DNA from: an uncultured archaeon
GTDB lineage: Archaea > Asgardarchaeota > Heimdallarchaeia > Heimdallarchaeales > Kariarchaeaceae
NCBI GenBank assembly: GCA_964645535.1
Contig: CAZYCQ010000009.1
Location: forward strand, 6,536 to 70,535
Length of the DNA: 64,000 bases
Direction: 5' to 3'
In this document: one piece after another, positions 1 through 64,000 of the stretch
How the letters are laid out: each line of letters begins with the position of its first letter
Numbering within the stretch: the first letter of the stretch is position 1
The notes under the pieces: generated by a model
What the model was told of the DNA's origin: nothing
The model's database searches: none
Seen by the model: the letters and a program-made list of their open reading frames with translations, nothing else
Program-made: the position numbers and the translations under genes

Positions 1-102
1 CAGAATAGGGATGGTTTGTGTGTAGTTAACCTTTTCGATGCAAAAAGGTTCTTCTTTTCTAAGGAGTTAGTGTTTAAATTAAGTCATCCTATTGAGGGAA
101 GG

Positions 103-1302
103 ATGTGGAAAATTCTTTTTGTCGGAATTGAAATGACCCTGATTATTTCAGTGGTCTTGGTGGAAGGCCAACCTTCTCTTCACCAGCAACGGGGACGTGA
201 AGGATCCGTCCTCGACTGTTCAGATCCAACAGGGACATATTACCGCGAAGCGATACCTTCAATAGATGCTCCCACATATGAAACTGTTCCTGAAGCAGAT
301 AACTACCTTGACCGTGGTGATCGCATTGTCGGTTTTTTCATTGATGGAACCTGGTATGGTTTTCCCATACGGATACTGAATCGGCATGAAATAGTGAATG
401 ATCTTGAATTAGGCTTGTCCATTACATATTGTCCTCTGACAGGTTCTGCACTGGTCTATCCATTGAATCAGCTTGATGGTAGCACTCTTGGAGTTACTGG
501 TTACCTTTTTGAATCGAATCTTGTTTTCTATGATAGGCATTCTGATAGCTGTTTTGTTCAAATGCTCAGCCTTAGTCTTTCCGGTGAAAGGTTAGGACAA
601 AGATTGACCTATATTCCAACTGTGGATCTTTTTTGGGATGACTGGATGGCTCTATTCCCCGATAGTATGATACTAAGTAGAAACAGCGGTTTCGATCCAG
701 CATACTATGCTGAAGATCAATACCGGAGTTATAGCAAAGACAATTCAATTCTATATCCTGCAAATTTCTTGGATGATGAACCATACAATCTGTATCATCC
801 TAAGACACGTACAATGGTTATCGAACTGGGCAATAAGACTTTTCTCTTTCCAAGCGAGGAATTCTCAACGGATATGGTTGTCCAATTTTCACAGGGCAAC
901 GAAGATTATGTAGTTTTCCATGATAATTCCTCTGGACTATTGCAGGCTTTCAAGGCCAATGGAAAATTTACACCTTTTCGGAATGAGAAAGGGTTGTATT
1001 TCCTAGATGAGGAAGGTAAGGGATATGATGTCCTTGGGAAGGGAATCATCAACCATGAGGATAAATTAGATGTAATTCCAACTTTTGTCTCATATTGGTA
1101 TGCTGCAATTGTTTTCTTTCCTAATTCGAAAATCTTCACTGATACTGACTTTCTCAACTATGATGTAGCTGTTGGAAACCCCTATGTGGTAATTCCTGCC
1201 CAGAAAGCTAGTAACCGTTTCTTCATTTTTGGTATACTTGTCCTGACAATCTCATTCATGGTTACATTAAGATGGATGTGGAAGCGTCAAAAGGGTGAAT
1301 AA
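103..1302 (+). CDS. DUF3179-family protein, signal/TM N-terminus and C-terminal TM anchor
   Basis: Motif GDRIVGFFIDGTWYGFPIRILNRHEIVND...ITYCPLTGSAL is typical of DUF3179. The tracked ORF begins at 16, but ATG 103 (MWKILFVGIEM...) starts the hydrophobic N-terminus. C-terminus is FFIFGILVLTISFMVTLRWMWKRQKGE. Confidence 0.6.
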   Translation: MWKILFVGIEMTLIISVVLVEGQPSLHQQRGREGSVLDCSDPTGTYYREAIPSIDAPTYETVPEADNYLDRGDRIVGFFIDGTWYGFPIRILNRHEIVNDLELGLSITYCPLTGSALVYPLNQLDGSTLGVTGYLFESNLVFYDRHSDSCFVQMLSLSLSGERLGQRLTYIPTVDLFWDDWMALFPDSMILSRNSGFDPAYYAEDQYRSYSKDNSILYPANFLDDEPYNLYHPKTRTMVIELGNKTFLFPSEEFSTDMVVQFSQGNEDYVVFHDNSSGLLQAFKANGKFTPFRNEKGLYFLDEEGKGYDVLGKGIINHEDKLDVIPTFVSYWYAAIVFFPNSKIFTDTDFLNYDVAVGNPYVVIPAQKASNRFFIFGILVLTISFMVTLRWMWKRQKGE

Positions 1303-1392
1303 TTGCTCAAATAATATGATGTTTTCAACATTCAAGAAAATTTCAAGTAATTTTGAACCAAAAGTACAATAATTGATATGTCGTAATTTAAT

Positions 1393-1821
1393 ATGTCGGG
1401 TGATGATATAATGATGTTCGACAACTACCACCCATTTTTCGGATTTTGGATGCTTGGCATCCTTGTACTATTGGTGATCGCTTTGCTTGTTGCAAGTGAT
1501 GCCTCAAAATTTGGTGAAAACGGATTCCTTTGGGGATTTGTTGTTTTCATCATGCCCATGATGGGTCTCTTGATTTACGCTATTGTAAGATCTGGTTGGG
1601 TAATCAAGACTTCTTCCATTCCCTCAACAACGGTTCCAGTTCAAACAAAGGTTCCAACAACCTCTCAACCTGCTCCTACACAATACCCTTCTACAAGTAT
1701 TGCCGTAGCTCCTAGCACTGCACCTACTGATGTAATTTATTGCACCATATGTGGAACCCCAAATCCAAATGATGCAGTCTTTTGCAAGAAATGTGGAAAC
1801 AAAATTCCAGGCGGTGCATGA
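1393..1821 (+). CDS. small membrane protein with C-terminal zinc ribbon
   Basis: Two hydrophobic helices, a Pro/Thr/Ser linker, then CTICGTPNPNDAVFCKKCGNKI (CxxC...CxxC zinc ribbon). Confidence 0.5.
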   Translation: MSGDDIMMFDNYHPFFGFWMLGILVLLVIALLVASDASKFGENGFLWGFVVFIMPMMGLLIYAIVRSGWVIKTSSIPSTTVPVQTKVPTTSQPAPTQYPSTSIAVAPSTAPTDVIYCTICGTPNPNDAVFCKKCGNKIPGGA

Positions 1822-1930
1822 AATGTGCGGATCACGTCTTGCCCGAAGAGTGCATCGACATCATGAGGAAACAGTGCAGCAGAATCACATTCAAAAAGCT
1901 ACCTCTCACATCTTCCGTTCTTCCGAGGTA

Positions 1931-2215
1931 ATGTGCATTGAATGTGGGAAGATGAACCCTGAAGGCAGTAAATTCTGTATTGCTTGTGGATCTGCAATCC
2001 GAATCTGTCCGATAAGCATGCAACCCTTTCATCCAGGAGATAACTATGCGAGATGTATCCATTGTGACAGTTATTTCCATTTGGATCATCTAAAAGATTG
2101 GATGAATGGAAATTGTCCCATCTGCAAGAATCCCCTTGAGGTGGTGCTTGGAAAATTTGAGCATATTGCTCCTCCCTCATCCAAAAATAGAGCATCTAAA
2201 ATGGCCATGGACTGA
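1931..2215 (+). CDS. zinc-ribbon plus RING-H2-like zinc-finger protein
   Basis: MCIECGKMNPEGSKFCIACGSAI, then CPIS...CDSYFHLDHLKDWMNGNCPICKNPL. The tracked ORF starts at 1751 inside the upstream gene; plausible starts are ATG 1931 or ATG 1823. Confidence 0.45.
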   Translation: MCIECGKMNPEGSKFCIACGSAIRICPISMQPFHPGDNYARCIHCDSYFHLDHLKDWMNGNCPICKNPLEVVLGKFEHIAPPSSKNRASKMAMD

Positions 2216-2366
2216 AGGAAGTGAATCATCCATAGTTTCCATCATATGAAATCAATTTTTTTCTTGTCCTTTCTCATTCTGGAAATTACACTTTTTGTGA
2301 AGTTGCCTGCATTGTTCAGTATCCAAATGAAAAACCTAAAAATGATGATGAACTTTCTGAAATCAA

Positions 2367-2437
2367 GCGCACGTGGTGTAATGGCAGCATTGGAGCCTCC
2401 CACGCTCTAGATCCGGGTTCGAATCCCGGCGTGCGCA
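2367..2437 (+). tRNA. tRNA-Gly (anticodon CCC), no intron, CCA not encoded
   Basis: Hand-folded cloverleaf. Acceptor GCGCACG/CGTGCGC. Anticodon stem GGAGC/GCTCT with loop CTCCCAC. T arm CCGGG-TTCGAAT-CCCGG. Discriminator A. Confidence 0.9.
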
Positions 2438-2457
2438 TTTCTCCCGTTTGGCTTTTC

Positions 2458-2838
2458 CTACTTTTGGTTGACCATTTTTGTTGCTACAATTTCGAAATAT
2501 CTGTCAAGCTGGAACCTTGCAGGGTGTTTTTCGGTTATGCCAACCTCATCTAGGCTTTCTTTCATTAACTGAACCCATCTGTCTCGTTCCTTGAATCCGA
2601 TTTTGAATGGCATATGCCGTTTTCTTAGCCTAGGATGCCCTCTTTGCTTTTCATAATCTCTTTTTCCTCCGAATCTCTGAATCAGAAAGAGCTTTTGCCA
2701 TTTCTTACCTTCTTCGAGATCGTCAGGAAAAAGAGGGCGCAACAATGGGTCTTTTTCGATTTTGGAATAAAAGATTTCAACTAATCGTTCTACTGTTTTC
2801 TCTCCTCCGATCAACTCAAGCAGATCTACCTCTTCCAT
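2458..2838 (-). CDS. truncated hemoglobin (bacterial-like globin, group II-like)
   Basis: LIGGEKTVERLVEIFYSKIEKDPLLRPLFP...FGGKRDYEKQRGHPRLRKRHMPFKIGFKERDRWVQLM matches the trHb pattern (GG, FY..., DP.LR.LFP, HP.LR.RH.PF.I). Confidence 0.8.
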   Translation of the reverse strand: MEEVDLLELIGGEKTVERLVEIFYSKIEKDPLLRPLFPDDLEEGKKWQKLFLIQRFGGKRDYEKQRGHPRLRKRHMPFKIGFKERDRWVQLMKESLDEVGITEKHPARFQLDRYFEIVATKMVNQK

Positions 2839-2974
2839 GGAATGATGATAATTCTAACGATTTAGATTGTTTTCATTGAGACTAATTTTATAAAATCAAT
2901 TATTGTAGTTGTTGCACGTGGTCAATTTCAGGAAAGGATAGTTATATAAGTTGCAGAACCCTTGATAAAAATGT

Positions 2975-3709
2975 ATGCTAGAACTTCCGGATTTCGAGCG
3001 TCTTATTCCAACCGATGACGAAAAACATCCTTTGTTAACATTGAAGGGCAAGGAACGTCGTAATTATGCTATTTACTCATTTGGTGTGACTTTTTCAATT
3101 ACGGTGCTCCTGTATGTTTTCCCGTCGTATTTTGCCTTGGAAATGCTAACAACTAAAATGAGTTATTTCTTCCTTAATCTCTTTGGATTTAATCCTCGGT
3201 TGTTTATCTATGAAGACCAAACATCGACTTTAGGTTTTATCGATCGGACGTTATACAACTTGTATGATTCATCTCGTGCTACCTATCCTGCCATCTCAAT
3301 TGAAGGAAAAACCGGTGTTCCGAATTACTACATCATCATCCGTGCATGTACCGGCATGCAAGCTGGCGCTTTGCTTCTTGGTTTGATTTGGTCAACTCCT
3401 GCAAAGTTAAAGGATCGGATCAATGCCTCATTCATCGTCCTTGTTGTCCTATATATCGGCAATACACTTAGAATCGCTGCGATGATTGCAATTACGACGA
3501 TATTGACCCAGGATTTCGGGGTAGGTCATGAATATGCATGGACCTTGGCTCACGACCGAATGGGCGAACCATTGGGATTTGTAGGTACCATTCTCTTCAC
3601 GTTCATGATCGAGAAACGGCAGGTCAGGATACTTGACCCTATCACCATCTGGATTGATGTTCTCAATCAAGATGTCTATCAACCACTCAAGAAAAGATTT
3701 TTCAATTGA
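2975..3709 (+). CDS. exosortase/archaeosortase-family transpeptidase-like membrane protein
   Basis: Polytopic membrane protein. Contains IIIRACTGMQAG (Cys motif) and IGNTLRIAAM (N..R motif) with Cys-to-Arg spacing of 41 residues, then a downstream His (WTLAHD). This is the exosortase/archaeosortase signature. Confidence 0.7.
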   Translation: MLELPDFERLIPTDDEKHPLLTLKGKERRNYAIYSFGVTFSITVLLYVFPSYFALEMLTTKMSYFFLNLFGFNPRLFIYEDQTSTLGFIDRTLYNLYDSSRATYPAISIEGKTGVPNYYIIIRACTGMQAGALLLGLIWSTPAKLKDRINASFIVLVVLYIGNTLRIAAMIAITTILTQDFGVGHEYAWTLAHDRMGEPLGFVGTILFTFMIEKRQVRILDPITIWIDVLNQDVYQPLKKRFFN

Positions 3710-3773
3710 TTTGTGTGAAAAAGAATATAGTCTGCTCGAAAAGCTTATTTTTCCCGACAATTTTTGTTTAATC

Positions 3774-4424
3774 ATGAAAAGACTTGGCCTTCTGTTCATA
3801 ATTCTCCTGCTAGTTGGAGTTTCGCCAGCATCTGCAGAGATTTTGCTAGATGAAAACATTGTAATCGACACCTATTACAGATCTGATTTGGGAAATTCAA
3901 CATATCCAATAATGCTATGGTTTCTTCATAACCAATCTCTGGATGAACCCAATTTAGTAATGAATGCAAAAGTCATGGTTATTTCTGCAACTGATGAATT
4001 TTCTCTTAATTTAATTTTTGAGAAAAAATATGTTTCCAAAAATAATGGTTCATCTTCTATGTTCTCTCTCCAATTCAAGATGAAAATTCCCCTGTTAAAT
4101 GAAGGAGACACAGTCGAGCTTTCATTCATGTGGAATCGTGCTTTAAATCGATCCGACTTACCTTCCAGATTTATTCCGCAACCCTCTCAACTCCATTATT
4201 TTGAGGACTTTGCGATTCAACTTGAGGAATCCGGTTTTTGGGACAATCATGTCGAGTTGGAAATTTCTCTTTGGACTTCCTTCAATTCCTCAAAGGTCAA
4301 TAATTTGGATCCAATTTACCTAAACCATTCTATATCAAGGTCTGAAAACACTATGTCCCTTGGTTCATTATTGCTTTCTGGTATCTTTATTCCTGTTGTT
4401 ATACTATGGAGGCGACTGAAATGA
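3774..4424 (+). CDS. secreted protein rich in N-x-S/T sequons, with C-terminal TM + RR tail
   Basis: Signal peptide MKRLGLLFIILLLVGVSPASA at ATG 3774 (tracked ORF starts at 3633). Many N-x-S/T sequons. Tail MSLGSLLLSGIFIPVVILWRRLK. Confidence 0.55.
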   Translation: MKRLGLLFIILLLVGVSPASAEILLDENIVIDTYYRSDLGNSTYPIMLWFLHNQSLDEPNLVMNAKVMVISATDEFSLNLIFEKKYVSKNNGSSSMFSLQFKMKIPLLNEGDTVELSFMWNRALNRSDLPSRFIPQPSQLHYFEDFAIQLEESGFWDNHVELEISLWTSFNSSKVNNLDPIYLNHSISRSENTMSLGSLLLSGIFIPVVILWRRLK

Positions 4425-5272
4425 AAAAAGGGCTGATTTTAGTTCTATTGATCTTTTTTTCTTTGGGCAAAGTGAATGCAGTTGATCTGAATGACAAGGT
4501 GGAACCACTAACCCTTTCCACCTTGATTGATTTTCATCCATATGATAGACAGGCGATCGATTCCAATTCGTTTTCCGATTCAGGATACAATGCCTCCTCA
4601 ACTCTTGCGAAAACAATTTGGATCGGTGGTTTCCCCTTAGTTGAAGGTATTGCGGATGATGTGGATTTTACGAAACGACCAAATCTAATGTATGGAAATG
4701 TTTCAGTTCGTTTAATCTCATTTGATGGAAACACATCCCTTCAAATTTCTGTATTGGCTGTTCAAAGGACTGTTTCATTGGTTCCTGAACAGGGTTTTAC
4801 TGTTTCTTCCACTACATGGAGGGGGATATTTTCCGAAATAATGGCCTCTAACGTTACTTTGACTCGTGCCTTTGAATTCCCCACTGCCAATGATGTTGTT
4901 CAATTGTCTAATGGAAGTGAAATCTGGCAGGAATCTTACAATTATCTCTTGAAGTTTACCAATTCCACGATAAACTATGGAATGTTCCAGGTGGTTCTCA
5001 CATCAAATAACAATTGGACATATTCTGCAAGAGTTGAAGTAGAAATCCAAACGGTACACAATCCCGTATTCTTTAAAATAATGGAGGATCGTTATATGCA
5101 ATTTTACCCTTCAACTTCTCTTGTATCTTCAGTAATCAATTCAACCCAAGATTCTGTGCAAATTTCAACTTCCTTACACTCCTCGTCTTCAAGAGATGAA
5201 TCGTCCTATTCCTTGCTGGGATTGCTGATTTTACCTATAATCGTTATGCACCGGCGAAAAACCAAGAAATAG
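4421..5272 (+). CDS. secreted protein rich in N-x-S/T sequons, with C-terminal TM + RRK tail
   Basis: ATG 4421 overlaps the upstream TGA (ATGA). Signal peptide MKKGLILVLLIFFSLGKVNA. At least 8 sequons. Tail YSLLGLLILPIIVMHRRKTKK. Confidence 0.55.
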   Translation: MKKGLILVLLIFFSLGKVNAVDLNDKVEPLTLSTLIDFHPYDRQAIDSNSFSDSGYNASSTLAKTIWIGGFPLVEGIADDVDFTKRPNLMYGNVSVRLISFDGNTSLQISVLAVQRTVSLVPEQGFTVSSTTWRGIFSEIMASNVTLTRAFEFPTANDVVQLSNGSEIWQESYNYLLKFTNSTINYGMFQVVLTSNNNWTYSARVEVEIQTVHNPVFFKIMEDRYMQFYPSTSLVSSVINSTQDSVQISTSLHSSSSRDESSYSLLGLLILPIIVMHRRKTKK

Positions 5273-5455
5273 ATTGACTTGGCTAATTGCAAATTATATT
5301 TTTGTAATGTTCTTGGAAATATTTTGTTTATTTACATCTCTTTCAAGATGAGGTATGTTTGCTTTTGCTTGGAAATCTTCTTGTGTGATGATGATCCGAA
5401 GCTGAATCATTCCGCCAATAACAAAAAATAGGGGATTACTTTTGTAAAATTTTCT

Positions 5456-6097
5456 TTAATCATTTATTTTGTTTCTCTTTCTTCTTAGATGATTTGAAAA
5501 TAGTGCAAGCATTACACTTGAAACAATGAATTCAAAAAATGGGCTTGGTGTATCCTGAGTAATGGATGTGTACTCTTCACCAGAAATCCATCCCTCCCAT
5601 ACTGTAAGCATATTTGTTGCTGTGACTTCTTGATATGAAGCTTTCTCATTTATAATCAGCAGGACAGTTGCATAATATTGTGCAGTGGCATTAAGCATGT
5701 ATGTTTCAACTGTTACATTTACGGCCTTTGAAAAAATCGTTCCTTCGAATACGTCAAGTCTGTCAAAATTCAATGTTTTGTAACCTCCGGTTATGTAGTT
5801 CTCATGATCCAACTCATCTGGTTGATCTGGTTTTTCCTTGAAAATATTTACACTCAGGTCTATTTGGTAAAGGGCGGTAACATCTTTTCCGAAATCATCG
5901 CAGGTGACATTTACCCACATCCAGTAATTTTGATTCTTGTAGAAATTGGAATCGATCAGTAATTCAACGTCAAAAATCGATCCTGCCTCTGTAGTCACAG
6001 AGGTATTTACACTCTTCCTCAATGCTTGGGATGGTGTTGTCAATGTGGTTGCAAGTAGCAATCCTACAATCAATGCAAAAAATCCATGTTTGTTCAT
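5456..6097 (-). CDS. secreted protein with C-terminal TM + basic tail
   Basis: Signal peptide MNKHGFFALIVGLLLATTLTTPSQA. Tail PFFEFIVSSVMLALFSNHLRRKRNKIND. Confidence 0.5.
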   Translation of the reverse strand: MNKHGFFALIVGLLLATTLTTPSQALRKSVNTSVTTEAGSIFDVELLIDSNFYKNQNYWMWVNVTCDDFGKDVTALYQIDLSVNIFKEKPDQPDELDHENYITGGYKTLNFDRLDVFEGTIFSKAVNVTVETYMLNATAQYYATVLLIINEKASYQEVTATNMLTVWEGWISGEEYTSITQDTPSPFFEFIVSSVMLALFSNHLRRKRNKIND

Positions 6098-6379
6098 ATT
6101 TAATATTCTTCCGTGGCAATTTTTAATGAATGTGGTCTACTTTTCGGTTTTCTGCTTGATTTTCAATGTATTTTTTTGGGTATTTGTGTGTGGTCTGTGT
6201 TCCTTACATCTTAATGAAGATAAAAATGAATGGTTCACGGATACACAAGTCATTTATTTCAGATTCTAAACAGACCTCATCTATATTTGGATTGAAGATT
6301 GCACTCATTGTTGATTTTAGTTGCTGACTGGTAGTTTACAAATTTTTTGTTTCCCAGTTTGAATGGGGATTGCAATACC

Positions 6380-7258
6380 TTAAGTTGGAACTGCTCGTGC
6401 TCCATCAAATTCTAACTTTCCTTTGGTGATTAGATTTGAGATATGGCCCAAAATTGTATGTCTATAAAGGATATATTGGGTAATTTTTTCTTTTTTGAGT
6501 TTTAGGGCTTCATAGATCCATCCAACAATTTCGTGGATTTCTCCTCCTTGTTCTGGTATCTGTCTTAAAATTGACTGAGCAACAGTTTGGTAATGTTCGA
6601 TATTGATTTTGCAGGCATCTTTAATTTCCTTTTTTCCCGTGATCGCTCCTCCATGTCCCAATGCTAAGTGATCGATATCCAATTTTGAAATTTTGATTAT
6701 TGATTCTGTTGCCTCATTTGGATTCGATGCAAAAAGAAGTTTATGCTTTTCTATTGTCTCCTCCTTGAAAACGGAATCTCCTGAAAAGAGTGTTTTTCCG
6801 ACCAGAAATGCAAAATGATCAATGGAATGCCCTGGTGTCGAAATTGCCTTAATTGATGAAAATGGCTGTTCCGAAATGGGGTGTATCGTTTTTGCTGGTT
6901 TAGCCATTAAATGACGATTTGTCAATTCCTTTGGTGGATGAAAACCACAGAAAATAAGAGGTTCCAAGAACGTATCCATAAAAAAGGGGATTTCTCGTGG
7001 AGGGGTAAAGATATGGCTTATGCCCAAGGAATTGAGTTTAGATATCCCTCCCATATGGTCTGCATGGTGATGTGTGACCAATGCCGCAATTGGCTTTCTT
7101 CCAATTTGTTTAATGACCTTATTCATTATACTATTGTCAATTCCTGTATCTATCAGGACTGTTCCTTGATCTGAATTGATAATGCCTATGTTTACCGGTC
7201 CTTCCACAAATGCAACTTGATCATCAATGTAAGTGATCACAACTAGTGGTTTTTCCAT
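6380..7258 (-). CDS. MBL-fold metallo-hydrolase
   Basis: VTHHHADHMGG (HxHxDH motif), plus downstream His/Asp ligands (TPGHS, GDS, LGHGG). Confidence 0.8.
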   Translation of the reverse strand: MEKPLVVITYIDDQVAFVEGPVNIGIINSDQGTVLIDTGIDNSIMNKVIKQIGRKPIAALVTHHHADHMGGISKLNSLGISHIFTPPREIPFFMDTFLEPLIFCGFHPPKELTNRHLMAKPAKTIHPISEQPFSSIKAISTPGHSIDHFAFLVGKTLFSGDSVFKEETIEKHKLLFASNPNEATESIIKISKLDIDHLALGHGGAITGKKEIKDACKINIEHYQTVAQSILRQIPEQGGEIHEIVGWIYEALKLKKEKITQYILYRHTILGHISNLITKGKLEFDGARAVPT

Positions 7259-7277
7259 TCAGCTAAAAGAAATTGCC

Positions 7278-8114
7278 TTAAGCTTCACTCAATTGCAATG
7301 CCTTGATAAGATACTCAAATTTTTCAAGGTCTTCAGGATAATCTAGATCTACACAAATTTCTGGGTCCTTTGAAATTAATGTTTCCAATTCGATATTCAT
7401 CACTCGTTTCAGTGTTGGCTTGACATCAGTTTCAAGGGAAAGTCTGCCGAAAAGATATTTGAAGATTGCAATCAACGAGAAACCCCCCAATATCTTTAAT
7501 ATGTTTTTTCTGTTTTTCATTATGGCATGCGCAACCTGTTGGGCTTCTGGTTTGAGTGCTGCCTGTGGTGAATAGACAAAGAAATCGCCCGTTGCGAAAA
7601 CCCCTTCGGTAAATTTGCGGAAGCGTTTCGTTGCTTGAGGAAACCGTTTTTCCACTATTTTCTTTGGTACAAACGGATAAAATAGTTCAATTGGTTTCCC
7701 GGTCTTTTTCTCAAATTTTTTTCCGATTTTCTCAGCAAGGTTGATATTTCGGTCAATGATTTCGTGTGTGATGAATGGAATGTCTGAAGACAGACTTAGG
7801 ACATATTGTGGTGGATTCTGAAGTGAGGTGAAATAATTGACTGCTTTCATGGCTGTGTCAAAATTAGTTCCTGATGAAGGAATGAAATTCAGGCTTTTTT
7901 CCGTCTGGATATCTATTTGTTTCTCATCCAATCCCACAATTGTAATTGATTCAATTCGTTCGGCCTTATCCAGCGCTTCAAGAACATATGAGATTATGGG
8001 TCTGCCTGCCAAGGGTATCAATGCCTTATTTTCTACGCCTGCCGCCTGGCAGAGGGGGTCAACCTTATTAGGATCAGATCCGGCTGGGATATATGCGGGT
8101 ATTTTCTGATCCAT
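7278..8114 (-). CDS. MobA-like NTP-transferase family protein
   Basis: N-terminal KALIPLAGRPIISYVLEAL nucleotidyltransferase fold motif; ...SSDIPFIT later. Confidence 0.6.
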   Translation of the reverse strand: MDQKIPAYIPAGSDPNKVDPLCQAAGVENKALIPLAGRPIISYVLEALDKAERIESITIVGLDEKQIDIQTEKSLNFIPSSGTNFDTAMKAVNYFTSLQNPPQYVLSLSSDIPFITHEIIDRNINLAEKIGKKFEKKTGKPIELFYPFVPKKIVEKRFPQATKRFRKFTEGVFATGDFFVYSPQAALKPEAQQVAHAIMKNRKNILKILGGFSLIAIFKYLFGRLSLETDVKPTLKRVMNIELETLISKDPEICVDLDYPEDLEKFEYLIKALQLSEA

Positions 8115-8125
8115 GTAGGGTTCCC

Positions 8126-8242
8126 CTATTTCTCCTTGATATCTGCCTCTTCCATTGCGAAGAAGTGGTAGGCAAGAACAAGTCCAAGTGCAATGATTGA
8201 TGCAACTATGCTCAGGTATCTAACTACTGTAAAATCGATCAC
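8126..8242 (-). CDS. possible 38-aa single-TM micro-protein (not in ORF track)
   Basis: GTG start. Translation (M)IDFTVVRYLSIVASIIALGLVLAYHFFAMEEADIKEK. Lies between the TetR gene and the NTP-transferase gene on the same strand, with its stop 11 nt before ATG 8114. No homology evidence. Confidence 0.25.
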   Translation of the reverse strand: MIDFTVVRYLSIVASIIALGLVLAYHFFAMEEADIKEK

Positions 8243-8290
8243 AATTTGCCCATCGAATGTTCCCTAAAAAATCTTATCCTCAGGGACAGG

Positions 8291-8926
8291 TTAGGGGCAG
8301 AATTTAGCAATCCAACTTTCGATGTAGAGGCTGAGCGGTTTCTCAAGGTATGCCTCAAAATTTGTTTCCTTGAAAATCTCTTCAGATAATGTTCTCCCTC
8401 CATGCAAGAGGGACCAAAGACCCATGGAAAGGATTTTGATCTCATCAACTGACGCTTTGCAATTCCCTGCTTCATTGTTGAAGATTTGGATTATTGGGTA
8501 TTGGAAAATTTTGAACACCTTTTGTGGTGCATCTGGATAGATGGGTGTTTCATAGGAGGATTCAAACATGAGTTTGTAGAAATAAGAATGAGTGGACGCG
8601 AATTGATAGTATTGTCTGCAAATTGCCAAGAGTTTATCTTTGATGTCTGTGGTTTCTTCAGGTTCGATAAGTTCGAAAGTCTGTTCAAGTTCACTCATGG
8701 CATTGTCCATTAATGCAATCAGTATTTCTTCCTTACTGTTGTAATAGGAATAGATTGAAGCAGGTGAGGTTCCCAAATCTTTGGCAATATCCCGTATTTT
8801 GACATTTCTATATCCTCCCTCAACGAGAAGAAGAGAGGCAAGACTAAGAATTTCTTGTTTTCGACGTTCTTTCTGTTCTTTGGTGACAAGTCGCGTTCTC
8901 TTCTTTTTTCCTTGGTTATTTTCCAT
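8291..8926 (-). CDS. TetR/AcrR-family transcriptional regulator
   Basis: HTH region RKQEILSLASLLLVEGGYRNVKIRDIAKDLGTSPASIYSYYNSKEEIL. Start moved to ATG 8926 (MENNQGKKKR...); the tracked ORF extends to 9031. Confidence 0.8.
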   Translation of the reverse strand: MENNQGKKKRTRLVTKEQKERRKQEILSLASLLLVEGGYRNVKIRDIAKDLGTSPASIYSYYNSKEEILIALMDNAMSELEQTFELIEPEETTDIKDKLLAICRQYYQFASTHSYFYKLMFESSYETPIYPDAPQKVFKIFQYPIIQIFNNEAGNCKASVDEIKILSMGLWSLLHGGRTLSEEIFKETNFEAYLEKPLSLYIESWIAKFCP

Positions 8927-8939
8927 TGGTATTCTTTGG

Positions 8940-8958
8940 TTATTTTTTGAAAAAATAA
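8940..8958. promoter_or_regulatory. perfect AT-only 9-1-9 palindrome upstream of the TetR gene (TATA-like element or operator candidate)
   Basis: TTATTTTTT-G-AAAAAATAA, 14 nt upstream of the TetR ATG (8926). The centre is about 23 nt from the start codon, compatible with a TATA box of a leaderless or short-leader mRNA. Confidence 0.3.
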
Positions 8959-9193
8959 GGATTTGCGTACTTTTTTCAGTATTTTCAAAGAAACCTAGGC
9001 GGTTATTCTTCGTAAGTGTGATGAAAAACATTTATTTACGATGCAACACGATCAATAAAACTAATGGTTAATATGTTGCCGTTCGTATTTTTTGTCGTTG
9101 GGACATTTTCAAAGCGTTTAATTTAAAAGTCGTTTTGTGTGCACCATCTGAAGAATTAAATAAACCAAGGGATGATTGATGTATGAATAATGT

Positions 9194-9224
9194 GAGCTCT
9201 TCCACAGCGAAGAGCTTCTTTTTT
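9194..9224 (+). promoter_or_regulatory. stem-loop followed by T6 in the rpoA1 leader
   Basis: GAGCTCTTC-CACAGC-GAAGAGCTT (9-bp stem including one G-U, 6-nt loop), then C + TTTTTT at 9219-9224. It ends 22 nt before the rpoA1 ATG. Confidence 0.3.
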
Positions 9225-9246
9225 ACAAATTTGCTGTTGGTGGACC

Positions 9247-11976
9247 ATGGCTGAGACTTTACCCAAAAAAATAGATGCAATAAAGTTCGGATTACTCTCT
9301 CCTGATGAGATCCGAAAACTGAGTGTACAGCGTATCGTTACCGCTGACACATTCGATGAAGACGGCACCCCAATACCAAACGGATTGATGGATTCGGCAT
9401 TGGGAACCATCGATCCGGGAACAAGATGTACAACCTGTGGCAATCGTATTGGTGGTTGTCCTGGACATTTTGGACATATTGAATTGCAACGTCCCATAAT
9501 CCATGTAGGATTCAACAAAACTATCTACAAAATTCTGCAAGTAATATGCGGGAAATGTTCTCGGATAATGCTGCCTCAAAAGGAGGTTAATCGTTATGTC
9601 AAGATGTTACGAAGAAAAAGGGAAGAAACCGGCACGCTTGATATGGATTATGTGGAAGAGATTTGGAAACGGGCAAAACGCAACCGTGATCAGCTGATCA
9701 ATCCCAAGGGGGAGGATGTGGGAAGAGGGTGTTATCATTGTGGAGAATTCCAGCACAAAATCAGGTTGGAAAAGCCCACTACATACTATGAGGAATTTGA
9801 AACAGCAGACGGGAGCAAGGTTTCCGATAAATTGTCCGCTTTGGATGTGCAGAACCGTTTGAAAGGAATCCCTGATGATGACTGTATATTGTTGGGTGTT
9901 GATCCTGAGAGTGCCCGGCCAGAATGGATGGTGCTTGATGTTCTTCTTGTTCCTCCTGTGAGTGTTCGTCCAAGTATTACTTTGGATTCTGGTATTAGGT
10001 CTGAAGATGACCTTACCCACAAATTGGTTGATATCATACGAATCAACCAGAAATTGTATGAAAATAGAGAATCAGGTGCCCCTCAACTTATTGTTGAAGA
10101 CCTTTGGGAACTTCTTCAATACCATGTCACCACATACTTTGATAATGAGGTTAGTGGCATCCCTCCAGCTCGTCACAGAAGCGGACGTGCATTAAGAACC
10201 TTGGCCCAACGATTAAAAGGGAAGGAAGGACGTTTCCGTTCAAATCTGAGCGGTAAGCGTGTGGATTTCTCAGCACGGACTGTCATTTCCCCAGATCCTC
10301 TGCTGTCAATCAATCAGGTTGGTGTTCCCAAGGAGATTGCAGAGATACTGACCGTTCCTGAACGTGTCACTGAATGGAACATTGAAGAAATGAAAGAACT
10401 AGTTATGCAGGGACCTAAGGGATCTCCAGGTGTTAATTACATCATTCGTGATGATGGAAGACGTGTCGATCTAAGATTCGCTAGAGACCCTTCAATAATT
10501 GCCAATTCCCTTCGTCCGGGTTTCATCATTGAAAGACATTTGAGGGATGGTGACATTGTTCTATTCAATAGGCAACCTAGTCTTCACAGAATGAGTATCA
10601 TGGCACATGAAGTCAAGGTCATGCCATACAAAACTTTCCGATTAAATCTTTCCGTCTGTAGGCCTTACAATGCAGATTTCGATGGAGACGAAATGAATCT
10701 TCATGTTCCTCAAAGTGAAGAGGCTAGGGCAGAAGCAGCCATCCTGATGAAAGTTCAGGAACAAATTAGTACTCCAAGATATGGGGGTCCGATCATCGGT
10801 GCAATCCAGGATTTCATTACCGCATCTTATTTCCTGACCCGAAGTGGAACCTACTTTGACAAAAGCGTTGCAAGTGAATTGATGACCACGGCTGGTGTAT
10901 CTAGAATGCCCGAACCAGATACGGTTGATATGGATGGCAAGCCATTGTGGTCTGGTCGGACACTCTTCAGTGCATTGTTGCCCAAAACTCTCAATTTCCA
11001 AATGAAGAACAAGCTATGTGAATGTAGCAAAACACAACCTGATGGTCAATGTCTCAAGGAGAACTGCCCCACTGATGGATATGTAATCATTAAGAATGGA
11101 AAACTGATTGCTGGTGTGATTGATAAGAGTGGTTTTGGTGCTGAAGTGCCGAATTCCGTTTTGCATAGAATTTTGAAAGAGAATGGTACGGATACGACCC
11201 GTATCTTCCTTGATGGAGTTACCAAGATGCTTGCGGCCTATATCACAAGAAAAGGGTTCTCCATTGGTGTTGATGCGGTCGAAGTGCCGCCAGAGGGTAA
11301 GGCAAGAATCCACAAAGAGATTGAGGAACGTAAAAAAGAGGTTGACGAATTAATTAAAAAATTCAGAGAAGGCAAACTTGAACGTATCCCTGGAAATACC
11401 ATGGAGGAAACCCTTGAAGCCCATATTCAGGATATCCTTGCAAAAGCCCGTGATGAGGCTGGCAATATCAGTGCTGAATATCTCGGTATGAAAAATGAAG
11501 CGGTTATCATGGCAAAAACGGGTGCAAGAGGGAATATGATCAATCTTGCACAGATGAGTGCATGTGTCGGTCAACAATCCGTTCGTGGGAATCGAATCAT
11601 GAGAGGATACCGAGATAGAACCCTTCCTCACTTCAAGAGGGGTGATCTTTCCGCAGATGCCCATGGTTTTGTGAATTCAAGCTTTAGATCTGGGCTTACT
11701 CCCATCGAATTCTTTATGCATGCATGTGGTGGTCGAGAAGGTTTGGTGGATACGGCAGTTCGTACAAGTAGCAGTGGATATATGCAAAGACGGCTTGTGA
11801 ATGCGATGCAAGATCTAGCCTCCCATTATGACAGAACCGTGCGGAACTCCACCGGTGAGATCATTCAGTTTAAGTTTGGGGAAGATAATGTCGATCCTGC
11901 AAAGAGTGATTTCGGGAAGGCTGTCAACCTCGATGTCATCCTTCAGAAGGTGTTGGATGATGAGGATGAAAATTAG
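9247..11976 (+). CDS. rpoA1: DNA-directed RNA polymerase subunit A'
   Basis: N-terminal zinc motif CTTCGNRIGGCPGHFGHIEL, catalytic NADFDGDEMNLHVPQS, 909 aa. GGTGG Shine-Dalgarno-like element upstream. Confidence 0.97.
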   Translation: MAETLPKKIDAIKFGLLSPDEIRKLSVQRIVTADTFDEDGTPIPNGLMDSALGTIDPGTRCTTCGNRIGGCPGHFGHIELQRPIIHVGFNKTIYKILQVICGKCSRIMLPQKEVNRYVKMLRRKREETGTLDMDYVEEIWKRAKRNRDQLINPKGEDVGRGCYHCGEFQHKIRLEKPTTYYEEFETADGSKVSDKLSALDVQNRLKGIPDDDCILLGVDPESARPEWMVLDVLLVPPVSVRPSITLDSGIRSEDDLTHKLVDIIRINQKLYENRESGAPQLIVEDLWELLQYHVTTYFDNEVSGIPPARHRSGRALRTLAQRLKGKEGRFRSNLSGKRVDFSARTVISPDPLLSINQVGVPKEIAEILTVPERVTEWNIEEMKELVMQGPKGSPGVNYIIRDDGRRVDLRFARDPSIIANSLRPGFIIERHLRDGDIVLFNRQPSLHRMSIMAHEVKVMPYKTFRLNLSVCRPYNADFDGDEMNLHVPQSEEARAEAAILMKVQEQISTPRYGGPIIGAIQDFITASYFLTRSGTYFDKSVASELMTTAGVSRMPEPDTVDMDGKPLWSGRTLFSALLPKTLNFQMKNKLCECSKTQPDGQCLKENCPTDGYVIIKNGKLIAGVIDKSGFGAEVPNSVLHRILKENGTDTTRIFLDGVTKMLAAYITRKGFSIGVDAVEVPPEGKARIHKEIEERKKEVDELIKKFREGKLERIPGNTMEETLEAHIQDILAKARDEAGNISAEYLGMKNEAVIMAKTGARGNMINLAQMSACVGQQSVRGNRIMRGYRDRTLPHFKRGDLSADAHGFVNSSFRSGLTPIEFFMHACGGREGLVDTAVRTSSSGYMQRRLVNAMQDLASHYDRTVRNSTGEIIQFKFGEDNVDPAKSDFGKAVNLDVILQKVLDDEDEN

Positions 11977-11990
11977 GAGGATAATGTTCT

Positions 11991-14663
11991 ATGGCTAAAA
12001 AAAAGTATCTGACTGTGACTGAATTAAGGGATCAACTGAATGCCTATATGGAACGAGAGGATCGTCTTGTTCCTGTCGAAATTATTGAACAGCTTGAGGA
12101 TAAAATCCTCCAAAGGGCCTCGGAAATTGCCAAGAAAAAGAAAGAGAATGCTGCCGGAAAAACATACATCACCCAAGAGCAGTTGGATCAGTTGATGATC
12201 GAAATCTTTCGTTCCTATACTTTTGCGGAGATGGAGCCTGGGACTTCTGCTGGGGTGGTTTCCGCACAAAGTATTGGAGAACCGGGAACCCAAATGTCAC
12301 TGAGTGGCGATGAACTTGTCTTGATTATGGATGAAAATGTTGTTCAAAGTGTTAGAATCGGTGAGTTCATTGATGAATTGCTTGAGAGTAAATCTGCAAA
12401 GGTGAATGGAGAGACTGCAATACTGGATTTCCCTCCTCATCATCCAATTTTTGTTCCTGCAATATCGGATGATGAGACCATCGCTTGGAAACGATTGAGG
12501 CAGGTCTCACGACATGCTCCAAATGGTGATCTCATTCGAGTTAAAACTAAATCTGGTCGTCAAATAATTGCTACTCCAAGCCATTCCTTCCTTGCAAGAA
12601 AAAACAACAAAATTGTCCCTATCAGAGGTTCCGAATTGAGACCAGGGGACTTTGTTCCAATTGCACTTGGAATTCCATCAGTCAACCCAATTTCTATAAT
12701 TTACTTTGAGGAAGATTCAATTCGTCTTGGTCATACCGTAGTGGAACAGGCTTTAGTGACTCCTCAAGGTGAGATCGTTGGAGCCTCATCCCCATCCAAT
12801 TCATTTTCAATTTCTCTTGATGAGACCTTTGGGTATTTCCTTGGTACACTAATAACGGTAGGTTTCAATGAAGGCGAGGATTTGGTTATTTCTACCCCTC
12901 GTCCAAATTTCTATGATGATCTTCTTTCTTATTTTGAAACAAATGGAATTGAAGTGGATCTTGCACAAGACATTCTTGAAGGGGAACTGTATGAAATTCG
13001 TGTCCACAACGAAGATCTTGCCTACGCAGTGGATCTTCTCATTGAGGCGTTTGATGATGGAACCTCAACCCCGGTTTGGATACTCAATACCCCTCATGAT
13101 TTCATAAAGGCATTTCTCCATGGTGTATTTGACCATGGGGGCGAAATTTTGGAAGGGCATATCTCATTCAAATTTGCAAACCATGATTTCATCATGCTTC
13201 TAACCCATTTAATTGGTAAGTTTGGAATTTTCACGGAAATAAGAAGAACCCCTGAATTTTCCGAATTAATCATTCCATCCGAATTTCTCCTTTCCTTCAA
13301 TGATCATATAGGGTTCCGATCTCCCAAAAAATCTAATAAATTACTCTCCCTTGTGGAACACGTCAAACGATTGGATTTGGTTCCAGGATTGGAAGAATTA
13401 ATTAAGGAGTTCAATAAAAAACTTGGAACTTCATTTCCGATTGCCGATGCTCTTCCCCGCCATGAAATTGTTGGAATTATCCAAGAATCGCAGAAAATTT
13501 CCAATGAGAAAGGTGTTGACATCTCCAATGAAATCTCAATGCTTGTTCGTGCCTCTGAGAGCCCCGTCTTTTGGGATACTGTCTTAATGATTGAACATAT
13601 AGAATCACCAACAAAATATGTATATGATTTTGCTGTGGATGGTTTTGAAACCTTCACCACATTTGATGGTATTCTTACACACAATACTCTACGTACTTTC
13701 CACTTTGCGGGTGTCAGGGAGATGAATGTCACTCTCGGTCTGCCTCGTCTCATTGAATTGGTTGATGCAAGACGTAATCCTAGCACCCCCTCAATGACCG
13801 TTGCCTTGAAGGGAGAATACGCCCATGATGAGGCAAAAGCAAAACAGGTTGCCCAAAACATTGAGCTTACTACAGTTCATAGCGTTGCCTCAGGTCTGGA
13901 AATTGACCAAATCCATCTCCGAGTGAATATTCTCTTGGATAGGGAGCTTCTTGAGGATAAGGGCATCACTGCTGAAGATGTGCGTCAGAAAATCCTTGAA
14001 AAACGGGTTGCCAGTAAGGTCAAAGTTGAAGACAATCTGATCATTGTCACCCCTGATAAGGAAGACCCCACACTTCAAGATCTTCAAAAACTTTCAGAGA
14101 AGCTAAGAATGATCCCGATCAAGGGGCTTCGAGGTGTGGCTCGTGTCATGATCCGCAAAAAGAAAATTGAAGAGGGTGATGAAGAGAAGGTAGAATACCA
14201 GATCCTTACAGAAGGAAGCAACTTCAAGCAGTTGATGAGGGTACTGGGTGTTGATCCTCGTAATTCCTATACCAATCATATCCACGAAATTGCAGAAACC
14301 TTGGGCATTGAAGCAGCAAGAAATGCCATCATCAAAGAGGCAAAAGAAGTGATGGAAAAACAGGGTCTGGAGGTAGATCAGAGACATCTGATGCTTGTTG
14401 CGGATCTTATGACCTATTCTGGAGAAATCCGACAGATTGGGCGTCATGGTATCTCTGGTGAAAATGCTTCAATTCTAGCAAGGGCTGGATTTGAAGTTAC
14501 CGTCAAACACCTTTTGGATGCCTCAGTACGTGGTGAGGAAGACCATTTGGTTGGTATTATCGAAAATGTCATCGTTGGTCAAGAAATCGCGATTGGTACT
14601 GGAATGGTGGATCTGACTATTTCACCTAACTACCGAGAATTCGCTCCTAAAAAAGAAAAATAA
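11991..14663 (+). CDS. rpoA2: DNA-directed RNA polymerase subunit A'' interrupted by an intein
   Basis: Extein motifs SIGEPGTQM and TLRTFHFAGV are separated by 463 aa. The C-terminal part (GLPRLIEL..., HLMLVADLMT, GISGENASILARAGFE) is typical A''. The extein sum is 427 aa. Confidence 0.95.
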   Translation: MAKKKYLTVTELRDQLNAYMEREDRLVPVEIIEQLEDKILQRASEIAKKKKENAAGKTYITQEQLDQLMIEIFRSYTFAEMEPGTSAGVVSAQSIGEPGTQMSLSGDELVLIMDENVVQSVRIGEFIDELLESKSAKVNGETAILDFPPHHPIFVPAISDDETIAWKRLRQVSRHAPNGDLIRVKTKSGRQIIATPSHSFLARKNNKIVPIRGSELRPGDFVPIALGIPSVNPISIIYFEEDSIRLGHTVVEQALVTPQGEIVGASSPSNSFSISLDETFGYFLGTLITVGFNEGEDLVISTPRPNFYDDLLSYFETNGIEVDLAQDILEGELYEIRVHNEDLAYAVDLLIEAFDDGTSTPVWILNTPHDFIKAFLHGVFDHGGEILEGHISFKFANHDFIMLLTHLIGKFGIFTEIRRTPEFSELIIPSEFLLSFNDHIGFRSPKKSNKLLSLVEHVKRLDLVPGLEELIKEFNKKLGTSFPIADALPRHEIVGIIQESQKISNEKGVDISNEISMLVRASESPVFWDTVLMIEHIESPTKYVYDFAVDGFETFTTFDGILTHNTLRTFHFAGVREMNVTLGLPRLIELVDARRNPSTPSMTVALKGEYAHDEAKAKQVAQNIELTTVHSVASGLEIDQIHLRVNILLDRELLEDKGITAEDVRQKILEKRVASKVKVEDNLIIVTPDKEDPTLQDLQKLSEKLRMIPIKGLRGVARVMIRKKKIEEGDEEKVEYQILTEGSNFKQLMRVLGVDPRNSYTNHIHEIAETLGIEAARNAIIKEAKEVMEKQGLEVDQRHLMLVADLMTYSGEIRQIGRHGISGENASILARAGFEVTVKHLLDASVRGEEDHLVGIIENVIVGQEIAIGTGMVDLTISPNYREFAPKKEK
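12297..13685 (+). mobile_element. intein (463 aa) with LAGLIDADG-type homing-endonuclease domain
   Basis: Begins with Ser (SLSGDELVLIMD, block A). Block B is IATPSHSF. LAGLIDADG-like motifs are FGYFLGTLITVGF and FIKAFLHGVFDHGGE. Block F is YVYDFAVDGFETFTT. Ends ILTHN, followed by the +1 Thr. Confidence 0.85.
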
Positions 14664-14722
14664 CCCTCGTAATCTTAAGTAATATATAAAAACGCGAAAT
14701 CCTTCAGGTAATAAGAAGCAAC

Positions 14723-15166
14723 ATGGCAAAATCAAAGAGTCCAAACGGAGAATTCGCTGCTAGGAAGCTCCTCAAAAAAAGACAAAAAATGAGATGGAAG
14801 GACATATACTATAAGAGGAGAATGCTTGGTCTGAACAAAAAAGCTGATCCCTTGGAAGGAGCACCTCAAGCAACAGGTGTTGTTCTTGACAAGTATGGTG
14901 TAGGGTCCAAACAACCCAACAGTGCTTTGAGAAAATGCGTCCGTGTTCAGTTGATTAAAAACGGCAAACAAATCGGTGCCTACGTTCCTCATGATGGTGG
15001 TCTTCTCTATATCAATGTTCATGATCAAGTTACTGTTGAAGGTATTGGTGGTGCACAAAAGGGTGCAAAAGGTGACATTCCAGGTATCAAGTGGCGTGTC
15101 ATGAAAGTCAATGGTGTTGCTCTTTCGGAGCTTGTAACTGGTCGTAAGGAAAAAGCAAATCGTTAA
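14723..15166 (+). CDS. rps12: 30S ribosomal protein uS12 (S12/S23)
   Basis: [31 protein letters not shown]...[16 protein letters not shown], 147 aa. Confidence 0.95.
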
Positions 15167-15169
15167 AAC

Positions 15170-15799
15170 TCAACTAACTTCTTTTAGCAGATAGTATTTC
15201 TTTCTGAGTTTGAAAAATCTTTTAGCGAACTCAGTTTCACTTATTTCAACTGCATCAAACTTGTCCTCTAGCATATCCAGTTCTGTTTCAATCCCTAACA
15301 ATGTATCTTCAACCAATTGCTGCTTATTTACTTCTGTAACTGGTTGATATGTTGTTTGAGCCAGTTCTGATTTCTTCTGGGCTATGATTGTTTCCAATTG
15401 CTGCTTTTGTTGTTCCAACGCGGCCTTTTGCATGTCCAAAGCAACATTGATCGGGGTTGCCGATCTTGATGGATTAAGTCTTCCCCCCTTGATCAAATTT
15501 TCCGCTTCCTTAATCACTTGAAAAACATGGTATTCTGATTTCCATCGTCTCATCTTTCGAGTATGGAGATAACCTTCTGGATCTGCTGCAGGATGTTCGC
15601 CATTCAATATACGGATTGATGGAGGACGAAACGGGAAATTGTCTGGAAGCTCAACCAAAACTTCGACGGGTTGTCCGAAAGCGTCTGATACTCTTCCGAT
15701 CCATTTGTAGAGGTTTCCATTTTTTGGGCTGAAGCCACTGTTATATCTATAGATCAGAAATGCTTCTTTGCTAAGAACTGCATCATCTGCCATTTTCAT
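15170..15799 (-). CDS. UEV (cysteine-free UBC-fold) + coiled coil + steadiness-box-like protein, Tsg101/Vps23-like
   Basis: YKWIGRVSDAFGQPVEVLVELPDNFPFRPPSIRILNGEHPAADPEGYLHTRKMRRWK follows the E2/UEV core pattern. The protein contains no Cys at all. It has a Q/E/L-rich heptad region, and the C-terminus ISETEFAKRFFKLRKKYYLLKE resembles the Tsg101 steadiness box. Confidence 0.6.
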   Translation of the reverse strand: MKMADDAVLSKEAFLIYRYNSGFSPKNGNLYKWIGRVSDAFGQPVEVLVELPDNFPFRPPSIRILNGEHPAADPEGYLHTRKMRRWKSEYHVFQVIKEAENLIKGGRLNPSRSATPINVALDMQKAALEQQKQQLETIIAQKKSELAQTTYQPVTEVNKQQLVEDTLLGIETELDMLEDKFDAVEISETEFAKRFFKLRKKYYLLKEVS

Positions 15800-15874
15800 A
15801 CATTACTTGATTCTTACGTATTTATGTCTGTCCTTTCTCCTTTGAAATTGTACGTAAAAATTAAGTGTTAGTAT

Positions 15875-17815
15875 TCAAAAAGTTAATTTTTCTGCTTTAT
15901 GTGGTGGTGTGATTGTCGAATCCAATTTTGCTTCCGTTCCTCTAGGGGAATGAACGATAACTTTGGTTCCTTCAAAGGCTTGTATCATTTGGTTCAGAGT
16001 TTCACCTGACGTGTGCCCACTCATTGATACTTTTGCAACCTTTTGCTTATATCGGGTACTTATTTTGGGATTTCCGGTAAGTAATTGATATCCTAATGTG
16101 TTTGGTGCTTGATATCCCGTCAATAGAACTCCAGTTTCTTCATCATCTGCCGTTGCATCAAGCAATTTCCTAATGGTTCCTGCCTGCAACATTCCATTTC
16201 CTGAAATGACAATCGTGTTTTCGGTAAAATCTTCAGGGTCTATCGTTGGAACCATTTCAATCTCATTCTTTGCTCCGTTTGGATTGTAATTGAATTGTAG
16301 CCTTCTAATTACTTTTACACCCATTCCCGCCACATAGATTTTCCATTTTGAATCAATTTTCTGGTTCAAGAGATGAAACAGGACTTCTTGTGTTCGTCCT
16401 ACACTGAACGCAGGAATAAGCAATCTTTTATTCTCTTTCATCATTTGATTTACAATTCTTTGATTATCAATTGGATCTCTTTTCCTTCCATAATAGGTTC
16501 CATCAAACATGAGAACCGTTTGATCCTCTATTGGAAATTTTGCACCCTGAAAATATGCGGTTCCATCGGCATTGAAATCTCCGGTATAGAAGATTCTCTT
16601 TCCTGCAATATTGATGTCGAATCCTACAGATCCGAATAGATGGGATGCGTGATAGGGAGTCACCTCTACATTGGGCAAAATTGCAATGGGCTTGCCAATT
16701 TCAATTTCATTAATGTTTTGTAAGGTTCCTATGATATTCTTTTCACGAACCAATTCGCTTAAGAAATAACTTGACTTAAGGAAATGTTTATTCCAATTTG
16801 ATTTCAAAACATTGGCTGTATCTGTCCAAAGGATTTCCGAAAGAATCTTCGTTTCCTTAGTAGAAAATATTGGTGTTTCAGGTGAAATCGAATGGAAAAT
16901 GGGAAGGGCACCTGAATGATCCAAATGTGCATGAGACAAAAAAATTGCGTCCACCTTATGAAATATATGTTTCCAATGCGGGATTCTGTTGTTAAGCACA
17001 CTCATTCCAAAGTCGAGAAGAATCATTCCATGCCTCGTTTTAAGCAAAATCGCAGAATGGCCAATATGTTCTCCCCCAGGAAAATGTATGGTTATTTGCT
17101 CCTCTATTTCTGGCCTGGAAAAGGTGAATTTCGGTAACCATTTCATCAACAGACTTTGAGGGATCTTTTCAGCCAAATTTGCATCAAAAGGTGTTTGTGG
17201 AATGTCACTAATATAATTTCCAAGGGTCTTGAAAGAAGGTGGGTATGACTTCAAAAATTCGTTTGTTGCAAAGTCCTCCTCAACTTCTTTCCAAGATTTA
17301 TACTGCCTAAAGTTCCTCTTTAAAAGCTCCTCCGCAATCATGGAGGAATGATGTGGTTTTACCCAATTCAATAATTCCCTAAGCGTTTCTGTTGGATATT
17401 CTCCAATATGAGTAAAGAATTCGCCCTCTCTTCTTTCAATTGTAGAAACCAATGCTGATATTGATTTCAAGGAATCAGGGATTTCCCTCTCTGGAAAGAT
17501 TTCCGAAAATGTTGAAACCAGAAACGAGAGATTAGGTATGCCGAAAGAAAGTTCATAATGCCATTTCTTCTGTTGATTGAACCAATCCTTATCTGTATCT
17601 TGAATTAATGAAATGAGATAGGGGATCTCTTCTGGTTTGAAAATTCCTTTTGATGCGAGGATTTTAACAAAACTTACAAACTCTTCATAGATCAGAGAAC
17701 CATTTTTGAACAGAAGAAAAGATATGGGCACCAATTCTTGAATATGCTCTATCTGCTCGATAGTTTTCAGATTCCATAAAATTTCTCTGATTTCCTCAAG
17801 AACAGATTCAATCAA
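15875..17815 (-). CDS. beta-CASP MBL-fold ribonuclease with ~250-aa unknown N-terminal domain
   Basis: ILLDFGMS, FLSHAHLDHSGALP, YHASHLFGS, YTGDFN and C-terminal MSGHTSG motifs. TTG start. The N-terminal 250 aa show no recognisable motif. Confidence 0.75.
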   Translation of the reverse strand: MIESVLEEIREILWNLKTIEQIEHIQELVPISFLLFKNGSLIYEEFVSFVKILASKGIFKPEEIPYLISLIQDTDKDWFNQQKKWHYELSFGIPNLSFLVSTFSEIFPEREIPDSLKSISALVSTIERREGEFFTHIGEYPTETLRELLNWVKPHHSSMIAEELLKRNFRQYKSWKEVEEDFATNEFLKSYPPSFKTLGNYISDIPQTPFDANLAEKIPQSLLMKWLPKFTFSRPEIEEQITIHFPGGEHIGHSAILLKTRHGMILLDFGMSVLNNRIPHWKHIFHKVDAIFLSHAHLDHSGALPIFHSISPETPIFSTKETKILSEILWTDTANVLKSNWNKHFLKSSYFLSELVREKNIIGTLQNINEIEIGKPIAILPNVEVTPYHASHLFGSVGFDINIAGKRIFYTGDFNADGTAYFQGAKFPIEDQTVLMFDGTYYGRKRDPIDNQRIVNQMMKENKRLLIPAFSVGRTQEVLFHLLNQKIDSKWKIYVAGMGVKVIRRLQFNYNPNGAKNEIEMVPTIDPEDFTENTIVISGNGMLQAGTIRKLLDATADDEETGVLLTGYQAPNTLGYQLLTGNPKISTRYKQKVAKVSMSGHTSGETLNQMIQAFEGTKVIVHSPRGTEAKLDSTITPPHKAEKLTF

Positions 17816-18037
17816 ATAACCTCTTTCTTCAAAGAGTTTAATGGCACCTCCTTTATTTTTCAGTTCTATTTGGATTAGTTTGATTAAGTCTTCTTGATTT
17901 ATCTTTTGTCACCAATCTGTTCTGATGACTTTATTATTTATGGATAGGCTTCCTTCAATGATCCATATCCCGATCTATTTTCTGATGTTTGTTTATAGAG
18001 ACCTTTAAGAATAAGTAATTTCCCTATTATTTAGAAA

Positions 18038-18763
18038 ATGAGCGAAGAGCAAGGCGCAGTAAAGCGAACCCTAAAATTCATAGTACAAAACATCGATAAG
18101 CTTCGGGAGCAAGTTGGTCTGAAATTTCAACAAATCGATGAGCAATTGGCTTCCTTTGGACAAGAGATAGAATCCATTAAAAGTGAAGTTCAACGGTTGC
18201 AGGCTTCCATTTCTCAACCAAAACCCACAACTGAAATTACTCAACTGGCACAACGGATCCAATCACTTGAAACTGCTATTGCAGGATTGAAATCAAACAT
18301 TTCTTCTACATCCTCCGTTTCATCATCCGTTACTCCATCACAAATTCCCACACCTCCAGTTTCACCCCCTGTTCCTGTAAGGAAGTCCAGTCCAGCCATC
18401 CCCCCCACAACAACTCCTTCAACTCAACCATCTCCTATCCCACGGAGTCCTCCCGCAACATCATCTTCTGCTCCTGCTCCACCTCCTCCCCCACCTTCAA
18501 ATCCTCCTTCTCCCCCACCTAGTGCTGGGCTTTCCGCTTCCCCACCTCCTCCTTCAACTCAACCATCTCCTATCCCACGGAGTCCTCCCGCAACATCATC
18601 TTCTGCTCCTGCTCCACCTCCTCCCCCATCTTCAAATCCTCCTTCTCCTCCTCCCGCAACAAAGGAGAGACCTGCTTCCCCGTCATCAACTATGAAAGTT
18701 TCTGCTGATTCAGATGATAAAAAAGAACTTATGGAAGCTTTGAGAATACTTGATGACATATAG
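18038..18763 (+). CDS. coiled-coil protein with duplicated proline-rich low-complexity region
   Basis: N-terminal heptad-rich ~90 aa. Then about 130 aa of P/S/T/A containing two copies of TQPSPIPRSPPATSSSAPAPPPPP.SNPPSPPP. Acidic amphipathic C-terminus DDKKELMEALRILDDI. Confidence 0.6.
   Translation: MSEEQGAVKRTLKFIVQNIDKLREQVGLKFQQIDEQLASFGQEIESIKSEVQRLQASISQPKPTTEITQLAQRIQSLETAIAGLKSNISSTSSVSSSVTPSQIPTPPVSPPVPVRKSSPAIPPTTTPSTQPSPIPRSPPATSSSAPAPPPPPPSNPPSPPPSAGLSASPPPPSTQPSPIPRSPPATSSSAPAPPPPPSSNPPSPPPATKERPASPSSTMKVSADSDDKKELMEALRILDDI
18414..18648. repeat. direct duplication, two 100-nt copies, period 135 nt
   Basis: 18414-18513 versus 18549-18648 differ at a single position by hand alignment. 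The duplication is in frame (45 codons) inside the proline-rich CDS. Confidence 0.85.
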
Positions 18764-18812
18764 GTTCTTGTTCCATCGAAATTGTTTTTTCTCCTTTCCA
18801 TTCTTCTGATTT

Positions 18813-19328
18813 GTGGACTTGACAAGTATCGATTACTCACTTACTGAAAAAATTGCCAATCTGATCCACAAAAATTCAAAATGGAGAACTCCTATTCGAA
18901 TATTTACCATGACTGGCACCTACATTTTCTGGTTCCCCCTTTTAGTGGTTTGGAATCTTCTTTTTCCGGATGACTGGCAGTTTCCTTTCTTGATAATGCA
19001 GACATGGAATATGCTGTTAGTTCAGGCAATTAAACGTATTGTCAAACGTGATAGGCCTGAATTCGGTGATTTTTCAATGGGTGTTGTTAAATTTGATGTG
19101 CACAGTTTTCCTTCGGGTCATAGTGCTCGTGCCGCAATTGTGATGATGATCATGCCCTCTCTCTTTCCGAATTTTGCTTGGTTTTGGATTCTGTGGGGTA
19201 TGGCAATTATGCTTTCTCGACTGCTTTTAGGGGTTCATTATGTCAGCGACATTGTTGGTGGTTATATTGTGGGAATAGTCTCTCTCTTTCCTCTCTTTCT
19301 GTTCGACTATTTTGATCCCTTATTCTGA
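18813..19328 (+). CDS. PAP2-family lipid phosphatase
   Basis: KRIVKRDRP, PSGHS and SRLLLGVHYVSD (the three PAP2 motifs). Membrane protein; GTG start. Confidence 0.75.
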   Translation: MDLTSIDYSLTEKIANLIHKNSKWRTPIRIFTMTGTYIFWFPLLVVWNLLFPDDWQFPFLIMQTWNMLLVQAIKRIVKRDRPEFGDFSMGVVKFDVHSFPSGHSARAAIVMMIMPSLFPNFAWFWILWGMAIMLSRLLLGVHYVSDIVGGYIVGIVSLFPLFLFDYFDPLF

Positions 19329-19850
19329 ATTTTGATCTTCTTCATCTTTCAATTCTTCTTGGATGTCGGAAACCACTTTAGATGCTGCCATTAATAGCCA
19401 TTCATGTATTTCCACATCTACGCCATCTGCCATTTCAAATATTTCCCATACACGGTCAGTTACACGTTGAAGACTTAGTGCCTCTATTGCTTGGGATTTT
19501 GATAAACTCCCCAGCTTAGTGGTTGAAGGAATTACTATTGCAGTTGGCTTCGGATTGTATTTCCATATAAAATCTTCCCAGAAATCTCGCCTGATTTCCC
19601 CTATATTTTCATCGGTAAGTTCCAATGCCAATACTACTGCATCTGCCTTGTTTAACTTTCCAGAGTTCCTTAAATCATGCAGTCGGCTGACTTCAATCAG
19701 ATCCCAGTTAACCTTTCTTTCTTCCTTGATGATTGGGGAAAGATCAATCAGCTTTTGTAGTAATGGAGTCGTTTTACCAACCCTAATGAACAAAATATCT
19801 AGGTTATCATAACTCTTCCTTTCCAAAATGAAGTTCAATAACTGTTTCAT
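19320..19850 (-). CDS. Arf/Arl-like small GTPase homolog with degenerate G motifs
   Basis: Amphipathic N-terminus MKQLLNFILERK. Shortened P-loop ILFIRVGKTTPLL. WD retained but no DxxGQ (NWDLIEVS). NKxD is replaced by STTK. The C-terminal part ...RVWEIFEMADGVDVEIHEWLL aligns with the Arf W...SA..G.GL.EGL.WL pattern. Confidence 0.45.
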   Translation of the reverse strand: MKQLLNFILERKSYDNLDILFIRVGKTTPLLQKLIDLSPIIKEERKVNWDLIEVSRLHDLRNSGKLNKADAVVLALELTDENIGEIRRDFWEDFIWKYNPKPTAIVIPSTTKLGSLSKSQAIEALSLQRVTDRVWEIFEMADGVDVEIHEWLLMAASKVVSDIQEELKDEEDQNSE

Positions 19851-19973
19851 CTACTCATCTTTCTGATGAACGGCTTAAATACGAATTGATTGGGTATCAT
19901 TCCACTACCTACATTCTTGCATTGAATTGCAATAAAGGAAGAGATAAAAAGTGAGTAATAATCATTAGAATAC

Positions 19974-20603
19974 GTGAAAAAAGTAATTATTGCTACATTG
20001 CTTCTTCTTATGTTCATGTCATCTCTCCCTACGCATGCCTACAGCGAAAAAAATGGTATTGAGAGAGGTGACGATGTCCGGCTTGCCTATAGGGGTGTCT
20101 TGGAAAATGGAACCGTGTTTGATCCCGGAAGTGATGACACCGTTTTCCGGAATCTCGATTACGGTAATTATATTGATGGCTTTGTGGATGAGCTTCTCGG
20201 CATGAAAATCGGTGAAAAAAAGACATTTGAGGTTCCACCTGAAAAAGGGTATACTTCTCCCAATCATTATCTTCATGGATTGACATTGATTTTCACTGTC
20301 GAGATTCTCGGAATCGAAGGTTATGATCCGGCTTCAGACACCTCTGGCTCTGTTTCTCCCAACTTCCTCACCACTGTAGTTCGTGTGATCGGTTGGGCGT
20401 TTGGAATAGTCTTTGTTCCCATTATTCTTTTTGGTGTGTATAGATTCATTAACGAAAGTTTAGTTAACCGTTCAAGTCACATTTGCAGCATTGGAGGAGA
20501 AAAAGCTGACGGGGTTTGTGCCAACTGTGGCACTCCTTATTGCCGATCTCACTTCATAAAAGGATGCTCACAATGTCATGGAGTAACTCTTCAACCCAAG
20601 TGA
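19974..20603 (+). CDS. secreted FKBP-type peptidyl-prolyl isomerase with TM segment and C-terminal Cys-rich zinc finger
   Basis: Signal peptide, then an FKBP core (GDDVRLAYRGVLENGTVFD, GMKIGEKKTFEVPPEKGY, LIFTVEILGIE). A TM helix follows, then CSIGGEKADGVCANCGTPYCRSHFIKGCSQCHG. Confidence 0.7.
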   Translation: MKKVIIATLLLLMFMSSLPTHAYSEKNGIERGDDVRLAYRGVLENGTVFDPGSDDTVFRNLDYGNYIDGFVDELLGMKIGEKKTFEVPPEKGYTSPNHYLHGLTLIFTVEILGIEGYDPASDTSGSVSPNFLTTVVRVIGWAFGIVFVPIILFGVYRFINESLVNRSSHICSIGGEKADGVCANCGTPYCRSHFIKGCSQCHGVTLQPK

Positions 20604-20609
20604 AGTCAA

Positions 20610-21527
20610 TTGCAAAGGGAACGAAAACTCAGTAGGCGGTACAAAACCGACCTCCATGTCGTGCGATCGCTTGTCCAATCCATTGGATATGAAAGTGCAG
20701 AAGAAATCCTGCAAATGCATCCAAATGACCTAAGGCCAACTGCTAGAGTCAACCTTCACAAAACGAGCCGAAAAGACGCAATTGAATTCCTCCTGCAGGA
20801 AGGTATTCGGGCAATTCCTATAAAGGAAGTTCCCGAAGGTATTGAAATCATTCAGGGAAAACCAAAATTGGGTCATTCTCTTTCCTATCTTCAAGGGCTT
20901 GTGACTCCCCAAGGTCTTGGGTCAATGTTGGCTGTCCATATCTTGGATCCAAAACCTGGCGAAAATATCCTTGATTTAGCTGCTGCACCGGGGGGAAAAA
21001 CTACATTCATTGCTGAACGGATGCGCAACCAAGGTGTTGTGGTTGCAAATGACATTAACCGTGCTCGATTGAAGGCAGTCCAAGCTAATGTCAATCGCCA
21101 TGGACTGTCCAACGTCATTATCACAAATCATGATGGAACTTCTATTGATCTAGGCATGCAATTTGATAGGATACTCTTGGATGCCCCATGTACTGGCGAA
21201 GGATTATTGGTATCCCAACCCAAAAGACGCCGTTCCAAAGATATCTCGGATCCATACATTCTTCAAAGGCTTCAACGGCAGTTGCTGGCAAAAGCCCTAT
21301 CCCATCTTAAAATAGGTGGACAGTTGGTGTATTCGACCTGTTCACTCAACTTAGTTGAAAATGAGGAGGTTATTGATCCATATCTTGACAAATTGCAAGT
21401 TGAAGAAATTCATCAGTCCATCCCTGCTCCCTTGAGTTCAGAAAAAATCCCAAATGCAATTCGCCTTCTTCCTTCAACTCATGGGTGCGATGGCTTTTTC
21501 ATTGCATTGATGAGGAAGGTGGAATAA
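20610..21527 (+). CDS. NOP2/Sun (RsmB-type) RNA m5C methyltransferase
   Basis: DLAAAPGGKT (SAM motif), LDAPCTGEG and VYSTCS (the two catalytic Cys motifs). TTG start. Confidence 0.85.
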   Translation: MQRERKLSRRYKTDLHVVRSLVQSIGYESAEEILQMHPNDLRPTARVNLHKTSRKDAIEFLLQEGIRAIPIKEVPEGIEIIQGKPKLGHSLSYLQGLVTPQGLGSMLAVHILDPKPGENILDLAAAPGGKTTFIAERMRNQGVVVANDINRARLKAVQANVNRHGLSNVIITNHDGTSIDLGMQFDRILLDAPCTGEGLLVSQPKRRRSKDISDPYILQRLQRQLLAKALSHLKIGGQLVYSTCSLNLVENEEVIDPYLDKLQVEEIHQSIPAPLSSEKIPNAIRLLPSTHGCDGFFIALMRKVE

Positions 21528-21529
21528 TT

Positions 21530-21991
21530 ATGGAGATTGCTGAACTAACCGCACAACAGGTCAATTCACTCATTCTTGAACAATTCGGCGTTTATTTGGA
21601 ATTGAAAGAAGAGGGACATTATTTTTTGTTTAGAAGAGAGGATGTTGAATATATTTCCTGGAGTCTGACTTCCCTTCCAGCAATGGAAAATGCCATTTCA
21701 TACGGGTTGCTGCTGTGTGCATATTCCCCAAAGAAAAAATTGGTGTATCCTTCAATTGTGGATAGAGTTTCTGGATATCCAACTGTTGAAATCCAATCCG
21801 TAAAAAAGGCAATAAAATTTTCAAGAGGAGAAAACGTTGCCTTACCTTCCCTTCAGGAATTCGAACAAAAACAAATCATTGTTACGCATAATGGATATCC
21901 TCTTGCTTTCGGTCAAGTTTTGTTTGGTGAATTTCAACCATTGATTGATATCGGTTGGTATCTCCGAGAAGCCGAAAAAGTTAGTCTTTAG
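21530..21991 (+). CDS. nip7: NIP7-like pre-PUA/PUA protein
   Basis: LTAQQVNSLILEQFG...GHYFLFRREDVEYIS...KFSRGENV...IIVTHNGYPLAFGQV...PLIDIGWYLRE parallels eukaryotic Nip7 (LTEEE..., Y.FR...DRVYYVS, PLGFG, DIGEY.R.E). ATG 21530 lies 2 nt after the NOP2/Sun stop. Confidence 0.65.
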   Translation: MEIAELTAQQVNSLILEQFGVYLELKEEGHYFLFRREDVEYISWSLTSLPAMENAISYGLLLCAYSPKKKLVYPSIVDRVSGYPTVEIQSVKKAIKFSRGENVALPSLQEFEQKQIIVTHNGYPLAFGQVLFGEFQPLIDIGWYLREAEKVSL

Positions 21992-22664
21992 TTTTTTCAT
22001 CTTCAAGGACCTGAGAAACCTTTTCTATCTCAGTTGCCCAAGAATCATATTCCAAGGCAAACGCAATTGCCATGATTCCAACCTTGTAAGAATAGATGAA
22101 AACTGCCATATTCCAGAAATTGAAATCTAACGGGACTATGTAGTAGTTTATGACAGCTGTTACAAACATGAACAAGGACACCAAAAAATTGATGGTAGCA
22201 AGAAGACGTAATCTTCTTCCTCTAGAATATGCGATAGGTGTTTTTGAGAGCATGAATATAACAATGGAAAAAAATATCGCTCCTAACGGTGCGGACCAAT
22301 AAAGCCAAATGAAATCTATTTCTATTCGAACTGTATTGATAAGTAATGAAAAAACGGTTATGAACCTCGATAACAAGGAGAAAAGGAGAAACAAGATAGT
22401 CATGACCATCGCCTCTCTCGGCTTTTCCATTTTTAGCACCAATGCAGGGATTACATATGCGTTGATCCCCCAATCGCCTAAAAAAATCAAACCCAAGATG
22501 ATTCCTATTCCTAGTGGTGGTGCCTGCCTAAAACGCAGTTCGATTCCACTCACATCCGCTATTGCTGCATAAAGAATCATTAGGGAAAAAAATTGAATCC
22601 CTGTAGACCACGATAGCCATCCCAATCGTTTTGCCAATTCCTTATCAGGCAAATTTTTAATCAT
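21981..22664 (-). CDS. polytopic membrane protein, unknown function
   Basis: About 6 hydrophobic helices; no recognised motif. Confidence 0.5.
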   Translation of the reverse strand: MIKNLPDKELAKRLGWLSWSTGIQFFSLMILYAAIADVSGIELRFRQAPPLGIGIILGLIFLGDWGINAYVIPALVLKMEKPREAMVMTILFLLFSLLSRFITVFSLLINTVRIEIDFIWLYWSAPLGAIFFSIVIFMLSKTPIAYSRGRRLRLLATINFLVSLFMFVTAVINYYIVPLDFNFWNMAVFIYSYKVGIMAIAFALEYDSWATEIEKVSQVLEDEKTKD

Positions 22665-22973
22665 ATTGTTGATACTATTGCTTTCTTTATCTCAGTTAGC
22701 GTTCTTTCACTTATCAATATCTAAACTTCACAAAATGATTCATCATCCGTATTTTTCGCCACAAATCGTGCTGAAAAAAATAACTAGGGTTCAACCATCT
22801 ACGAAAAGTTAACGATCACCTTTTTTTGGGCATAAAATTCTATTTTCATAGAATATTGGCTAGACGTACATTTCAGCCATTATTCCCCAAAAAATGGATA
22901 GATGAATTCATCAAAATCAAAATTCCTTGTTCAAACAATAAATTTTGAATATTGCTAAGTGGGTTTTTGACAA

Positions 22974-24137
22974 GTGAGAGATGTTGCAATTATAGGGACA
23001 GGGATGACGAAATTTGGCTCCCTCGGACGAGTTACGTCCCGGGAGTTGATAACGTCTGCTGCCCGTGAAGCAATGGAGGATGCAGGAGTTGCATCTTCTG
23101 ACATTGATGCAATTTATGTGGGGCAATTATCGGGAGATATTTTTGAACATCAGATGCATGCTGCTCCTGGTGTTCCTGATTATTTGGGGCTCCAAAATGT
23201 TCCTTCCACACGTGTTGAAGCGGCTTGTGCTTCTGGTGGTTTGTCTGTGATGCATGCCATAATGGCAGTGGCTGGTGGATTTTATGACACCGTTCTGGCA
23301 ACTGGTGCTGAGAAAATGACGAACTTGCCAACATCACATGTCACTGAAGCACTAAGCATGTGTGCCGATGATGTTTTCGAAGTTTCTTTGGGAGTAACAT
23401 TCCCAGGAGCATTCGCAATGATGGCTCGTGCCCATGAAAAAGAGTTTGGAACAAATGCGGAGATGCGGGCCGCAGTTGCCGTAAAAAACCATGATCATGC
23501 TTTGCTAAATCCCAAAGCGCAATTTCATAAAAAAATAACAATTGAAAAGGTAATCAATTCAGTCATGATTGCTGATCCATTGACTTTGTATGATTGCTCC
23601 CCTATTACGGATGGTGCTGCCGCGATCATTGTTGTTCCTTGGGAGGATCGGAAGAAATATGAGGGACAGGCCGTCCGTGTGAGGGCATTTGCGCAAGCAA
23701 GTGATACCATGTCGCTCCATGACAGAAAAGATCTGACCGGCTTTACTACCACAAAAGTTGCTGCAAGAAAAGCGTTCAAGATGGCAGGTCTGGAACCAAA
23801 AGACATCGATATCCTTGAGGTTCATGATTGTTTCACCATCGCAGAGATCATGGCGTTGGAAGATATGGGTTTCTATAAGAAGGGAGAAGGAGGGCGAGCC
23901 GCCCTTGATGGCGAGACTACAAGGGATGGTCCTCTTCCAGTGAATGTGTCTGGTGGATTAAAGGCAAAGGGTCACCCAATCGGTGCAACCGGTGTGGCTC
24001 AAATTGTTGAAATCACAAATCAACTTCGAGGAACTGCCGGAAGACGACAAGTTGCAGATGTTGAGATTGGGATGACACAAAATCTAGGGGGTTCTGGATC
24101 AACCATTGTCACCCATATTTTGGAAAGAGGTGATTAA
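22974..24137 (+). CDS. archaeal thiolase (acetyl-CoA acetyltransferase, SCP-x-type)
   Basis: VAIIGTGMTKFG, VEAACASGG (catalytic Cys), NVSGGLKAKGHPIGATG. GTG start. Confidence 0.85.
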   Translation: MRDVAIIGTGMTKFGSLGRVTSRELITSAAREAMEDAGVASSDIDAIYVGQLSGDIFEHQMHAAPGVPDYLGLQNVPSTRVEAACASGGLSVMHAIMAVAGGFYDTVLATGAEKMTNLPTSHVTEALSMCADDVFEVSLGVTFPGAFAMMARAHEKEFGTNAEMRAAVAVKNHDHALLNPKAQFHKKITIEKVINSVMIADPLTLYDCSPITDGAAAIIVVPWEDRKKYEGQAVRVRAFAQASDTMSLHDRKDLTGFTTTKVAARKAFKMAGLEPKDIDILEVHDCFTIAEIMALEDMGFYKKGEGGRAALDGETTRDGPLPVNVSGGLKAKGHPIGATGVAQIVEITNQLRGTAGRRQVADVEIGMTQNLGGSGSTIVTHILERGD

Positions 24138-24527
24138 ATGAGCGAAGATCAAGTCAATCGAGTAATTGCAAAATATGAAGCGGCCATCAATGAAGGAAAA
24201 CTTGTTGGTGTTCGATGCAAGGACTGCAATAATGTAATGGTGCCCCCTCGTCCAGTTTGCAGAGCTTGCCAATCCACTAACATAGAAATCCATCCGATTG
24301 AGGGAAGGGGAAAACTATTGACATGGACTACAATTCACGTAGGTCCCCCTTCATATGAGGATAATGTCCCGTACACTGTAGGAATTGTAGAATTCGACAA
24401 TGGTGAACGATTAACCGGAATCGTTGAAATTCCCGTCACTGAATTGGACTATGGGATTGAAGTTGTAGCAGGATTTGACCCTTCAAAAGAGGGAGCTGCA
24501 AGACTACGATGGAGAAAACCAGAATAA
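24138..24527 (+). CDS. DUF35 OB-fold / zinc-ribbon protein (thiolase partner)
   Basis: CKDCNNVMVPPRPVCRACQS zinc ribbon followed by an OB-fold region. The ATG directly abuts the thiolase TAA. Confidence 0.8.
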   Translation: MSEDQVNRVIAKYEAAINEGKLVGVRCKDCNNVMVPPRPVCRACQSTNIEIHPIEGRGKLLTWTTIHVGPPSYEDNVPYTVGIVEFDNGERLTGIVEIPVTELDYGIEVVAGFDPSKEGAARLRWRKPE

Positions 24528-24599
24528 TTTTCACCATAGAGTAGTCCAAAACTTTCTTGAGAAAATTTTTTATTCTTTACTTCTCATTTTTTTTTAGGG

Positions 24600-25085
24600 A
24601 TGGCTACAACGGAAATTACTGCCGATATTGGTCAGGAAGATTTGGAATATAGAAGAAAAATGGTTAGGGAGACAAAAAATAAGGATGTGCTGGCAAAATA
24701 TGCCTTAGACGATGAATTTTGGGAAATACGTAGGGAAGCAACATCTCGAATTCATGATGAGAAGGTATTGCAAAAGATTGCAACTAAAGATGACTATTGG
24801 CAGGTTAGATTTGAAGCTGTCGGCAAAATTAAGGATCAGGATTTCCTTCATAAAATCGTCAAAAATGATGAACAGGTTTGGGTTTGCAAAGAAGCTCTCT
24901 CGAATCTTATTGATCCGGAATTGCTTTGCGATATCATATTAGATAAGGCTCTAGACCTTTCTGTAAGAATAAAGGCAATAGGTCAACTTAATCAACTAGA
25001 TGTTCTTTCCTCTCTGAGACCAAAAGTCGATAATGAACTCCAATCAACCATCATGAAACGGATCAGGGAAATTCAGGGTTACTGA
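24600..25085 (+). CDS. HEAT-like repeat protein (31-aa repeat unit)
   Basis: Repeating unit ..VL.KIA..D..W.VR.EAV.KI.D.., 4-5 copies. Confidence 0.55.
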   Translation: MATTEITADIGQEDLEYRRKMVRETKNKDVLAKYALDDEFWEIRREATSRIHDEKVLQKIATKDDYWQVRFEAVGKIKDQDFLHKIVKNDEQVWVCKEALSNLIDPELLCDIILDKALDLSVRIKAIGQLNQLDVLSSLRPKVDNELQSTIMKRIREIQGY

Positions 25086-25560
25086 ATTCCTCCTTGAACC
25101 CGAATTTGACCTGATTGTTAATAAAACGTATCCAAAATGGTGTCAATTCCCAGAATTCTATTTTATTGATCATTGAGACCAATCGAGATGAATTCAATAT
25201 GAATGGAAAACGATCGAGGTAGATCGCCTTATACTTCTCTGCCATTATTCCTTGGGGCTCCTTCACAATTCCTCTACCTTGAATCCCTTGAATGTTTTCC
25301 CACTCTTGATTGTCTTCATTGATTGTAAATGCTACTGCAATCTCTCCTTTTGCCAATGCTGTTCCGTGTCGTGTTTTTCTGTCTGATACGAAAACAAATC
25401 TATTATCCCTCGTCAGGGCATAAAATACAGCACAGGCTTGTGGTCCTTCTTGATCCGAATAGGAAAGATTCAGAACTTGATGTTGGGCAATGTATTTCCT
25501 GACATGGTTTGGCAGGTCCATAGATGTCAATTGGTAAAATGACATATTAGTCTCTAGCAA
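25063..25560 (-). CDS. pyridoxamine-5'-phosphate-oxidase-like FMN-binding split-barrel protein
   Basis: LNLSYSDQEGPQACAVFYALTRDNRFVFVSDRKTRHGTAL pattern; about 165 aa. Confidence 0.55.
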   Translation of the reverse strand: MLETNMSFYQLTSMDLPNHVRKYIAQHQVLNLSYSDQEGPQACAVFYALTRDNRFVFVSDRKTRHGTALAKGEIAVAFTINEDNQEWENIQGIQGRGIVKEPQGIMAEKYKAIYLDRFPFILNSSRLVSMINKIEFWELTPFWIRFINNQVKFGFKEEFSNPEFP

Positions 25561-25627
25561 AAAGTGTAGACGTCCTCAAAGCTTATTAGGTCAATTTCAA
25601 ATTCAAGAATGGAAAGAGTCTGATAGC

Positions 25628-26614
25628 ATGTCGCGGACAAAAAGTTCTACGTATACCCATAGTGAATTTGAACGAAATCCTGGGACTCCATTGCAGATGG
25701 ATTGGGTCAATTCGATCCATGTGAACAAGAGTGCCGTTGAAAGAAGAGTCTCGACATTGGTGAAGAGAAGATCGGTCAAGAAGCAATGGCAAATTGCATG
25801 GCTACTGAAGGCGATTACTTTAATTGACCTGACCACATTGGCTGGTGACGATACACCTGGGCGAGTTCGTCGTCTCTGTGCAAAGGCTAGACGTCCCGTG
25901 CGTCCAGACATCCTGAGAGCTATAGGATTAGATGATTTTCCACTATCTGTTGCAGCTGTTTGTGTCTATCATAATCAAATCCGTCCTGCGGTGGAATCGC
26001 TTGAAGGAACGGGGATTCCGGTTGCCGCAGTTTCAACCGGATTTCCTGCTGCCCAAATTCCATTTGAACTGAAGGTTGCACAAATCAAGGAAAGTGTAAA
26101 GGCTGGTGCTAAGGAAATTGATATTGTCATCAGCAGGGAACTTGTTCTAACTGGACGTTGGGAAGAGTTGTACAGTGAAGTTGCTGCATATCGGGATGCC
26201 TGTGCAGACGCCCATATGAAAGCCATCCTTTCGGTAGGTGAACTTGGTACCTTAACCAATGTAGCAAAAGCCAGTTTGGTCTGTATGATGGCCGGTGCGG
26301 ACTTCATTAAAACCTCTACTGGAAAGGAAAAGGTAAATGCAACCTTGGAGAATAGCTTGGTGATGGTTCGGATGATTAGGGACTACTATGAAAAAACAGG
26401 TCACAAGGTTGGCTTTAAACCTGCCGGAGGGATTCGGAGCGCAAAACAAGCCATTCAATGGTTGATCCTGATAAAGGAGGAATTGGGCAATGAATGGCTT
26501 TCTCCCCAGTTATTCAGATTTGGCGCAAGTGGGTTGCTCGGAGATATTGAGCGACAACTCGAATACCATGCCACCGGCATGTATTCAGCCACATATAGAA
26601 ATCCGATGGCTTAA
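25628..26614 (+). CDS. deoC: deoxyribose-phosphate aldolase, long (DERA-like) form
   Basis: IDLTTLAGDDT, VAAVCVY, EIDIVISR, ADFIKTSTGKE (Schiff-base Lys), FKPAGGIR. 328 aa. Confidence 0.85.
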   Translation: MSRTKSSTYTHSEFERNPGTPLQMDWVNSIHVNKSAVERRVSTLVKRRSVKKQWQIAWLLKAITLIDLTTLAGDDTPGRVRRLCAKARRPVRPDILRAIGLDDFPLSVAAVCVYHNQIRPAVESLEGTGIPVAAVSTGFPAAQIPFELKVAQIKESVKAGAKEIDIVISRELVLTGRWEELYSEVAAYRDACADAHMKAILSVGELGTLTNVAKASLVCMMAGADFIKTSTGKEKVNATLENSLVMVRMIRDYYEKTGHKVGFKPAGGIRSAKQAIQWLILIKEELGNEWLSPQLFRFGASGLLGDIERQLEYHATGMYSATYRNPMA

Positions 26615-29001
26615 TGGTGTTGAACATGGAAATAAAGGAGATTTTTGATAAGATGAGTTATGGTCCTGCCCCTGAAAGTCCAAATGAAGCCTACTCATGG
26701 CTGGAACGATATAATCGATCCTTTGATCTTTTCATCAATGGCAAATGGGTTCCTTCAAAAGGTGGTGAGAAATTCGAGACCATTTCCCCTGGTTCTGGTG
26801 AAGTCTTAGCAACAATTACGCAGGGAACTGCCGATGATGTGGATATTGCGGTTAAGGCTGCCAAAAAAGCATTTTCCAAGTGGAGCGGTCTTTCAGGGCA
26901 CGAGCGTGCAAAATTCCTCTATGCAATTGCAAGGAAGATACAGAAACATTCCAGACTGTTTGCAGTCCTTGAAACCTTGGATAATGGCAAACCAATCCGT
27001 GAAACACGGGACATTGATATCCCATTGGTGGCCCGTCATTTCTATTACCATGCAGGTTGGGCACAGATGATGGAAACCGAGCTCAAAGACTATGAGCCGA
27101 TCGGTGTTGTTGGACAAATTATCCCTTGGAACTTTCCTCTCTTGATGCTGGCATGGAAAATTGCTCCTGCTTTGGCAATGGGGAACACTGTGGTCTTGAA
27201 GCCTGCGGAATTTACTTCCCTTACAGCTCTTCTTTTCGCACAGATTTGCCAAGAAATTGGATTGCCGGCTGGCGTGGTCAATATCGTGACTGGTGATGGA
27301 AGGACTGGTGCGGCCATAGTTGAGCATCCTGAGATCAAGAAAATTGCTTTCACCGGCTCTACTGAAGTTGGAAGAATCATCCGAAAAACAACAGCCGGCA
27401 CCGGAAAGAAGATATCCCTTGAATTGGGTGGTAAATCTCCATTCATTGTTTTTGAAGATGCTGATTTAGATAGTGCCATCGAAGGTCTGATAGATGGGAT
27501 CTGGTTTAACCAAGGTCAGGTCTGCTGTGCAGGATCTCGTTTGCTTGTCCAAGAAAGCATTGCTGACCAATTCATACGTAAACTGAAGGAACGTATGTCA
27601 AAACTACGTGTGGGTGATCCGCTTGACAAATCAACAGACATAGGTGCCATTGTGGCTCCTGTCCAACTCCAACGGATCCAATATTATGTGGATTTGGGAA
27701 AGTCTGAAGGTAAATTCTGGCAACCTGCAATTGAACTTCCTGAAAACAACGGTTGCTATTTCCCACCCACTCTGTTCACAGATGTTCCTACAAGTGCAGT
27801 GATCGCACAGGAAGAGATTTTTGGTCCAGTTCTTGTTTCTATGACCTTTAGAACTCCTCAAGAGGCAGTTGAATTGGCAAACAATACGGTTTATGGTCTA
27901 GCTGCTACTGTTTGGACTGAGGATGTGAACTTGGCATTGCATGTTGCACCGCAAATTAAGGCAGGTACCGTCTGGATCAACTCCACAAACCTTTTTGACG
28001 CTGCCTCTGGATTTGGTGGATACCGGGAATCTGGATATGGAAGAGAAGGGGGACTGGAAGGATTATGGGAGTATGTTGTTCCAAAGTGGAAACGTTCCAA
28101 AAAGAGGCAAAAAACCACACAAAATATTGAACCAGTTGTTGAACCGATTACCTCATCAATAGATCGTACTCCAAAACTCTATATCGGAGGACGACATGTC
28201 CGTCCTGATGGAGGATATAGCCTTCCAGTTTATGCCTATAATGGAGATCTTGCCGGCGAAGTTGGAAAAGGCAATCGAAAGGACATACGGAATGCAGTTG
28301 AAGCTGCCGACAGGGCCAAAGGTTGGGCTACCAAGACTGCCCACAATCGGGCTCAGGTATTGTACTATCTTGCTGAAAACCTAGAAAGCAGAAGGAATGA
28401 ATTCGTCAATCGAATAATTCAGTTAACAGGAGTTTCCAAAGAGGTTGCCAGTGCTGAATTCAACAAATCAATTGAACGACTATTCTACTATGCCGCCTTT
28501 GCGGACAAGTACGATGGTTTGGTTCACCATACCCCCTACCGTAATGTCACAATGGCCATGCCTGAACCAATAGGGATTATTGGGATTTCCTGTCCTGAAA
28601 AATATCCATTACTTGGTTTAGTTTCCTTGGTTGCTCCCGCAATTGCCATGGGAAACACGGTTGTCTGTATCCCCTCTGAAACGTATCCCTTGATAGCCAC
28701 TGATTTTTACCAAGTCTTGGATACTTCAGATGTCCCTGGCGGTGTAGTCAACATTGTTACTGGTCATGTGAAAGAGTTGATGGACGTTCTCTCGAAGCAC
28801 TTGAATGTCGATGCGATCTGGCATTTTGCGAATCCCTCTCTCAATGGGATGGTTGAAGTAAATTCGATAGGCAACCTAAAAAGAACCTTTGTTGACCATG
28901 GTTTTATTCGTGACTGGATGTCTGATCAAGAAGGTCAGGGCAGGGAATTCCTGCGCGAAGCTACCCAAATCAAAAATATCTGGACACCCTATGGCGTTTG
29001 A
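26614..29001 (+). CDS. two-domain aldehyde dehydrogenase (ALDH16-like: active N-domain + truncated pseudo-ALDH C-domain)
   Basis: The first ~500 aa have ELGGKSP, GQVCCAGSR (catalytic Cys) and EEIFGPV. Residues ~520-795 repeat only the N-terminal half of an ALDH fold (PEPIGIIGISCP, AMGNTVV, GGVVNIVTG) and have no ELGG or catalytic Cys motif. Confidence 0.85.
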   Translation: MVLNMEIKEIFDKMSYGPAPESPNEAYSWLERYNRSFDLFINGKWVPSKGGEKFETISPGSGEVLATITQGTADDVDIAVKAAKKAFSKWSGLSGHERAKFLYAIARKIQKHSRLFAVLETLDNGKPIRETRDIDIPLVARHFYYHAGWAQMMETELKDYEPIGVVGQIIPWNFPLLMLAWKIAPALAMGNTVVLKPAEFTSLTALLFAQICQEIGLPAGVVNIVTGDGRTGAAIVEHPEIKKIAFTGSTEVGRIIRKTTAGTGKKISLELGGKSPFIVFEDADLDSAIEGLIDGIWFNQGQVCCAGSRLLVQESIADQFIRKLKERMSKLRVGDPLDKSTDIGAIVAPVQLQRIQYYVDLGKSEGKFWQPAIELPENNGCYFPPTLFTDVPTSAVIAQEEIFGPVLVSMTFRTPQEAVELANNTVYGLAATVWTEDVNLALHVAPQIKAGTVWINSTNLFDAASGFGGYRESGYGREGGLEGLWEYVVPKWKRSKKRQKTTQNIEPVVEPITSSIDRTPKLYIGGRHVRPDGGYSLPVYAYNGDLAGEVGKGNRKDIRNAVEAADRAKGWATKTAHNRAQVLYYLAENLESRRNEFVNRIIQLTGVSKEVASAEFNKSIERLFYYAAFADKYDGLVHHTPYRNVTMAMPEPIGIIGISCPEKYPLLGLVSLVAPAIAMGNTVVCIPSETYPLIATDFYQVLDTSDVPGGVVNIVTGHVKELMDVLSKHLNVDAIWHFANPSLNGMVEVNSIGNLKRTFVDHGFIRDWMSDQEGQGREFLREATQIKNIWTPYGV

Positions 29002-29052
29002 ATCAGGTTAGAAACAATAACTACATATTCTTGATATTCCCTAGTTTTATAG

Positions 29053-29766
29053 ATGGGTTCATTTGAATTTTCCTTAGGGGAGATTGTCATCTATTTCTTG
29101 ATGGGTGTTTTTTCCTATTCCATCTTTGGATTGGCCGCTTTTCTGGCCAAAAAGGGTGCTCCCCATTGGATTCCCCGGAAAACAGTTCACACTCTTGGAA
29201 TGACAATCATTGCTATCTACTCAGTCATTGTCCAGGATACTGGTGCTATCCTCTTTATTGGAGGAGTTGTTGTGACAATTGCCTTGGGTCTAAATATGAC
29301 CAGATTGAACTTTATTGAATGGATGGCTAAAGCGACGGCACGGGAAAATGAACATTGGACCGAAACCGTTGGGAATCTGGTGATTACAACACTCACATTG
29401 TTTTCCCTCTATTTCTACAATAAGTTCAATAGTCCTTTGTTTCCCTCAATATATCTAACTGCTATTCTCTCATTGGCATGGGGGGATGGATTGGCAGAAC
29501 TGGTCGGTCGAAAATTTGGAAGGATTAAATACCGAATTCTTGGGGATAAAACATTGGAGGGGTCACTTACTGTCTTTTTGGTGACTTTTATCTTAGGTTT
29601 CTTCTCCTTTTGGGCTTTCAATGAAATCACATCTCATGTCCTTTTGGCATTGCTTCTTGCCTCAATGGTAGCTAGCTTAGTGGAAGCAGTAGCAATCCGT
29701 GTTTTCGACAATCTCCTAATTCCTTTGAGTGTTCAATTGACGCTTTGGTATTTGCTGATTTCATAA
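29053..29766 (+). CDS. polyprenol (dolichol/phytol)-kinase / CTP-transferase-family membrane protein
   Basis: AWGDGLAELVGRKFGRIKY...KTLEGSLTVF motif in a polytopic protein. Confidence 0.55.
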   Translation: MGSFEFSLGEIVIYFLMGVFSYSIFGLAAFLAKKGAPHWIPRKTVHTLGMTIIAIYSVIVQDTGAILFIGGVVVTIALGLNMTRLNFIEWMAKATARENEHWTETVGNLVITTLTLFSLYFYNKFNSPLFPSIYLTAILSLAWGDGLAELVGRKFGRIKYRILGDKTLEGSLTVFLVTFILGFFSFWAFNEITSHVLLALLLASMVASLVEAVAIRVFDNLLIPLSVQLTLWYLLIS

Positions 29767-29810
29767 CCTATTCACAGAATCTTTAAATTCTGAAGTTAGA
29801 TGTGGTATAA

Positions 29811-30548
29811 ATGGGAATTCATACCCTTGTTGTCGCACATAGGGGTTATGCTCCTGCATCAATTCATCAAAATAGCCTAGAAGCCTTCAAATTGGCGGAA
29901 AGGTATGGGGCAAAAGCAATTGAATTCGACATTCGCATGACCAAGGATCATGAACTTGTGATTTTCCATGATCCATTCTATTGGAATGGAAATGGTTTTC
30001 GAAGGGTTCCTTCAGTAACATTGGATGAATTCCGTGAGACATTTGACAACAATCGTGCACCAACCTTCTCCTCCCTCTGCAAAGAAATTGACCGACGAAT
30101 CAAATTTTTCATAGAGCTGAAACCCACACCCTTTCCAGATCGTTTGATCAAAATTTTAGAATCCCATATTCCCACTGACCGCGAAATCCTTATCCTAACC
30201 TACAAACAACATATCTTGAAGAAGTTGAACCAAACCGGTTTGCCTTCTGGTCTTCACTATATTAATCCATTCAAGGACAATATTGCACGCGCAAAAAAGT
30301 ATGGGGCCATAGCCCTTTCTCCGATATATTGGGTGGTTAATTCAACAACTGTCAAAAAGATTCAAAATTCAGGACTTGAAATTTATCCATGGACCGTAAA
30401 TAAACCTGTTTTCATCAAAACATTGATTGACTGGGGTGTCGATGGGATTTACACCAATAATTTCCCAGTTGCAAAAACTCTGCTAGAGACTAGTGATAGT
30501 TTGGGAAAACAAATGCTCCAAAATAGTGCGGTTTATAATACCCGTTGA
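29811..30548 (+). CDS. glycerophosphodiester phosphodiesterase family protein
   Basis: VVAHRGY...QNSLEAFKLA...IEFDIRMTKDHELVIFHD. The usual ENS/ENT is QNS here. Confidence 0.75.
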   Translation: MGIHTLVVAHRGYAPASIHQNSLEAFKLAERYGAKAIEFDIRMTKDHELVIFHDPFYWNGNGFRRVPSVTLDEFRETFDNNRAPTFSSLCKEIDRRIKFFIELKPTPFPDRLIKILESHIPTDREILILTYKQHILKKLNQTGLPSGLHYINPFKDNIARAKKYGAIALSPIYWVVNSTTVKKIQNSGLEIYPWTVNKPVFIKTLIDWGVDGIYTNNFPVAKTLLETSDSLGKQMLQNSAVYNTR

Positions 30549-30563
30549 AAAAGCAAGAGAATA

Positions 30564-32393
30564 ATGAAAAAACAATTTTTTATCGTCCTAATTCTGTTGG
30601 TTGGTGTTTTACCGACATCTTCCATACAGTTTTCCTCTAAAGAAAGTATTCAAATCTTCAAAAATCCTGAAACTGAATATCACTGGATCTGGGATGATCT
30701 TCTTGATCCAAATTTACCTGCAACTATTGCTGGTGATGATTCAGTCTATTGGGGATCGTCTCTAGGTCCATACTTCAATAGCACTGAAACAATTGCCAAA
30801 TTACAACTTGCTGCTGAACAATTTCCTTCAGTAGCAAAATATGTCAAAATAGGTGAATCGTATCTTGGAAAAGAGATCGGTGCTGTCCGTCTTTCTCTCC
30901 CCATTGAAACCCCGATGGCAGTTAAATATGAGTTTGCTCTTGTAGGGGCACACCATGCCAGAGAGGCAATAACTGTTGTGGATTCATTGTTTTTCATGGA
31001 TCGGCTTCTCTATAATTATCTAAATGGTGATCCATGGACTATCCAGTTGCTTTCACAAGCGGAGATTTATATTGTGCCATTGCTAAATCCTGATGGCTTG
31101 GATCACACTGCCATATCTCCTTGGCAAAGGAAAAACATGCATCCTTTCGATGAGGATGGGGATGGTTTTTCTGAAGATGAGTTTGAAATTAAGGATGTCA
31201 ATGGGGATAACTATGTTGAAGAATACTATGACCCTGATTTGGGAATGTGGATCTACGAATCAATTGACGGTATGGACAATGACACCTCTCATGGTGAAGA
31301 TAACCCTGGAGGGGTTGACTTAAATAGAAACTATCCGTTCGAATTTATGGGTCCAGGGTCTTCTTCAGATCCCCGGGATGATACATATCGTGGTCCAGCC
31401 CCCCTCTCAGAACCTGAGACGCAATCTTGGGCTCGTTTTGCACAACAACACCATTTCTTTACATCCCTTTCATTGCATTCCGGGATTCAAGCAATTATTT
31501 ATCCGTGGGGATATACTTCCTTACCGCCACCCGACGAAGATGTTTTCGTTGCCATAAGCAATGTTCTCAAGGGACTTTCAGGTTTTCCCACTTGGGATGA
31601 AGTCGGTGGCTATGGTGTTAATGGTGAATGGGGTGATTGGATGTATGGGGAACTTGATTCACTTGCATTTACGATCGAAACCTTTGGAAATTCCAGATCC
31701 TATAGGCAAATCCGAACAGTACGAGGAATTGATCGATATGGAGGGATATGGAATTATTTCAATCCGGAACCTGGAAATATCTATGAAACCACTGTTGGTG
31801 GTGTCCAACCCATGATCGATTTTTTGGCTTCTGTTCCTCTCCAGGGAATTGTTCCCACTGAGTTCACTATTCCCCAAATAAGCATGCAATCAAATTCCAC
31901 TCATATTTCGGTCACATTGCATATCAACACAACTCGGAATGATCTTATTGTCTCATTTGAAAGTGAAAACCAAACAGATCTGGGATGGTATCCATTGCAA
32001 GAGATCCAAGTCAATTCAAGTATTCCGCAATATGAGATCACGGCACAAAAAATTGATGTGCCAACTAGGATCTATGTTGGAACACTTTCTCAAGGATTTT
32101 CTTTCTATTTTGATACATCTTTGGCTGAAACAAATGGAACCTTTTCCCTTTCTCCAATCAATGGAACAAATGGTCCAGTTGACGTAGGGGTTCCTCCCGA
32201 ACCAGTATCTGAAACCACAAGTACGGTTGTATCTTCACAAAATTATTCAACTTCTACAGTTTCCTCATTTACAAATATTACGTCAGAATCTTTAGTTTCA
32301 TCTGAAGTTTCCATCCAACTTTTAGTGCTTCCTATTTCTCTATCTTCCGTGATGATCGTCCGTCGAAGACAACGGGTTCAAAAGAACGCATAA
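30564..32393 (+). CDS. secreted M14 zinc carboxypeptidase with C-terminal TM + basic tail
   Basis: GAHHAREAIT (HxxE), DLNRNYP, SLHSGIQAIIYPW. Signal peptide present. Ser/Thr-rich stalk and tail LLVLPISLSSVMIVRRRQRVQKNA. Confidence 0.8.
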   Translation: MKKQFFIVLILLVGVLPTSSIQFSSKESIQIFKNPETEYHWIWDDLLDPNLPATIAGDDSVYWGSSLGPYFNSTETIAKLQLAAEQFPSVAKYVKIGESYLGKEIGAVRLSLPIETPMAVKYEFALVGAHHAREAITVVDSLFFMDRLLYNYLNGDPWTIQLLSQAEIYIVPLLNPDGLDHTAISPWQRKNMHPFDEDGDGFSEDEFEIKDVNGDNYVEEYYDPDLGMWIYESIDGMDNDTSHGEDNPGGVDLNRNYPFEFMGPGSSSDPRDDTYRGPAPLSEPETQSWARFAQQHHFFTSLSLHSGIQAIIYPWGYTSLPPPDEDVFVAISNVLKGLSGFPTWDEVGGYGVNGEWGDWMYGELDSLAFTIETFGNSRSYRQIRTVRGIDRYGGIWNYFNPEPGNIYETTVGGVQPMIDFLASVPLQGIVPTEFTIPQISMQSNSTHISVTLHINTTRNDLIVSFESENQTDLGWYPLQEIQVNSSIPQYEITAQKIDVPTRIYVGTLSQGFSFYFDTSLAETNGTFSLSPINGTNGPVDVGVPPEPVSETTSTVVSSQNYSTSTVSSFTNITSESLVSSEVSIQLLVLPISLSSVMIVRRRQRVQKNA

Positions 32394-32460
32394 ACTCGTT
32401 TTATCGTCCACATCATAACAAAGTTTATATATTTGAAATCAAATTTCCAAGAAGGAGAGT

Positions 32461-33057
32461 TTGCAGATGAGGTTTGGGACTAGGGTGAATCATATCGATG
32501 CTGACAAAGACCTTTTTGAAATTGCCCTTAATGAGAAAAATGAGATCATCAGGGAAGCTGCTGTCTACAAAATCAAAAAACAATACTATCTTTACAGACT
32601 GGTCAAGGAATCAACAGATGAATTGGTTCGATTGATTGCAGTGGATCGACTAAAGAATGAAGAGTACCTGAAGAAATTGGCGAAAACGGTTACTGACAAG
32701 ACCCTTTTAGTTCTTATTCTTGAAAAAATTGACGATACCGAATTTCTTGAAAGATTTGCGGGAAATGATGATTTAAATATTCAAAGAGCTGTTGTGAAAA
32801 AGATCTCAAACCAAAATATTCTCAAGCATTTGGCACTGACCTCTTCAGATGATCTTGTCCGCAAACGGGCTGTTGAACGAATAACTGATGAGTATTTTCT
32901 TAAAGACGTTTTTCTTTCAGATCCTTCTTTCTTGGTGCAAAGTACTGCCTTGAAACATATCACTTCCGAAGATATTCTTTCAGAATTACGACTTACCGTT
33001 CCTGATGAATTAATACCCACTCTTGCAGAGCATATTTCTGAAACTATTGACCATTAA
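32461..33057 (+). CDS. HEAT-like repeat protein, paralog-type of 24600..25085
   Basis: Same ~31-aa unit (..L..LA....D.LVR.RAV..I.D..) in about 5 copies. TTG start. Confidence 0.5.
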   Translation: MQMRFGTRVNHIDADKDLFEIALNEKNEIIREAAVYKIKKQYYLYRLVKESTDELVRLIAVDRLKNEEYLKKLAKTVTDKTLLVLILEKIDDTEFLERFAGNDDLNIQRAVVKKISNQNILKHLALTSSDDLVRKRAVERITDEYFLKDVFLSDPSFLVQSTALKHITSEDILSELRLTVPDELIPTLAEHISETIDH

Positions 33058-33104
33058 TTGTCTGATCCCATCATTGAAATTTTAAAATTATCTCAAAACT
33101 TTCC

Positions 33105-34262
33105 ATGATGACAAAATATGTCGTGTTTGGTTTAGGCATGATGGGAGAGGCAATATGCTATGATCTTCTGTCATTCGACAACAAGGATGTTTTGGGTTTG
33201 GAAAAAGACAATGGGCGGATTGACACTGTCAAAAAACGTCTGTCTCAATTTGGAGATCGTTTTTCTGCAATTCCATTTGATGTCACTTCATATACTGTTG
33301 AAAACCTTGCAGAATTTTTAAGGGAACAAAATGCAATTTTGGCCTTCGGAGCAATTGATTACAGCTTCAATCTTTTCCTTACTGAGGCTTGCATTAAGGC
33401 AGGCACTCATTTTCTTGATCTCGGTGGTAATCCAACAATAGTCAGCCAACAGCATTCATTGGACAAATTGGCGAAAAACAAAGGTGTTACGATCATTCCT
33501 GATTGTGGTTTGGCTCCTGGAATGGTAAATATTATTGCAGCAGGAATGATAAACGAATTTGAAGCAGTTGATTCCTGTAAGATAAGAGTTGGTGGTCTCC
33601 CTCAAGAACCTAGGACTATGCTGAAATATCAACAGGTCTTCTCGATCAGGGGTTTGACAAATGAATATTTGGAGGACGCAAAAGTCATACGCAATGGGAA
33701 GATCATGACTGTTCCCTCATTAACTGAAGTCGAAACGTTGGAATTTCCTGAACCATGGGGTGAACTTGAGGCATTCCAAACCGCGGGCGGTACTTCTTCA
33801 CTTCCTTCAATCTATGAAGGGAAGATCAAAGAATTGGATTACAAGACCATTCGATATAGGGGTCACGTGCAATTTTTCCAATTTCTAAAAGAATTTGGAT
33901 TCCTTTCTGAACATGAAATCGGTGGAGTAATCCCAAGAGCATTTACGGAACAATTGCTTCAAACGTATCTTCCCAAAGATGAACCTGATGCTGTCCTTGC
34001 CCGCATCGTTGTAAAAGGAAACAAGGGAGGTAGAAAACATACTGATAAACTCCAATTGATTGATCTCATGGATCCGAAAACTGGTTTTTCCGCAATGGCT
34101 AGAACAACAGCCTTCCCCATCAGCATCATCGGTCAAATGGTGGTTGAAGGAAGAATAAAGATGAAAGGAGTAATTCCTGGAGAAATTGCAGTTCCATACT
34201 CTCAATTTTTACAGGAGCTCGAAAAAAGGGATATCTGCTTTGAGAAAACCAGTGAATTTTAA
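33105..34262 (+). CDS. saccharopine-dehydrogenase-family NAD(P) oxidoreductase
   Basis: Rossmann N-terminus YVVFGLGMMGEAICYDL, GLAPGMVNI motif, 385 aa. Confidence 0.65.
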   Translation: MMTKYVVFGLGMMGEAICYDLLSFDNKDVLGLEKDNGRIDTVKKRLSQFGDRFSAIPFDVTSYTVENLAEFLREQNAILAFGAIDYSFNLFLTEACIKAGTHFLDLGGNPTIVSQQHSLDKLAKNKGVTIIPDCGLAPGMVNIIAAGMINEFEAVDSCKIRVGGLPQEPRTMLKYQQVFSIRGLTNEYLEDAKVIRNGKIMTVPSLTEVETLEFPEPWGELEAFQTAGGTSSLPSIYEGKIKELDYKTIRYRGHVQFFQFLKEFGFLSEHEIGGVIPRAFTEQLLQTYLPKDEPDAVLARIVVKGNKGGRKHTDKLQLIDLMDPKTGFSAMARTTAFPISIIGQMVVEGRIKMKGVIPGEIAVPYSQFLQELEKRDICFEKTSEF

Positions 34263-34325
34263 AGCGGAGAGACTAGCCAAGGGAACATCATAATGTTTTA
34301 AACAATATCTAACTAATATCGAACA

Positions 34326-35831
34326 ATGAAAAGGATAGGATTAATCTCATTTACCCTGTTCGCACTCATGTTGCTTTCTACAAGCAACATTTCTGTTGTT
34401 GCGGATACCATTCCAGTTAAGGTGGTTACTCCACAACAGTCGAATGTACTGACGATTGCCACACGGCATGACAGCATAATCTATACTGCATTTGCAGAAG
34501 AATTTGCAAAGTCCTCTTATGGCCAATCTGTCGGTATTACCGATCCGTCTCAAGTTCATTTCTTGACACCCACCACATTTGAGGCTTTCTACAAGGCAAT
34601 GACTGATCCAACTTTTGCCGTAAGCCTTGGTTGGGGTGGAGGCCCTACTCTTTTCAATAACCTTATTGCTGAAGGTGCGGTTTCACCCATTACTGACCCT
34701 ACTACTGTAGCTGCTATCAATGATGCCGTTCCTGACACTCTTGCAGGTGCTGAAATGAAAAAGTTCGATGACAATGGCGACATGCTTTGGGCGGCAAATG
34801 CCATTTCCTCATTCGGTTTTACAGTCAACCATGATGTCCTTGAAGCAAGGAACCTTACCGTTCCAAAAACTTGGGAGGATCTTGCAAGCCCTGACTTCTT
34901 TACGAATTTGGCGCAACCGAATGTTGGTATGGGAAATGCCCCTGACACTACCAGCAATACCCGAATTTACCAAATCATCCTTCAACGTTATGGTTGGGAT
35001 CGTGGATGGGAAATTATTTATCAAATGGCTGCCAATGGAAAAATCTATGGTGGTTCTGTTGAAACAAGATCTTCCGTGATTGAAGGCGAAGTGGCTGCTG
35101 CAATGACCATTGACTTCTACGGAGTCATTGCAATGCAGGAAAACCCTCGAACCGAATACATTGTTCCAGAAAATGCCTCAATCGTCAATGGTGATCCGAT
35201 TGCCATGGCAAAGAACCCTGCAAATCCTGATGCTGCAAATGCCTTTCTCCAATTTCTCTTCTCTAAAGAAGGTCAATCAATTTGGTTGAGGGACAATATC
35301 AACAGGCTACCTATAAGGGAAGATGCCTTTGACACTCCTATTGGTCAAACACGTCCCGACATTCATGATCTTTACAATAGGACACTTTCCAACCAAGGGA
35401 TTGAATTTAATGAGAGTTTGGCACTTTCCTTGGAGGAACCCATGCGATCTCACTTCGAAGCAACGATAACGGATGTACACACCAAACATCGAAACACGTG
35501 GAACCTGATGATTCAAGGACTACGAAGTGGAAACTTGACTGAGGAAAAATTTGAAGAACTCCGCAAAGAATTCACCAAGCCCGCTATGACCATGGAGGAG
35601 GCAATTGCTATGAATGATCAGTTCCTCTCCGATCAATCATTCCAAAGAGATAAGAAGAAAGAATGGAGGGACTTCGCAAATTCAAAACTGGATTCCATCA
35701 GTAATGAACTGGGTGGACAAGGTATTTCTGATACACAGGTCACCAATGTTCCCTATCCCTCCGTTGGTTTCATATTTGCCTTCCTCAATCTGGTCATGGC
35801 TATCTTCATCACACGAAAACGAAAGAATTAA
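34326..35831 (+). CDS. ABC transporter substrate-binding protein (family 1), C-terminally anchored
   Basis: Signal peptide, a periplasmic-binding-protein-like body (WGGGPTLF...), and tail VGFIFAFLNLVMAIFITRKRKN. Confidence 0.7.
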   Translation: MKRIGLISFTLFALMLLSTSNISVVADTIPVKVVTPQQSNVLTIATRHDSIIYTAFAEEFAKSSYGQSVGITDPSQVHFLTPTTFEAFYKAMTDPTFAVSLGWGGGPTLFNNLIAEGAVSPITDPTTVAAINDAVPDTLAGAEMKKFDDNGDMLWAANAISSFGFTVNHDVLEARNLTVPKTWEDLASPDFFTNLAQPNVGMGNAPDTTSNTRIYQIILQRYGWDRGWEIIYQMAANGKIYGGSVETRSSVIEGEVAAAMTIDFYGVIAMQENPRTEYIVPENASIVNGDPIAMAKNPANPDAANAFLQFLFSKEGQSIWLRDNINRLPIREDAFDTPIGQTRPDIHDLYNRTLSNQGIEFNESLALSLEEPMRSHFEATITDVHTKHRNTWNLMIQGLRSGNLTEEKFEELRKEFTKPAMTMEEAIAMNDQFLSDQSFQRDKKKEWRDFANSKLDSISNELGGQGISDTQVTNVPYPSVGFIFAFLNLVMAIFITRKRKN

Positions 35832-35893
35832 TTGACATTACCTTAATTTCATTCATTTTCTAGAGCTTGAAAAGAAGAATTATAAAATAGTGA

Positions 35894-37789
35894 TTGACAG
35901 ACCAATTAGCCGATTTGGTGCCCGCAATGATGACAAGAGAAAAAATGTCAACAGTTTTTGAGAGAGTATTTGGAAAAATCAAAACCCAATTCCGAAATGA
36001 TCCCCTTTCATGGTCCGTTATCTTTGGCATTTCTGGATTTTTCTTCATATTTTTGGTTTTGCCCTTGATTTACGTGACAATAAATGCGGTCTATTTCCAT
36101 GGGAGAGTTAGCCTTGAAGTTTTTGGAGATGTATTTTCAGATCCAAAATTTTTTGATCCTTCCCCTTCCCCTGATGAATATTTTATTCAAATATTCAATC
36201 CAGAAGGTGGTGGTCCAACCGTAATAACTACTTCTGGATTTGATTTCGGTATTATTCTTAACACTCTGATCATTGGATTTGCAACAACTTTACTTTCATT
36301 GTTTTTGGGCATCTTGACTGCATTTCTGATGGCTCGTGTGGACTTTCCCGGCAAACGAATCATCAGCGGGCTTCTACTCATTCCCCTTGTTCTCCCTCCA
36401 TTTGTAAGTGGAATTGGATTTCGGGCATTGTTTGGTCCAGAAATCGGTCTAATCAATAATAAATTTCTGATTCCCTTGTTCGGTTTTGAACTTCGGCTAG
36501 AAGGACTTGTTGCCATTATTTTGGTTCAATCACTCCACTATTTCACATTGATTTATCTCAACGTCTTTTCCGCCCTAATGAATGCTGATCCTTCAATGGA
36601 AGAAAGTGCCGAAAATTTGGGTGCAGATCGGCTGACCGTCACCCGCAAGGTGACCATCCCTCTTGCTATGCCCGGCATCATTTCCGGAAGTATTCTGGTC
36701 TTCATTTTGGCAATGGAGGATCTTGGTACTCCAATTATTTTTGCGGGTTTCGGTGATTCTGTTGCCAAGTCAACTGTCACATATTACATCAGTACAAATA
36801 TCTTTGCAAGCCCCGAATCAAGCGAGATTGTACAAGATAGTGCTGCCCTCGGTGTTATCCTTCTAATCTCTGCAATCATTGGTTTCGTTTTCCTAAGAAA
36901 ATATGTATCTTTAAGAGAGTATTCAATGGTCAGTAAGGGTCGTGCTGGTGAATTCAGAACCTTCAAAACTGGTGTTCTTTCTAGGGTGGTTATCTATCTA
37001 TATTTCATGTTTCTTCTCTTTATTTCAACATTGCCTCATATCGGAATCATTTACAAATCCTTTACAACAGCAGGGGAAGGAAAATTCACCTTGGAATTTT
37101 ACCAAGTGATTTTTTCATCAAGTGAATCCAGCGGTCTAGCCATGAACCTTCGCAATACCCTTGTTTATAGTGGTGTTGCCACTGTTCTCATCGTAATTTT
37201 AGCGACCCTTGCGGGTTATGTTGCCAACAGGAAGAAATTCTATGGGCAAGGGATCTTTGACACCCTAGTCACCATACCTATTGCTATTCCTGGAATTGTG
37301 TTGGGTATCGGTTTCATAAGGATGTTCGGGAGTTTCCCCACCAATTGGGGAATTTTCACGTTAAATCCCCTTGCATTCCCGCCAACACTTCTTATTATAA
37401 GCTATACCGTTAGGAAATTCCCGTTCACGGTACGGGCCGTCTTTGCGGGACTTCAACAGACAAATGTGGTTCTGGAGGAAGCTGCGGAAAATCTTGGAGC
37501 TTCTAAGCCTCGCGTGCTTTCCCGGGTCATCATTCCCTTGATTGCCATGAACATTGTTGGAGGTGCCTTGGTTTCAATGGTATATACCATGAGTGAGGTG
37601 AGTACGACCTTGATACTCATCACTCAACCAAATTATGGGAACATAGTTTACAAACTGGCCGATATCTCCACAGGAAAGATTGGTGTTTTTGCGGCTCTCG
37701 GTGTTTTATTGATGATACTTCAGTCGATTAGCCTGATTGCAACCAACTTCCTTCTAAGGAATAGGGCAGAGGCTCTCACAGGAATTTAA
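35894..37789 (+). CDS. ABC transporter permease, duplicated (two BPD-type domains, FbpB/ThiP/PotBC-like)
   Basis: About 12 TM segments with two EAA-like loops (EESAENLGADRLTV, EEAAENLGASKPRV). TTG 35894 or ATG 35927 start. Confidence 0.8.
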   Translation: MTDQLADLVPAMMTREKMSTVFERVFGKIKTQFRNDPLSWSVIFGISGFFFIFLVLPLIYVTINAVYFHGRVSLEVFGDVFSDPKFFDPSPSPDEYFIQIFNPEGGGPTVITTSGFDFGIILNTLIIGFATTLLSLFLGILTAFLMARVDFPGKRIISGLLLIPLVLPPFVSGIGFRALFGPEIGLINNKFLIPLFGFELRLEGLVAIILVQSLHYFTLIYLNVFSALMNADPSMEESAENLGADRLTVTRKVTIPLAMPGIISGSILVFILAMEDLGTPIIFAGFGDSVAKSTVTYYISTNIFASPESSEIVQDSAALGVILLISAIIGFVFLRKYVSLREYSMVSKGRAGEFRTFKTGVLSRVVIYLYFMFLLFISTLPHIGIIYKSFTTAGEGKFTLEFYQVIFSSSESSGLAMNLRNTLVYSGVATVLIVILATLAGYVANRKKFYGQGIFDTLVTIPIAIPGIVLGIGFIRMFGSFPTNWGIFTLNPLAFPPTLLIISYTVRKFPFTVRAVFAGLQQTNVVLEEAAENLGASKPRVLSRVIIPLIAMNIVGGALVSMVYTMSEVSTTLILITQPNYGNIVYKLADISTGKIGVFAALGVLLMILQSISLIATNFLLRNRAEALTGI

Positions 37790-37799
37790 GGTGGTACGA

Positions 37800-38876
37800 A
37801 TGGTCGAGCTCACACTCAAAAATGTCAATATTTTTTATGATGATTTTCATGCCGTGAAGGATGTCAACCTCACGGTCAACGATTCTGAAATAGTAACTCT
37901 TTTAGGGCCAAGTGGTTGTGGAAAAACAACCCTGCTCCGTTCAATCGCAGGTTTCATCATTCCTAAATCTGGAAAGATTTTGGTCAATGGTGAGGACATC
38001 ACGGAAGTGCCCCCCCGAAAACGAGAAATGGGCATGATTTTCCAAAACTATGCTCTCTGGCCCCACATGACCATTGAGGAAAATGTAGGCTTCGGTCTTA
38101 AAATAAGAGGTGTTCCCACAGAAGAAATCAGGAAAAAGGTTGCACAATTACTGAAACAGGTACAACTTGAAGGACAGGAGAAAAAATACCCAACACAGCT
38201 CAGTGGCGGTCAACAGCAACGTGTTGCACTTATTCGTGCTCTAGCCATCGAACCTGTTGTCCTTCTGTGTGATGAACCTCTTTCCAACTTAGACTATAAA
38301 TTAAGAGTCGAACTTCGAACTGAAATCCGAGATGTTGCAAAACGAGTTGGCGTTACTGTCGTTTATGTAACTCATGACCAGACTGAGGCTTTGGCAATTT
38401 CAGACCGAATTGCAGTTATCAATAAAGGTCAGATAGAACAGGTTGGCACTCCTCTAGAGATTTTTCACGATCCTGAAAATCTCTTTGTTGCCACGTTCAT
38501 TGGCGAATCAAATGTCCTCCAAGGAACTGTGGAAGAGCAATCCGATGAGGGTGTGAAGATCAGGCTTGATGCTGGCGGGATTGTTACTGTCCCCATAACC
38601 GCTGTATCCAAAGGTGAAAAAGTTACTGTAATGACCAGATATGATGGCTTTTCCCTCGGCGAAGGAACAAATACTTTTTCCGGAATAGTTAAGCATAAGT
38701 CTTTTATGGGTACCTACATGCAGTTTGAAATTGAATTGCAACCAAATGTCACCATCTTCTACAACGAACCAGATGCTATAGCGGTGAAGGATATAAATGA
38801 AGGTGACAATATTTCTGTCTCAATGCCAAGTGACCAAATCCTAGTCTTCGATTCTGAAGGGAAACGAATACGGTGA
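37800..38876 (+). CDS. ABC transporter ATP-binding protein with C-terminal TOBE-like domain (PotA/FbpC-type)
   Basis: GPSGCGKTT, LSGGQQQRVAL, LLCDEPLS, VTHDQ. ATG 37800 is preceded by AAGGTGG; the tracked ORF starts at GTG 37791. Confidence 0.9.
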   Translation: MVELTLKNVNIFYDDFHAVKDVNLTVNDSEIVTLLGPSGCGKTTLLRSIAGFIIPKSGKILVNGEDITEVPPRKREMGMIFQNYALWPHMTIEENVGFGLKIRGVPTEEIRKKVAQLLKQVQLEGQEKKYPTQLSGGQQQRVALIRALAIEPVVLLCDEPLSNLDYKLRVELRTEIRDVAKRVGVTVVYVTHDQTEALAISDRIAVINKGQIEQVGTPLEIFHDPENLFVATFIGESNVLQGTVEEQSDEGVKIRLDAGGIVTVPITAVSKGEKVTVMTRYDGFSLGEGTNTFSGIVKHKSFMGTYMQFEIELQPNVTIFYNEPDAIAVKDINEGDNISVSMPSDQILVFDSEGKRIR

Positions 38877-38881
38877 AAAAT

Positions 38882-39349
38882 ATGAAGACAGTTTTTGTCA
38901 AAGAGTTAAGCATGTGGCTTTATGACCAACTCATTACTCTTTGGACGGAAGCCAATCTTCCATTCAAACCTAAAGGAAGGGACAGTTATCGATCTCTAAG
39001 CAATCGGCTGGAACAAACCAGTACATGGTTGATGGTGGCCATTGATGATACCGATAATATACATGAGCTTGAACTTAAGGATGGGTTAATTGGAGCAGTC
39101 ATTGTCACTCATGACGGGCAAAGGGGATGGATCAACCGATTGGCAATCCATCCAAAACACAGAAAGAAAGGTTATGCAAAACACCTTCTCGAAAAATGTG
39201 AACAATTCCTCAGAACCCAGGGCATTTACCTTTTTGCAGCATTGGTGGAAAAAACCAATGTCCCTTCATTGAACCTGTTTCAATCCTCCGGATACAGGGT
39301 GCATGATGAACTTTTGTACCTCTCCAAACGCGATTCAATGGATTACTGA
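38882..39349 (+). CDS. GNAT-family N-acetyltransferase
   Basis: GWINRLAIHPKHRKKGYAKHLLEKCEQFLRTQG (acetyl-CoA binding motif A). Alternative GTG start at 38873 overlaps the upstream TGA. Confidence 0.75.
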   Translation: MKTVFVKELSMWLYDQLITLWTEANLPFKPKGRDSYRSLSNRLEQTSTWLMVAIDDTDNIHELELKDGLIGAVIVTHDGQRGWINRLAIHPKHRKKGYAKHLLEKCEQFLRTQGIYLFAALVEKTNVPSLNLFQSSGYRVHDELLYLSKRDSMDY

Positions 39350-39391
39350 AAAAGGAAAAATATTCCTACGAATAGTCAAAGAATAGAATGC

Positions 39392-39583
39392 TTAGTTTGT
39401 CTCTACGTTTTCCGTAAAAAAATAAGTCTTTGAGATGTCGTCTAAAAGGGCAGATATTGATGATTTCCGCCATTTTGTCCATTTTTGTCCATCGGTTACA
39501 CATTTGTCCACTAGACTTAATGTAATTCGGAAAGAATCTAAGAATGTCGAACGAAACCCTTGAAAATCGTTCGCCGTCTCCAT
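39392..39583 (-). CDS. hypothetical 63-aa protein (weak)
   Basis: Only an ORF in an otherwise 343-nt gap, with no motif. Contains the TTTGTCCA repeats. Confidence 0.25.
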   Translation of the reverse strand: METANDFQGFRSTFLDSFRITLSLVDKCVTDGQKWTKWRKSSISALLDDISKTYFFTENVETN

Positions 39584-39692
39584 TGTTTGTTCAGGGTCGA
39601 GTTCTCTCGGCCTACTTAAAATGAATGAGCTACTGCAATGTATTTTTTGTTCTTAAAACAATAATTATCTACTCGAATCCTTTCTCAAACAT

Positions 39693-40097
39693 ATGGAAAG
39701 AACGCTCCAACGCTTTGACTTTTCTGGTATCCCAACCAAAGATGGTTATAGTTTGAATTTAAGTGGAATCGTAAGTCGCTTGGAAGGGTTAAATGGCTCA
39801 TTCGAAAGGTTGCAGAACATTTTCTCTAATTTTTTTTCGAGATATGATCTCATGGATCTTCTTCCAATAATCGAAGAAAGAAATGAAACTGGATTGGTCT
39901 TAACAAATGAGATTAAAACAAAATGCCAAGAAGAAGGTCTTCCTGTAAAAGAGCTCAAAATAATTATTTTATCGACCTCACGTAATGGATTGGTTTCATC
40001 TTCTGGTGGCTCATCCCAAAAGTTTGATACAAAACAACTCGAAAATATGACTGTCAAGAAGAAAAAGTCTATCTTCTCCAAACTGTTCAGAAGGTGA
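39693..40097 (+). CDS. hypothetical protein with MinD-like C-terminal amphipathic helix
   Basis: No recognisable domain. C-terminus KKKKSIFSKLFRR resembles membrane-targeting amphipathic helices (compare MinD KKGFLKRLFGG). Confidence 0.4.
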   Translation: MERTLQRFDFSGIPTKDGYSLNLSGIVSRLEGLNGSFERLQNIFSNFFSRYDLMDLLPIIEERNETGLVLTNEIKTKCQEEGLPVKELKIIILSTSRNGLVSSSGGSSQKFDTKQLENMTVKKKKSIFSKLFRR

Positions 40098-40098
40098 T

Positions 40099-40698
40099 TT
40101 GATGCCAGAAAAATTTTCGGGATATATTGAACGCACTCCTGCATTAACAATTTTAGGGGGTTTTCTATCAAATTATTACAATGGATTAATCTTGATTCTT
40201 TTTGTAACCTTCTTGACTTTCTCTTTGTTGATCAATTCTGGATTGAATCTTGTGACTGGAGTATTCACCGTTTTCTTTTCAATTCCTGTCTTTCTTTTTG
40301 CCCATTTCCGACTTGTCATGCGGGGGAGAAAGGTAATGAAAAAAACATGGCAACTCCAGGTAGACATGGATGAGCATATCTTGAAATATGAAACCGGTTA
40401 TCCCAATATCATGAAACCAAAACATGTTGAATTGGAATTGGATGACATCACGCAACTGGAAGTCAGAGGAAATGAAACCTTTGGATACTTCTTAGAGTTC
40501 CAGACTAAAGAAAACCAAGAAAAAATGAAGAAAGCTCAATCCCTCAAGGAGAAAATGGCAATTGAACGGTACCAACTTGGACTGTGGCGAGACGTTGAAG
40601 ATGCTAAGGAGTTTGGGAATCGTCTTTCAACCCTCATATCCAAGCCAATTGAGCAATATTACGATAAAGGGCAACCCCATGAAATTCCTTCTTCATAG
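40099..40698 (+). CDS. membrane protein (2 TM) with soluble C-terminal domain, unknown function
   Basis: Two long hydrophobic helices, then ~110 aa of charged domain. TTG 40099 or ATG 40102, 1 nt after the upstream stop. Confidence 0.45.
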   Translation: MMPEKFSGYIERTPALTILGGFLSNYYNGLILILFVTFLTFSLLINSGLNLVTGVFTVFFSIPVFLFAHFRLVMRGRKVMKKTWQLQVDMDEHILKYETGYPNIMKPKHVELELDDITQLEVRGNETFGYFLEFQTKENQEKMKKAQSLKEKMAIERYQLGLWRDVEDAKEFGNRLSTLISKPIEQYYDKGQPHEIPSS

Positions 40699-40757
40699 TT
40701 TCCTTTACTCAAAAGAAACAAATATTAGCATGAATGCCTACTTGACAATTAGGAAAT

Positions 40758-41966
40758 ATGCCGATCGAAGATGAAGAGGACCTAGGGATCAACAACCAAG
40801 ATACCTCTTATTTATTAAGTTATACTCGTCATCTAGAACGTCAAACAAGACGTCTGGAAAAGGAGAAGCAGGTTGTTGAGGGAGAACGCCTTCGCCTCCA
40901 AAGGGAGGTAAACAACATCCGAAGTGAATTGGAGAGGTTAAGATCCCCCCCTCTTTTTGCGGGTACCTTGATCAAGTATCTAGGTGACAACAAGGCTCTT
41001 GTGAAATCAAGTACTGGCCCTCAATTGGTTGTAAATGTTAGTGCCAAAATTGACCCCGAAGAACTCCAACCCAATGTGACAGTCGCCATGAACCAACGTT
41101 CATTCGCAATTGTGGACGTTCTTCCCAAAAATCATGATCCAGTTATTCAAGCAATGGAGGTTGAAACAAAGCCAAAGGAGACTTATGCTGATATTGGCGG
41201 TCTGACAGATCAAATCCAACAAATCCGTGAAGTAGTTGAACTTCCATTGAAAAAGCCTGAGCTTTTCGAAAAGGTTGGTGTTGTCCCTCCCAAAGGCATT
41301 CTTCTCTATGGCCCTCCTGGCACCGGAAAAACACTTCTTGCCAAGGCTGTAGCCCATGAAACGAACGCCACCTTTATCCGGATTATTGCCTCGGAATTAG
41401 TTCAAAAATTCATTGGTGAAGGTGCTCGATTAGTTCGAGAAGTCTTTGAATTTGCCATTGAACATTCTCCCAGTATCATTTTCATAGATGAATTGGACGC
41501 AATAGGTTCCAAGAGACTTGAAATTGCTACAAGTGGAGACCGAGAAGTTCAAAGAACGTTGATGCAGTTGCTCTCCAGCATGGATGGTTTCGAACCCCGT
41601 GGCAATGTTCGTGTCATTGCAGCTACAAATAGGCCAGATATCTTAGATTCTGCACTGTTGCGTCCCGGGCGTTTTGATAGACTTATTGAAGTTCCTCCTG
41701 CCGACAAGAAAGGAAGAAGAGAAATATTCCAAGTGCACCTTCGTGGATTGAATATTCCCGAAGATCTTAATCTTGATTATCTGGTAAATGAATCTGAAGG
41801 CTTTTCAGGTGCAGAAATCCGTAATGTCTGCATAGAGGCTGGAATGTTTGCAATCAGAAACGACCGTGACTATATTACTATACACGATTTTCAGAAAGCG
41901 TTTGAGAAGATCAAATTTGAGCGTAGCAAAAATAGCACCCCTCAATTCGTTGAAAACTTTGCCTAA
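40758..41966 (+). CDS. pan: proteasome-activating nucleotidase (AAA+ ATPase)
   Basis: N-terminal coiled coil, OB region, GPPGTGKTLLAKAVA, IIFIDELDA, second-region-of-homology ATNRPDILDSALLRPGRFD. C-terminus ...ENFA (HbYX-like with Phe). Confidence 0.93.
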   Translation: MPIEDEEDLGINNQDTSYLLSYTRHLERQTRRLEKEKQVVEGERLRLQREVNNIRSELERLRSPPLFAGTLIKYLGDNKALVKSSTGPQLVVNVSAKIDPEELQPNVTVAMNQRSFAIVDVLPKNHDPVIQAMEVETKPKETYADIGGLTDQIQQIREVVELPLKKPELFEKVGVVPPKGILLYGPPGTGKTLLAKAVAHETNATFIRIIASELVQKFIGEGARLVREVFEFAIEHSPSIIFIDELDAIGSKRLEIATSGDREVQRTLMQLLSSMDGFEPRGNVRVIAATNRPDILDSALLRPGRFDRLIEVPPADKKGRREIFQVHLRGLNIPEDLNLDYLVNESEGFSGAEIRNVCIEAGMFAIRNDRDYITIHDFQKAFEKIKFERSKNSTPQFVENFA

Positions 41967-42057
41967 GACTAGCTGGCTATAACAATTAGAGGACAATTTA
42001 AGCACTCATTTTCGTTAAGAGGATTAAACTTAAACACAAACAAGAATACCATAAATC

Positions 42058-42948
42058 GTGAAAGATTTTGTGGTTGATCATCTTCCGGGGTCTATTGTCC
42101 GCTTTTTCTCTAGACCGTATGTGGGGGGATATGGAATCGATGCTGCATTGAAGAAAGCAGAAGAGTTGTGGACAAATGAAAGAATCTCGACAACTCTTGA
42201 TCTATTGGGTGAATTCGTCAAAACCAAAGAAGAAGTAGAGAACACTGTATCAATCTACAAAGATGTTTTTGACAGAATCAAGGACAAAAACGATCATATC
42301 TCTGTTTCCATTAAACTTTCTGCATTGGGAATTTTATTTGACCGAGAATACTGTGAATCAAAACTTGAAGAATTGCTGAAGGTTGCCGATGAACGTGGTA
42401 TCAAGGTTACTATGGATATGGAGGATTCTTCCCTGACAGAAACCACGTTGGAAATCTATCGGAAATTTGTCCAAACATATCCGTCTTTCGGTACTGTTCT
42501 TCAAAGCAGATTGTTTAGGACAAGGGAAGACATTGAACGATTTAAGGACATCAAGGGCCGTTTCCGTATCTGCATTGGAATTTACAATGAACCTCCTGAT
42601 ATCTCTCTGACAGATAAGAAAGAAATGAAGGAGAAGTTGCTCGAATATGCTAAGATGCTTTTGGAATCTGGTCATTACACCGAAATTGCCACTCATGACA
42701 AAACAACAATTGAACGGGCAAAAGAGATCGTCAAAGATTATCCTCCCTCTCAGTTCGAGTTTCAGCAGCTCTTGGGTGTTCCCTTGCTTTCTGTGCAAAG
42801 GGAGCTTGTACGGTTGGGATACACTGTCAGACTTTATCTCCCGTTTGTGATCAACAAAAAAGATGCAACAGCCTATTTGAAAAGAAGAATGAAGGAAAAT
42901 CCACACATGACCATTTATGTATTGAAAAACCTTCTAAGATTGAATTGA
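42058..42948 (+). CDS. proline dehydrogenase family protein
   Basis: ISTTLDLLGE, FRICIGIYNEP, EIATHD, FEFQQLLGV and RLYLPF follow the PRODH barrel pattern. GTG start. Confidence 0.7.
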   Translation: MKDFVVDHLPGSIVRFFSRPYVGGYGIDAALKKAEELWTNERISTTLDLLGEFVKTKEEVENTVSIYKDVFDRIKDKNDHISVSIKLSALGILFDREYCESKLEELLKVADERGIKVTMDMEDSSLTETTLEIYRKFVQTYPSFGTVLQSRLFRTREDIERFKDIKGRFRICIGIYNEPPDISLTDKKEMKEKLLEYAKMLLESGHYTEIATHDKTTIERAKEIVKDYPPSQFEFQQLLGVPLLSVQRELVRLGYTVRLYLPFVINKKDATAYLKRRMKENPHMTIYVLKNLLRLN

Positions 42949-42952
42949 TTTT

Positions 42953-44344
42953 TTACTTTACAACAACATTGATGTTCTCGAAGTCAATCTTTTCTCCTAT
43001 CTTGAGAATGCCATACTTTCCATCATGTCCTGGAGGATCAAAAGAGAAATTTCCTCTCTTCACTTCAATAATTAACTCAATAAGCCTTTCTGGAATGTCC
43101 ATGGCTCTAATTTGCTTTTCATCCAATATCCACAGAGCCACTTCGGTTCCAACATGGGAAATTATCTGATAGTACAATGATTTTGATTTTTTGGATGTTA
43201 TGGATTTTATGCCCAAGAAAAAAGCAATAATTTCTATCAGGGGAACCATGGTCACGAATTTTCTTTTGGTTGCAATTTCTGCCAGTTCACGAGTCTCTCC
43301 TTGCTGACGTGCGATTTCATATGACCTGTTCAGAACTCCCTTTGTCAGTTGTTTTCCACAGATTGGACAGATATTCCCCCTTGGGGTAAATTTTGGTGAA
43401 AAGTAACAATACTGACCTTTCAGATGTAGATATGGATGTTTCCGATTGTCCCGATGACCAGAAAGGAAATACCTCCCCTCTGTCGGATCAAACTCTCCAG
43501 TAAACTCAATGGAATTTTTTCTGATAGCTTCAGTCAAAGCACCAAAACTTAATCTTGAAGTTCTAATGGTGGTGAATTCCCTTCCGATTTTGTTCAATCC
43601 TGAAGAGTGTGCATCTGCATTGGAGATAAAGGTCTTGGATCTTAATTCAGGAATAAAATCCAGGATCAATGGGTCTGCACTCAATCCCGTTTCGATTGCA
43701 TGGATCCGTTCTGTAGATTCCCCAAAAAATTCTGAAAGGAAATTGACACCGTTATTCCCTCCATAAACGCCTTCAGGTGTCATTACATGTGCCGGTATCA
43801 GTTCCACCATTTCATCAATGTCCAAAATCGCATTTACCCTTTCTCCAACCTGCTCACTGTTTTCACATACCACAAAAGGTCTTGCCATGTTCTGATGTTT
43901 TGTTTCCCATTTCTCAAGAAGCAGGACGAACTGATCTACCGTTTCGAATGTCGGAAAGAGAATCAATGCATGAGCTTTTTTTCTCCCTTTCCCATTTTTT
44001 GGAGGTGCAGTCAAAATGATTTCCGTCTGAAGAACATATTTTGGTCTTTCATAATCTTTCCAGTTCCAATCGACCTTCATTTCATTGATATGTTTCACTA
44101 TTTCACTTTCAGAAATGGCGAATTCAAACAATCCATCATCTGTTTCATCTAGGTGTTTTTTCAAAAATGCATTCCATGGATCGAATTGACAATCTCCTGT
44201 ACCCAGGATATTAATCCCCTTCAAAGGGGAAAAAACAGCAGCATCGAGGAACCTTTTGAATATCCTTTTCTCTTTTTCCTTTTCTCCTACTCCTGCCCCT
44301 CCTGCATAACCGGAATGTGTATGTAAATCGAATGTGAGGTTCAC
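42953..44344 (-). CDS. Endonuclease-Q-like PHP-domain protein
   Basis: DLHTHSGYAGG, GINILGTGDCQFDPW, ETGLSADP, SNADAHSSGLNKIGREF, zinc finger CPICGKQLTKGV, PLIEIIAF, PPGHDGKYG. This is the same motif order as I remember for archaeal EndoQ. Confidence 0.7.
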   Translation of the reverse strand: MNLTFDLHTHSGYAGGAGVGEKEKEKRIFKRFLDAAVFSPLKGINILGTGDCQFDPWNAFLKKHLDETDDGLFEFAISESEIVKHINEMKVDWNWKDYERPKYVLQTEIILTAPPKNGKGRKKAHALILFPTFETVDQFVLLLEKWETKHQNMARPFVVCENSEQVGERVNAILDIDEMVELIPAHVMTPEGVYGGNNGVNFLSEFFGESTERIHAIETGLSADPLILDFIPELRSKTFISNADAHSSGLNKIGREFTTIRTSRLSFGALTEAIRKNSIEFTGEFDPTEGRYFLSGHRDNRKHPYLHLKGQYCYFSPKFTPRGNICPICGKQLTKGVLNRSYEIARQQGETRELAEIATKRKFVTMVPLIEIIAFFLGIKSITSKKSKSLYYQIISHVGTEVALWILDEKQIRAMDIPERLIELIIEVKRGNFSFDPPGHDGKYGILKIGEKIDFENINVVVK

Positions 44345-44393
44345 AAGCAGTCAATTCTTGGTTAGGTTAAGAAGTTGATTTTGCCAACCTATT

Positions 44394-44774
44394 TTATCCA
44401 CAGCATCCTGCATCCCCACTGCAACTTCCACATGCTGCACCAGCCGCGGCAGCAAGTAAATCTGCATTGGGACTGCTGATTGAAAATCCGGATTTTTCGC
44501 CTTCTGTGTAGGACACTGAAGCGCCCTTCAAGTATGGGAATGATATGTGGTCAATCACCACTTCAATCCCTGATTCATGGATTTCATGATGGTCATCCGA
44601 ATTTTTGCGGGTATCAAGTGCCATTCCAAAAGAAAGACCTGCTCCACTTGGTTGGACAAATAACCTCAAATATAGGTTTTTGTTTTCCTGTTGGGCGATT
44701 ACCTGTTTTATCATTTCAACAGCCTTATCGCTTATTGTAACACCTGGTTTTTCAAGTACTTCCAAATCAGACAT
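44394..44774 (-). CDS. HesB/IscA-family Fe-S assembly protein with atypical Cys-rich tail
   Basis: ITDKAVEMIKQVI...LRLFVQPSGAGLSFGMALD...GIEVVIDHISFPYLKGASVSY. The tail is AACGSCSGDAGCCG. Confidence 0.75.
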   Translation of the reverse strand: MSDLEVLEKPGVTISDKAVEMIKQVIAQQENKNLYLRLFVQPSGAGLSFGMALDTRKNSDDHHEIHESGIEVVIDHISFPYLKGASVSYTEGEKSGFSISSPNADLLAAAAGAACGSCSGDAGCCG

Positions 44775-44903
44775 CTAATTACCTTTGCATTATTAAAGTT
44801 AAAAAACACATCGATAGCCGAAATTATTGTATCCCTTTCTCTCTTCTATTCATTACAATTGGGATGGCAACAGTTAAATTAAAAATAAGGCTAATAAAGT
44901 TAG

Positions 44904-46022
44904 ATGAGTGAAAAAGACCTTTTTGCGGATCTGAAACATTCACTTGAGCATGCAAAAGATACTATTCTTGATGTTGAGCATCAACGACAAATTAGATTGA
45001 GCATGGTCATTACCGATGGAAGAGATGACTTCTTGGTACGATATGAGGAAATGGATCGATTGGCGGAAAAACTGAAATCTGAAGTTGTGCGGGTTTATCT
45101 ATACGAACTCGAATCAACTTTATTGAAAGACATCATATCCCACACAAATGAAATTGAAGAATCCCCAGAATCTTTAGAAAAAAAGGAACAACAAATCATT
45201 CAGGCACTACAGGATCATTCTGCAAAAATCAAGGAACTAAAGCAACAAAACTCATTAATTCTTTTGGAAGATGGATTCAAGAACCTACTGTTTAGAATCA
45301 AGGATGTTCGAAAGAAGGATGTTGATGTGGAAACTTTAGAAAAAGAAGATATTTTTGCGCTCACCGATTTCTTCCTTGAAGATTACAGCAACCGGGAAGA
45401 TAAGCTCTCAACTGCCCTAAAAACATTGATCAAAGAAAAGGATCCCCAATTGATATACTGCAAACCCCCATTACTTCGAAACAGAGATGGCAATGAAACG
45501 GATCCATTTGGAAAATTGGAAAAATCAATTCTCTCATCAAAATCGGATGGATCTTGGGTATATTTTGAAGGAAACAAACCATTAAAAGAAATCCAAAAAG
45601 TTGCTTGCCTGATTTTTGGGGGACAGGATGAGGTTGCCCTTTTAAGGAATGCACAAGCCCTTCTTAGTGTATTCAATAACCCATCCTCCACTCTTGAAAT
45701 CCATTTCATCGGCCTAGTACCCCAAAAACAATTGAAGATGGCCATGATGGTTTCAGAAGCGGATGAGAATGAAGTTAGAAAGAAAATCGAGATCAAAATG
45801 AAAGACCAATTCAGAAGATTACGTATACAAGGAAAGGTTCCTGAAATCTCAATCAAATTTGGAGAAATAGAAGAAGACCTCCTCAAAATCATGCGTGAAA
45901 AAGAGGTCGAGATGGTTTTTGTCTACCCCAAAGTCACATCTGAGGACAGTTATGACGAGAATGCAGCAGATGCAACCAAAATTTTGCTATCTGAAGGAAT
46001 CTCGCTCTTCCTCACTTACTAG
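44904..46022 (+). CDS. hypothetical protein, coiled-coil N-half and possible USP-like C-half
   Basis: No strong motif. The C-terminal ~150 aa (VACLIFGGQDEVALL...EVEMVFVYPK) is reminiscent of an Usp/adenine-nucleotide alpha-hydrolase fold. Confidence 0.4.
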   Translation: MSEKDLFADLKHSLEHAKDTILDVEHQRQIRLSMVITDGRDDFLVRYEEMDRLAEKLKSEVVRVYLYELESTLLKDIISHTNEIEESPESLEKKEQQIIQALQDHSAKIKELKQQNSLILLEDGFKNLLFRIKDVRKKDVDVETLEKEDIFALTDFFLEDYSNREDKLSTALKTLIKEKDPQLIYCKPPLLRNRDGNETDPFGKLEKSILSSKSDGSWVYFEGNKPLKEIQKVACLIFGGQDEVALLRNAQALLSVFNNPSSTLEIHFIGLVPQKQLKMAMMVSEADENEVRKKIEIKMKDQFRRLRIQGKVPEISIKFGEIEEDLLKIMREKEVEMVFVYPKVTSEDSYDENAADATKILLSEGISLFLTY

Positions 46023-46024
46023 GG

Positions 46025-47380
46025 GTGATGACCATGAGTACAGAGGAGCTCAATTATTTCAACATAGTCGTCATGCTTGTCATCTTTGTCATCACATATT
46101 ACCTGATAATCAAAAAGTCCTTTGACAAAAATATAGCTGCTGCTTTAGGTGCTCTTACCGCTCTTGTTGCAGGAGAGATTCTGTCTGCTTTTGATCAAGA
46201 GGAATTTCTTGCGGTGGATCTTGGTCATGATTATCTGATATTGGCAATCCTTTTGGGAAACCTGTTGATGGTTGTTGTAGCTTCCGAAGTGGGTCTTTTC
46301 CAATTCATTTCCATTAAATTGCTGAAAGCAACCAAAGGAGACCCTCGATATCTTTATTTTTCTTTGGGTACACTTACTCTTCTTTTGTCATCGCTTGTCA
46401 ATACCATCCCTGCAATTCTTGTTGTAGGGGCGTTGACCATCGTGGCATGTTCTGAACTTAATTACAACCCTCGTCCTTTTATCCTGATGGAGATCGTCGT
46501 TACAAATACCGGTGGATTGACCACTTTGATCTCTGCAATAACCAACCTGATAATTGCAATTCCCTTTGGAATTGCCTTTATTAGGTTCACAGTAATTGCA
46601 GGACCTCTTGCAATGATATTGTTTGTTATCAGCATGGTGTTCATGTATTATGCCGTCCCCATAGAGAAAGGAATGGATCCGAAAAAACGTATGGAGAAAA
46701 TCAATTCATTCAACGAATGGAGTGTAATCGATGATAAGGTAAAATTCTATAAAACCTCTGCCGTGTTTGCTCTTTCCATGTTGATGTTACTCCTTTCGGA
46801 TACCATTGGCTTTAGCATCGCTGTGATTTCTGTCGGTGGTGGCTTGCTTATGATGTATGCCTCTGGGAAAAAATTCGAGCAGGTGCTTCCAAAGGTAGAT
46901 TGGACATTACTGACATTCTTTGCGTCTCTTTTTGTGCTGATCAAAGTATTGGAAATTGTCGGTGTTCTTCGGATCTTGGCGGAAGTTCTTGTTTTTTTCC
47001 TTGGATCCAACAATTTGATTGCAAGTTTGATTCTCCTCTTATTCAGTACCATAATTAGTGGGGTTCTAGATAATGTGGTTTTGGCAGTGACTCTAACTCC
47101 AATTATCCAAGACATTGCCGCTACTACTTCGCTTGATGCAGGTCCATTGGTTTGGGCCTTGATTATAGGCACGAACCTTGGCGGTGGGTTGACACCAATT
47201 GGAGCTCCTCCCTGTGTTTTAGGTTTGGGAATACTGCAACGTGAAACAGGACAAAAGGTCGGTTGGGGTGAATTTTTCAAGACTGTGGGAATGGCCACCA
47301 TTATCAGATTGGTTGTTGCAGCAATTTATCTTGCCATCCTAGTCTTTTTGGTTGACCCTCATTTTCTTTCTCCTGTTTAA
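46025..47380 (+). CDS. ArsB/NhaD-superfamily anion/ion permease
   Basis: About 11-12 TM, internal duplication, GGLTTLISAITNLI and NLGGGLTPIGAPP hairpin-like motifs. GTG/ATG start 2-5 nt after the upstream stop. Confidence 0.65.
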   Translation: MMTMSTEELNYFNIVVMLVIFVITYYLIIKKSFDKNIAAALGALTALVAGEILSAFDQEEFLAVDLGHDYLILAILLGNLLMVVVASEVGLFQFISIKLLKATKGDPRYLYFSLGTLTLLLSSLVNTIPAILVVGALTIVACSELNYNPRPFILMEIVVTNTGGLTTLISAITNLIIAIPFGIAFIRFTVIAGPLAMILFVISMVFMYYAVPIEKGMDPKKRMEKINSFNEWSVIDDKVKFYKTSAVFALSMLMLLLSDTIGFSIAVISVGGGLLMMYASGKKFEQVLPKVDWTLLTFFASLFVLIKVLEIVGVLRILAEVLVFFLGSNNLIASLILLLFSTIISGVLDNVVLAVTLTPIIQDIAATTSLDAGPLVWALIIGTNLGGGLTPIGAPPCVLGLGILQRETGQKVGWGEFFKTVGMATIIRLVVAAIYLAILVFLVDPHFLSPV

Positions 47381-47424
47381 GTATTCGTCTAATCATTTTT
47401 GAACTCAAAAAAAATCCCTGATTC

Positions 47425-48015
47425 ATGGCTTGGTATGATGATTGGTTTTTTGAAATTGTCCATGCTCTGAATCTTCATAAACCCCCTCTCTCCTCAATCT
47501 TTCTCATTTTTGTTTCCATATTCATCAGCTTTTTCTCTGCTGGGGTCACAAGACTCCTCATCAACACAAAGGAATTGAATCGCCTTCAAACATTACTGAA
47601 GGAATTCAATGAACGAAAATCAAAGGCAATTCGAGAAAAAGACCCCAAACTCTGGATATCTGTCAAATACCATGAGGCAGATATGACAGAGGTACAGCAA
47701 TCAATGATGATGAAACAGATCATTCCTCAGATCATCATTTCAGTGACATTTATCGTATTCTTCGGTATACTTCGTCGATCAATGGGTGATCCCTCTCTCA
47801 ATCTAACTCCTGATAGAGGAGGAATTGTAGCGATTTTGCCATTTAGAATCCCCTCCTCAATCCCTTTAATCGGTGGATGGTTCAGTCAATATGCAAATGA
47901 TCCAAATCTAAGTGCGGCTGGATTTGGTTTTTGGTATTTCCTCAGTGCTATTTTTACATCTTTTCTTCTCACAAGAATCTTCGGCATCAATCCAAGACGA
48001 CAAATGGGAATGTAA
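47425..48015 (+). CDS. DUF106 / archaeal YidC-like (EMC3/Get1/TMCO1-related) insertase
   Basis: TM1, a basic coiled-coil hairpin (ELNRLQTLLKEFNERKSKAIREKDPK...), then MMKQIIPQIIISVTFIVFFGIL and a third TM. About 196 aa. Confidence 0.6.
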   Translation: MAWYDDWFFEIVHALNLHKPPLSSIFLIFVSIFISFFSAGVTRLLINTKELNRLQTLLKEFNERKSKAIREKDPKLWISVKYHEADMTEVQQSMMMKQIIPQIIISVTFIVFFGILRRSMGDPSLNLTPDRGGIVAILPFRIPSSIPLIGGWFSQYANDPNLSAAGFGFWYFLSAIFTSFLLTRIFGINPRRQMGM

Positions 48016-48147
48016 TCCTGGTTTCCAAAATGTTTAAACACGTTAATTTTTATCAATACCGCTTTAACTGATCTCAAAAAACTTCTTTTCCATTTCTATT
48101 CTGACTTTTTATTTAATGTGTAATCTTTTTTTCCTAATTTTCAAAAC

Positions 48148-49434
48148 ATGATCGAAATATTTTTATTTTTTTTTTCGTACTCCTTTATGCAACTTCGAGT
48201 TGTAAATCTATCATTGTTGATCATAATGCTTTTCGCACCCCAATTCTTTCTGAATATATCGACCATCCTTTCTGTTCCTTCAGGAAGTGAAGTCCTAGGT
48301 TACGTTGGAACTGCCGCAAATTCACAAACAGTGCTGTCTTGCAATGACGAAGCTCTTGTGTTTGTTGAATGTCAAGGTTGGCAACTGCACATTCCTTCTG
48401 ATTATGATTATAGAGGAACAGTTGTAGTTATAGATGATGGTCTTTCGATTGATCAATGGAAAAAATTGGAAAATGGATATTTTGGTTTCCAAGTCGACAT
48501 TGTTAGGTATGTGACCCCTGATGTAAATGGATTTCCAATTTCCTTTGGGGATTATGGGGATGATTCTTTGACTGGATTGGACAACAGCGATCTTGGTTAT
48601 TTCTCACCTAACGGAGTTGGTCAGGATCACGGATTTGCAGTTATTAGTGCATTAGCTACAATTGTTCCAAATGTAAAGATAATTTTTGTTAATGCACAAA
48701 TCCGTTATGGTGAAATTGTTGGAGAAGGATTTCAAATAGATCGGGATGTAGGAATCTGGACTTGGTTAAGAGACAATGCCAATGTTTTTGACATTGATGT
48801 TATTACTATATCTTTGAATTCTGGGACTTCAAATGCCGTGGTTTCCTCAAGAATTGAGGATCTTTATGCTAAGGGTATTTTCATGATTTCATCTATTGGC
48901 AACGAAGGCATATATCAAGGGAATGTTTTTCCTCAATCCCATTCCAAAATCTATGCTGTAGGTTCAGTAGATCACGAAGATAGAGGAACTACTTCGGATC
49001 CGGACAAATATTCAAAAGAAGGTTTCTATTCCGGTTTTGCGGTTTCTTCTGATCTTTATTCGTCCTATGGAGGACCATATGCCTCCCGTGCTGATTCACT
49101 TGATTTTACAATGCCCGGCAACGGAGTTCCTATTGTCAGTTACAATCAAAATCAATGGGTATATGGTGTAGGAACAAGTTTTAGTGCTCCCTACCTTGCA
49201 GCAGCTGCCCTGATTGCTGTGTATGCATATAATCAAGGGTATCTGTCTGCTGGAGGTGTATTTTCAGATCCTTCAGCCGCTACTATTTATTCAATTCTTA
49301 AATCGGTTTCATCCCAAAATCGATATGATTCAAACAACGGTTGGGGGTATGTTACGTTTTTATCTGTCTATAACCAAGCTTATTCTGAAGGATACGGCAG
49401 CATCACCTGTGGTTCTTCATTTTGCTTATTTTAG
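48148..49434 (+). CDS. secreted subtilisin-like (S8) serine protease
   Basis: Catalytic triad contexts VVVIDDGL (Asp), DHGFAVISAL (His) and GTSFSAPYLAAAALI (Ser). Hydrophobic N-terminus. Confidence 0.7.
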   Translation: MIEIFLFFFSYSFMQLRVVNLSLLIIMLFAPQFFLNISTILSVPSGSEVLGYVGTAANSQTVLSCNDEALVFVECQGWQLHIPSDYDYRGTVVVIDDGLSIDQWKKLENGYFGFQVDIVRYVTPDVNGFPISFGDYGDDSLTGLDNSDLGYFSPNGVGQDHGFAVISALATIVPNVKIIFVNAQIRYGEIVGEGFQIDRDVGIWTWLRDNANVFDIDVITISLNSGTSNAVVSSRIEDLYAKGIFMISSIGNEGIYQGNVFPQSHSKIYAVGSVDHEDRGTTSDPDKYSKEGFYSGFAVSSDLYSSYGGPYASRADSLDFTMPGNGVPIVSYNQNQWVYGVGTSFSAPYLAAAALIAVYAYNQGYLSAGGVFSDPSAATIYSILKSVSSQNRYDSNNGWGYVTFLSVYNQAYSEGYGSITCGSSFCLF

Positions 49435-49445
49435 GAGGAAAGCGC

Positions 49446-50255
49446 ATGAGGTCAAAACTATATTTTTCAATCATTTTGCTAATATCCCTTCTTACAGGGT
49501 CTGCTTTTGCATCAAATCATTATATCAACACCTATGAATTTACTTTGGCAGATCAAGGATATGCTGAATTAATATACCGTGCAGAGATACTTTTCCCTGA
49601 ATCATCATTTTGCGAATATTTGTCAATAAATTTAAAAAATACAACCAATTTCCCTGTTGATGTTTCATATAATGATTTTGTCATGGTTATTCTTTATGAC
49701 GAAAATAGCATTCCCTATGAAAATGCTGACTATTATGAAAATAGAACCGACGCATTGGTATTTCGTCATCGATCATATTTCAATATAACTTACGAAGGTG
49801 TTGAACCTGATCAAAAAGAAACTATCTTTATTTCACCAAATATTGAAGGGGGTATTCCTTTTCCTTATTCCCTACTTCCAAACGGATCAATTCCCTATTA
49901 TGGTCTCTGGAGATACAGATCTGGACTGCTAAATAATGCTGCAAATAGGGATTATGTCAATTCCAATGTCTCACTGTATCCTACATGTATCGAAAATATC
50001 GAAGAAAATCCTTATGGACAATTCAACTCTGTAAATGATGATCCATTTACCTTTAAAATTGTATTGTATTACTTAAATTCTCCTTCCGTCAATGTCAATC
50101 TAGAAATCCATCATACTGCATATGGTGTTACAGCAGAGACATCCACTCCTACCTCTACGATTGATGGACTTCCAATTCTTTTTGACACAGTCTTCCTTCT
50201 CTATTTCCCAGCACTTGTCTTGACAAAAAGAAAATTTGCCAATGAAAAGAGATAG
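49446..50255 (+). CDS. secreted protein with C-terminal TM + basic tail, unknown function
   Basis: ATG 49446 preceded by AGGAGG. Signal peptide MRSKLYFSIILLISLLTGSAFA. Tail GLPILFDTVFLLYFPALVLTKRKFANEKR. Confidence 0.5.
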   Translation: MRSKLYFSIILLISLLTGSAFASNHYINTYEFTLADQGYAELIYRAEILFPESSFCEYLSINLKNTTNFPVDVSYNDFVMVILYDENSIPYENADYYENRTDALVFRHRSYFNITYEGVEPDQKETIFISPNIEGGIPFPYSLLPNGSIPYYGLWRYRSGLLNNAANRDYVNSNVSLYPTCIENIEENPYGQFNSVNDDPFTFKIVLYYLNSPSVNVNLEIHHTAYGVTAETSTPTSTIDGLPILFDTVFLLYFPALVLTKRKFANEKR

Positions 50256-50311
50256 ATAGATTCTTCTGAAAAAATATCTTATTTGCCTAAAAGATTATAA
50301 ACAATAAAATC

Positions 50312-51049
50312 ATGATTGAATACCTAATGGAAATTGTCCTTCAGTCACATTTCGTGAAGACGTCGAGTGGTGAATTCCATTTCAAAACTTTTGAAGACCT
50401 TGATGAGACAAAACCCTATGCCATTTTTATACATGGTGCACACAGGCAACTTCAAAATGCACTTTATTGGCAACCTCTTGCAGGCCGGATCAAGGAATCA
50501 TTTAACCCCTTTTTTGTGGATCTGCTAGGACATGGTGAATCAGAATTTCATGATTCTCCCAATCGCATTTCTCCCGAGCAGCAAATTATCGGTCTTTTGG
50601 AACTTATCATGCATCTTCAAACAACATATACTGTCGGCGCATTGACTTTGGTGGGTCGATCATATGGTGGTTACATTGCCATGAAAATTGCAGATGAGCT
50701 TCCCCATCGTATTAATGGACTTTTTCTGATCGCCCCGGCCGTCAATAGTGAAATCATTGCACTTTTGAATGGATGGAAAAATCCAGTTTCAGTATTTTGG
50801 GATTCCAAGGATCCTGTGGTGAATATCAGCAATTTCAGCTATATCCTGTCAGCACTTCCCCAAGCAAAATTATATGCTATTGGTTCCCCAGCTTCTTTCA
50901 ATACCTTCTCAAAGTATAAGGTCTATGAGCGTCCTGATGTTGCCGGTACGCATATTCCTGAACGTGAATTTCCAGATTATTTCTTTGATGCGTTAGAAGA
51001 GTTCAAAGATGATGTTCTTGAAAATTTGCTTGCAAGCAAACCTCAATGA
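50312..51049 (+). CDS. alpha/beta-fold hydrolase
   Basis: HGAH..., nucleophile elbow LVGRSYGG, late His (GTHIPE). Confidence 0.7.
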   Translation: MIEYLMEIVLQSHFVKTSSGEFHFKTFEDLDETKPYAIFIHGAHRQLQNALYWQPLAGRIKESFNPFFVDLLGHGESEFHDSPNRISPEQQIIGLLELIMHLQTTYTVGALTLVGRSYGGYIAMKIADELPHRINGLFLIAPAVNSEIIALLNGWKNPVSVFWDSKDPVVNISNFSYILSALPQAKLYAIGSPASFNTFSKYKVYERPDVAGTHIPEREFPDYFFDALEEFKDDVLENLLASKPQ

Positions 51050-51081
51050 TCTTTTTTGCGTATAACGCAGGTTAAGTGCAA

Positions 51082-52011
51082 TTATTTGGCATAAAGTGTT
51101 GATTTTTCAAAAGAGAAGTCTTGGGGTACGATGACCTGGAGGACATCCTTTTCGAGCTCCAATGTGACTGGCGTGATTCCTTTTAATTCCCCTTCAGATT
51201 CCACCAAGGTTGGTATTTCTGCATCAATTGTGACCTTGTTGCCCCATCCCATCCAAATATAATCTAATCCTATGTGTTTGGCTTTTGGAACCAAAGTCAA
51301 GGCCTTCAGGGCTTGCAGTTTGCTTGCTCCATGGAGGACTGCTATATTGATCCGATCTGAATTGAACCTAACCTCTGGAAGTATACGCATTCCTGAACCA
51401 AAGGTTTGGCCTAGCCCTGCCGCCAGAATCCTTGACTTGAATCGGTATTCTTTTTCATCAATGGTTACAATCAGTTCCCTTGGTTTGTACTTCATGAATT
51501 CCGATATGGCAAGAAGATAATATTTCATTAGGCCTGGAAGCCATTTCAACTTGGTTTGGCTGGCTTTGACAACTTTTGCCCCCCATCCCACGTCCGTCAC
51601 GTTAATTGAATAATAGGACTTGCTTTCAAGATCCACTCTGACGGCATTAATTGAAACTGTTTTTCCTTCGATGAAAATATCAATGGCTTTATCGACATTC
51701 GTAGGGATGTTCAGGGCACTGGCAAAGTCATTTCCACTTCCTGAGGGGATTAATCCCATTCGCATCCCGTATTTGATGGCAAAATTCGCAATGTGGTGCA
51801 TTGTTCCATCTCCTCCCACTGCCAACACTTCTGTGACTCCGTTCCCTTTTTCAGCAGCAATGGCTTCTTCAGCTTCATGGATTGATCTTGTTTCCCGAAA
51901 GACAAATGGTATCCTTTCACTTTCCAGTTTGGTAATTGCCTTCATTGCATTTTTTTTGCTTCTTCCTGCTCTTGCATTTGGATTATAGAGAACCAGAACT
52001 TTACGATCCAC
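51082..52011 (-). CDS. diacylglycerol-kinase-family lipid kinase (YegS/DagK-like)
   Basis: VLAVGGDGTMHHIAN, GLIPSGSGNDFA. Confidence 0.8.
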   Translation of the reverse strand: MDRKVLVLYNPNARAGRSKKNAMKAITKLESERIPFVFRETRSIHEAEEAIAAEKGNGVTEVLAVGGDGTMHHIANFAIKYGMRMGLIPSGSGNDFASALNIPTNVDKAIDIFIEGKTVSINAVRVDLESKSYYSINVTDVGWGAKVVKASQTKLKWLPGLMKYYLLAISEFMKYKPRELIVTIDEKEYRFKSRILAAGLGQTFGSGMRILPEVRFNSDRINIAVLHGASKLQALKALTLVPKAKHIGLDYIWMGWGNKVTIDAEIPTLVESEGELKGITPVTLELEKDVLQVIVPQDFSFEKSTLYAK

Positions 52012-52051
52012 TTGTCCTCATTCTTTCGCTGTTTGATGAATATTATGGAAG

Positions 52052-52504
52052 TTAAGCCAAAGCATTCCACCTATTGGTTGATTTAGTTATCAACTGAATG
52101 GCTTCATTAAGATCATTTATGGTGATCTGGGCTTTGAATTCTGGAGTAAGGAAAAACGTTCTCCGAAGACAAATTTTTCCAGATATTCCTTTTTTTAGAA
52201 CTCTGAAGACTTCCGCTAATCTTTCATTTTTGTCCTTGATTACGCGAAAAGGTAGTTCAAGCTCTTTTATTGCTTGTGGGATGTCTTCAAGTGTTACTGC
52301 GACAAGATCATAATTGTTTTGCACGATGGATGCATAGGAATTTCTCATATCTTCCAATTGGAATTTGGATACAGGTGTGTCAATATGTGGAAAGAAAGTT
52401 ACAAAAACTCCCTGACGCCCCTGCATTATCTCGTCAATGGGTTTCAAATCCACACCCTTCAGATCAATCTGGATTTGATTGCCCATCTCAACTTGTCCTT
52501 CCAC
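52052..52504 (-). CDS. peroxiredoxin/Bcp-like thioredoxin-fold protein lacking the peroxidatic Cys
   Basis: VFVTFFPHIDTPVSKFQL aligns with F(Y)P...TPVC/TPGCT, with Ser in the Cys position. ...RRTFFLTPE matches R.tfliD. Confidence 0.45.
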   Translation of the reverse strand: MEGQVEMGNQIQIDLKGVDLKPIDEIMQGRQGVFVTFFPHIDTPVSKFQLEDMRNSYASIVQNNYDLVAVTLEDIPQAIKELELPFRVIKDKNERLAEVFRVLKKGISGKICLRRTFFLTPEFKAQITINDLNEAIQLITKSTNRWNALA

Positions 52505-52598
52505 AATATTTATTCCTTAACCTTGCTTTTAAGGAATCAGATTTGTTCTAGCGTATTTTCCCTCCCATTGTCAACATTTGGTGCATGTTCCTCTTTTT

Positions 52599-53294
52599 TC
52601 AGGTGAGGGGAAGCGTTTTTGGTGCCTTGAATGATCTCAGGATTACTCTGAATGCTTCGGCATATTCCACATTTGCAATTCTTCCATAGGTTTTCATCAT
52701 GGTTTCCTTGAATTCCTTGACTGGCCATGTTCCATAGGCTTCCTGATAGATTTCAATAAATTTGTAGATTGTTTTTACCTTGTCTGTCACATCCACGTAA
52801 ACCATATGAGTCCATGGATCATTTGCCGGATCATGATACTGGAACAACGACATCTGTTCTCGCCATGGTTCATATGGAGAATCTTCTTTTCGGTATCTTG
52901 CATAATGCATCGCGTCATAGACCAATTTTGAACAGGCTCGATGGTCGGGATGTCCCGAACCATATCGTTCTGGAAGATTCCAAGTGATGATACCATGGGG
53001 ACGAATTTCCTTGATTTTTTCCGCGATTTCATATGCTCCATTGACACTTACTTCAACCCTTGAATCTGGGAAATCCATAAAATGTACCTTTACCCCCAAA
53101 AGGTCTTCTATCTTTTTCGTATGTTCAATTCTCTTCCGTGCACGATCTTCTGCGGTTCCTCCAAGAAATGAAGAGTTCTCTCCTTTTGTGAGGAACATGA
53201 GATGCACTTGGTCTCCACTTTCAACATGGTTTAGTAGAGTTCCTGCACATCCCAATTCATCATCTGGATGTGCAAAAATGGCTAAGAGGTTCAT
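52599..53294 (-). CDS. PIG-L/LmbE-family N-acetylglucosaminyl deacetylase
   Basis: LLAIFAHPDDELGCAG, GHPDH. Confidence 0.8.
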   Translation of the reverse strand: MNLLAIFAHPDDELGCAGTLLNHVESGDQVHLMFLTKGENSSFLGGTAEDRARKRIEHTKKIEDLLGVKVHFMDFPDSRVEVSVNGAYEIAEKIKEIRPHGIITWNLPERYGSGHPDHRACSKLVYDAMHYARYRKEDSPYEPWREQMSLFQYHDPANDPWTHMVYVDVTDKVKTIYKFIEIYQEAYGTWPVKEFKETMMKTYGRIANVEYAEAFRVILRSFKAPKTLPLT

Positions 53295-53357
53295 AGGGTA
53301 TCTTTCATATTCCCATTAATTGTGTTGCGATGTTCCTAAGGTTGGGATGGTGTTTGT

Positions 53358-53504
53358 TTACTTGGGTGCAGTACCCAATCTGGAACAACGCTGACAGATT
53401 CCTTGTATGAACCGCGCACAGACGTTGCAATAGGACGCACCACAAACTCTGCATCTTTTGACCGCTTGCCTAATTCTACACTCTGAACAAGTATTGTAAT
53501 GCAT
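53358..53504 (-). CDS. 48-aa cysteine-rich zinc-finger protein (not in ORF track)
   Basis: Hand translation MHYNTCSECRIRQAVKRCRVCGASYCNVCARFIQGICQRCSRLGTAPK has four CxxC pairs. It lies between two same-strand genes. Confidence 0.4.
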   Translation of the reverse strand: MHYNTCSECRIRQAVKRCRVCGASYCNVCARFIQGICQRCSRLGTAPK

Positions 53505-53548
53505 GATTACTAGTATTGTGTTTTATTGCTTATCAATATTGGCTATGA

Positions 53549-54214
53549 TCAAAGATTACTGGCAAGGAAATTGGCAATGTCATTTGAAATCCATTTTGAG
53601 ACGATATGGGGTTCTCTTCCCTGTACATTGAAATTGTGGTCTGCTCCTTTGATCAACTTCAGTTCCGCAAAGCTTGCCATCATAGCTAGCTGATTTGCAA
53701 GTCTGTCATATGTTCCCTGATTTCCTTTATCCCCTTGGCAAAACAGGACTGGACCTATGATCGCCTGTAATTCATCCATTTGTAACTTTTCTGGACGATT
53801 TGGTGGATAAAGAGGAAAACTGAGGGCAACTACTGGAGGAATCTCTTCCTGCATTGCAATCATTGAAGCACTTCGAATGGCTGCCTTTGCTCCTATATCA
53901 TGACCTCCTATTGCCCATTTTTTGTCTGCTAGTTCGCTCTGGGAATGTACCCACTGCCATACTTTAAGAAAAACTTCCTCCTGTACGCTTGGTTTGTCTG
54001 GTATCCGTTTCTTTTTCACTTTGAAGGGCATTCGAAAAAGGAGTGTCGTTACCTTTTTTTTCTGGAGATCTTTTGCAATGTTATGAAAAATCGGCTCATC
54101 AATATCTGTACGTTCTCCATGAGTAAGGATAAGCCCCAATCTTCCATCAGCAAGGTACAACCTTCCGTTGATTTGCGGATCCTTTTCTATCTGGACTTCT
54201 GTGTATCTTTTCAC
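53549..54214 (-). CDS. KANL3/Tex30-type alpha/beta hydrolase-fold protein with Asp at the nucleophile position
   Basis: GLILTHGERTD..., AIGGHDIGAKAA (expected GG.S.GG), FPLYPP, CQGDKG, GADHNF. Confidence 0.55.
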   Translation of the reverse strand: MKRYTEVQIEKDPQINGRLYLADGRLGLILTHGERTDIDEPIFHNIAKDLQKKKVTTLLFRMPFKVKKKRIPDKPSVQEEVFLKVWQWVHSQSELADKKWAIGGHDIGAKAAIRSASMIAMQEEIPPVVALSFPLYPPNRPEKLQMDELQAIIGPVLFCQGDKGNQGTYDRLANQLAMMASFAELKLIKGADHNFNVQGREPHIVSKWISNDIANFLASNL

Positions 54215-54312
54215 TGATCAGGGGATGAAATAACTATATATTTCTGTTCCGAAAGGCACTTTTCAATGAGTGGAATCTATGGATATTTGAATAGCCATAT
54301 CTGTTGTTATTT

Positions 54313-55005
54313 ATGTCATTTGATTCAATTATTGCACGGTTGGAAACTTCAATTGATGCAACCGATCGGGTAAAGGCAGCTGCTGAATTGGGTGAAGTCG
54401 GAACTCCTGAAGTTGCTCCAATACTTCTCAAGGCTGTTTGGGAGGATTCACAAAGTGGTGTCAGACAAGCCGCAATCACTAGTTATGTGGAGGTGTTGGG
54501 TGAGGATGCCTATCCTGAACTTGAAAAGGTGATTACTTCACATTTCGATGCTTACGTACGTCTGAATGCTATCTCGATGCTTTCAAAGCTTCCGAAAGAC
54601 ATGTCTCTGCAACTGCTCCAAAAAGGACTGGATTCTGATGATGATAAGGTTCGTACCCTTTCAATCCGAGAATTGTATTTGATTGGTGCAAAAGAATTGG
54701 CGCCACGGTTTGTGGAATTACTGCGCACCGAAAGCTATCATTTGGCCAAGAGAAACTTGATAGAGGCCTTGGCAATTTGGAAGGTTAATGAAGCTAAAGA
54801 CATAATCAAGCAGGTGATAAGTCAAGATTCTGACCCCGAAATTCAGGGGATAGGAGTTTTTGGACTTGCAGCGCTTGGTGAACCAGGTGCAAAAGAAAAG
54901 CTAGAAAATATGGATATTGATCCTTTTATTAGGATAAAGTTCGACAATGAATGGTTTCGAGGGAAGGAAGGGCTACTTTCTCTCTTAAAACGCATTAATG
55001 ATTGA
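54313..55005 (+). CDS. HEAT (PBS-lyase-type) repeat protein
   Basis: RVKAAAELGEVGTPEVAPILLKAVWEDSQSGVRQAAITSY... repeated about 6 times. ATG 54313 (tracked TTG 54304). Confidence 0.65.
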   Translation: MSFDSIIARLETSIDATDRVKAAAELGEVGTPEVAPILLKAVWEDSQSGVRQAAITSYVEVLGEDAYPELEKVITSHFDAYVRLNAISMLSKLPKDMSLQLLQKGLDSDDDKVRTLSIRELYLIGAKELAPRFVELLRTESYHLAKRNLIEALAIWKVNEAKDIIKQVISQDSDPEIQGIGVFGLAALGEPGAKEKLENMDIDPFIRIKFDNEWFRGKEGLLSLLKRIND

Positions 55006-55842
55006 TAATAGCTGGATTGCCTTACCTATAATGGAGAAACCTGCATAACCGACAATGACGATCTTGTACAACACTCCTTCTAATTTCATGCCATCTTTCA
55101 TTACTCGATAGAGAAGATAATAGGAATAGGCAAAGGTAATGATAGATACAAATTGAACTGTAAACTGGTATGCAAGGGAAGGTTGCTGTAAGACAATGAC
55201 TTGTGGTGACACTAAGGTCTCAAAACTTTGTGTGCTTTGTCTGACTTCAACTAAGGTGTTGGGTTCAAATGGTAGCCATACCAATACAATAACATAGTAT
55301 ACAAGGTCAACCACACTTCTAAATCCATTTACGGAGGCTGCCAAAGTGAACGGATTTTTCTGTGAGATTGGGGATTGTTTTGGACGACTGATGGCTATCA
55401 GACCTGCTACAATCAATGTTCCGAGTAACCAATTCGTGACCATGGAGGAGATCATCCCCTGAATGATGTTCCCTGTGGTCTCCACAACAAATTCTCCATC
55501 AAGGTACACTCGTGACGTTATTCTAGAAGCCACATACCCCTGAGTGAATGAAGCAATCACCATTGTTATGACAAACAGAATAACCCCATTTGGCGCATTA
55601 GGATCTTCCATAAGGGCCGTTGTCTTTTTGGGTTCGCGAACGAACAATCGTAGTGCATCAACAAGTGTCCCCCCATCCCAAACCTCTGGTTGCCGTACCA
55701 TCATTGGCGTAATCGGTTGTTGGGGTGCAAATGTTGTCCAACTTGCTTGTGCCCCTTTTTCTCGCAGAATTTTTGCCCCACATTGAATACAAAAATTTAC
55801 GTCGTCTTGATTTTCAGAACCACAATGTTGACAAATAGTCAT
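54985..55842 (-). CDS. Yip1-domain-like membrane protein with N-terminal zinc ribbon
   Basis: MTICQHCGSENQDDVNFCIQCGAKI, a linker, then 5 TM helices in a Yip1-like arrangement. Start moved to ATG 55842. Confidence 0.55.
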   Translation of the reverse strand: MTICQHCGSENQDDVNFCIQCGAKILREKGAQASWTTFAPQQPITPMMVRQPEVWDGGTLVDALRLFVREPKKTTALMEDPNAPNGVILFVITMVIASFTQGYVASRITSRVYLDGEFVVETTGNIIQGMISSMVTNWLLGTLIVAGLIAISRPKQSPISQKNPFTLAASVNGFRSVVDLVYYVIVLVWLPFEPNTLVEVRQSTQSFETLVSPQVIVLQQPSLAYQFTVQFVSIITFAYSYYLLYRVMKDGMKLEGVLYKIVIVGYAGFSIIGKAIQLLSIINAF

Positions 55843-56010
55843 TATATTGACGATGAATGTGAGAAAAATAAAGTCTTTCCATTGTATTATCTCAAAATTC
55901 AAAATCGCGTCTTTTTGTTAAAAAAGCCTTTCAGATATGAGTCGATTAGTTTAAGAATACCTTTCTTCGACAATATGATGGGCAGATTAAATCTGCTAGG
56001 AGAGAATAAC

Positions 56011-56997
56011 ATGAAAGGAAAATTCATCTTTTCAGCACTGTTCCTTGTAGCAATCATGGCAGTCATGAGCTTCAGTGGACCAGTTTCTGCTGATGAATTG
56101 GTATCAGGCAAGACATTCGTTGTTTACAACGGCGGAGGTGTCTTTGCTCCTGAAATCAACGGATTTTACACAAACTATACGGAGGCAGGCAATACCATCA
56201 TCAACGGTACCGACATGACCCTTGAAAATCTTAAGGGCAATCTGACCGCTGATGTGGATGCCCTGTTCCTTCCTGCAAACGACCTTTCTGGTGCTGATTT
56301 GAGCTTCATCAAGGAATGGTTCGACCTTGGCGGCAAGATGCTGTGGGTAGGTGGTGACAGTGACTTTGGTGGTTTCTTTATTGCTGACAACCTGAACCCT
56401 GTCCTTGAAGAGGTGGGCTCTGTCCTCAGACTGGATTCCGGTGCAGTGGACGACCCTGTCAGCAATGACGGTGCTTCCTACCGTGTCGTCGCCAACCAAT
56501 TGGGTGACGGCCCCATTGCAAGCGCCATTAAGGAACATGTTGACGGCGATTTCAAGATGCCGTTCCACGGTCCCACCTCTGTCTATTACATGAAGGATGG
56601 TGCTCCTGCCGATCTGAGGAATGCTACCCTTGACAATGTCGAAGTTGTTGTCATGGCTTCTCCTGATTCAAAAGGAATTGATCAGGATCTGAGTGCTGGC
56701 ACTGGTGACTTCTATGCAAGCATCAACGCAACTGGCGATCTTCCCTTGCTTGCAGTCGAGACAATCGACAACAACGTGGTAGTTGTCTCTGGTGAGAGCG
56801 TCTTCAAAGACTACAAGAACATGTACGGTAACAGCTTGGAGAAATCTGGCGAGTTCCATTACGGTTCAATCGTTGTTGACACTATCATCAGCTATGTTTT
56901 CGAAAACATTGCCACTCAGAGCAAAGCTCCCATAAACTTCTTCGTTCCTGTTATTGGTTTGATTGCAGTTGCTGCCATCATCCGCAGAAGGAAATAA
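56011..56997 (+). CDS. secreted, C-terminally anchored surface protein with strong codon bias
   Basis: AGGAG + ATG 56011. Signal peptide MKGKFIFSALFLVAIMAVMSFSGPVSA. Tail PINFFVPVIGLIAVAAIIRRRK. Codons are visibly C/G-ending. The tracked ORF (from 55690) is an artefactual 5' extension. Confidence 0.6.
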   Translation: MKGKFIFSALFLVAIMAVMSFSGPVSADELVSGKTFVVYNGGGVFAPEINGFYTNYTEAGNTIINGTDMTLENLKGNLTADVDALFLPANDLSGADLSFIKEWFDLGGKMLWVGGDSDFGGFFIADNLNPVLEEVGSVLRLDSGAVDDPVSNDGASYRVVANQLGDGPIASAIKEHVDGDFKMPFHGPTSVYYMKDGAPADLRNATLDNVEVVVMASPDSKGIDQDLSAGTGDFYASINATGDLPLLAVETIDNNVVVVSGESVFKDYKNMYGNSLEKSGEFHYGSIVVDTIISYVFENIATQSKAPINFFVPVIGLIAVAAIIRRRK

Positions 56998-57081
56998 ACC
57001 TAACAAATAATTAAATTTCAAACAATCATTCTTCATTCAACAATTGGAAAAACTTAGTAAAGATTACGGAAGAAAAAAATT

Positions 57082-60033
57082 GTGGACACGGATTTTTCTT
57101 TTGAGAACCCACATGCATTGTCAATTGATGAGGTGGTTGCACAAGCCAAAGTAAATCTTCAGACGGGACTTTCCAATGAAGATGTCAACGAACGCCTTCA
57201 ATTGGTTGGGAAAAATATTATTGAGGTAAAAAAGCCGGGAATCTGGACAGTTTATCTTGCCCCATTGTTTGATACTTTGATCACTATCTATTTGGTAATG
57301 GCTGCGATCATGCTCTCATTATCCTTTGTTGTACCTGAGGTCAGAGGCCAAGTAACTTTTTGGCTTGTGGTCATTGCGCTGAACATGCTTCTTGCAATAT
57401 TTCAGCAATATCGTGCACAAAAGAAAATTGAATCACTTAAAAATCTAAGTCCTCCCACCGCAAAAGTAATTCGGTCTGGTATCAAAACTGAAATTCTGGC
57501 AGAAAATCTTGTCGTGGGGGACATTATCGAGCTTTCTCTTGGTGACAAAGTTCCAGCAGACGCAAGGCTGATATCGACTAGTAACTTTACCGTCAATGAG
57601 GCCTCATTGACTGGAGAGAGCACCCCTGTAAGGAAATTTTCCGATGATGACTTACGACAGGGACTCCCGAAAGATACCCCTATCGACGGAAGAAAGAATA
57701 TGGTTTATCTTGGAACTTTTGTTCAGACAGGTTCTGCGACTGCTGTCGTTGTGGCAACAGGCAATCGTACAGAATTGGGTTCAATTGCTTCAACCATGAA
57801 TGAAATGCATACTGTAGAAATTCCCCTAAGATCCAAAATCAACCGTTTGGGTAAAGGTCTAGGAACACTTATGGTGTTCTTTCTTGTCATCGCAATTTTT
57901 GTTAGACTTTATCTTCGACTTTCCTCTAATCGTCCTCTTACCTTTATCGTTTTTGCAAAAGATCTAACCGATAGCATTGTCAATGCAATGGCAGTCATGC
58001 CAATTAATATTCCTCTTCTAACGACGGTGGTCTTGATTACTGGCGTTTTACAGATGGCGACCATAAATGTCATAGTCAAGAAATTATCGGTTGTGGAAAC
58101 TCTTGGAAGAATATCTGTACTCTGTTCCGATAAAACAGGGACCATAACTACCTCCAAAATGTCTGTGGTACGTCTTTGGGATGGTAAGAACTATTATGGA
58201 GTTATCCAGGACGGTACGGGACCATCGATTTTTCCCATTGAGAATACTGACGATCTGTTTCAGACTAATGTCGATGAAGAAATGCAAACAATACTCAACG
58301 AAATCGACGAAAATTCACAGCTCTTTCTCATGATTGCAGTTGCATCTAGAAACAACGATGCAACTTTGGTTGAACAAAAACTTAAGGAAAAGGCATTTTT
58401 GGGATATGACGTGATCGGAAATCCAACGGATGGTGCTCTTCTTACTCTTTTACTCAAATCAGGTATTGATCCGCAAATAGTTTCCTCAAGATTCAATAGA
58501 ATCAAATCTTATCCATTTGATTCCTCTCTCAAACGAATGTCAGGTCTTTTTGAGGATACCAGGACTGGAAAACGATATGTCTTCACGAAAGGGGCAACAG
58601 ATTTTATTCTCCCCTTATGCAATCGATATTCTGTCGATCTTACTCCCTTTGCCCTGACTGACGACCATGTTGCCACGATTTTAGATAAAACAAATGCCTT
58701 TGCCGATCACGGTTTTCGTGTTATCTCTTTTGCATATCGCGAAGTTGATCAATCTTTTCCTGATGAAGGAATGGATGAAGCTCAAGAACGTAAGGAGGCA
58801 GAATCCGATCTAATCTTTTTGGGCTTCTCCTGCATTTTGGATCCGCCACGTCAAGGTGTGGAAGAAGCCGTCGCCAAGCTTGATGAGGCAGGGATTTTTC
58901 CTGTCATGATTACAGGTGATTCTCCGGCAACCGCTGGAACCATTGCTAAACAAGTCGGAATTTTAGATCCTGATGAAAAAGTCGTAGAAGGAAAAGATAT
59001 CCCTGATCTCTCTGATGAGGATTTCTTTAAGGTCTCTGTCTTTGCCCGGGTTTCTCCCCAAGATAAGAAAGTGATTGTGGAAAGATACCAGGAAAAGGGA
59101 CGTGTTGTCGCCATGACTGGTGATGGTGTAAACGATGCATTGGCAATTACGCTTGCAGATGCTGGTGTAGCCATGGGAATCACTGGAACTGAAGTTACCA
59201 AAGAAGCTGCTGATATCATTCTTGCTGACGATTCCTATGTCAGCCTTGTTAGTGGAGTGGAAGAAGGCAGAAATCTTTTTGAAAAGATCAGGATGATGAT
59301 TTTCTTTTATATTGCCGTGAATTTCGCTGAAGCAATCATGTATTTCTCGACACAATTCCTGATGGACGGATCTGATTTCCTTCAGTTGCTCAACAATTTC
59401 CAACGAACCTATATTTTCTCAATTGCTCATGCCTTTCCTCCATTGGCAATTATCTTTGGAAACAAGGACAAAGACATCATGCGTCTCAAGCCAAGGGAAC
59501 ATAGTGAACTTCTTCCCAAGAATTTGGTCATGGCTCTTTTCCTCTTTGGGATTACACTTGCCACATCGTTGCTCTTTATCTATTTCAGTCACGATGATCT
59601 GTTTCTGGGGATTTTCGGGCTGAATTCTTTTAATAAGATGGGATTTATCCCCGAACTTTCATCATTGGGGAACTACAAGCAACCGAGAAATTTGAACCAA
59701 GCCAAAGCACGTACAATGTTACTGACAGTCATTTATATTGCAGAGACAACTTTGGTGCTTAGTATCCGAAGGATAAACAAAAACATCATAGAAGGTTCAA
59801 AGGATGTTAACCTCTTTATCCTTCTGACAACTTTCCTTCCTCTTGCTATCCATTTTATGCTCATCTACATATTTCCAATTCAGAATTTTTTGGTTTCCTT
59901 TTTTGGAATCAACATTGATTTGGTTCTTCTTGGACCAACGGATGTGCTTTTGGCTCTGTTTTTCGGACTCCTTCCCATTTTCGTTCTCGAAGGATACAAA
60001 TGGCTCGTTCGAAAGAAAGGGATGCAATTTTAG
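57082..60033 (+). CDS. P-type cation-transporting ATPase (P2/P3-like)
   Basis: LTGES, CSDKTGTIT, MITGDSP, MTGDGVNDALA, 10 TM. The M4 motif reads MPINIPLL. GTG start. Confidence 0.9.
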   Translation: MDTDFSFENPHALSIDEVVAQAKVNLQTGLSNEDVNERLQLVGKNIIEVKKPGIWTVYLAPLFDTLITIYLVMAAIMLSLSFVVPEVRGQVTFWLVVIALNMLLAIFQQYRAQKKIESLKNLSPPTAKVIRSGIKTEILAENLVVGDIIELSLGDKVPADARLISTSNFTVNEASLTGESTPVRKFSDDDLRQGLPKDTPIDGRKNMVYLGTFVQTGSATAVVVATGNRTELGSIASTMNEMHTVEIPLRSKINRLGKGLGTLMVFFLVIAIFVRLYLRLSSNRPLTFIVFAKDLTDSIVNAMAVMPINIPLLTTVVLITGVLQMATINVIVKKLSVVETLGRISVLCSDKTGTITTSKMSVVRLWDGKNYYGVIQDGTGPSIFPIENTDDLFQTNVDEEMQTILNEIDENSQLFLMIAVASRNNDATLVEQKLKEKAFLGYDVIGNPTDGALLTLLLKSGIDPQIVSSRFNRIKSYPFDSSLKRMSGLFEDTRTGKRYVFTKGATDFILPLCNRYSVDLTPFALTDDHVATILDKTNAFADHGFRVISFAYREVDQSFPDEGMDEAQERKEAESDLIFLGFSCILDPPRQGVEEAVAKLDEAGIFPVMITGDSPATAGTIAKQVGILDPDEKVVEGKDIPDLSDEDFFKVSVFARVSPQDKKVIVERYQEKGRVVAMTGDGVNDALAITLADAGVAMGITGTEVTKEAADIILADDSYVSLVSGVEEGRNLFEKIRMMIFFYIAVNFAEAIMYFSTQFLMDGSDFLQLLNNFQRTYIFSIAHAFPPLAIIFGNKDKDIMRLKPREHSELLPKNLVMALFLFGITLATSLLFIYFSHDDLFLGIFGLNSFNKMGFIPELSSLGNYKQPRNLNQAKARTMLLTVIYIAETTLVLSIRRINKNIIEGSKDVNLFILLTTFLPLAIHFMLIYIFPIQNFLVSFFGINIDLVLLGPTDVLLALFFGLLPIFVLEGYKWLVRKKGMQF

Positions 60034-60141
60034 AATGCGTACGCATTTATCTAGAAATTAATAAATAACAATGTATTCACTTCAGATAAAGAGCCAAACT
60101 TCATTCTTGGTTTGGTTCAATAATTTTTCGGGGTTTTTCTG

Positions 60142-62055
60142 TTGAAGGATTATCAGACACTTGAGGAAATTAAGCGGGAAGTCCAAAAAATCATGCCATC
60201 TTCTGCAAAAGTAAGTGAAATTGAATTTGAGGGATCCGAAGTTGCAGTTTACTGTAAATCAATTGATGTTGTCGTTGATGACCCATCGCTCATTTCCACA
60301 CTTGCAAGGTCACTCCGTCGACGTGTAGTTATTCGTTCCGATCCCTCCATACGTCTTGATCCTTCAAGTGCAGAAGGTATTGTAAAAGATGAAATCAATG
60401 ATTTGGCCAATATTTCATATATCGATTTTGACCATGCAATGGGTGAAGTAATTGTTGAATTGGATCGCCCCGAACTTTTCCAAAACCGAAACAATGAAAT
60501 TGCCAATAGCATTCTCCTGAAAACAGGATGGAGACCGCACTTTTATCGTACTCCTCCCATTGAATCTCAAATGATCAAATCCATTCGGCACATTCTTTTT
60601 TCAGAAACAGAGAGCAGGAAAAAAGCCCTCAAAAAAATTGGCCATATTATCAACCGTCCTACCTTTTTCAGAGAAAAGATATTGCGTATTACTGCGCTTG
60701 GTGGCTATCTCGAAGTCGGAAGATCTTCCACCCTTCTCCAAACCGGAGATGCAAACATTATCGTCGATTGTGGTGTCAATGTAGGATATGATGCTCCTGT
60801 TCAGTATCTTCCTCGTTTTGATCTTCCGGAATTTGATATTAACACACTTGACGCGGTTGTCATCACCCATGCTCATCTTGACCATTCAGGTTTTGTTCCC
60901 TACTTATTCAAATACGGATATCGGGGACCTGTATATTGTACACCCCCTACGCTTTATCTTATGACACTTCTCCAACTTGACTACCTTGATGTTGCAGAAG
61001 CTGAAGGAAAGCTTCCACCTTATTCCAAGTCGGATATTCGGGAAGCAGTTCTCCATACAATCCCCCTGAACTATGGCGAGGTGACCGACATTGCGGCAGG
61101 TGTCAAGTTGACCTTCCATAACGCAGGTCATATTGTGGGCTCAGCAATCGCACATATGCATATCGGAAATGGATTGCATAACATCGCATTCGCCCATGAT
61201 TTTCGATTTGCCAAATCAAGAACGCTTGATCGTGCAGCCCATAAATTTCTTAGACTTGAAACTTTAGTGATGGAATCAACCTATGGCAATCCTAAAGATG
61301 TTGTACCTAGCAGGGAGGAATCCGAAAAACAATTGAAAGAGATCATTATCAAAACAATAAACAGGGGAGGAAAGGTGTTAATCCCTGTACTTGCAGTTGG
61401 ACGGGCACAAGAGCTAATGGTCATCGTTGAAGAACTCATCAGCTCCCAACAGATCCCTGAAGTTCCTGTCTTTGTTGACGGGATGATCCGAGAGGCAAAT
61501 GCCATCACAACCGCTTTTCCCGAGTTTCTTTCAAAGGAATTGCAGGATCGTATTCTCAACAACCAAGACAACCCATTTTTGGCACCCTTTTTCCACAATA
61601 TTTCTGACAGTACTACTCGGGAAGAGATTGTATTGGGGGATCCATGTATCATATTTGCTACCAGTGGCATGCTTGCCGGCGGCCCTTCCCTTCAATACTT
61701 CACTGCCCTTGCTGAAGACCCTAAAAATTCCTTGGTGATTGTTTCCTATCAAGGTAAAGGTACTTTAGGTCGAAAAGTGGAAGATGGTGCAAAAGAAATA
61801 AAGATGAAGGATGAAAAGGGTAAAACCTATTTGCTCAAGGTCAATATGGAGGTTCATAAGATATCTGGTTTTACTGGCCATAGTGATCGAAATGAGTTGA
61901 TGGAATATGTCAGGAGGTTGGTTCCACGTCCAAAACGTTTCGTTATGGTTCATGGAGAAGAAACAAAGTGCAAAAATTTAGCGAAGAGCGTTGGCAAATC
62001 GGTTAAACGCGAGGCTCTTGCCCCTCCGATTGGAACCACAATTTGCCTTACCTAA
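60142..62055 (+). CDS. KH-KH-MBL-beta-CASP ribonuclease aCPSF1 (transcription termination factor type)
   Basis: Two N-terminal KH-like modules, VITHAHLDHSGFVPYLF, ESTYG, GFTGHSD, 637 aa. TTG start. Confidence 0.9.
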   Translation: MKDYQTLEEIKREVQKIMPSSAKVSEIEFEGSEVAVYCKSIDVVVDDPSLISTLARSLRRRVVIRSDPSIRLDPSSAEGIVKDEINDLANISYIDFDHAMGEVIVELDRPELFQNRNNEIANSILLKTGWRPHFYRTPPIESQMIKSIRHILFSETESRKKALKKIGHIINRPTFFREKILRITALGGYLEVGRSSTLLQTGDANIIVDCGVNVGYDAPVQYLPRFDLPEFDINTLDAVVITHAHLDHSGFVPYLFKYGYRGPVYCTPPTLYLMTLLQLDYLDVAEAEGKLPPYSKSDIREAVLHTIPLNYGEVTDIAAGVKLTFHNAGHIVGSAIAHMHIGNGLHNIAFAHDFRFAKSRTLDRAAHKFLRLETLVMESTYGNPKDVVPSREESEKQLKEIIIKTINRGGKVLIPVLAVGRAQELMVIVEELISSQQIPEVPVFVDGMIREANAITTAFPEFLSKELQDRILNNQDNPFLAPFFHNISDSTTREEIVLGDPCIIFATSGMLAGGPSLQYFTALAEDPKNSLVIVSYQGKGTLGRKVEDGAKEIKMKDEKGKTYLLKVNMEVHKISGFTGHSDRNELMEYVRRLVPRPKRFVMVHGEETKCKNLAKSVGKSVKREALAPPIGTTICLT

Positions 62056-62099
62056 TCAATCCTAAAAGCTAAAAGGTTCTTATTGGTAATTACCTTGAA

Positions 62100-62585
62100 A
62101 TGACTAAGAAAGCTGTTCCCATTTCGGGAAAGGAAAAAAAGGAACTAATCCGGCAACTGAAAGGAATTATTCCAAGCATTGATTCGATACTTACCAAAAA
62201 GGCCATGGTCACCAAATATCTGGTTCCTGAAGGTGAGATATACACTTTGGAGCAAACTCCCATATTGCTTAGAGTTAAGGGTTATCTCATTCCATCGCTT
62301 AAACTTGTACAGAAAGTTGAAACAAAGTTACCGAAGGTAAAGGTAGATACCGGTGCAATCAGATTTGTAACAAATGGGGCTGATGTCATGCGTCCCGGAA
62401 TCACGTGGATTGACTCTGAAGTGGTCGAAAATGAACCGGTATTGATTGTTGAGGAGACCAAGGAATCCCCGTTGGCCATTGGAATTGCTAAGTTCGATGC
62501 AGTTGACATGAATGCAATGGAAAACGGGAAAGTTATCCGAACAATTCATCATCTGACAGATAAATTTTGGTCATTTGTACCATAG
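62100..62585 (+). CDS. PUA-domain RNA-binding protein (MCT-1/Tma20-like)
   Basis: VKVDTGAIRFVTNGADVMRPGI...EPVLIVEETKESPLAIGIAKF; about 160 aa. Confidence 0.75.
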   Translation: MTKKAVPISGKEKKELIRQLKGIIPSIDSILTKKAMVTKYLVPEGEIYTLEQTPILLRVKGYLIPSLKLVQKVETKLPKVKVDTGAIRFVTNGADVMRPGITWIDSEVVENEPVLIVEETKESPLAIGIAKFDAVDMNAMENGKVIRTIHHLTDKFWSFVP

Positions 62586-63280
62586 AATGGTTCTACAAAT
62601 CCTATGAATTTGTTTGACGCCCATCTTGCTCCATGCCCGCTGACAAGCCTTGCCTCATAGATGTATTTGTGCCTAAAATGACCATACATATTCCACCATG
62701 TCTTATGTTCCAGAATCTGGTAAATCCAGTTGATGGCCTGCTGATTTCTTTCTTTGATGCCTCCCTTTGCTTTTCCCCAGAAACTAGATCGTGCCTGATG
62801 TTTGGACAAGGCTCTTGCAGCAACGATCAGTTCCGTCTCTTTATGTTTTTCTTCGGCTAACCTTACCAAAGTTTCAGATTTGGGAATTTTGGTTTGGCAA
62901 TCTGTAATGCTACCTTGTGTAAATCTCTGTCCTGCCAAACTTCTTACTTCTATACATGTGAGTTTCGTTTTGCTCAATCGAGATTCCTTGGCAAATCTGG
63001 ACAGTTCTTCAATAAATTTCTCAATGATTGCTGCTCTGTCTATCTGCACTTCAATGTCTGGGAAGGGAGGGGCAACATTAATCCGTCCTTCTTCAATAAA
63101 TACAGTCAAGGTTTTAACCACTTGGGCTATTGTTTCGGAATTGACAAATTGATAGTTTGAAAGATAAGCATGAACAAGATTGCGAATTCTCTCTTCATTG
63201 GAGAATATATTCGTCCACGAATCGTTCAATTTCCTCGCCAATATTGGATTCATTGAAGATGGCAGGTTCCACCATGTCAT
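62549..63280 (-). CDS. hypothetical protein (W/H-rich C-terminal domain)
   Basis: ORF only. The conserved-looking C-terminus ...AARALSKHQARSSFWGKAKGG...WWNMYGHFRHKYIYEARLVSGHGARW...GFVEP was not recognised. Its 5' end overlaps the upstream gene by 86 nt. Confidence 0.4.
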   Translation of the reverse strand: MTWWNLPSSMNPILARKLNDSWTNIFSNEERIRNLVHAYLSNYQFVNSETIAQVVKTLTVFIEEGRINVAPPFPDIEVQIDRAAIIEKFIEELSRFAKESRLSKTKLTCIEVRSLAGQRFTQGSITDCQTKIPKSETLVRLAEEKHKETELIVAARALSKHQARSSFWGKAKGGIKERNQQAINWIYQILEHKTWWNMYGHFRHKYIYEARLVSGHGARWASNKFIGFVEPFYGTNDQNLSVR

Positions 63281-63989
63281 TGAGCAATCGAAGATTGAAC
63301 ATCATATCCAATGGCAATGTTGCCGCATGGTGCAACCCCATTCCCTCTAATCTTTGATTCCATCGTGTAATGAATTGGTTAAGCAACGAGCCTTCTGTCT
63401 CATTGGTGATTTTCGGCACTTGGTTCCAAATAAAGAGGTCTTTACGCGATTTCATGTCTTTCAATATTCTAAATAGTTCCTGAATGAACAACTCTGTGGC
63501 TCCCACTCCGTAGTTAGTTGGACGAACCACTAAAATGCTGATGTCTGCCAAAATCAGATTATTGATTGAATTCATCGAAGTACCTGATTGGTTGTCTAAA
63601 ATCAGGAAATCATAACCCATTTCATATATTTTCTTCTGTGCAATCAAGCTATTTTTCAGTGCTTTTTCCCACCATAGATCTGCATTCCCTTTGAGAAACT
63701 TCAATCCCATTTTCGGAGAGGATGTATAGATGATGTCTAAATTTTGAAACTTTGAGGGGTGTATCAGGTTTCGTATATCAATCTCTTCGCCCTTTTCGAG
63801 ATAGTCCGTCCAATATAGGATCTCTGGTTTTTGTGGAGGAAGGAAATGAATTAGGGAAGGGGCTTCGAGATCAACATCAATAATCAACGATTTATATCCT
63901 TTCTTACCCAAGGCAACTCCTATGCCCAAAGAAGTGATGGTCTTTCCTGAACCACCTCTGGTAGAATAAACTGTTATGGTCTTTTTCAA
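63195..63989 (-). CDS. ParA/MinD-family (SIMIBI) P-loop ATPase
   Basis: Deviant Walker A VYSTRGGSGKTITS, IIDVDLEAPS, FLILDNQSG. Confidence 0.8.
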   Translation of the reverse strand: MKKTITVYSTRGGSGKTITSLGIGVALGKKGYKSLIIDVDLEAPSLIHFLPPQKPEILYWTDYLEKGEEIDIRNLIHPSKFQNLDIIYTSSPKMGLKFLKGNADLWWEKALKNSLIAQKKIYEMGYDFLILDNQSGTSMNSINNLILADISILVVRPTNYGVGATELFIQELFRILKDMKSRKDLFIWNQVPKITNETEGSLLNQFITRWNQRLEGMGLHHAATLPLDMMFNLRLLNDMVEPAIFNESNIGEEIERFVDEYILQ

Positions 63990-64000
63990 ATCATTTCCTC

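What the first reader, a model, noticed from the sequence alone, without database searches (positions are those of the whole stretch)
2975..6097. Archaeosortase-family gene clustered with three sequon-rich secreted proteins carrying TM + Arg/Lys C-termini
2975..3709 carries the exosortase/archaeosortase signature: Cys in RACTG, Arg in NTLRI exactly 41 residues later, and a downstream His. At 244 aa it is small for the family.

Immediately downstream are two translationally coupled genes (ATGA overlap at 4421-4424), and a third lies convergent to them. All three have signal peptides and a C-terminal hydrophobic stretch followed by RR/RRK; the two downstream ones are dense in N-x-S/T sequons. 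The two downstream tails share a pattern (SLGSLLLSGIFIPVVILWRR and SLLGLLILPIIVMHRR).

None of the tails shows PGF, PEF or VPXXXP-type signatures. If these proteins are substrates, the sorting signal would be a different type. Small dedicated sortase-plus-target loci are how new sorting signals have been recognised before.
Basis: partly seen in the sequence, partly recalled or inferred. Interest (0 to 1): 0.6.

Follow-up and report, generated by a model that had tools for sequence, protein, structure and literature searches.

The report
Housekeeping Heimdall archaeosortase, incidental surface-protein neighbours
The 244-residue gene is a normal copy of an already catalogued protein-sorting enzyme of Heimdall-group Asgard archaea, and the three secreted glycoproteins beside it are ordinary examples of more than a hundred similarly tailed surface proteins in this genome, not a dedicated enzyme-plus-target cassette.

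Summary
ORF 2975-3709 is a real archaeosortase-family gene with Cys125, Arg166 (41 residues later) and His193, all invariant in 21 relatives. The three neighbours are exported, sequon-rich proteins ending in a hydrophobic stretch plus an Arg/Lys cluster.

The interpretation mostly fails.
- The enzyme is the curated heimdallarchaeosortase (NCBIfam NF045528, 220 bits, cut-off 130). Its curated partner signal is Heimdall-CTERM (NF045529).
- It is the only family member in this genome. It passes the cut-off in 58 of 61 sampled genomes of its class.
- About 115-153 proteins scattered over the genome carry the same kind of tail.
- Tail-bearing genes are not enriched beside 69 heimosortase loci.
- Sortase-N1-N2 adjacency holds only in two very close relatives, where the whole ~15-kb block is syntenic. 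It is broken in two same-genus genomes that keep the N1-N2 pair elsewhere.
- N3 is a singleton ORFan.

The N1 and N2 tails miss the curated PGF-type model but score as typical members of the genome-wide tail class, so they are not a separate new signal. Whether they are cleaved is unresolved; I put it at about 40%.

Earlier reports of this scan described the same Heimdall tail class on other DNA. Interest is low.

The parts
2942..2949 (+). TATA-like box TTATATAA, 26-33 nt upstream of the sortase ATG (possible archaeal promoter with a short leader)
   Evidence: Read from the sequence.
2975..3709 (+). Heimdallarchaeosortase, 244 aa. It is the only exosortase/archaeosortase-family gene in the genome.
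   Evidence: NF045528.1 scores 220.2 bits (cut-off 130). TIGR04178 scores 42.7 bits (cut-off 23) over residues 120-211. It is the single hit in the 89%-complete genome. Orthologues on two metagenome contigs are 95-96% identical.
3347..3349 (+). Codon of Cys125, the putative catalytic nucleophile in RACTG
   Evidence: Cys in all 20 determined sequences of the 21-sequence alignment (the 21st has a masked X there) and invariant in the 16-sequence alignment.
3470..3472 (+). Codon of Arg166 in NTLRI
   Evidence: Invariant in 21 heimosortases and 41 residues after Cys125.
3551..3553 (+). Codon of His193 in AHD
   Evidence: Invariant in 21 heimosortases. His185 in GHE is not conserved.
3774..4424 (+). 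N1: 216-aa exported protein with 6 N-x-S/T sequons and a tail ending WRRLK. First gene of a translationally coupled pair.
   Evidence: ORF and features. No Pfam or NCBIfam family. One homologue cluster was found in 5.8 billion proteins. Orthologues in L048, L050 and G002 are 43-56% identical and keep W-R-R-L/F-K at the end.
4356..4421 (+). N1 C-terminal tail SLGSLLLSGIFIPVVILWRRLK
   Evidence: No hit to Heimdall-CTERM even at E<=10. It scores at the 50th-78th percentile of the genome's tail class, and at most 2.4% of internal TM-to-basic junctions reach its score.
4421..5272 (+). N2: 283-aa exported protein with 8 sequons, predicted all-beta. Second gene of the pair; its start overlaps the N1 stop (ATGA).
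   Evidence: A small family: 10 representatives among 1.84 billion proteins. The AF2 model has mean pLDDT 57 and is all-beta. Foldseek gave no meaningful match (TM about 0.2).
5210..5269 (+). N2 C-terminal tail SLLGLLILPIIVMHRRKTKK
   Evidence: No hit to Heimdall-CTERM. It scores at the 70th-86th percentile of the tail class, and at most 0.5% of internal controls reach it. An inner L/I-P-hydrophobic motif is kept in 7 of 10 N2-family tails, including this one.
5456..6097 (-). N3: 213-aa exported ORFan with 4 sequons and the tail PSPFFEFIVSSVMLALFSNHLRRKRNKIND. Convergent with N2.
   Evidence: Only itself was found in 5.8 billion proteins. Window 5121-6413 has no nucleotide match in the syntenic contigs L048 and L050. 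Its hydrophobic core is weaker (mean KD 1.38). SPFFEF resembles the PGFEF of Heimdall-CTERM hits.

Best explanation
ORF 2975-3709 is this archaeon's single, housekeeping heimdallarchaeosortase. It is a polytopic membrane cysteine transpeptidase with Cys125, Arg166 and His193. By analogy with Haloferax ArtA, it is expected to cut off the C-terminal helix-plus-basic tail of exported surface proteins and transfer them to a lipid anchor.

Its likely clients are spread over the genome. About eight proteins carry PGF-type Heimdall-CTERM tails. About a hundred more carry a looser tail: a Pro-hydrophobic motif, a helix, then Arg/Lys.

N1 and N2 are a lineage-specific, translationally coupled pair of N-glycosylated, probably beta-rich surface proteins. 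N3 is a strain-specific ORFan of the same general type. All three carry tails of the genome-wide class. They sit beside the sortase through local gene order shared only with very close relatives, not through a dedicated functional cassette.

Shown here: family membership, conserved residues, single copy, dispersed tail class, non-conserved adjacency.
Inferred: catalysis and lipid anchoring. Whether N1-N3 are cleaved rather than simply helix-anchored is also inferred; my estimate is about 40% cleaved.
For: - Family: NF045528 scores 220 bits against a cut-off of 130, and TIGR04178 scores 42.7 against 23. Cys125, Arg166 and His193 are invariant in 21 sequences.
- General rather than dedicated: it is the only family hit in the genome. 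It passes the cut-off in 38 of 41 genomes of the order and in 58 of 61 of the class, with only one hit over the cut-off elsewhere in a 251-genome phylum sample.
- Dispersed clients: 153 C-terminal helix-plus-basic tails, 115 of them with a signal-peptide-like N-terminus. These differ from internal TM-to-basic junctions: outer Pro 76% vs 42%, inner phi-phi-P-phi-phi 19% vs 3%, Ser/Thr-rich linker 25% vs 12%.
- N1 and N2 are typical of that class.
- Adjacency is incidental. Among 69 heimosortase loci, tail-bearing exported genes occupy 2 of 132 positions at +-1 and 4 of 111 at +-2, no higher than the roughly 4-5% genome background.
- The N1-N2 cassette sits on another contig in G002 (sortase 84% identical). 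The probable but only weakly similar counterpart pair in G003 (N2 22% identity, E 7e-4; no significant N1 match) also lies on another contig.
- Adjacency holds only in L048 and L050/L051 (sortase 95-96% identical), where the whole PadR-to-rpoA1 block is collinear.
- N3 has no homologue anywhere.
- Analogy: ArtA cleavage and lipid anchoring, and its conserved active-site residues, are described in PMC6098224.
Against: - Three consecutive tail-bearing genes are rare in this genome. My census found one triple in 2717 gene triplets, and N3 itself fell below the hydrophobicity threshold. A run of three next to the only sortase is therefore not trivially expected.
- The adjacency does persist across three species-level lineages in which the neighbours have diverged to 51-64% identity.
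- The 64-nt gap between sortase and N1 does not exclude co-transcription.
- No experimental data exist for any heimosortase; I found no paper naming it.
Confidence: 0.78

Rival explanations
1. One reading: sortase plus N1, N2 and N3 form a small dedicated sortase-and-target cassette. The targets would carry a new sorting signal: a hydrophobic stretch with an inner Pro followed by W/H-RR.
For: - Sortase-N1-N2 order is kept in three lineages.
- The tails do not match Heimdall-CTERM or any other curated CTERM model.
- The inner phi-phi-P-phi-phi motif is shared by N1 and N2 and conserved in 7 of 10 N2-family tails.
- Runs of three tail-bearing genes are rare.
Against: - This is the sole, class-wide housekeeping sortase.
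- The cassette and the sortase are unlinked in G002 and G003.
- Targets are not enriched at 69 heimosortase loci.
- The inner-Pro motif occurs in 22 of 115 exported-protein tails scattered through the genome, so it is not private to this locus.
- Distant N2-family members carry the common outer Pro-hydrophobic motif.
- N3 is unrelated and strain-specific.
Confidence: 0.07
2. N1, N2 and N3 are plain type-I membrane proteins held permanently by their C-terminal helix. The sortase never touches them, and only the roughly eight PGF-type Heimdall-CTERM proteins are its substrates.
For: - Only 2 places in the genome pass the NF045529 cut-off and 6 reach E<0.01, all with S/L/A-PGF.
- N1-N3 give no hit.
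- In Haloferax, permuting the PGF motif blocks ArtA processing (title of the reference cited in PMC6098224).
- C-terminal helix-plus-basic tails also occur in three Asgard genomes with no archaeosortase signature, at 0.3%, 1.4% and 1.9% of genes.
Against: - The tails are 2-3 times more frequent in sortase-positive genomes (3.8%, 3.2% and 2.3%). The odds ratio is 2.4 (p=0.02) without this genome and 3.1 with it. The sample is small and the genomes are related.
- The hydrophobic stretches of N2 orthologues are short, 13-16 residues with a central Pro, which is marginal for a stable anchor.
- The protein ends 4-8 residues after the basic cluster, as in sorting signals.
- More than a hundred proteins sharing a Pro-edged tail with one conserved sortase suggests broader specificity than the curated model.
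Confidence: 0.45
3. The 244-aa protein is an inactive or repurposed archaeosortase homologue with no sorting role.
For: No heimosortase has been tested experimentally. PDB holds no relative, so no structure is available.
Against: - Cys, Arg and His are invariant across about 30-96% sequence identity.
- The protein is 95.5% identical between genomes whose neighbouring genes are 56-83% identical. Only RpoA1 (97.7%) is more conserved in the block, which indicates strong purifying selection.
- It co-occurs with Heimdall-CTERM proteins in the same genomes.
Confidence: 0.03

Closest known systems
Heimdallarchaeosortase (NCBIfam NF045528) with the Heimdall-CTERM sorting domain (NF045529)
   Same: The window protein is a full-length member at equivalog level: 220 bits against a cut-off of 130, covering model positions 1-197 of 199. 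It has the same conserved Cys/Arg/His, a similar size and the same taxonomic range. The genome also encodes PGF-type Heimdall-CTERM proteins.
   Different: Nothing about the enzyme differs. The three neighbours' tails do not match NF045529. In this genome the curated signal model captures only 2 tails over its cut-off and 6 at E<0.01, out of about 115-153.
Archaeosortase A (ArtA, TIGR04125) with PGF-CTERM in Haloferax volcanii, the only experimentally studied archaeosortase
   Same: Same superfamily signature (TIGR04178). The expected mechanism is the same: cleavage of a tripartite C-terminal signal and lipid anchoring of Sec- or Tat-exported surface glycoproteins. In both cases there is a single housekeeping copy with dispersed substrates.
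   Different: The ArtA model scores only 31 bits against a cut-off of 75. H. volcanii has nine predicted PGF substrates and ArtA genomes have up to 52 (PMC6098224), whereas this genome has over 100 tails with a much looser motif. No biochemistry exists for the Heimdall enzyme.
[quoted passage not shown]
   Same: A sortase gene lies immediately next to genes whose products have a signal peptide plus a C-terminal helix and basic tail.
   Different: [quoted passage not shown] Here there is one general enzyme, the adjacency is lost within the genus, and the tail type is genome-wide.
Permanent C-terminal transmembrane anchors of archaeal surface proteins (for example Sulfolobus SlaB, in an order that lacks archaeosortases)
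   Same: An exported, glycosylated protein with a single C-terminal helix and a short basic cytoplasmic end. Such tails also occur in sortase-free Asgard genomes.
   Different: The N2-family hydrophobic stretches are short, 13-16 residues, and contain Pro. The genome encodes a conserved sortase, and the tail class is 2-3 times more frequent than in sortase-free relatives.

Membership tests
Exosortase/archaeosortase superfamily (TIGR04178 signature) | Signature-domain HMM score above the curated cut-off | tested here: met
   42.7 bits against a cut-off of 23, residues 120-211. The six-frame search of the genome gave 45.1 bits.
Exosortase/archaeosortase superfamily (TIGR04178 signature) | Conserved Cys, Arg and His (the putative catalytic residues resembling the sortase triad) | tested here: met
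   Cys125, Arg166 and His193 are invariant in 21 aligned heimosortases. All three fall inside the signature match.
Exosortase/archaeosortase superfamily (TIGR04178 signature) | Polytopic integral membrane protein | tested here: inconclusive
   A crude Kyte-Doolittle scan finds strong hydrophobic windows at 31-58, 120-138 and 153-171. No topology predictor or coordinate-level model was available.
Exosortase/archaeosortase superfamily (TIGR04178 signature) | Triad residues brought together in the 3-D structure, and proteolytic/transpeptidase activity | not testable with these tools
   PDB holds no relative. The structure tool returns no coordinates, so I did not run a model of the sortase.
Heimdallarchaeosortase (NF045528) | Equivalog HMM score of at least 130 bits over the full model | tested here: met
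   220.2 bits, model positions 1-197 of 199. All other archaeosortase and exosortase subfamily models score far below their cut-offs.
Heimdallarchaeosortase (NF045528) | Occurs in Heimdall-group Asgard archaea | tested here: met
   The closest genomes are titled Candidatus Heimdallarchaeota or Kariarchaeota. The family passes the cut-off in 58 of 61 genomes of the class and in only one genome elsewhere in the phylum sample.
Heimdallarchaeosortase (NF045528) | The genome also encodes Heimdall-CTERM proteins | tested here: met
   Two places pass the 24-bit cut-off and 6 reach E<0.01, all PGF-type tails on exported proteins.
Heimdall-CTERM sorting domain (NF045529), asked of N1, N2 and N3 | HMM score of at least 24 bits | tested here: not met
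   No hit for the whole proteins at E<=1 or for the isolated tails at E<=10.
Heimdall-CTERM sorting domain (NF045529), asked of N1, N2 and N3 | PGF-like motif at the outer edge of the helix | tested here: not met
   N1 (S-L-G) and N2 (S-L-L-G) have no Pro at the outer edge. N3 has SPFFEF, a partial resemblance to LPGFEF.
Heimdall-CTERM sorting domain (NF045529), asked of N1, N2 and N3 | Tripartite architecture at the extreme C-terminus of a signal-peptide protein (hydrophobic stretch, basic cluster, end within about 10 residues) | tested here: met
   N1 and N2 score at the 50th-86th percentile of the genome's tail class.
Dedicated sortase-plus-target cassette | Adjacency of sortase and targets conserved across lineages | tested here: not met
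   Adjacency is kept only in two contigs whose sortases are 95-96% identical, inside a fully collinear block. It is lost in G002 and G003. There is no enrichment in 69 loci.
Dedicated sortase-plus-target cassette | The sortase is a specialised paralogue and the signal is confined to a few proteins | tested here: not met
   It is the sole copy in the genome. There are 115-153 dispersed tail-bearing proteins.

The most novel reading that the evidence does not exclude
The heimosortase of this lineage (the family that includes Kariarchaeota-labelled genomes) may recognise a much broader, uncatalogued signal than the curated PGF-type Heimdall-CTERM. That signal would be a helix edged by Pro-hydrophobic, or carrying an inner phi-phi-P-phi-phi just before the Arg/Lys cluster. 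In that case over 100 surface proteins per genome, including N1 and N2, would be cleaved and lipid-anchored. The N1/N2-type tail, with inner Pro only, would be a second recognition mode.
Probability: 0.15. Interest if true: 0.5.

Novelty: already known. Interest (0 to 1): 0.2.

Why it matters
How Asgard archaea build and anchor their cell surface is largely unknown, and no heimosortase has been tested experimentally.

This locus adds no new kind of system. The enzyme and its PGF-type partner signal are already curated.

The modest point worth keeping is quantitative. In this genome the curated signal model captures only a handful of more than a hundred Pro-edged C-terminal tails. One extremely conserved sortase is the only candidate processing enzyme.

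If those tails are substrates, lipid anchoring would be the main way this group attaches surface proteins. That would bear on models of Asgard surface architecture and virus or partner recognition. If they are not, they are ordinary helix anchors.

Tried and rejected
- Curated CTERM models on the three tails (NCBIfam, E<=10): no relevant hit. The tails cannot be filed under Heimdall-, Loki-, PGF-, PEF- or PEP-CTERM.
- Pfam and NCBIfam on N1-N3: nothing.
- Homologue searches:
  - N1: one cluster.
  - N2: three clusters, and only 10 representatives with a profile over 1.84 billion proteins.
  - N3: none.
  - No function could be transferred.
- AF2 model of N2 from a 5-sequence alignment: pLDDT 57, all-beta. 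Foldseek against PDB gave only jelly-roll or lectin-like matches at TM about 0.2, which I treat as meaningless.
- PDB search with the sortase sequence and with its profile: chance hits only. I ran no further search on the sortase because the tool returns no coordinates, so triad geometry could not be measured.
- Literature: no paper contains heimdallarchaeosortase, heimosortase or Heimdall-CTERM.
- Early reading corrected: I first concluded that the adjacency was not conserved at all. After finding two close metagenome relatives with the same order, I revised this to conserved only within a collinear block of near relatives.
- Census in sortase-free Asgard genomes: it shows a 2-3-fold difference, but with overlapping ranges (2.3% vs 1.9%) and only 3 vs 3 genomes. 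It is indicative, not decisive.
- My gene calls are longest-ATG ORFs and my signal-peptide test is a hydropathy rule. The counts (115, 153) are therefore approximate.


Full report
**Observation**

The window lies in a 3.6-Mb, 41% GC, 89%-complete genome. Its closest relatives are titled Candidatus Heimdallarchaeota, and one genome of the same family is labelled Kariarchaeota.

ORF 2975-3709 (+) encodes 244 aa. RACTG places Cys at residue 125. NTLRI places Arg at 166, exactly 41 residues later. AHD places His at 193.

N1 (3774-4424) ends in TGA, which overlaps an ATG at 4421 (ATGA). Orthologues of N2 start at the equivalent Met and keep the 4-nt overlap. N2 is therefore 4421-5272, 283 aa. N3 (5456-6097) is on the minus strand and convergent with N2.

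All three have N-termini that look like Sec signal peptides with A-x-A-type cleavage sites. This is by inspection only. Their C-terminal tails are:
- N1: SLGSLLLSGIFIPVVILWRRLK
- N2: SLLGLLILPIIVMHRRKTKK
- N3: PSPFFEFIVSSVMLALFSNHLRRKRNKIND

Sequon density per 100 aa is 2.8, 2.8 and 1.9. The genome mean is 0.61.

**What the sortase is**

NCBIfam gives heimdallarchaeosortase NF045528.1 at 220.2 bits (equivalog, cut-off 130, model positions 1-197 of 199). The superfamily signature TIGR04178 scores 42.7 bits (cut-off 23). All other subfamily models (XrtX, ArtA, ArtE, paceosortase, XrtH, ArtD, ArtH, ArtC) score far below their cut-offs. Pfam's Exosortase_EpsH model alone would have missed it (17.9 bits against 25.7).

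In an alignment of 21 heimosortases down to about 32% identity, Cys125, Arg166 and His193 are invariant. His185 is not conserved.

At 244 aa the protein is of normal size for the subfamily. Relatives are 231-299 aa.

PDB contains no relative, by sequence or by profile. No paper in the library uses the family's names. Its existence is therefore documented only by the curated models.

**General or dedicated enzyme?**

- It is the only exosortase/archaeosortase-family hit in the genome.
- The family passes its cut-off in 38 of 41 genomes of the order, almost always as a single copy.
- It passes the cut-off in 58 of 61 genomes of the class. Only one genome elsewhere in a 251-genome sample of the phylum passes.
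- Between this genome and the metagenome contig L048, the sortase is 95.5% identical. The neighbouring genes are 56-83% identical, and only RpoA1 (97.7%) is more conserved.

These are the properties of a core housekeeping enzyme.

**The tails in the genome**

A simple census used longest-ATG ORFs of at least 100 aa. It required an uncharged hydrophobic 13-mer, then at least 2 of 3 Arg/Lys, then the end of the protein within 14 residues. It finds 153 tails, 115 of them on proteins with a signal-peptide-like N-terminus. One example is an M14 carboxypeptidase in this window.

Compared with 231 internal TM-to-basic junctions from the same genome, the C-terminal tails differ in several ways:

| Feature | C-terminal tails | Internal junctions | Statistic |
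|---|---|---|---|
| Pro at the outer edge of the helix | 76% | 42% | p = 3e-9 |
| Inner phi-phi-P-phi-phi just before the basic cluster | 19% | 3% | odds ratio 7.6, p = 1e-6 |
| Ser/Thr content of the upstream linker | 25% | 12% | not tested |

It is a genome-wide sub-motif, not a private one.

The curated partner signal Heimdall-CTERM (NF045529, 26 positions) matches only PGF-type tails such as LPGFEF, PLPGFEG and SPGFGF. Two places pass its cut-off and six reach E<0.01. Across the order the yield is likewise a handful per genome.

N1, N2 and N3 give no hit, even at E<=10.

I built a leave-one-out position matrix from the other tails against the internal junctions.
- N1 and N2 fall at the 50th-86th percentile of the class.
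- At most 2.4% of internal controls reach their scores.
- N3 is typical only when the linker is included.

More distant members of the small N2 family carry the common outer motif (YPF, LPY, TPLP, YPI, FPM).

The neighbours' tails are therefore ordinary members of the local tail class, not a separate signal type.

**Is the adjacency meaningful?**

BLAST of N1-N3 against 20 heimosortase loci from related genomes found nothing.

N2 has a 50%-identical homologue in same-genus genome G002. It is preceded by an N1 homologue (43%) but sits on a different contig from the sortase. In G003 a probable counterpart pair lies on another contig; its similarity is weak (N2 22% identity, E 7e-4, and no significant N1 match).

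The protein database then revealed two closer relatives, L048 and L050/L051. In these the order PadR, DUF3179, zinc ribbons, globin, sortase, N1, N2..., MBL, NTP-transferase, TetR, rpoA1 is fully kept. The adjacency is thus conserved only where the whole ~15-kb block is collinear. It decays at the next phylogenetic step.

L048 carries a second tandem copy of the N1-N2 pair where this genome has N3. L050 has nothing there. N3 has no homologue among 5.8 billion proteins, and window 5121-6413 has no nucleotide match in the relatives.

Across 69 heimosortase loci from the class, exported tail-bearing genes occupy 2 of 132 positions at +-1, 4 of 111 at +-2 and 1 of 232 at +-3 to 6. That is no more than the 4-5% genome background.

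Against this, runs of three tail-bearing genes are rare. My census found one in 2717 triplets, and tail-bearing pairs are only about 2-fold over-represented. The local cluster is therefore unusual, but N1-N2 count as a single unit, and the arrangement is lineage-specific.

I sampled 400 kb from each of three Asgard genomes that are 95-98% complete and have no TIGR04178 hit. I did the same for two other heimosortase-positive genomes.

Exported tail-bearing genes, as a share of all genes:

| Genome group | Values |
|---|---|
| Sortase-free | 0.3%, 1.4%, 1.9% |
| Sortase-positive (samples, then this genome) | 3.2%, 2.3%, 3.8% |

The odds ratio is 2.4 (p = 0.02) without this genome and 3.1 with it.

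Such tails are thus not found equally without the sortase, but they do occur. The ranges nearly touch, and the genomes are few and related. The result is indicative only.

**Mechanism**

By analogy with Haloferax ArtA, the enzyme should cleave the tripartite C-terminal signal of exported surface proteins and transfer them to a lipid. For ArtA, cleavage, lipid anchoring and the importance of conserved active-site residues have been shown experimentally (PMC6098224).

N1 and N2 are a translationally coupled pair that can duplicate as a pair. They diverge fast and are heavily sequon-laden. N2 is predicted to be all-beta (pLDDT 57; no meaningful fold match). Most likely they form a two-subunit surface glycoprotein.

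Whether their tails are removed or serve as permanent anchors cannot be decided here.
- For processing: hydrophobic stretches of only 13-16 residues in N2 orthologues (N1's is about 18), a typical class score, and the presence of a single conserved sortase.
- Against processing: no PGF or outer Pro. In ArtA, permuting the PGF motif blocks processing.

I estimate about 40% that they are processed.

**Comparison and verdict**

The enzyme is a member of an already curated family. Its features match, and nothing about it is new.

The locus is not a dedicated sortase-target cassette, and the tails are not a new signal class.

Earlier reports of this scan on other genomes reached the same picture of Heimdall tails. 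They describe a PGF-type Heimdall-CTERM signal plus about a hundred Pro-hydrophobic tails. My census reproduces that picture independently for this genome.

Novelty: already known. Interest: low (0.2).

The residual novel reading has a probability of about 0.15. It holds that heimosortase specificity is far broader than the curated model, and that inner-Pro tails like those of N1 and N2 form a second recognition mode.

Noticed in passing
window 21981-22664 (-); L024 6962-7624, L025 2142-2810, L023 6950-7645, L030 5718-6410: A ~220-230-aa multi-helix membrane protein with no Pfam or NCBIfam family lies immediately next to the heimosortase in four related genomes (G001, G002, G003, G007). In this genome its homologue (51% identity) sits 18 kb away. 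It may be a conserved partner of the sortase.
   Followed up: partly
L029 8430-10216, L026 494-1889, L031 4137-5955, L027 5718-6227: In other genera of the same family the heimosortase is flanked by a ~165-aa gene of unknown family. In three of the four loci an exported, sequon-rich tail-bearing protein (274-380 aa) is also present. In this genome the homologues are on contigs C60 and C46.
   Followed up: partly
L048 8970-10447: A close relative carries a second, diverged tandem copy of the N1-N2 pair (39% and 36% identity) exactly where this genome has the unrelated ORFan N3. A third relative (L050) has nothing there. The slot downstream of N2 is a hot spot for surface-protein turnover.
   Followed up: partly
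window 2975-3709 compared with L048 and L051: The sortase is 95-96% identical between genomes whose flanking genes are only 56-83% identical. That is second only to RNA polymerase subunit A' (98%) and indicates unusually strong purifying selection.
   Followed up: yes
genomes G146, G206, G234, G239 (one family of the class): The heimosortase match lies in open frames of 491-509 aa, roughly twice the usual length. This suggests fusion to an additional domain in that family.
   Followed up: no
genomes G089, G161, G215, G221, G245, G252: Several genomes of another family in the class (g14/f5; the one I could match to a titled record, G245 = CP070760.1, is labelled only Candidatus Heimdallarchaeota) carry two heimosortase paralogues above the cut-off, unlike the single copy in this genome's order.
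   Followed up: no
window 30564-32393 (+): A 609-aa M14 zinc carboxypeptidase (Pfam E = 4e-47) has a signal peptide and a tail of the same class (LLVLPISLSSVMIVRRRQRVQKNA). It is an example of a secreted enzyme in the tail-bearing set.
   Followed up: partly
window 2367-2437 (+): tRNA-Gly(CCC) lies between the zinc-ribbon genes and the truncated-globin gene, about 540 nt upstream of the sortase.
   Followed up: no

Follow-up and report, generated by a model that had tools for sequence, protein, structure and literature searches.

The gene considered here lies on the minus strand of the window, i.e., the whole 64-kb stretch of DNA that was analysed. The open reading frame, its two neighbours, and the elements in the upstream spacer have the following positions.

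15170..15799, minus strand: whole open reading frame, 209 amino acids, ATG start, stop codon at 15170–15172
14723..15166, plus strand: rps12 (uS12; Pfam Ribosom_S12_S23), convergent neighbour, 3-nt gap (15167–15169)
15875..17815, minus strand: beta-CASP/metallo-beta-lactamase nuclease-like gene (Pfam), 646 amino acids, upstream on the same strand, 75 nt away
15819..15825, minus strand: ATAAATA, a TATA-box-like element (sequence and alignment), its centre ~29 nt ahead of the M3 ATG
15856..15860, minus strand: T5 run, 15–19 nt past the beta-CASP stop codon, in a block conserved with a relative of 68% identity

The tail-to-tail arrangement with rps12 and the same-strand position downstream of the beta-CASP gene are as described in the initial annotation. 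The product is an exact match to the NCBI protein D6732_29215 of MAG GCA_003696825.1, and an ortholog with 68% identity and identical synteny is found in a 'Candidatus Heimdallarchaeota' MAG. GCA_003696825.1 carries the NCBI label "Methanobacteriota", yet it is a Heimdallarchaeia-related Asgard genome, and is thus mislabelled. Translation probably starts at the second ATG (15793–15791), since this codon, M3, is where more distant homologs begin. The ATAAATA element is kept in the 68%-identity relative, and is the putative promoter of the gene itself, giving a leaderless or short-leader mRNA, while the T5 run is a possible archaeal oligo-T terminator of the upstream beta-CASP gene. An operon or functional link with the latter gene is unlikely, since the spacer contains these terminator-like and TATA-like blocks, and the adjacency is poorly kept, being present only in the 68%-identity relative and absent in the lineages L010, L013, L014, and L015.

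The N-terminal half of the protein forms a UEV domain with a vestigial active site.

15485..15784, minus strand: UEV (catalytically dead UBC/E2-fold) domain, residues ~6–105 (Pfam, phmmer, AlphaFold2, Foldseek)
15563..15565, minus strand: codon of His79, where E2s have their catalytic cysteine (alignment with UBE2C)

A UBC/UEV core in the N-terminal ~105 residues had been proposed from the sequence pattern, and is recovered by profile as well as structure comparison. The best Pfam matches to this region are UQ_con (PF00179; 22.6 bits, E 8.8e-5) and UEV (PF05743; 15.9 bits, E 0.012), each with a gathering score of 27, and no Pfam match of the target reaches the gathering score. Residues ~24–105 align to catalytic E2s in a phmmer search against the PDB (UBE2C, E 4.5e-6), and the family profile matches UBE2L3 with E 1.5e-16. 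In the AlphaFold2 model of the full protein (pLDDT 90.7, pTM 0.74; pLDDT >93 across residues 11–110), the domain consists of a helix (residues 6–19), four strands (24–64), a short helix (81–84), and a further helix (92–104), where the UBC core stops and the linker begins; the E2 helices alpha3 and alpha4 are absent. Foldseek aligns the full model to E2s at E~1e-6, with an rmsd of 2.2–2.8 Å over ~105–114 columns. All of the top 50 matches are E2s, and as the E2 core dominates this search, it does not inform on the C-terminus. The N-terminal domain is therefore a UBC fold that lacks the catalytic cysteine and the last two E2 helices, as in Tsg101-type UEVs, and it resembles canonical E2s more than the Tsg101 UEV, both in Pfam, where UQ_con scores above UEV, and in Foldseek.

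With no cysteine in 209 residues, and a histidine at the catalytic column, no thioester is possible. The HPN motif reads HPA (residues 69–71, nt 15587–15595), and the catalytic column is free of cysteine throughout the family alignment (0/41 sequences), which rules out a catalytic E2, as the initial annotation had argued from the missing cysteine. An RWD domain was also considered and rejected, as the target has no RWD match, and RWD is confined to the unrelated triple-UBC proteins P0049 and P0052.

An exhaustive profile search gave 75 family representatives at 50% identity (E ≤ 1e-3), most of which are 200–260 residues long and match end to end. The named members are all from Asgard archaea (Heimdall, Kari, Hod, Odin, and Loki). 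Among 41 aligned members, Pfam matches were obtained to UQ_con in 34, UEV in 22 (E ≤ 0.01, best 2.9e-10), Mod_r in 12, and Vps23_core in 7. The family includes a longer relative, P0028, in which UEV is combined with a Vps23_core match that exceeds the gathering score (31.8 bits), as well as UEV–Vps23_core–VPS28 fusions such as HeimAB125_14070, and a VPS28-linked group whose member P0024 sits in a UEV–VPS28–EAP30 gene row. The target belongs to a divergent branch of ~205–220-residue proteins from Heimdall/Kari-type MAGs, below referred to as the near subclade. In a tree computed by the crude method of neighbour joining with Poisson distances and 200 bootstraps, a bootstrap of 129/200 separates this subclade from proteins of Vps23_core type and from the fusions with VPS28, and the fusions form a separate clade (200/200). 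A search with the fusion P0035, which reaches close relatives only, returned only Heimdallarchaeaceae fusions and no D6732_ protein; the family alignment, used as query, retrieved 11 proteins, with no second D6732_ protein among them. These absences mean little, as both searches rely on shared words.

In the C-terminal half, a linker is followed by three predicted helices.

15452..15484, minus strand: linker, residues 106–116 (GGRLNPSRSAT), pLDDT 73 in the block 111–120, no PxxP by motif scan
15353..15451, minus strand: stalk-like coiled-coil helix, residues 117–149, rich in Gln, Glu, and Leu (AlphaFold2), aligning with the stalk of VPS28-linked relatives and within the Mod_r match
15254..15334, minus strand: acidic hairpin helix 1, residues 156–182 (AlphaFold2), net charge −7
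15176..15238, minus strand: basic hairpin helix 2, residues 188–208 (AlphaFold2), net charge +4, turn motif EISETEF

The helix 117–149 corresponds to the coiled-coil region that had been recognised after the UEV domain. As the model divides the C-terminus into this helix and the helices 156–182 and 188–208, it is predicted to consist of a stalk helix and a distinct hairpin rather than one continuous coiled coil, and a model of the C-terminus alone retains a pLDDT of 86, with 94–98 for the hairpin. The acidic helix followed by a basic helix is the pattern described for steadiness boxes, and the turn motif and charge asymmetry are both conserved. By Foldseek, the modelled hairpin superposes on the yeast Vps23 C-terminus with an rmsd of 0.9 Å (2f6m_C) and 1.1 Å (2f66_A) over 53 columns, and on VPS37B (6vme_C) with 1.3 Å. 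Five ESCRT-I core entries account for 16/50 of the top PDB matches of the C-terminal model, and CdvA for 3/50. The Foldseek E-values are all at least 0.8 and thus non-significant, so that only the enrichment and the rmsd values can be used, and Vps37 chains are not preferred over Vps23 or Vps28 chains. In the model, then, the C-terminus has the geometry shared by the headpiece hairpins of Vps23, Vps37, and Vps28.

Comparison of profiles links this region to ESCRT-I in two steps. The near-subclade C-termini align by hhalign with those of the VPS28-linked group at 98% probability (E 1.5e-13), and the latter group matches Pfam Vps23_core (PF09454) in 9/19 cases (best E 3.7e-7), and the single head sequences of TSG101 and VPS37B with E 9.6e-4 and 5.5e-5, respectively. 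Homology to the steadiness box is thus transitive, as the direct alignments of the near subclade give E 0.05 for TSG101, which is non-significant, and E 0.011 for VPS37B. In these weak alignments, EISETEF is in register with 'GVIDLDVF' of TSG101 and 'GELPLDSF' of VPS37B, which reproduces the alignment of the last ~25 residues to the TSG101 steadiness box in the initial annotation. Vps23_core is matched neither by the target nor, at E ≤ 0.1, by the 19 near-subclade C-termini. Instead, the target matches Mod_r (PF07200, Vps37) with 18.1 bits (E 0.0028; gathering score 30.1), colinearly over the stalk and hairpin (residues 123–207 against positions 58–144 of the 146 in the profile). Mod_r is matched by 12/19 near-subclade C-termini (best E 2.1e-5), all with scores below gathering. 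It is not among the families listed for the reversed-sequence controls, where no family exceeds 4/19, nor among those listed for the 19 C-termini of the VPS28-linked group. Of the Pfam profiles named in the initial annotation, UQ_con and UEV consequently find sub-gathering matches, and Vps23_core is replaced by Mod_r. On the profile alignments, the C-terminus is homologous to the stalk and steadiness box of the Asgard proteins encoded beside VPS28 and EAP30.

An alternative that would dispense with ESCRT-I altogether is that a dead E2 has been joined to a generic coiled coil, the C-terminal likeness being compositional. A search of PDB sequences with the C-terminal profile (HMMER) did return coiled-coil noise only, scattered Pfam matches to Tropomyosin, MTR4 stalk, and GvpG occur among the near-subclade C-termini, and the structural matches have the E-values given above. 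Against this stand the loss of the Mod_r signal on sequence reversal, the hhalign match to a Vps23_core-positive group, the share of ESCRT-I entries among the top structural neighbours, and the conserved turn and charge pattern, and we regard a chance resemblance as very improbable.

We therefore consider it likely that the open reading frame encodes a divergent member of the Asgard UEV-stalk-steadiness-box family, which is ESCRT-I-like and has been termed 'UEV-Vps23'. Since the C-terminal signal of the target itself is Mod_r, the label 'Vps23' rather than 'Vps37' or 'generic steadiness-box protein' is not established. The Vps23-like reading originally proposed is supported in the order UEV-stalk-hairpin and in the homology to Vps23_core-positive relatives. 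As for TSG101/Vps23, the target has a UEV domain without catalytic cysteine, alpha3, and alpha4, followed by stalk and steadiness box, with a closely superposing hairpin and a turn in the register of VIDLDVF. It differs in the absence of an additional N-terminal helix, a Pro-rich region, and a PTAP motif, and in its length (209 compared with 385–390 residues).

The Mod_r matches raise the question whether the target is instead a second stalk and headpiece subunit of Vps37 type, i.e., a VPS37A-like paralog of UEV-Vps23 that pairs with canonical Vps23 and Vps28 in a heteromeric ESCRT-I core, and in which the UEV-like domain may serve other purposes than ubiquitin binding. Mod_r is the only recurrent C-terminal Pfam family in the near subclade, and both its colinearity and its distribution among the controls fit such a reading. 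Eukaryotic VPS37A has the same architecture, with a UEV-like domain (UEVL, PDB code 8E22) followed by the Mod(r) core; this domain is flanked by membrane-inserting motifs, and does not bind ubiquitin (PMC10942982). Target and VPS37A thus share an N-terminal UBC-fold pseudo-E2 and a C-terminal ESCRT-I stalk and head. The subclade also branches apart from the Vps23_core types and the fusions, and its genes lie outside the ESCRT cluster, as might be expected for a paralog. Furthermore, a second Cys-less E2-like protein has been reported in Heimdall AB_125 in addition to the UEV-Vps23-Vps28 fusion; Asgard archaea are stated there to lack a Vps37 homologue (PMC9192718). However, every Mod_r score is below gathering, and specific orthology to VPS37A finds no support in the VPS37B alignments, where the VPS28-linked group, which matches Vps23_core, aligns more strongly with the VPS37B head (E 5.5e-5) than the near subclade (E 0.011). 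Vps37-likeness is therefore not specific to the branch of the target, and Vps37 chains are not favoured among the Foldseek matches. Taken together, a Vps37-type subunit appears unlikely, if worth keeping in view, and somewhat less likely still is the more specific proposal that the ~210-residue Heimdall/Kari-type branch represents an archaeal Vps37-type subunit derived from a duplication of Vps23 and Vps37 that predates eukaryotes.

The genomic context bears on a further alternative. No ESCRT or ubiquitin-system genes were found in the 64-kb window, in agreement with the description of the gene as stand-alone, and in eight neighbourhoods (the target and seven near-subclade members) the branch is never located beside such genes. 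The gene is flanked by an rpoA'-rpoA''-rps12 block in four core lineages (L001/L002, L010, L013, and L014), and directly adjoins rpoA'' or rps12 in these lineages at 30–68% identity. Together with the higher score of UQ_con than of UEV and the exclusive E2 matches of the full model, these neighbourhoods would be compatible with a UEV that is independent of ESCRT, either as an E2 cofactor of Mms2/Uev1 type or as a reader of a ubiquitin-like modifier on the transcription or translation apparatus, with C-terminal helices that only oligomerise. A modifier reader would explain the conserved place next to rpoA''/rps12. The gene is, however, convergent with its rpoA''/rps12 neighbour in 3/4 of the core lineages, which excludes co-transcription there, and P0017, P0016, and P0053 no longer have this adjacency, which is considered to reflect retained gene order, not co-expression. 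Mms2-type UEVs retain the full UBC fold, unlike the target domain, which is truncated after helix alpha2 in the manner of Tsg101. The C-terminus, moreover, is specifically homologous to the stalk and steadiness box of cluster-encoded ESCRT-I proteins, and the reversed-sequence control argues against a generic coiled coil. An ESCRT-independent role accordingly seems improbable.

Under the favoured assignment, the closest counterparts of the target are the Asgard UEV-Vps23 proteins (asCOG005829/asCOG007313), which occur in Odin, Hel, and other lineages, and have already been published and tested biochemically (Hatano et al. 2022; Lu et al. 2023/2024). In vitro, they bind both ubiquitin and Vps28 (PMC9192718; bioRxiv 10.1101/2023.07.25.550441). 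The Cys-less UBC-fold N-terminus, the coiled-coil stalk, and the acidic/basic hairpin are common to both, as is the restriction of the family to Asgard archaea. At 209 residues, the target is shorter than the ~236–300 residues of UEV-Vps23, and its stalk-to-hairpin loop is shorter as well. A conserved PxxP near the stalk and steadiness box of Asgard UEV-Vps23 has been linked to autoinhibition (Lu et al.; Hatano et al.); PxxP is found in neither linker of any near-subclade member (0/20), compared with 8/21 and 3/21 in UEV-Vps23. The branch of the target further differs in matching Mod_r and not Vps23_core, and in not adjoining VPS28, EAP30, or ubiquitin genes. A VPS28/ESCRT-II/ubiquitin neighbourhood is typical but not universal for Asgard UEV-Vps23, which has been reported as unclustered in Kari, Gerd, Jord, and Heimdall lineages (Lu et al.; Hatano et al.). 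The fusion HeimAB125_14070 has the same N-terminal UEV family, is recovered by the same profile, and comes from the same class of archaea. Unlike the target, which has no VPS28 domain, it is ~470 residues long, contains Vps23_core and VPS28, and falls in a separate clade.

Lu et al. also described a 'UEV_X' group (example OLS29001.1) from Gerd-, Heimdall-, and Kariarchaeia, as derived from UEV-Vps23 and with a C-terminus that is GvpG-like at 65% HHpred probability. A protein that possibly belongs to the same group, HeimAB125_11700, had its low-confidence C-terminus deleted from the model of Hatano et al. The near subclade probably corresponds to UEV_X, to which it is likened by taxa, length, and weak GvpG matches; in both, the UEV domain precedes a C-terminal stretch at residues ~170–210 that previous studies had left unassigned, with the length of UEV_X implied rather than given. 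OLS29001.1 and HeimAB125_11700 were not found among the 30 clusters looked up, nor in the supplements of the papers. The two descriptions differ in that we read the C-terminus as a stalk and steadiness-box hairpin and not as GvpG-like. GvpG matches are faint and occur in both groups (3/19 C-termini in the near subclade and 2/19 in the VPS28-linked group), and we attribute them to helical-hairpin noise.

By analogy with other Asgard UEVs (Hatano 2022; Lu 2023), the UEV domain would be expected to bind ubiquitin non-covalently, but since the UEV-like domain of VPS37A binds none (PMC10942982), ubiquitin binding is no safe inference from the fold. The stalk and hairpin could assemble with themselves and/or with other steadiness-box proteins, such as Vps28 or a Vps23-type paralog, and ubiquitylated cargo might thereby be coupled to membrane remodelling by ESCRT-II, ESCRT-III, and Vps4. 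The gene would be transcribed alone, apart from other ESCRT genes.

Current models of eukaryogenesis rest in part on the occurrence in Asgard archaea of proteins with UEV, stalk, and steadiness box, which link ubiquitin to membrane remodelling by ESCRT. Since the genome is that of an Asgard archaeon, the gene is an expected find that belongs to a published family, and the locus adds nothing categorically new, being one more Asgard example of this architecture. The branch is nevertheless coherent and under-described, in that its members are short, free of PxxP, more Mod_r-like than Vps23_core-like, unclustered with ESCRT genes, and in four core lineages located beside rpoA''/rps12. With the C-terminus recognised as being of steadiness-box type, it becomes a testable question whether two ESCRT-I stalk/head subunits, one Vps23-like and one Vps37-like, were already present in Heimdallarchaeia. 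If the Vps37-type reading were true, it would contradict the stated lack of Vps37 in Asgard archaea (PMC9192718), and a heteromeric ESCRT-I stalk and headpiece would already exist in Heimdallarchaeia.

The cysteine-free protein described in the initial annotation is encoded by an open reading frame of 209 codons with an ATG start, and does contain 0 cysteines. Its limits, the 3-nt gap to rps12 and the 75-nt distance to the beta-CASP gene were all placed correctly:

14723–15166, forward strand: rps12, convergent with the UEV gene, 3-nt gap
15170–15799, reverse strand: UEV gene, 209 aa, ATG start
15819–15825, reverse strand: ATAAATA box, candidate promoter, ~29 nt before the second ATG (M3), conserved with the 68%-identity relative
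15856–15860, reverse strand: T5 run, candidate terminator after the beta-CASP stop, in a block conserved with the 68%-identity relative
15875–17815, reverse strand: beta-CASP/metallo-beta-lactamase gene, ending 75 nt upstream of the UEV gene on the same strand

The second ATG (15793, M-A/V-D-D) is where more distant homologs start, so M3 is probably the true initiation codon. The 75-nt spacer carries both the ATAAATA and the T5 block, and their conservation suggests an independent, probably leaderless transcript. Pfam matches nothing in the N-terminal ~250 aa of the upstream beta-CASP protein, which has neither a KH nor an RMMBL domain; a second beta-CASP nuclease in the window (60142–62055, forward strand) has the canonical aCPSF1-type architecture, KH + MBL + beta-CASP + RMMBL.

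An identical protein, D6732_29215, is present in the NCBI MAG GCA_003696825.1, which is labelled "Methanobacteriota archaeon". An ortholog at 68% identity occurs in GCA_015523565.1 ("Candidatus Heimdallarchaeota archaeon") in the same gene order, i.e., beta-CASP, UEV gene, convergent rps12, intein-containing rpoA'' and rpoA', and all named members of the protein family are from Asgard archaea (Heimdallarchaeota, Kariarchaeaceae, Hodarchaeota, Odinarchaeia, and Lokiarchaeota). The MAG label is at odds with both the label of this closest relative and the Asgard-only family. Judged from these relatives rather than from phylogenomic placement, the window appears to derive from a Heimdallarchaeia-related Asgard archaeon, and the NCBI label is presumably a mis-assignment. 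Contigs RFHV01001277.1 and RFHV01000860.1, separate in GCA_003696825.1, are joined in the window, which therefore comes from a more contiguous assembly.

Residues ~24–105 align with catalytic E2 enzymes (UBE2C, E = 4.5e-6, phmmer against the PDB), and a profile of 41 family sequences matches UBE2L3 with E = 1.5e-16. In Pfam, the protein alone scores 22.6 bits for UQ_con and 15.9 bits for UEV, both under the gathering score; across the family these models match 34/41 and 22/41 members, respectively. The full-length AlphaFold2 model (pLDDT 90.7, pTM 0.74) starts with a helix (residues 6–19), followed by a four-stranded sheet, a short helix (81–84) and a further helix (92–104), and Foldseek groups this domain with E2 enzymes (E ~1e-6, rmsd 2.2–2.8 Å). 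The two C-terminal E2 helices are absent from the model, as they are from Tsg101-type UEVs. The catalytic cysteine column is occupied by His79, with cysteine in none of the 41 family members, and the E2 HPN motif reads HPA. Since the UBC fold has neither a cysteine at the catalytic column nor the C-terminal E2 helices, the domain is a UEV in the strict sense, incapable of thioester formation, which bears out the non-catalytic UBC/UEV core recognized earlier.

An exhaustive profile search (E ≤ 1e-3) gave 75 representatives at 50% identity, and the full-length members split into a near group of 204–222 aa, with 29–82% identity to the target across the family alignment, and a far group of 236–262 aa. 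Far-group protein P0024 is encoded in the row UEV–VPS28–EAP30(Vps22/36), a canonical ESCRT-I/II cluster. In a neighbor-joining tree, a crude method, 17 near sequences including the target form one group (129/200 bootstraps), apart from Vps23_core-type proteins and UEV–Vps23_core–VPS28 fusions (200/200). The near branch has a shorter loop between stalk and hairpin and lacks PxxP in both linkers (0/20); in the far group this motif, which has been connected with autoinhibition (Lu et al., bioRxiv 10.1101/2023.07.25.550441), follows the UEV in 8/21 sequences and precedes the steadiness box in 3/21. Two Asgard family matches of ~615 aa (P0049 and P0052) have an unusual multi-UBC architecture, with three UBC-fold stretches and an RWD-like signal.

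The C-terminal half is modelled as a 33-residue helix (117–149), a short loop, and a hairpin of two helices (156–182 and 188–208), and the fold is the same when this half is modelled separately (pLDDT 86, hairpin 94–98). A coiled coil followed by a distinct C-terminal element had been proposed, and with a separate hairpin in the models the C-terminus cannot be taken as a continuation of the coiled coil. Pfam Vps23_core matches 9/19 far-group C-termini (best 3.7e-7) and none of the 19 near-group C-termini at E ≤ 0.1. Of the Pfam families named initially for a profile search, the target recovers UQ_con and UEV, below gathering score, but not Vps23_core. Mod_r (Vps37) matches 12/19 near-group C-termini (best 2.1e-5), and is not among the families listed for the far group. 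When the same 19 near-group sequences were reversed as a composition control, Mod_r was not among the families listed and no family occurred in more than 4/19. Profile–profile alignment of near- and far-group C-termini with hhalign covers stalk plus hairpin with 98% probability (E = 1.5e-13). Because of this result and the reversed control, a purely chance resemblance of the C-terminus is very hard to credit.

The TSG101 and VPS37B heads (100% identical to 6VME chains B and C in a PDB search) are matched by hhalign with E = 0.05 and 0.011 for the near group, and 9.6e-4 and 5.5e-5 for the far group. All four comparisons align EISETEF with VIDLDVF of TSG101 or ELPLDSF of VPS37B, which reproduces the steadiness-box register assigned at the outset. 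The C-terminal model superimposes with rmsd 0.9 Å on 2f6m_C and 1.1 Å on 2f66_A (both Vps23-C), and 1.3 Å on 6vme_C (VPS37B), and 16 of the top 50 Foldseek matches come from five ESCRT-I core entries (2p22, 2caz, 2f66, 2f6m, and 6vme) and three from CdvA, but no E-value is significant (best 0.83). The hairpin helices carry net charges of −7 and +4, the acidic-then-basic pattern described for steadiness boxes (Lu et al., bioRxiv 10.1101/2023.07.25.550441). On this evidence the C-terminus forms a steadiness-box-type stalk and hairpin; the target's own support is transitive and structural, its direct profile matches being below threshold.

The Vps23-like architecture is thereby supported, and a ubiquitin-binding ESCRT-I-type adaptor is the reading that we consider most likely, with reasonable confidence. 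The UEV domain would read ubiquitin non-covalently, while stalk and hairpin would assemble with the protein itself and/or other steadiness-box proteins, an assembly that may link it to ESCRT-II/III at membranes. Of this, the analysis shows the UBC fold with its inactive catalytic site, the C-terminal hairpin, and the homology to cluster-encoded ESCRT-I proteins, whereas ubiquitin binding, the partners and the membrane role are inferred. As the main rival, the branch could supply a second, Vps37A-like subunit and not correspond to Vps23: eukaryotic VPS37A has exactly a UEV-like + Mod(r) architecture (PMC10942982), Mod_r is the sole recurrent C-terminal match of the branch, and a clear Vps37 homologue is reported to be missing from Asgard archaea (Hatano et al., PMC9192718). 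Against this, the far group is closer to the VPS37B head than the near group is, and we regard the proposal as unlikely, and an archaeal Vps37A-type subunit as slightly less likely still.

The gene was described as stand-alone, and indeed no ESCRT or ubiquitin-system gene was found within the 64-kb window, nor does an ESCRT or ubiquitin gene adjoin the near-branch gene in any of eight neighbourhoods:

Target and 68%-identity relative: adjoin rps12 directly, convergent
P0006 (41%): immediately upstream of rps12, same strand
P0010 (36%): adjoins rpoA'' directly, convergent; rps12 ~5 kb upstream
P0015 (30%): adjoins rpoA'' directly, convergent
P0017, P0016, P0053: not adjacent to rpoA''/rps12
P0019: contig too short to place the gene relative to rpoA''/rps12

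Four core lineages (the window and loci L010, L013, and L014 among them; 30–68% protein identity) thus have the UEV gene next to rpoA'' or rps12, with varying orientation and exact neighbour; in three of the four the two genes are convergent. This adjacency could be a relic of ancestral gene order or could have a functional basis. An ESCRT-independent role, e.g., assisting an E2 as its cofactor or, as the rpoA''/rps12 position suggests, acting with the transcription/translation apparatus, is conceivable, if improbable. The rpoA'' product in the window (11991–14663, forward strand) has 890 aa owing to an intein, seen as an Intein_splicing match flanked by two RNA_pol_Rpb1_5 halves, and intein-free relatives at L013 and L014 have 425–445 aa. 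A 241-aa protein (18038–18763, forward strand) has an N-terminal coiled coil and two near-identical proline-rich repeats (…STQPSPIPRSPPATSSSAPAPPPPP…NPPSPPP), with only sub-threshold coiled-coil noise in Pfam (HIP1_clath_bdg, ATG17_like). Elsewhere in the window are a bacterial-like (truncated) globin (2458–2838, reverse strand), a DUF3179 protein (16–1302, forward strand), and an EMC3/TMCO1-family (DUF106-type) membrane protein (47425–48015, forward strand).

Asgard UEV-Vps23 proteins are established, and in vitro they bind both ubiquitin and Vps28 (Hatano et al. 2022, PMC9192718; Lu et al., bioRxiv 10.1101/2023.07.25.550441; Makarova et al. 2024, PMC10936438). The UEV-Vps23 gene does not cluster with the ubiquitin gene in Kari-, Gerd-, Jord-, and Heimdallarchaeia, and a group named "UEV_X", from Gerd-, Heimdall-, and Kariarchaeia, combines a UEV domain with a C-terminus (residues 170–210) weakly assigned to GvpG (Lu et al., bioRxiv 10.1101/2023.07.25.550441). 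Heimdall AB_125 has a second Cys-less E2-like protein, HeimAB125_11700, whose C-terminus was dropped from the published model for low confidence (Hatano et al., PMC9192718). Compared by description, the target's branch fits both in taxa, length, and faint GvpG matches. With this protein, a known Asgard family gains a new member from a divergent branch that has been little characterised; proteins of this kind are expected in Asgard genomes such as its own.
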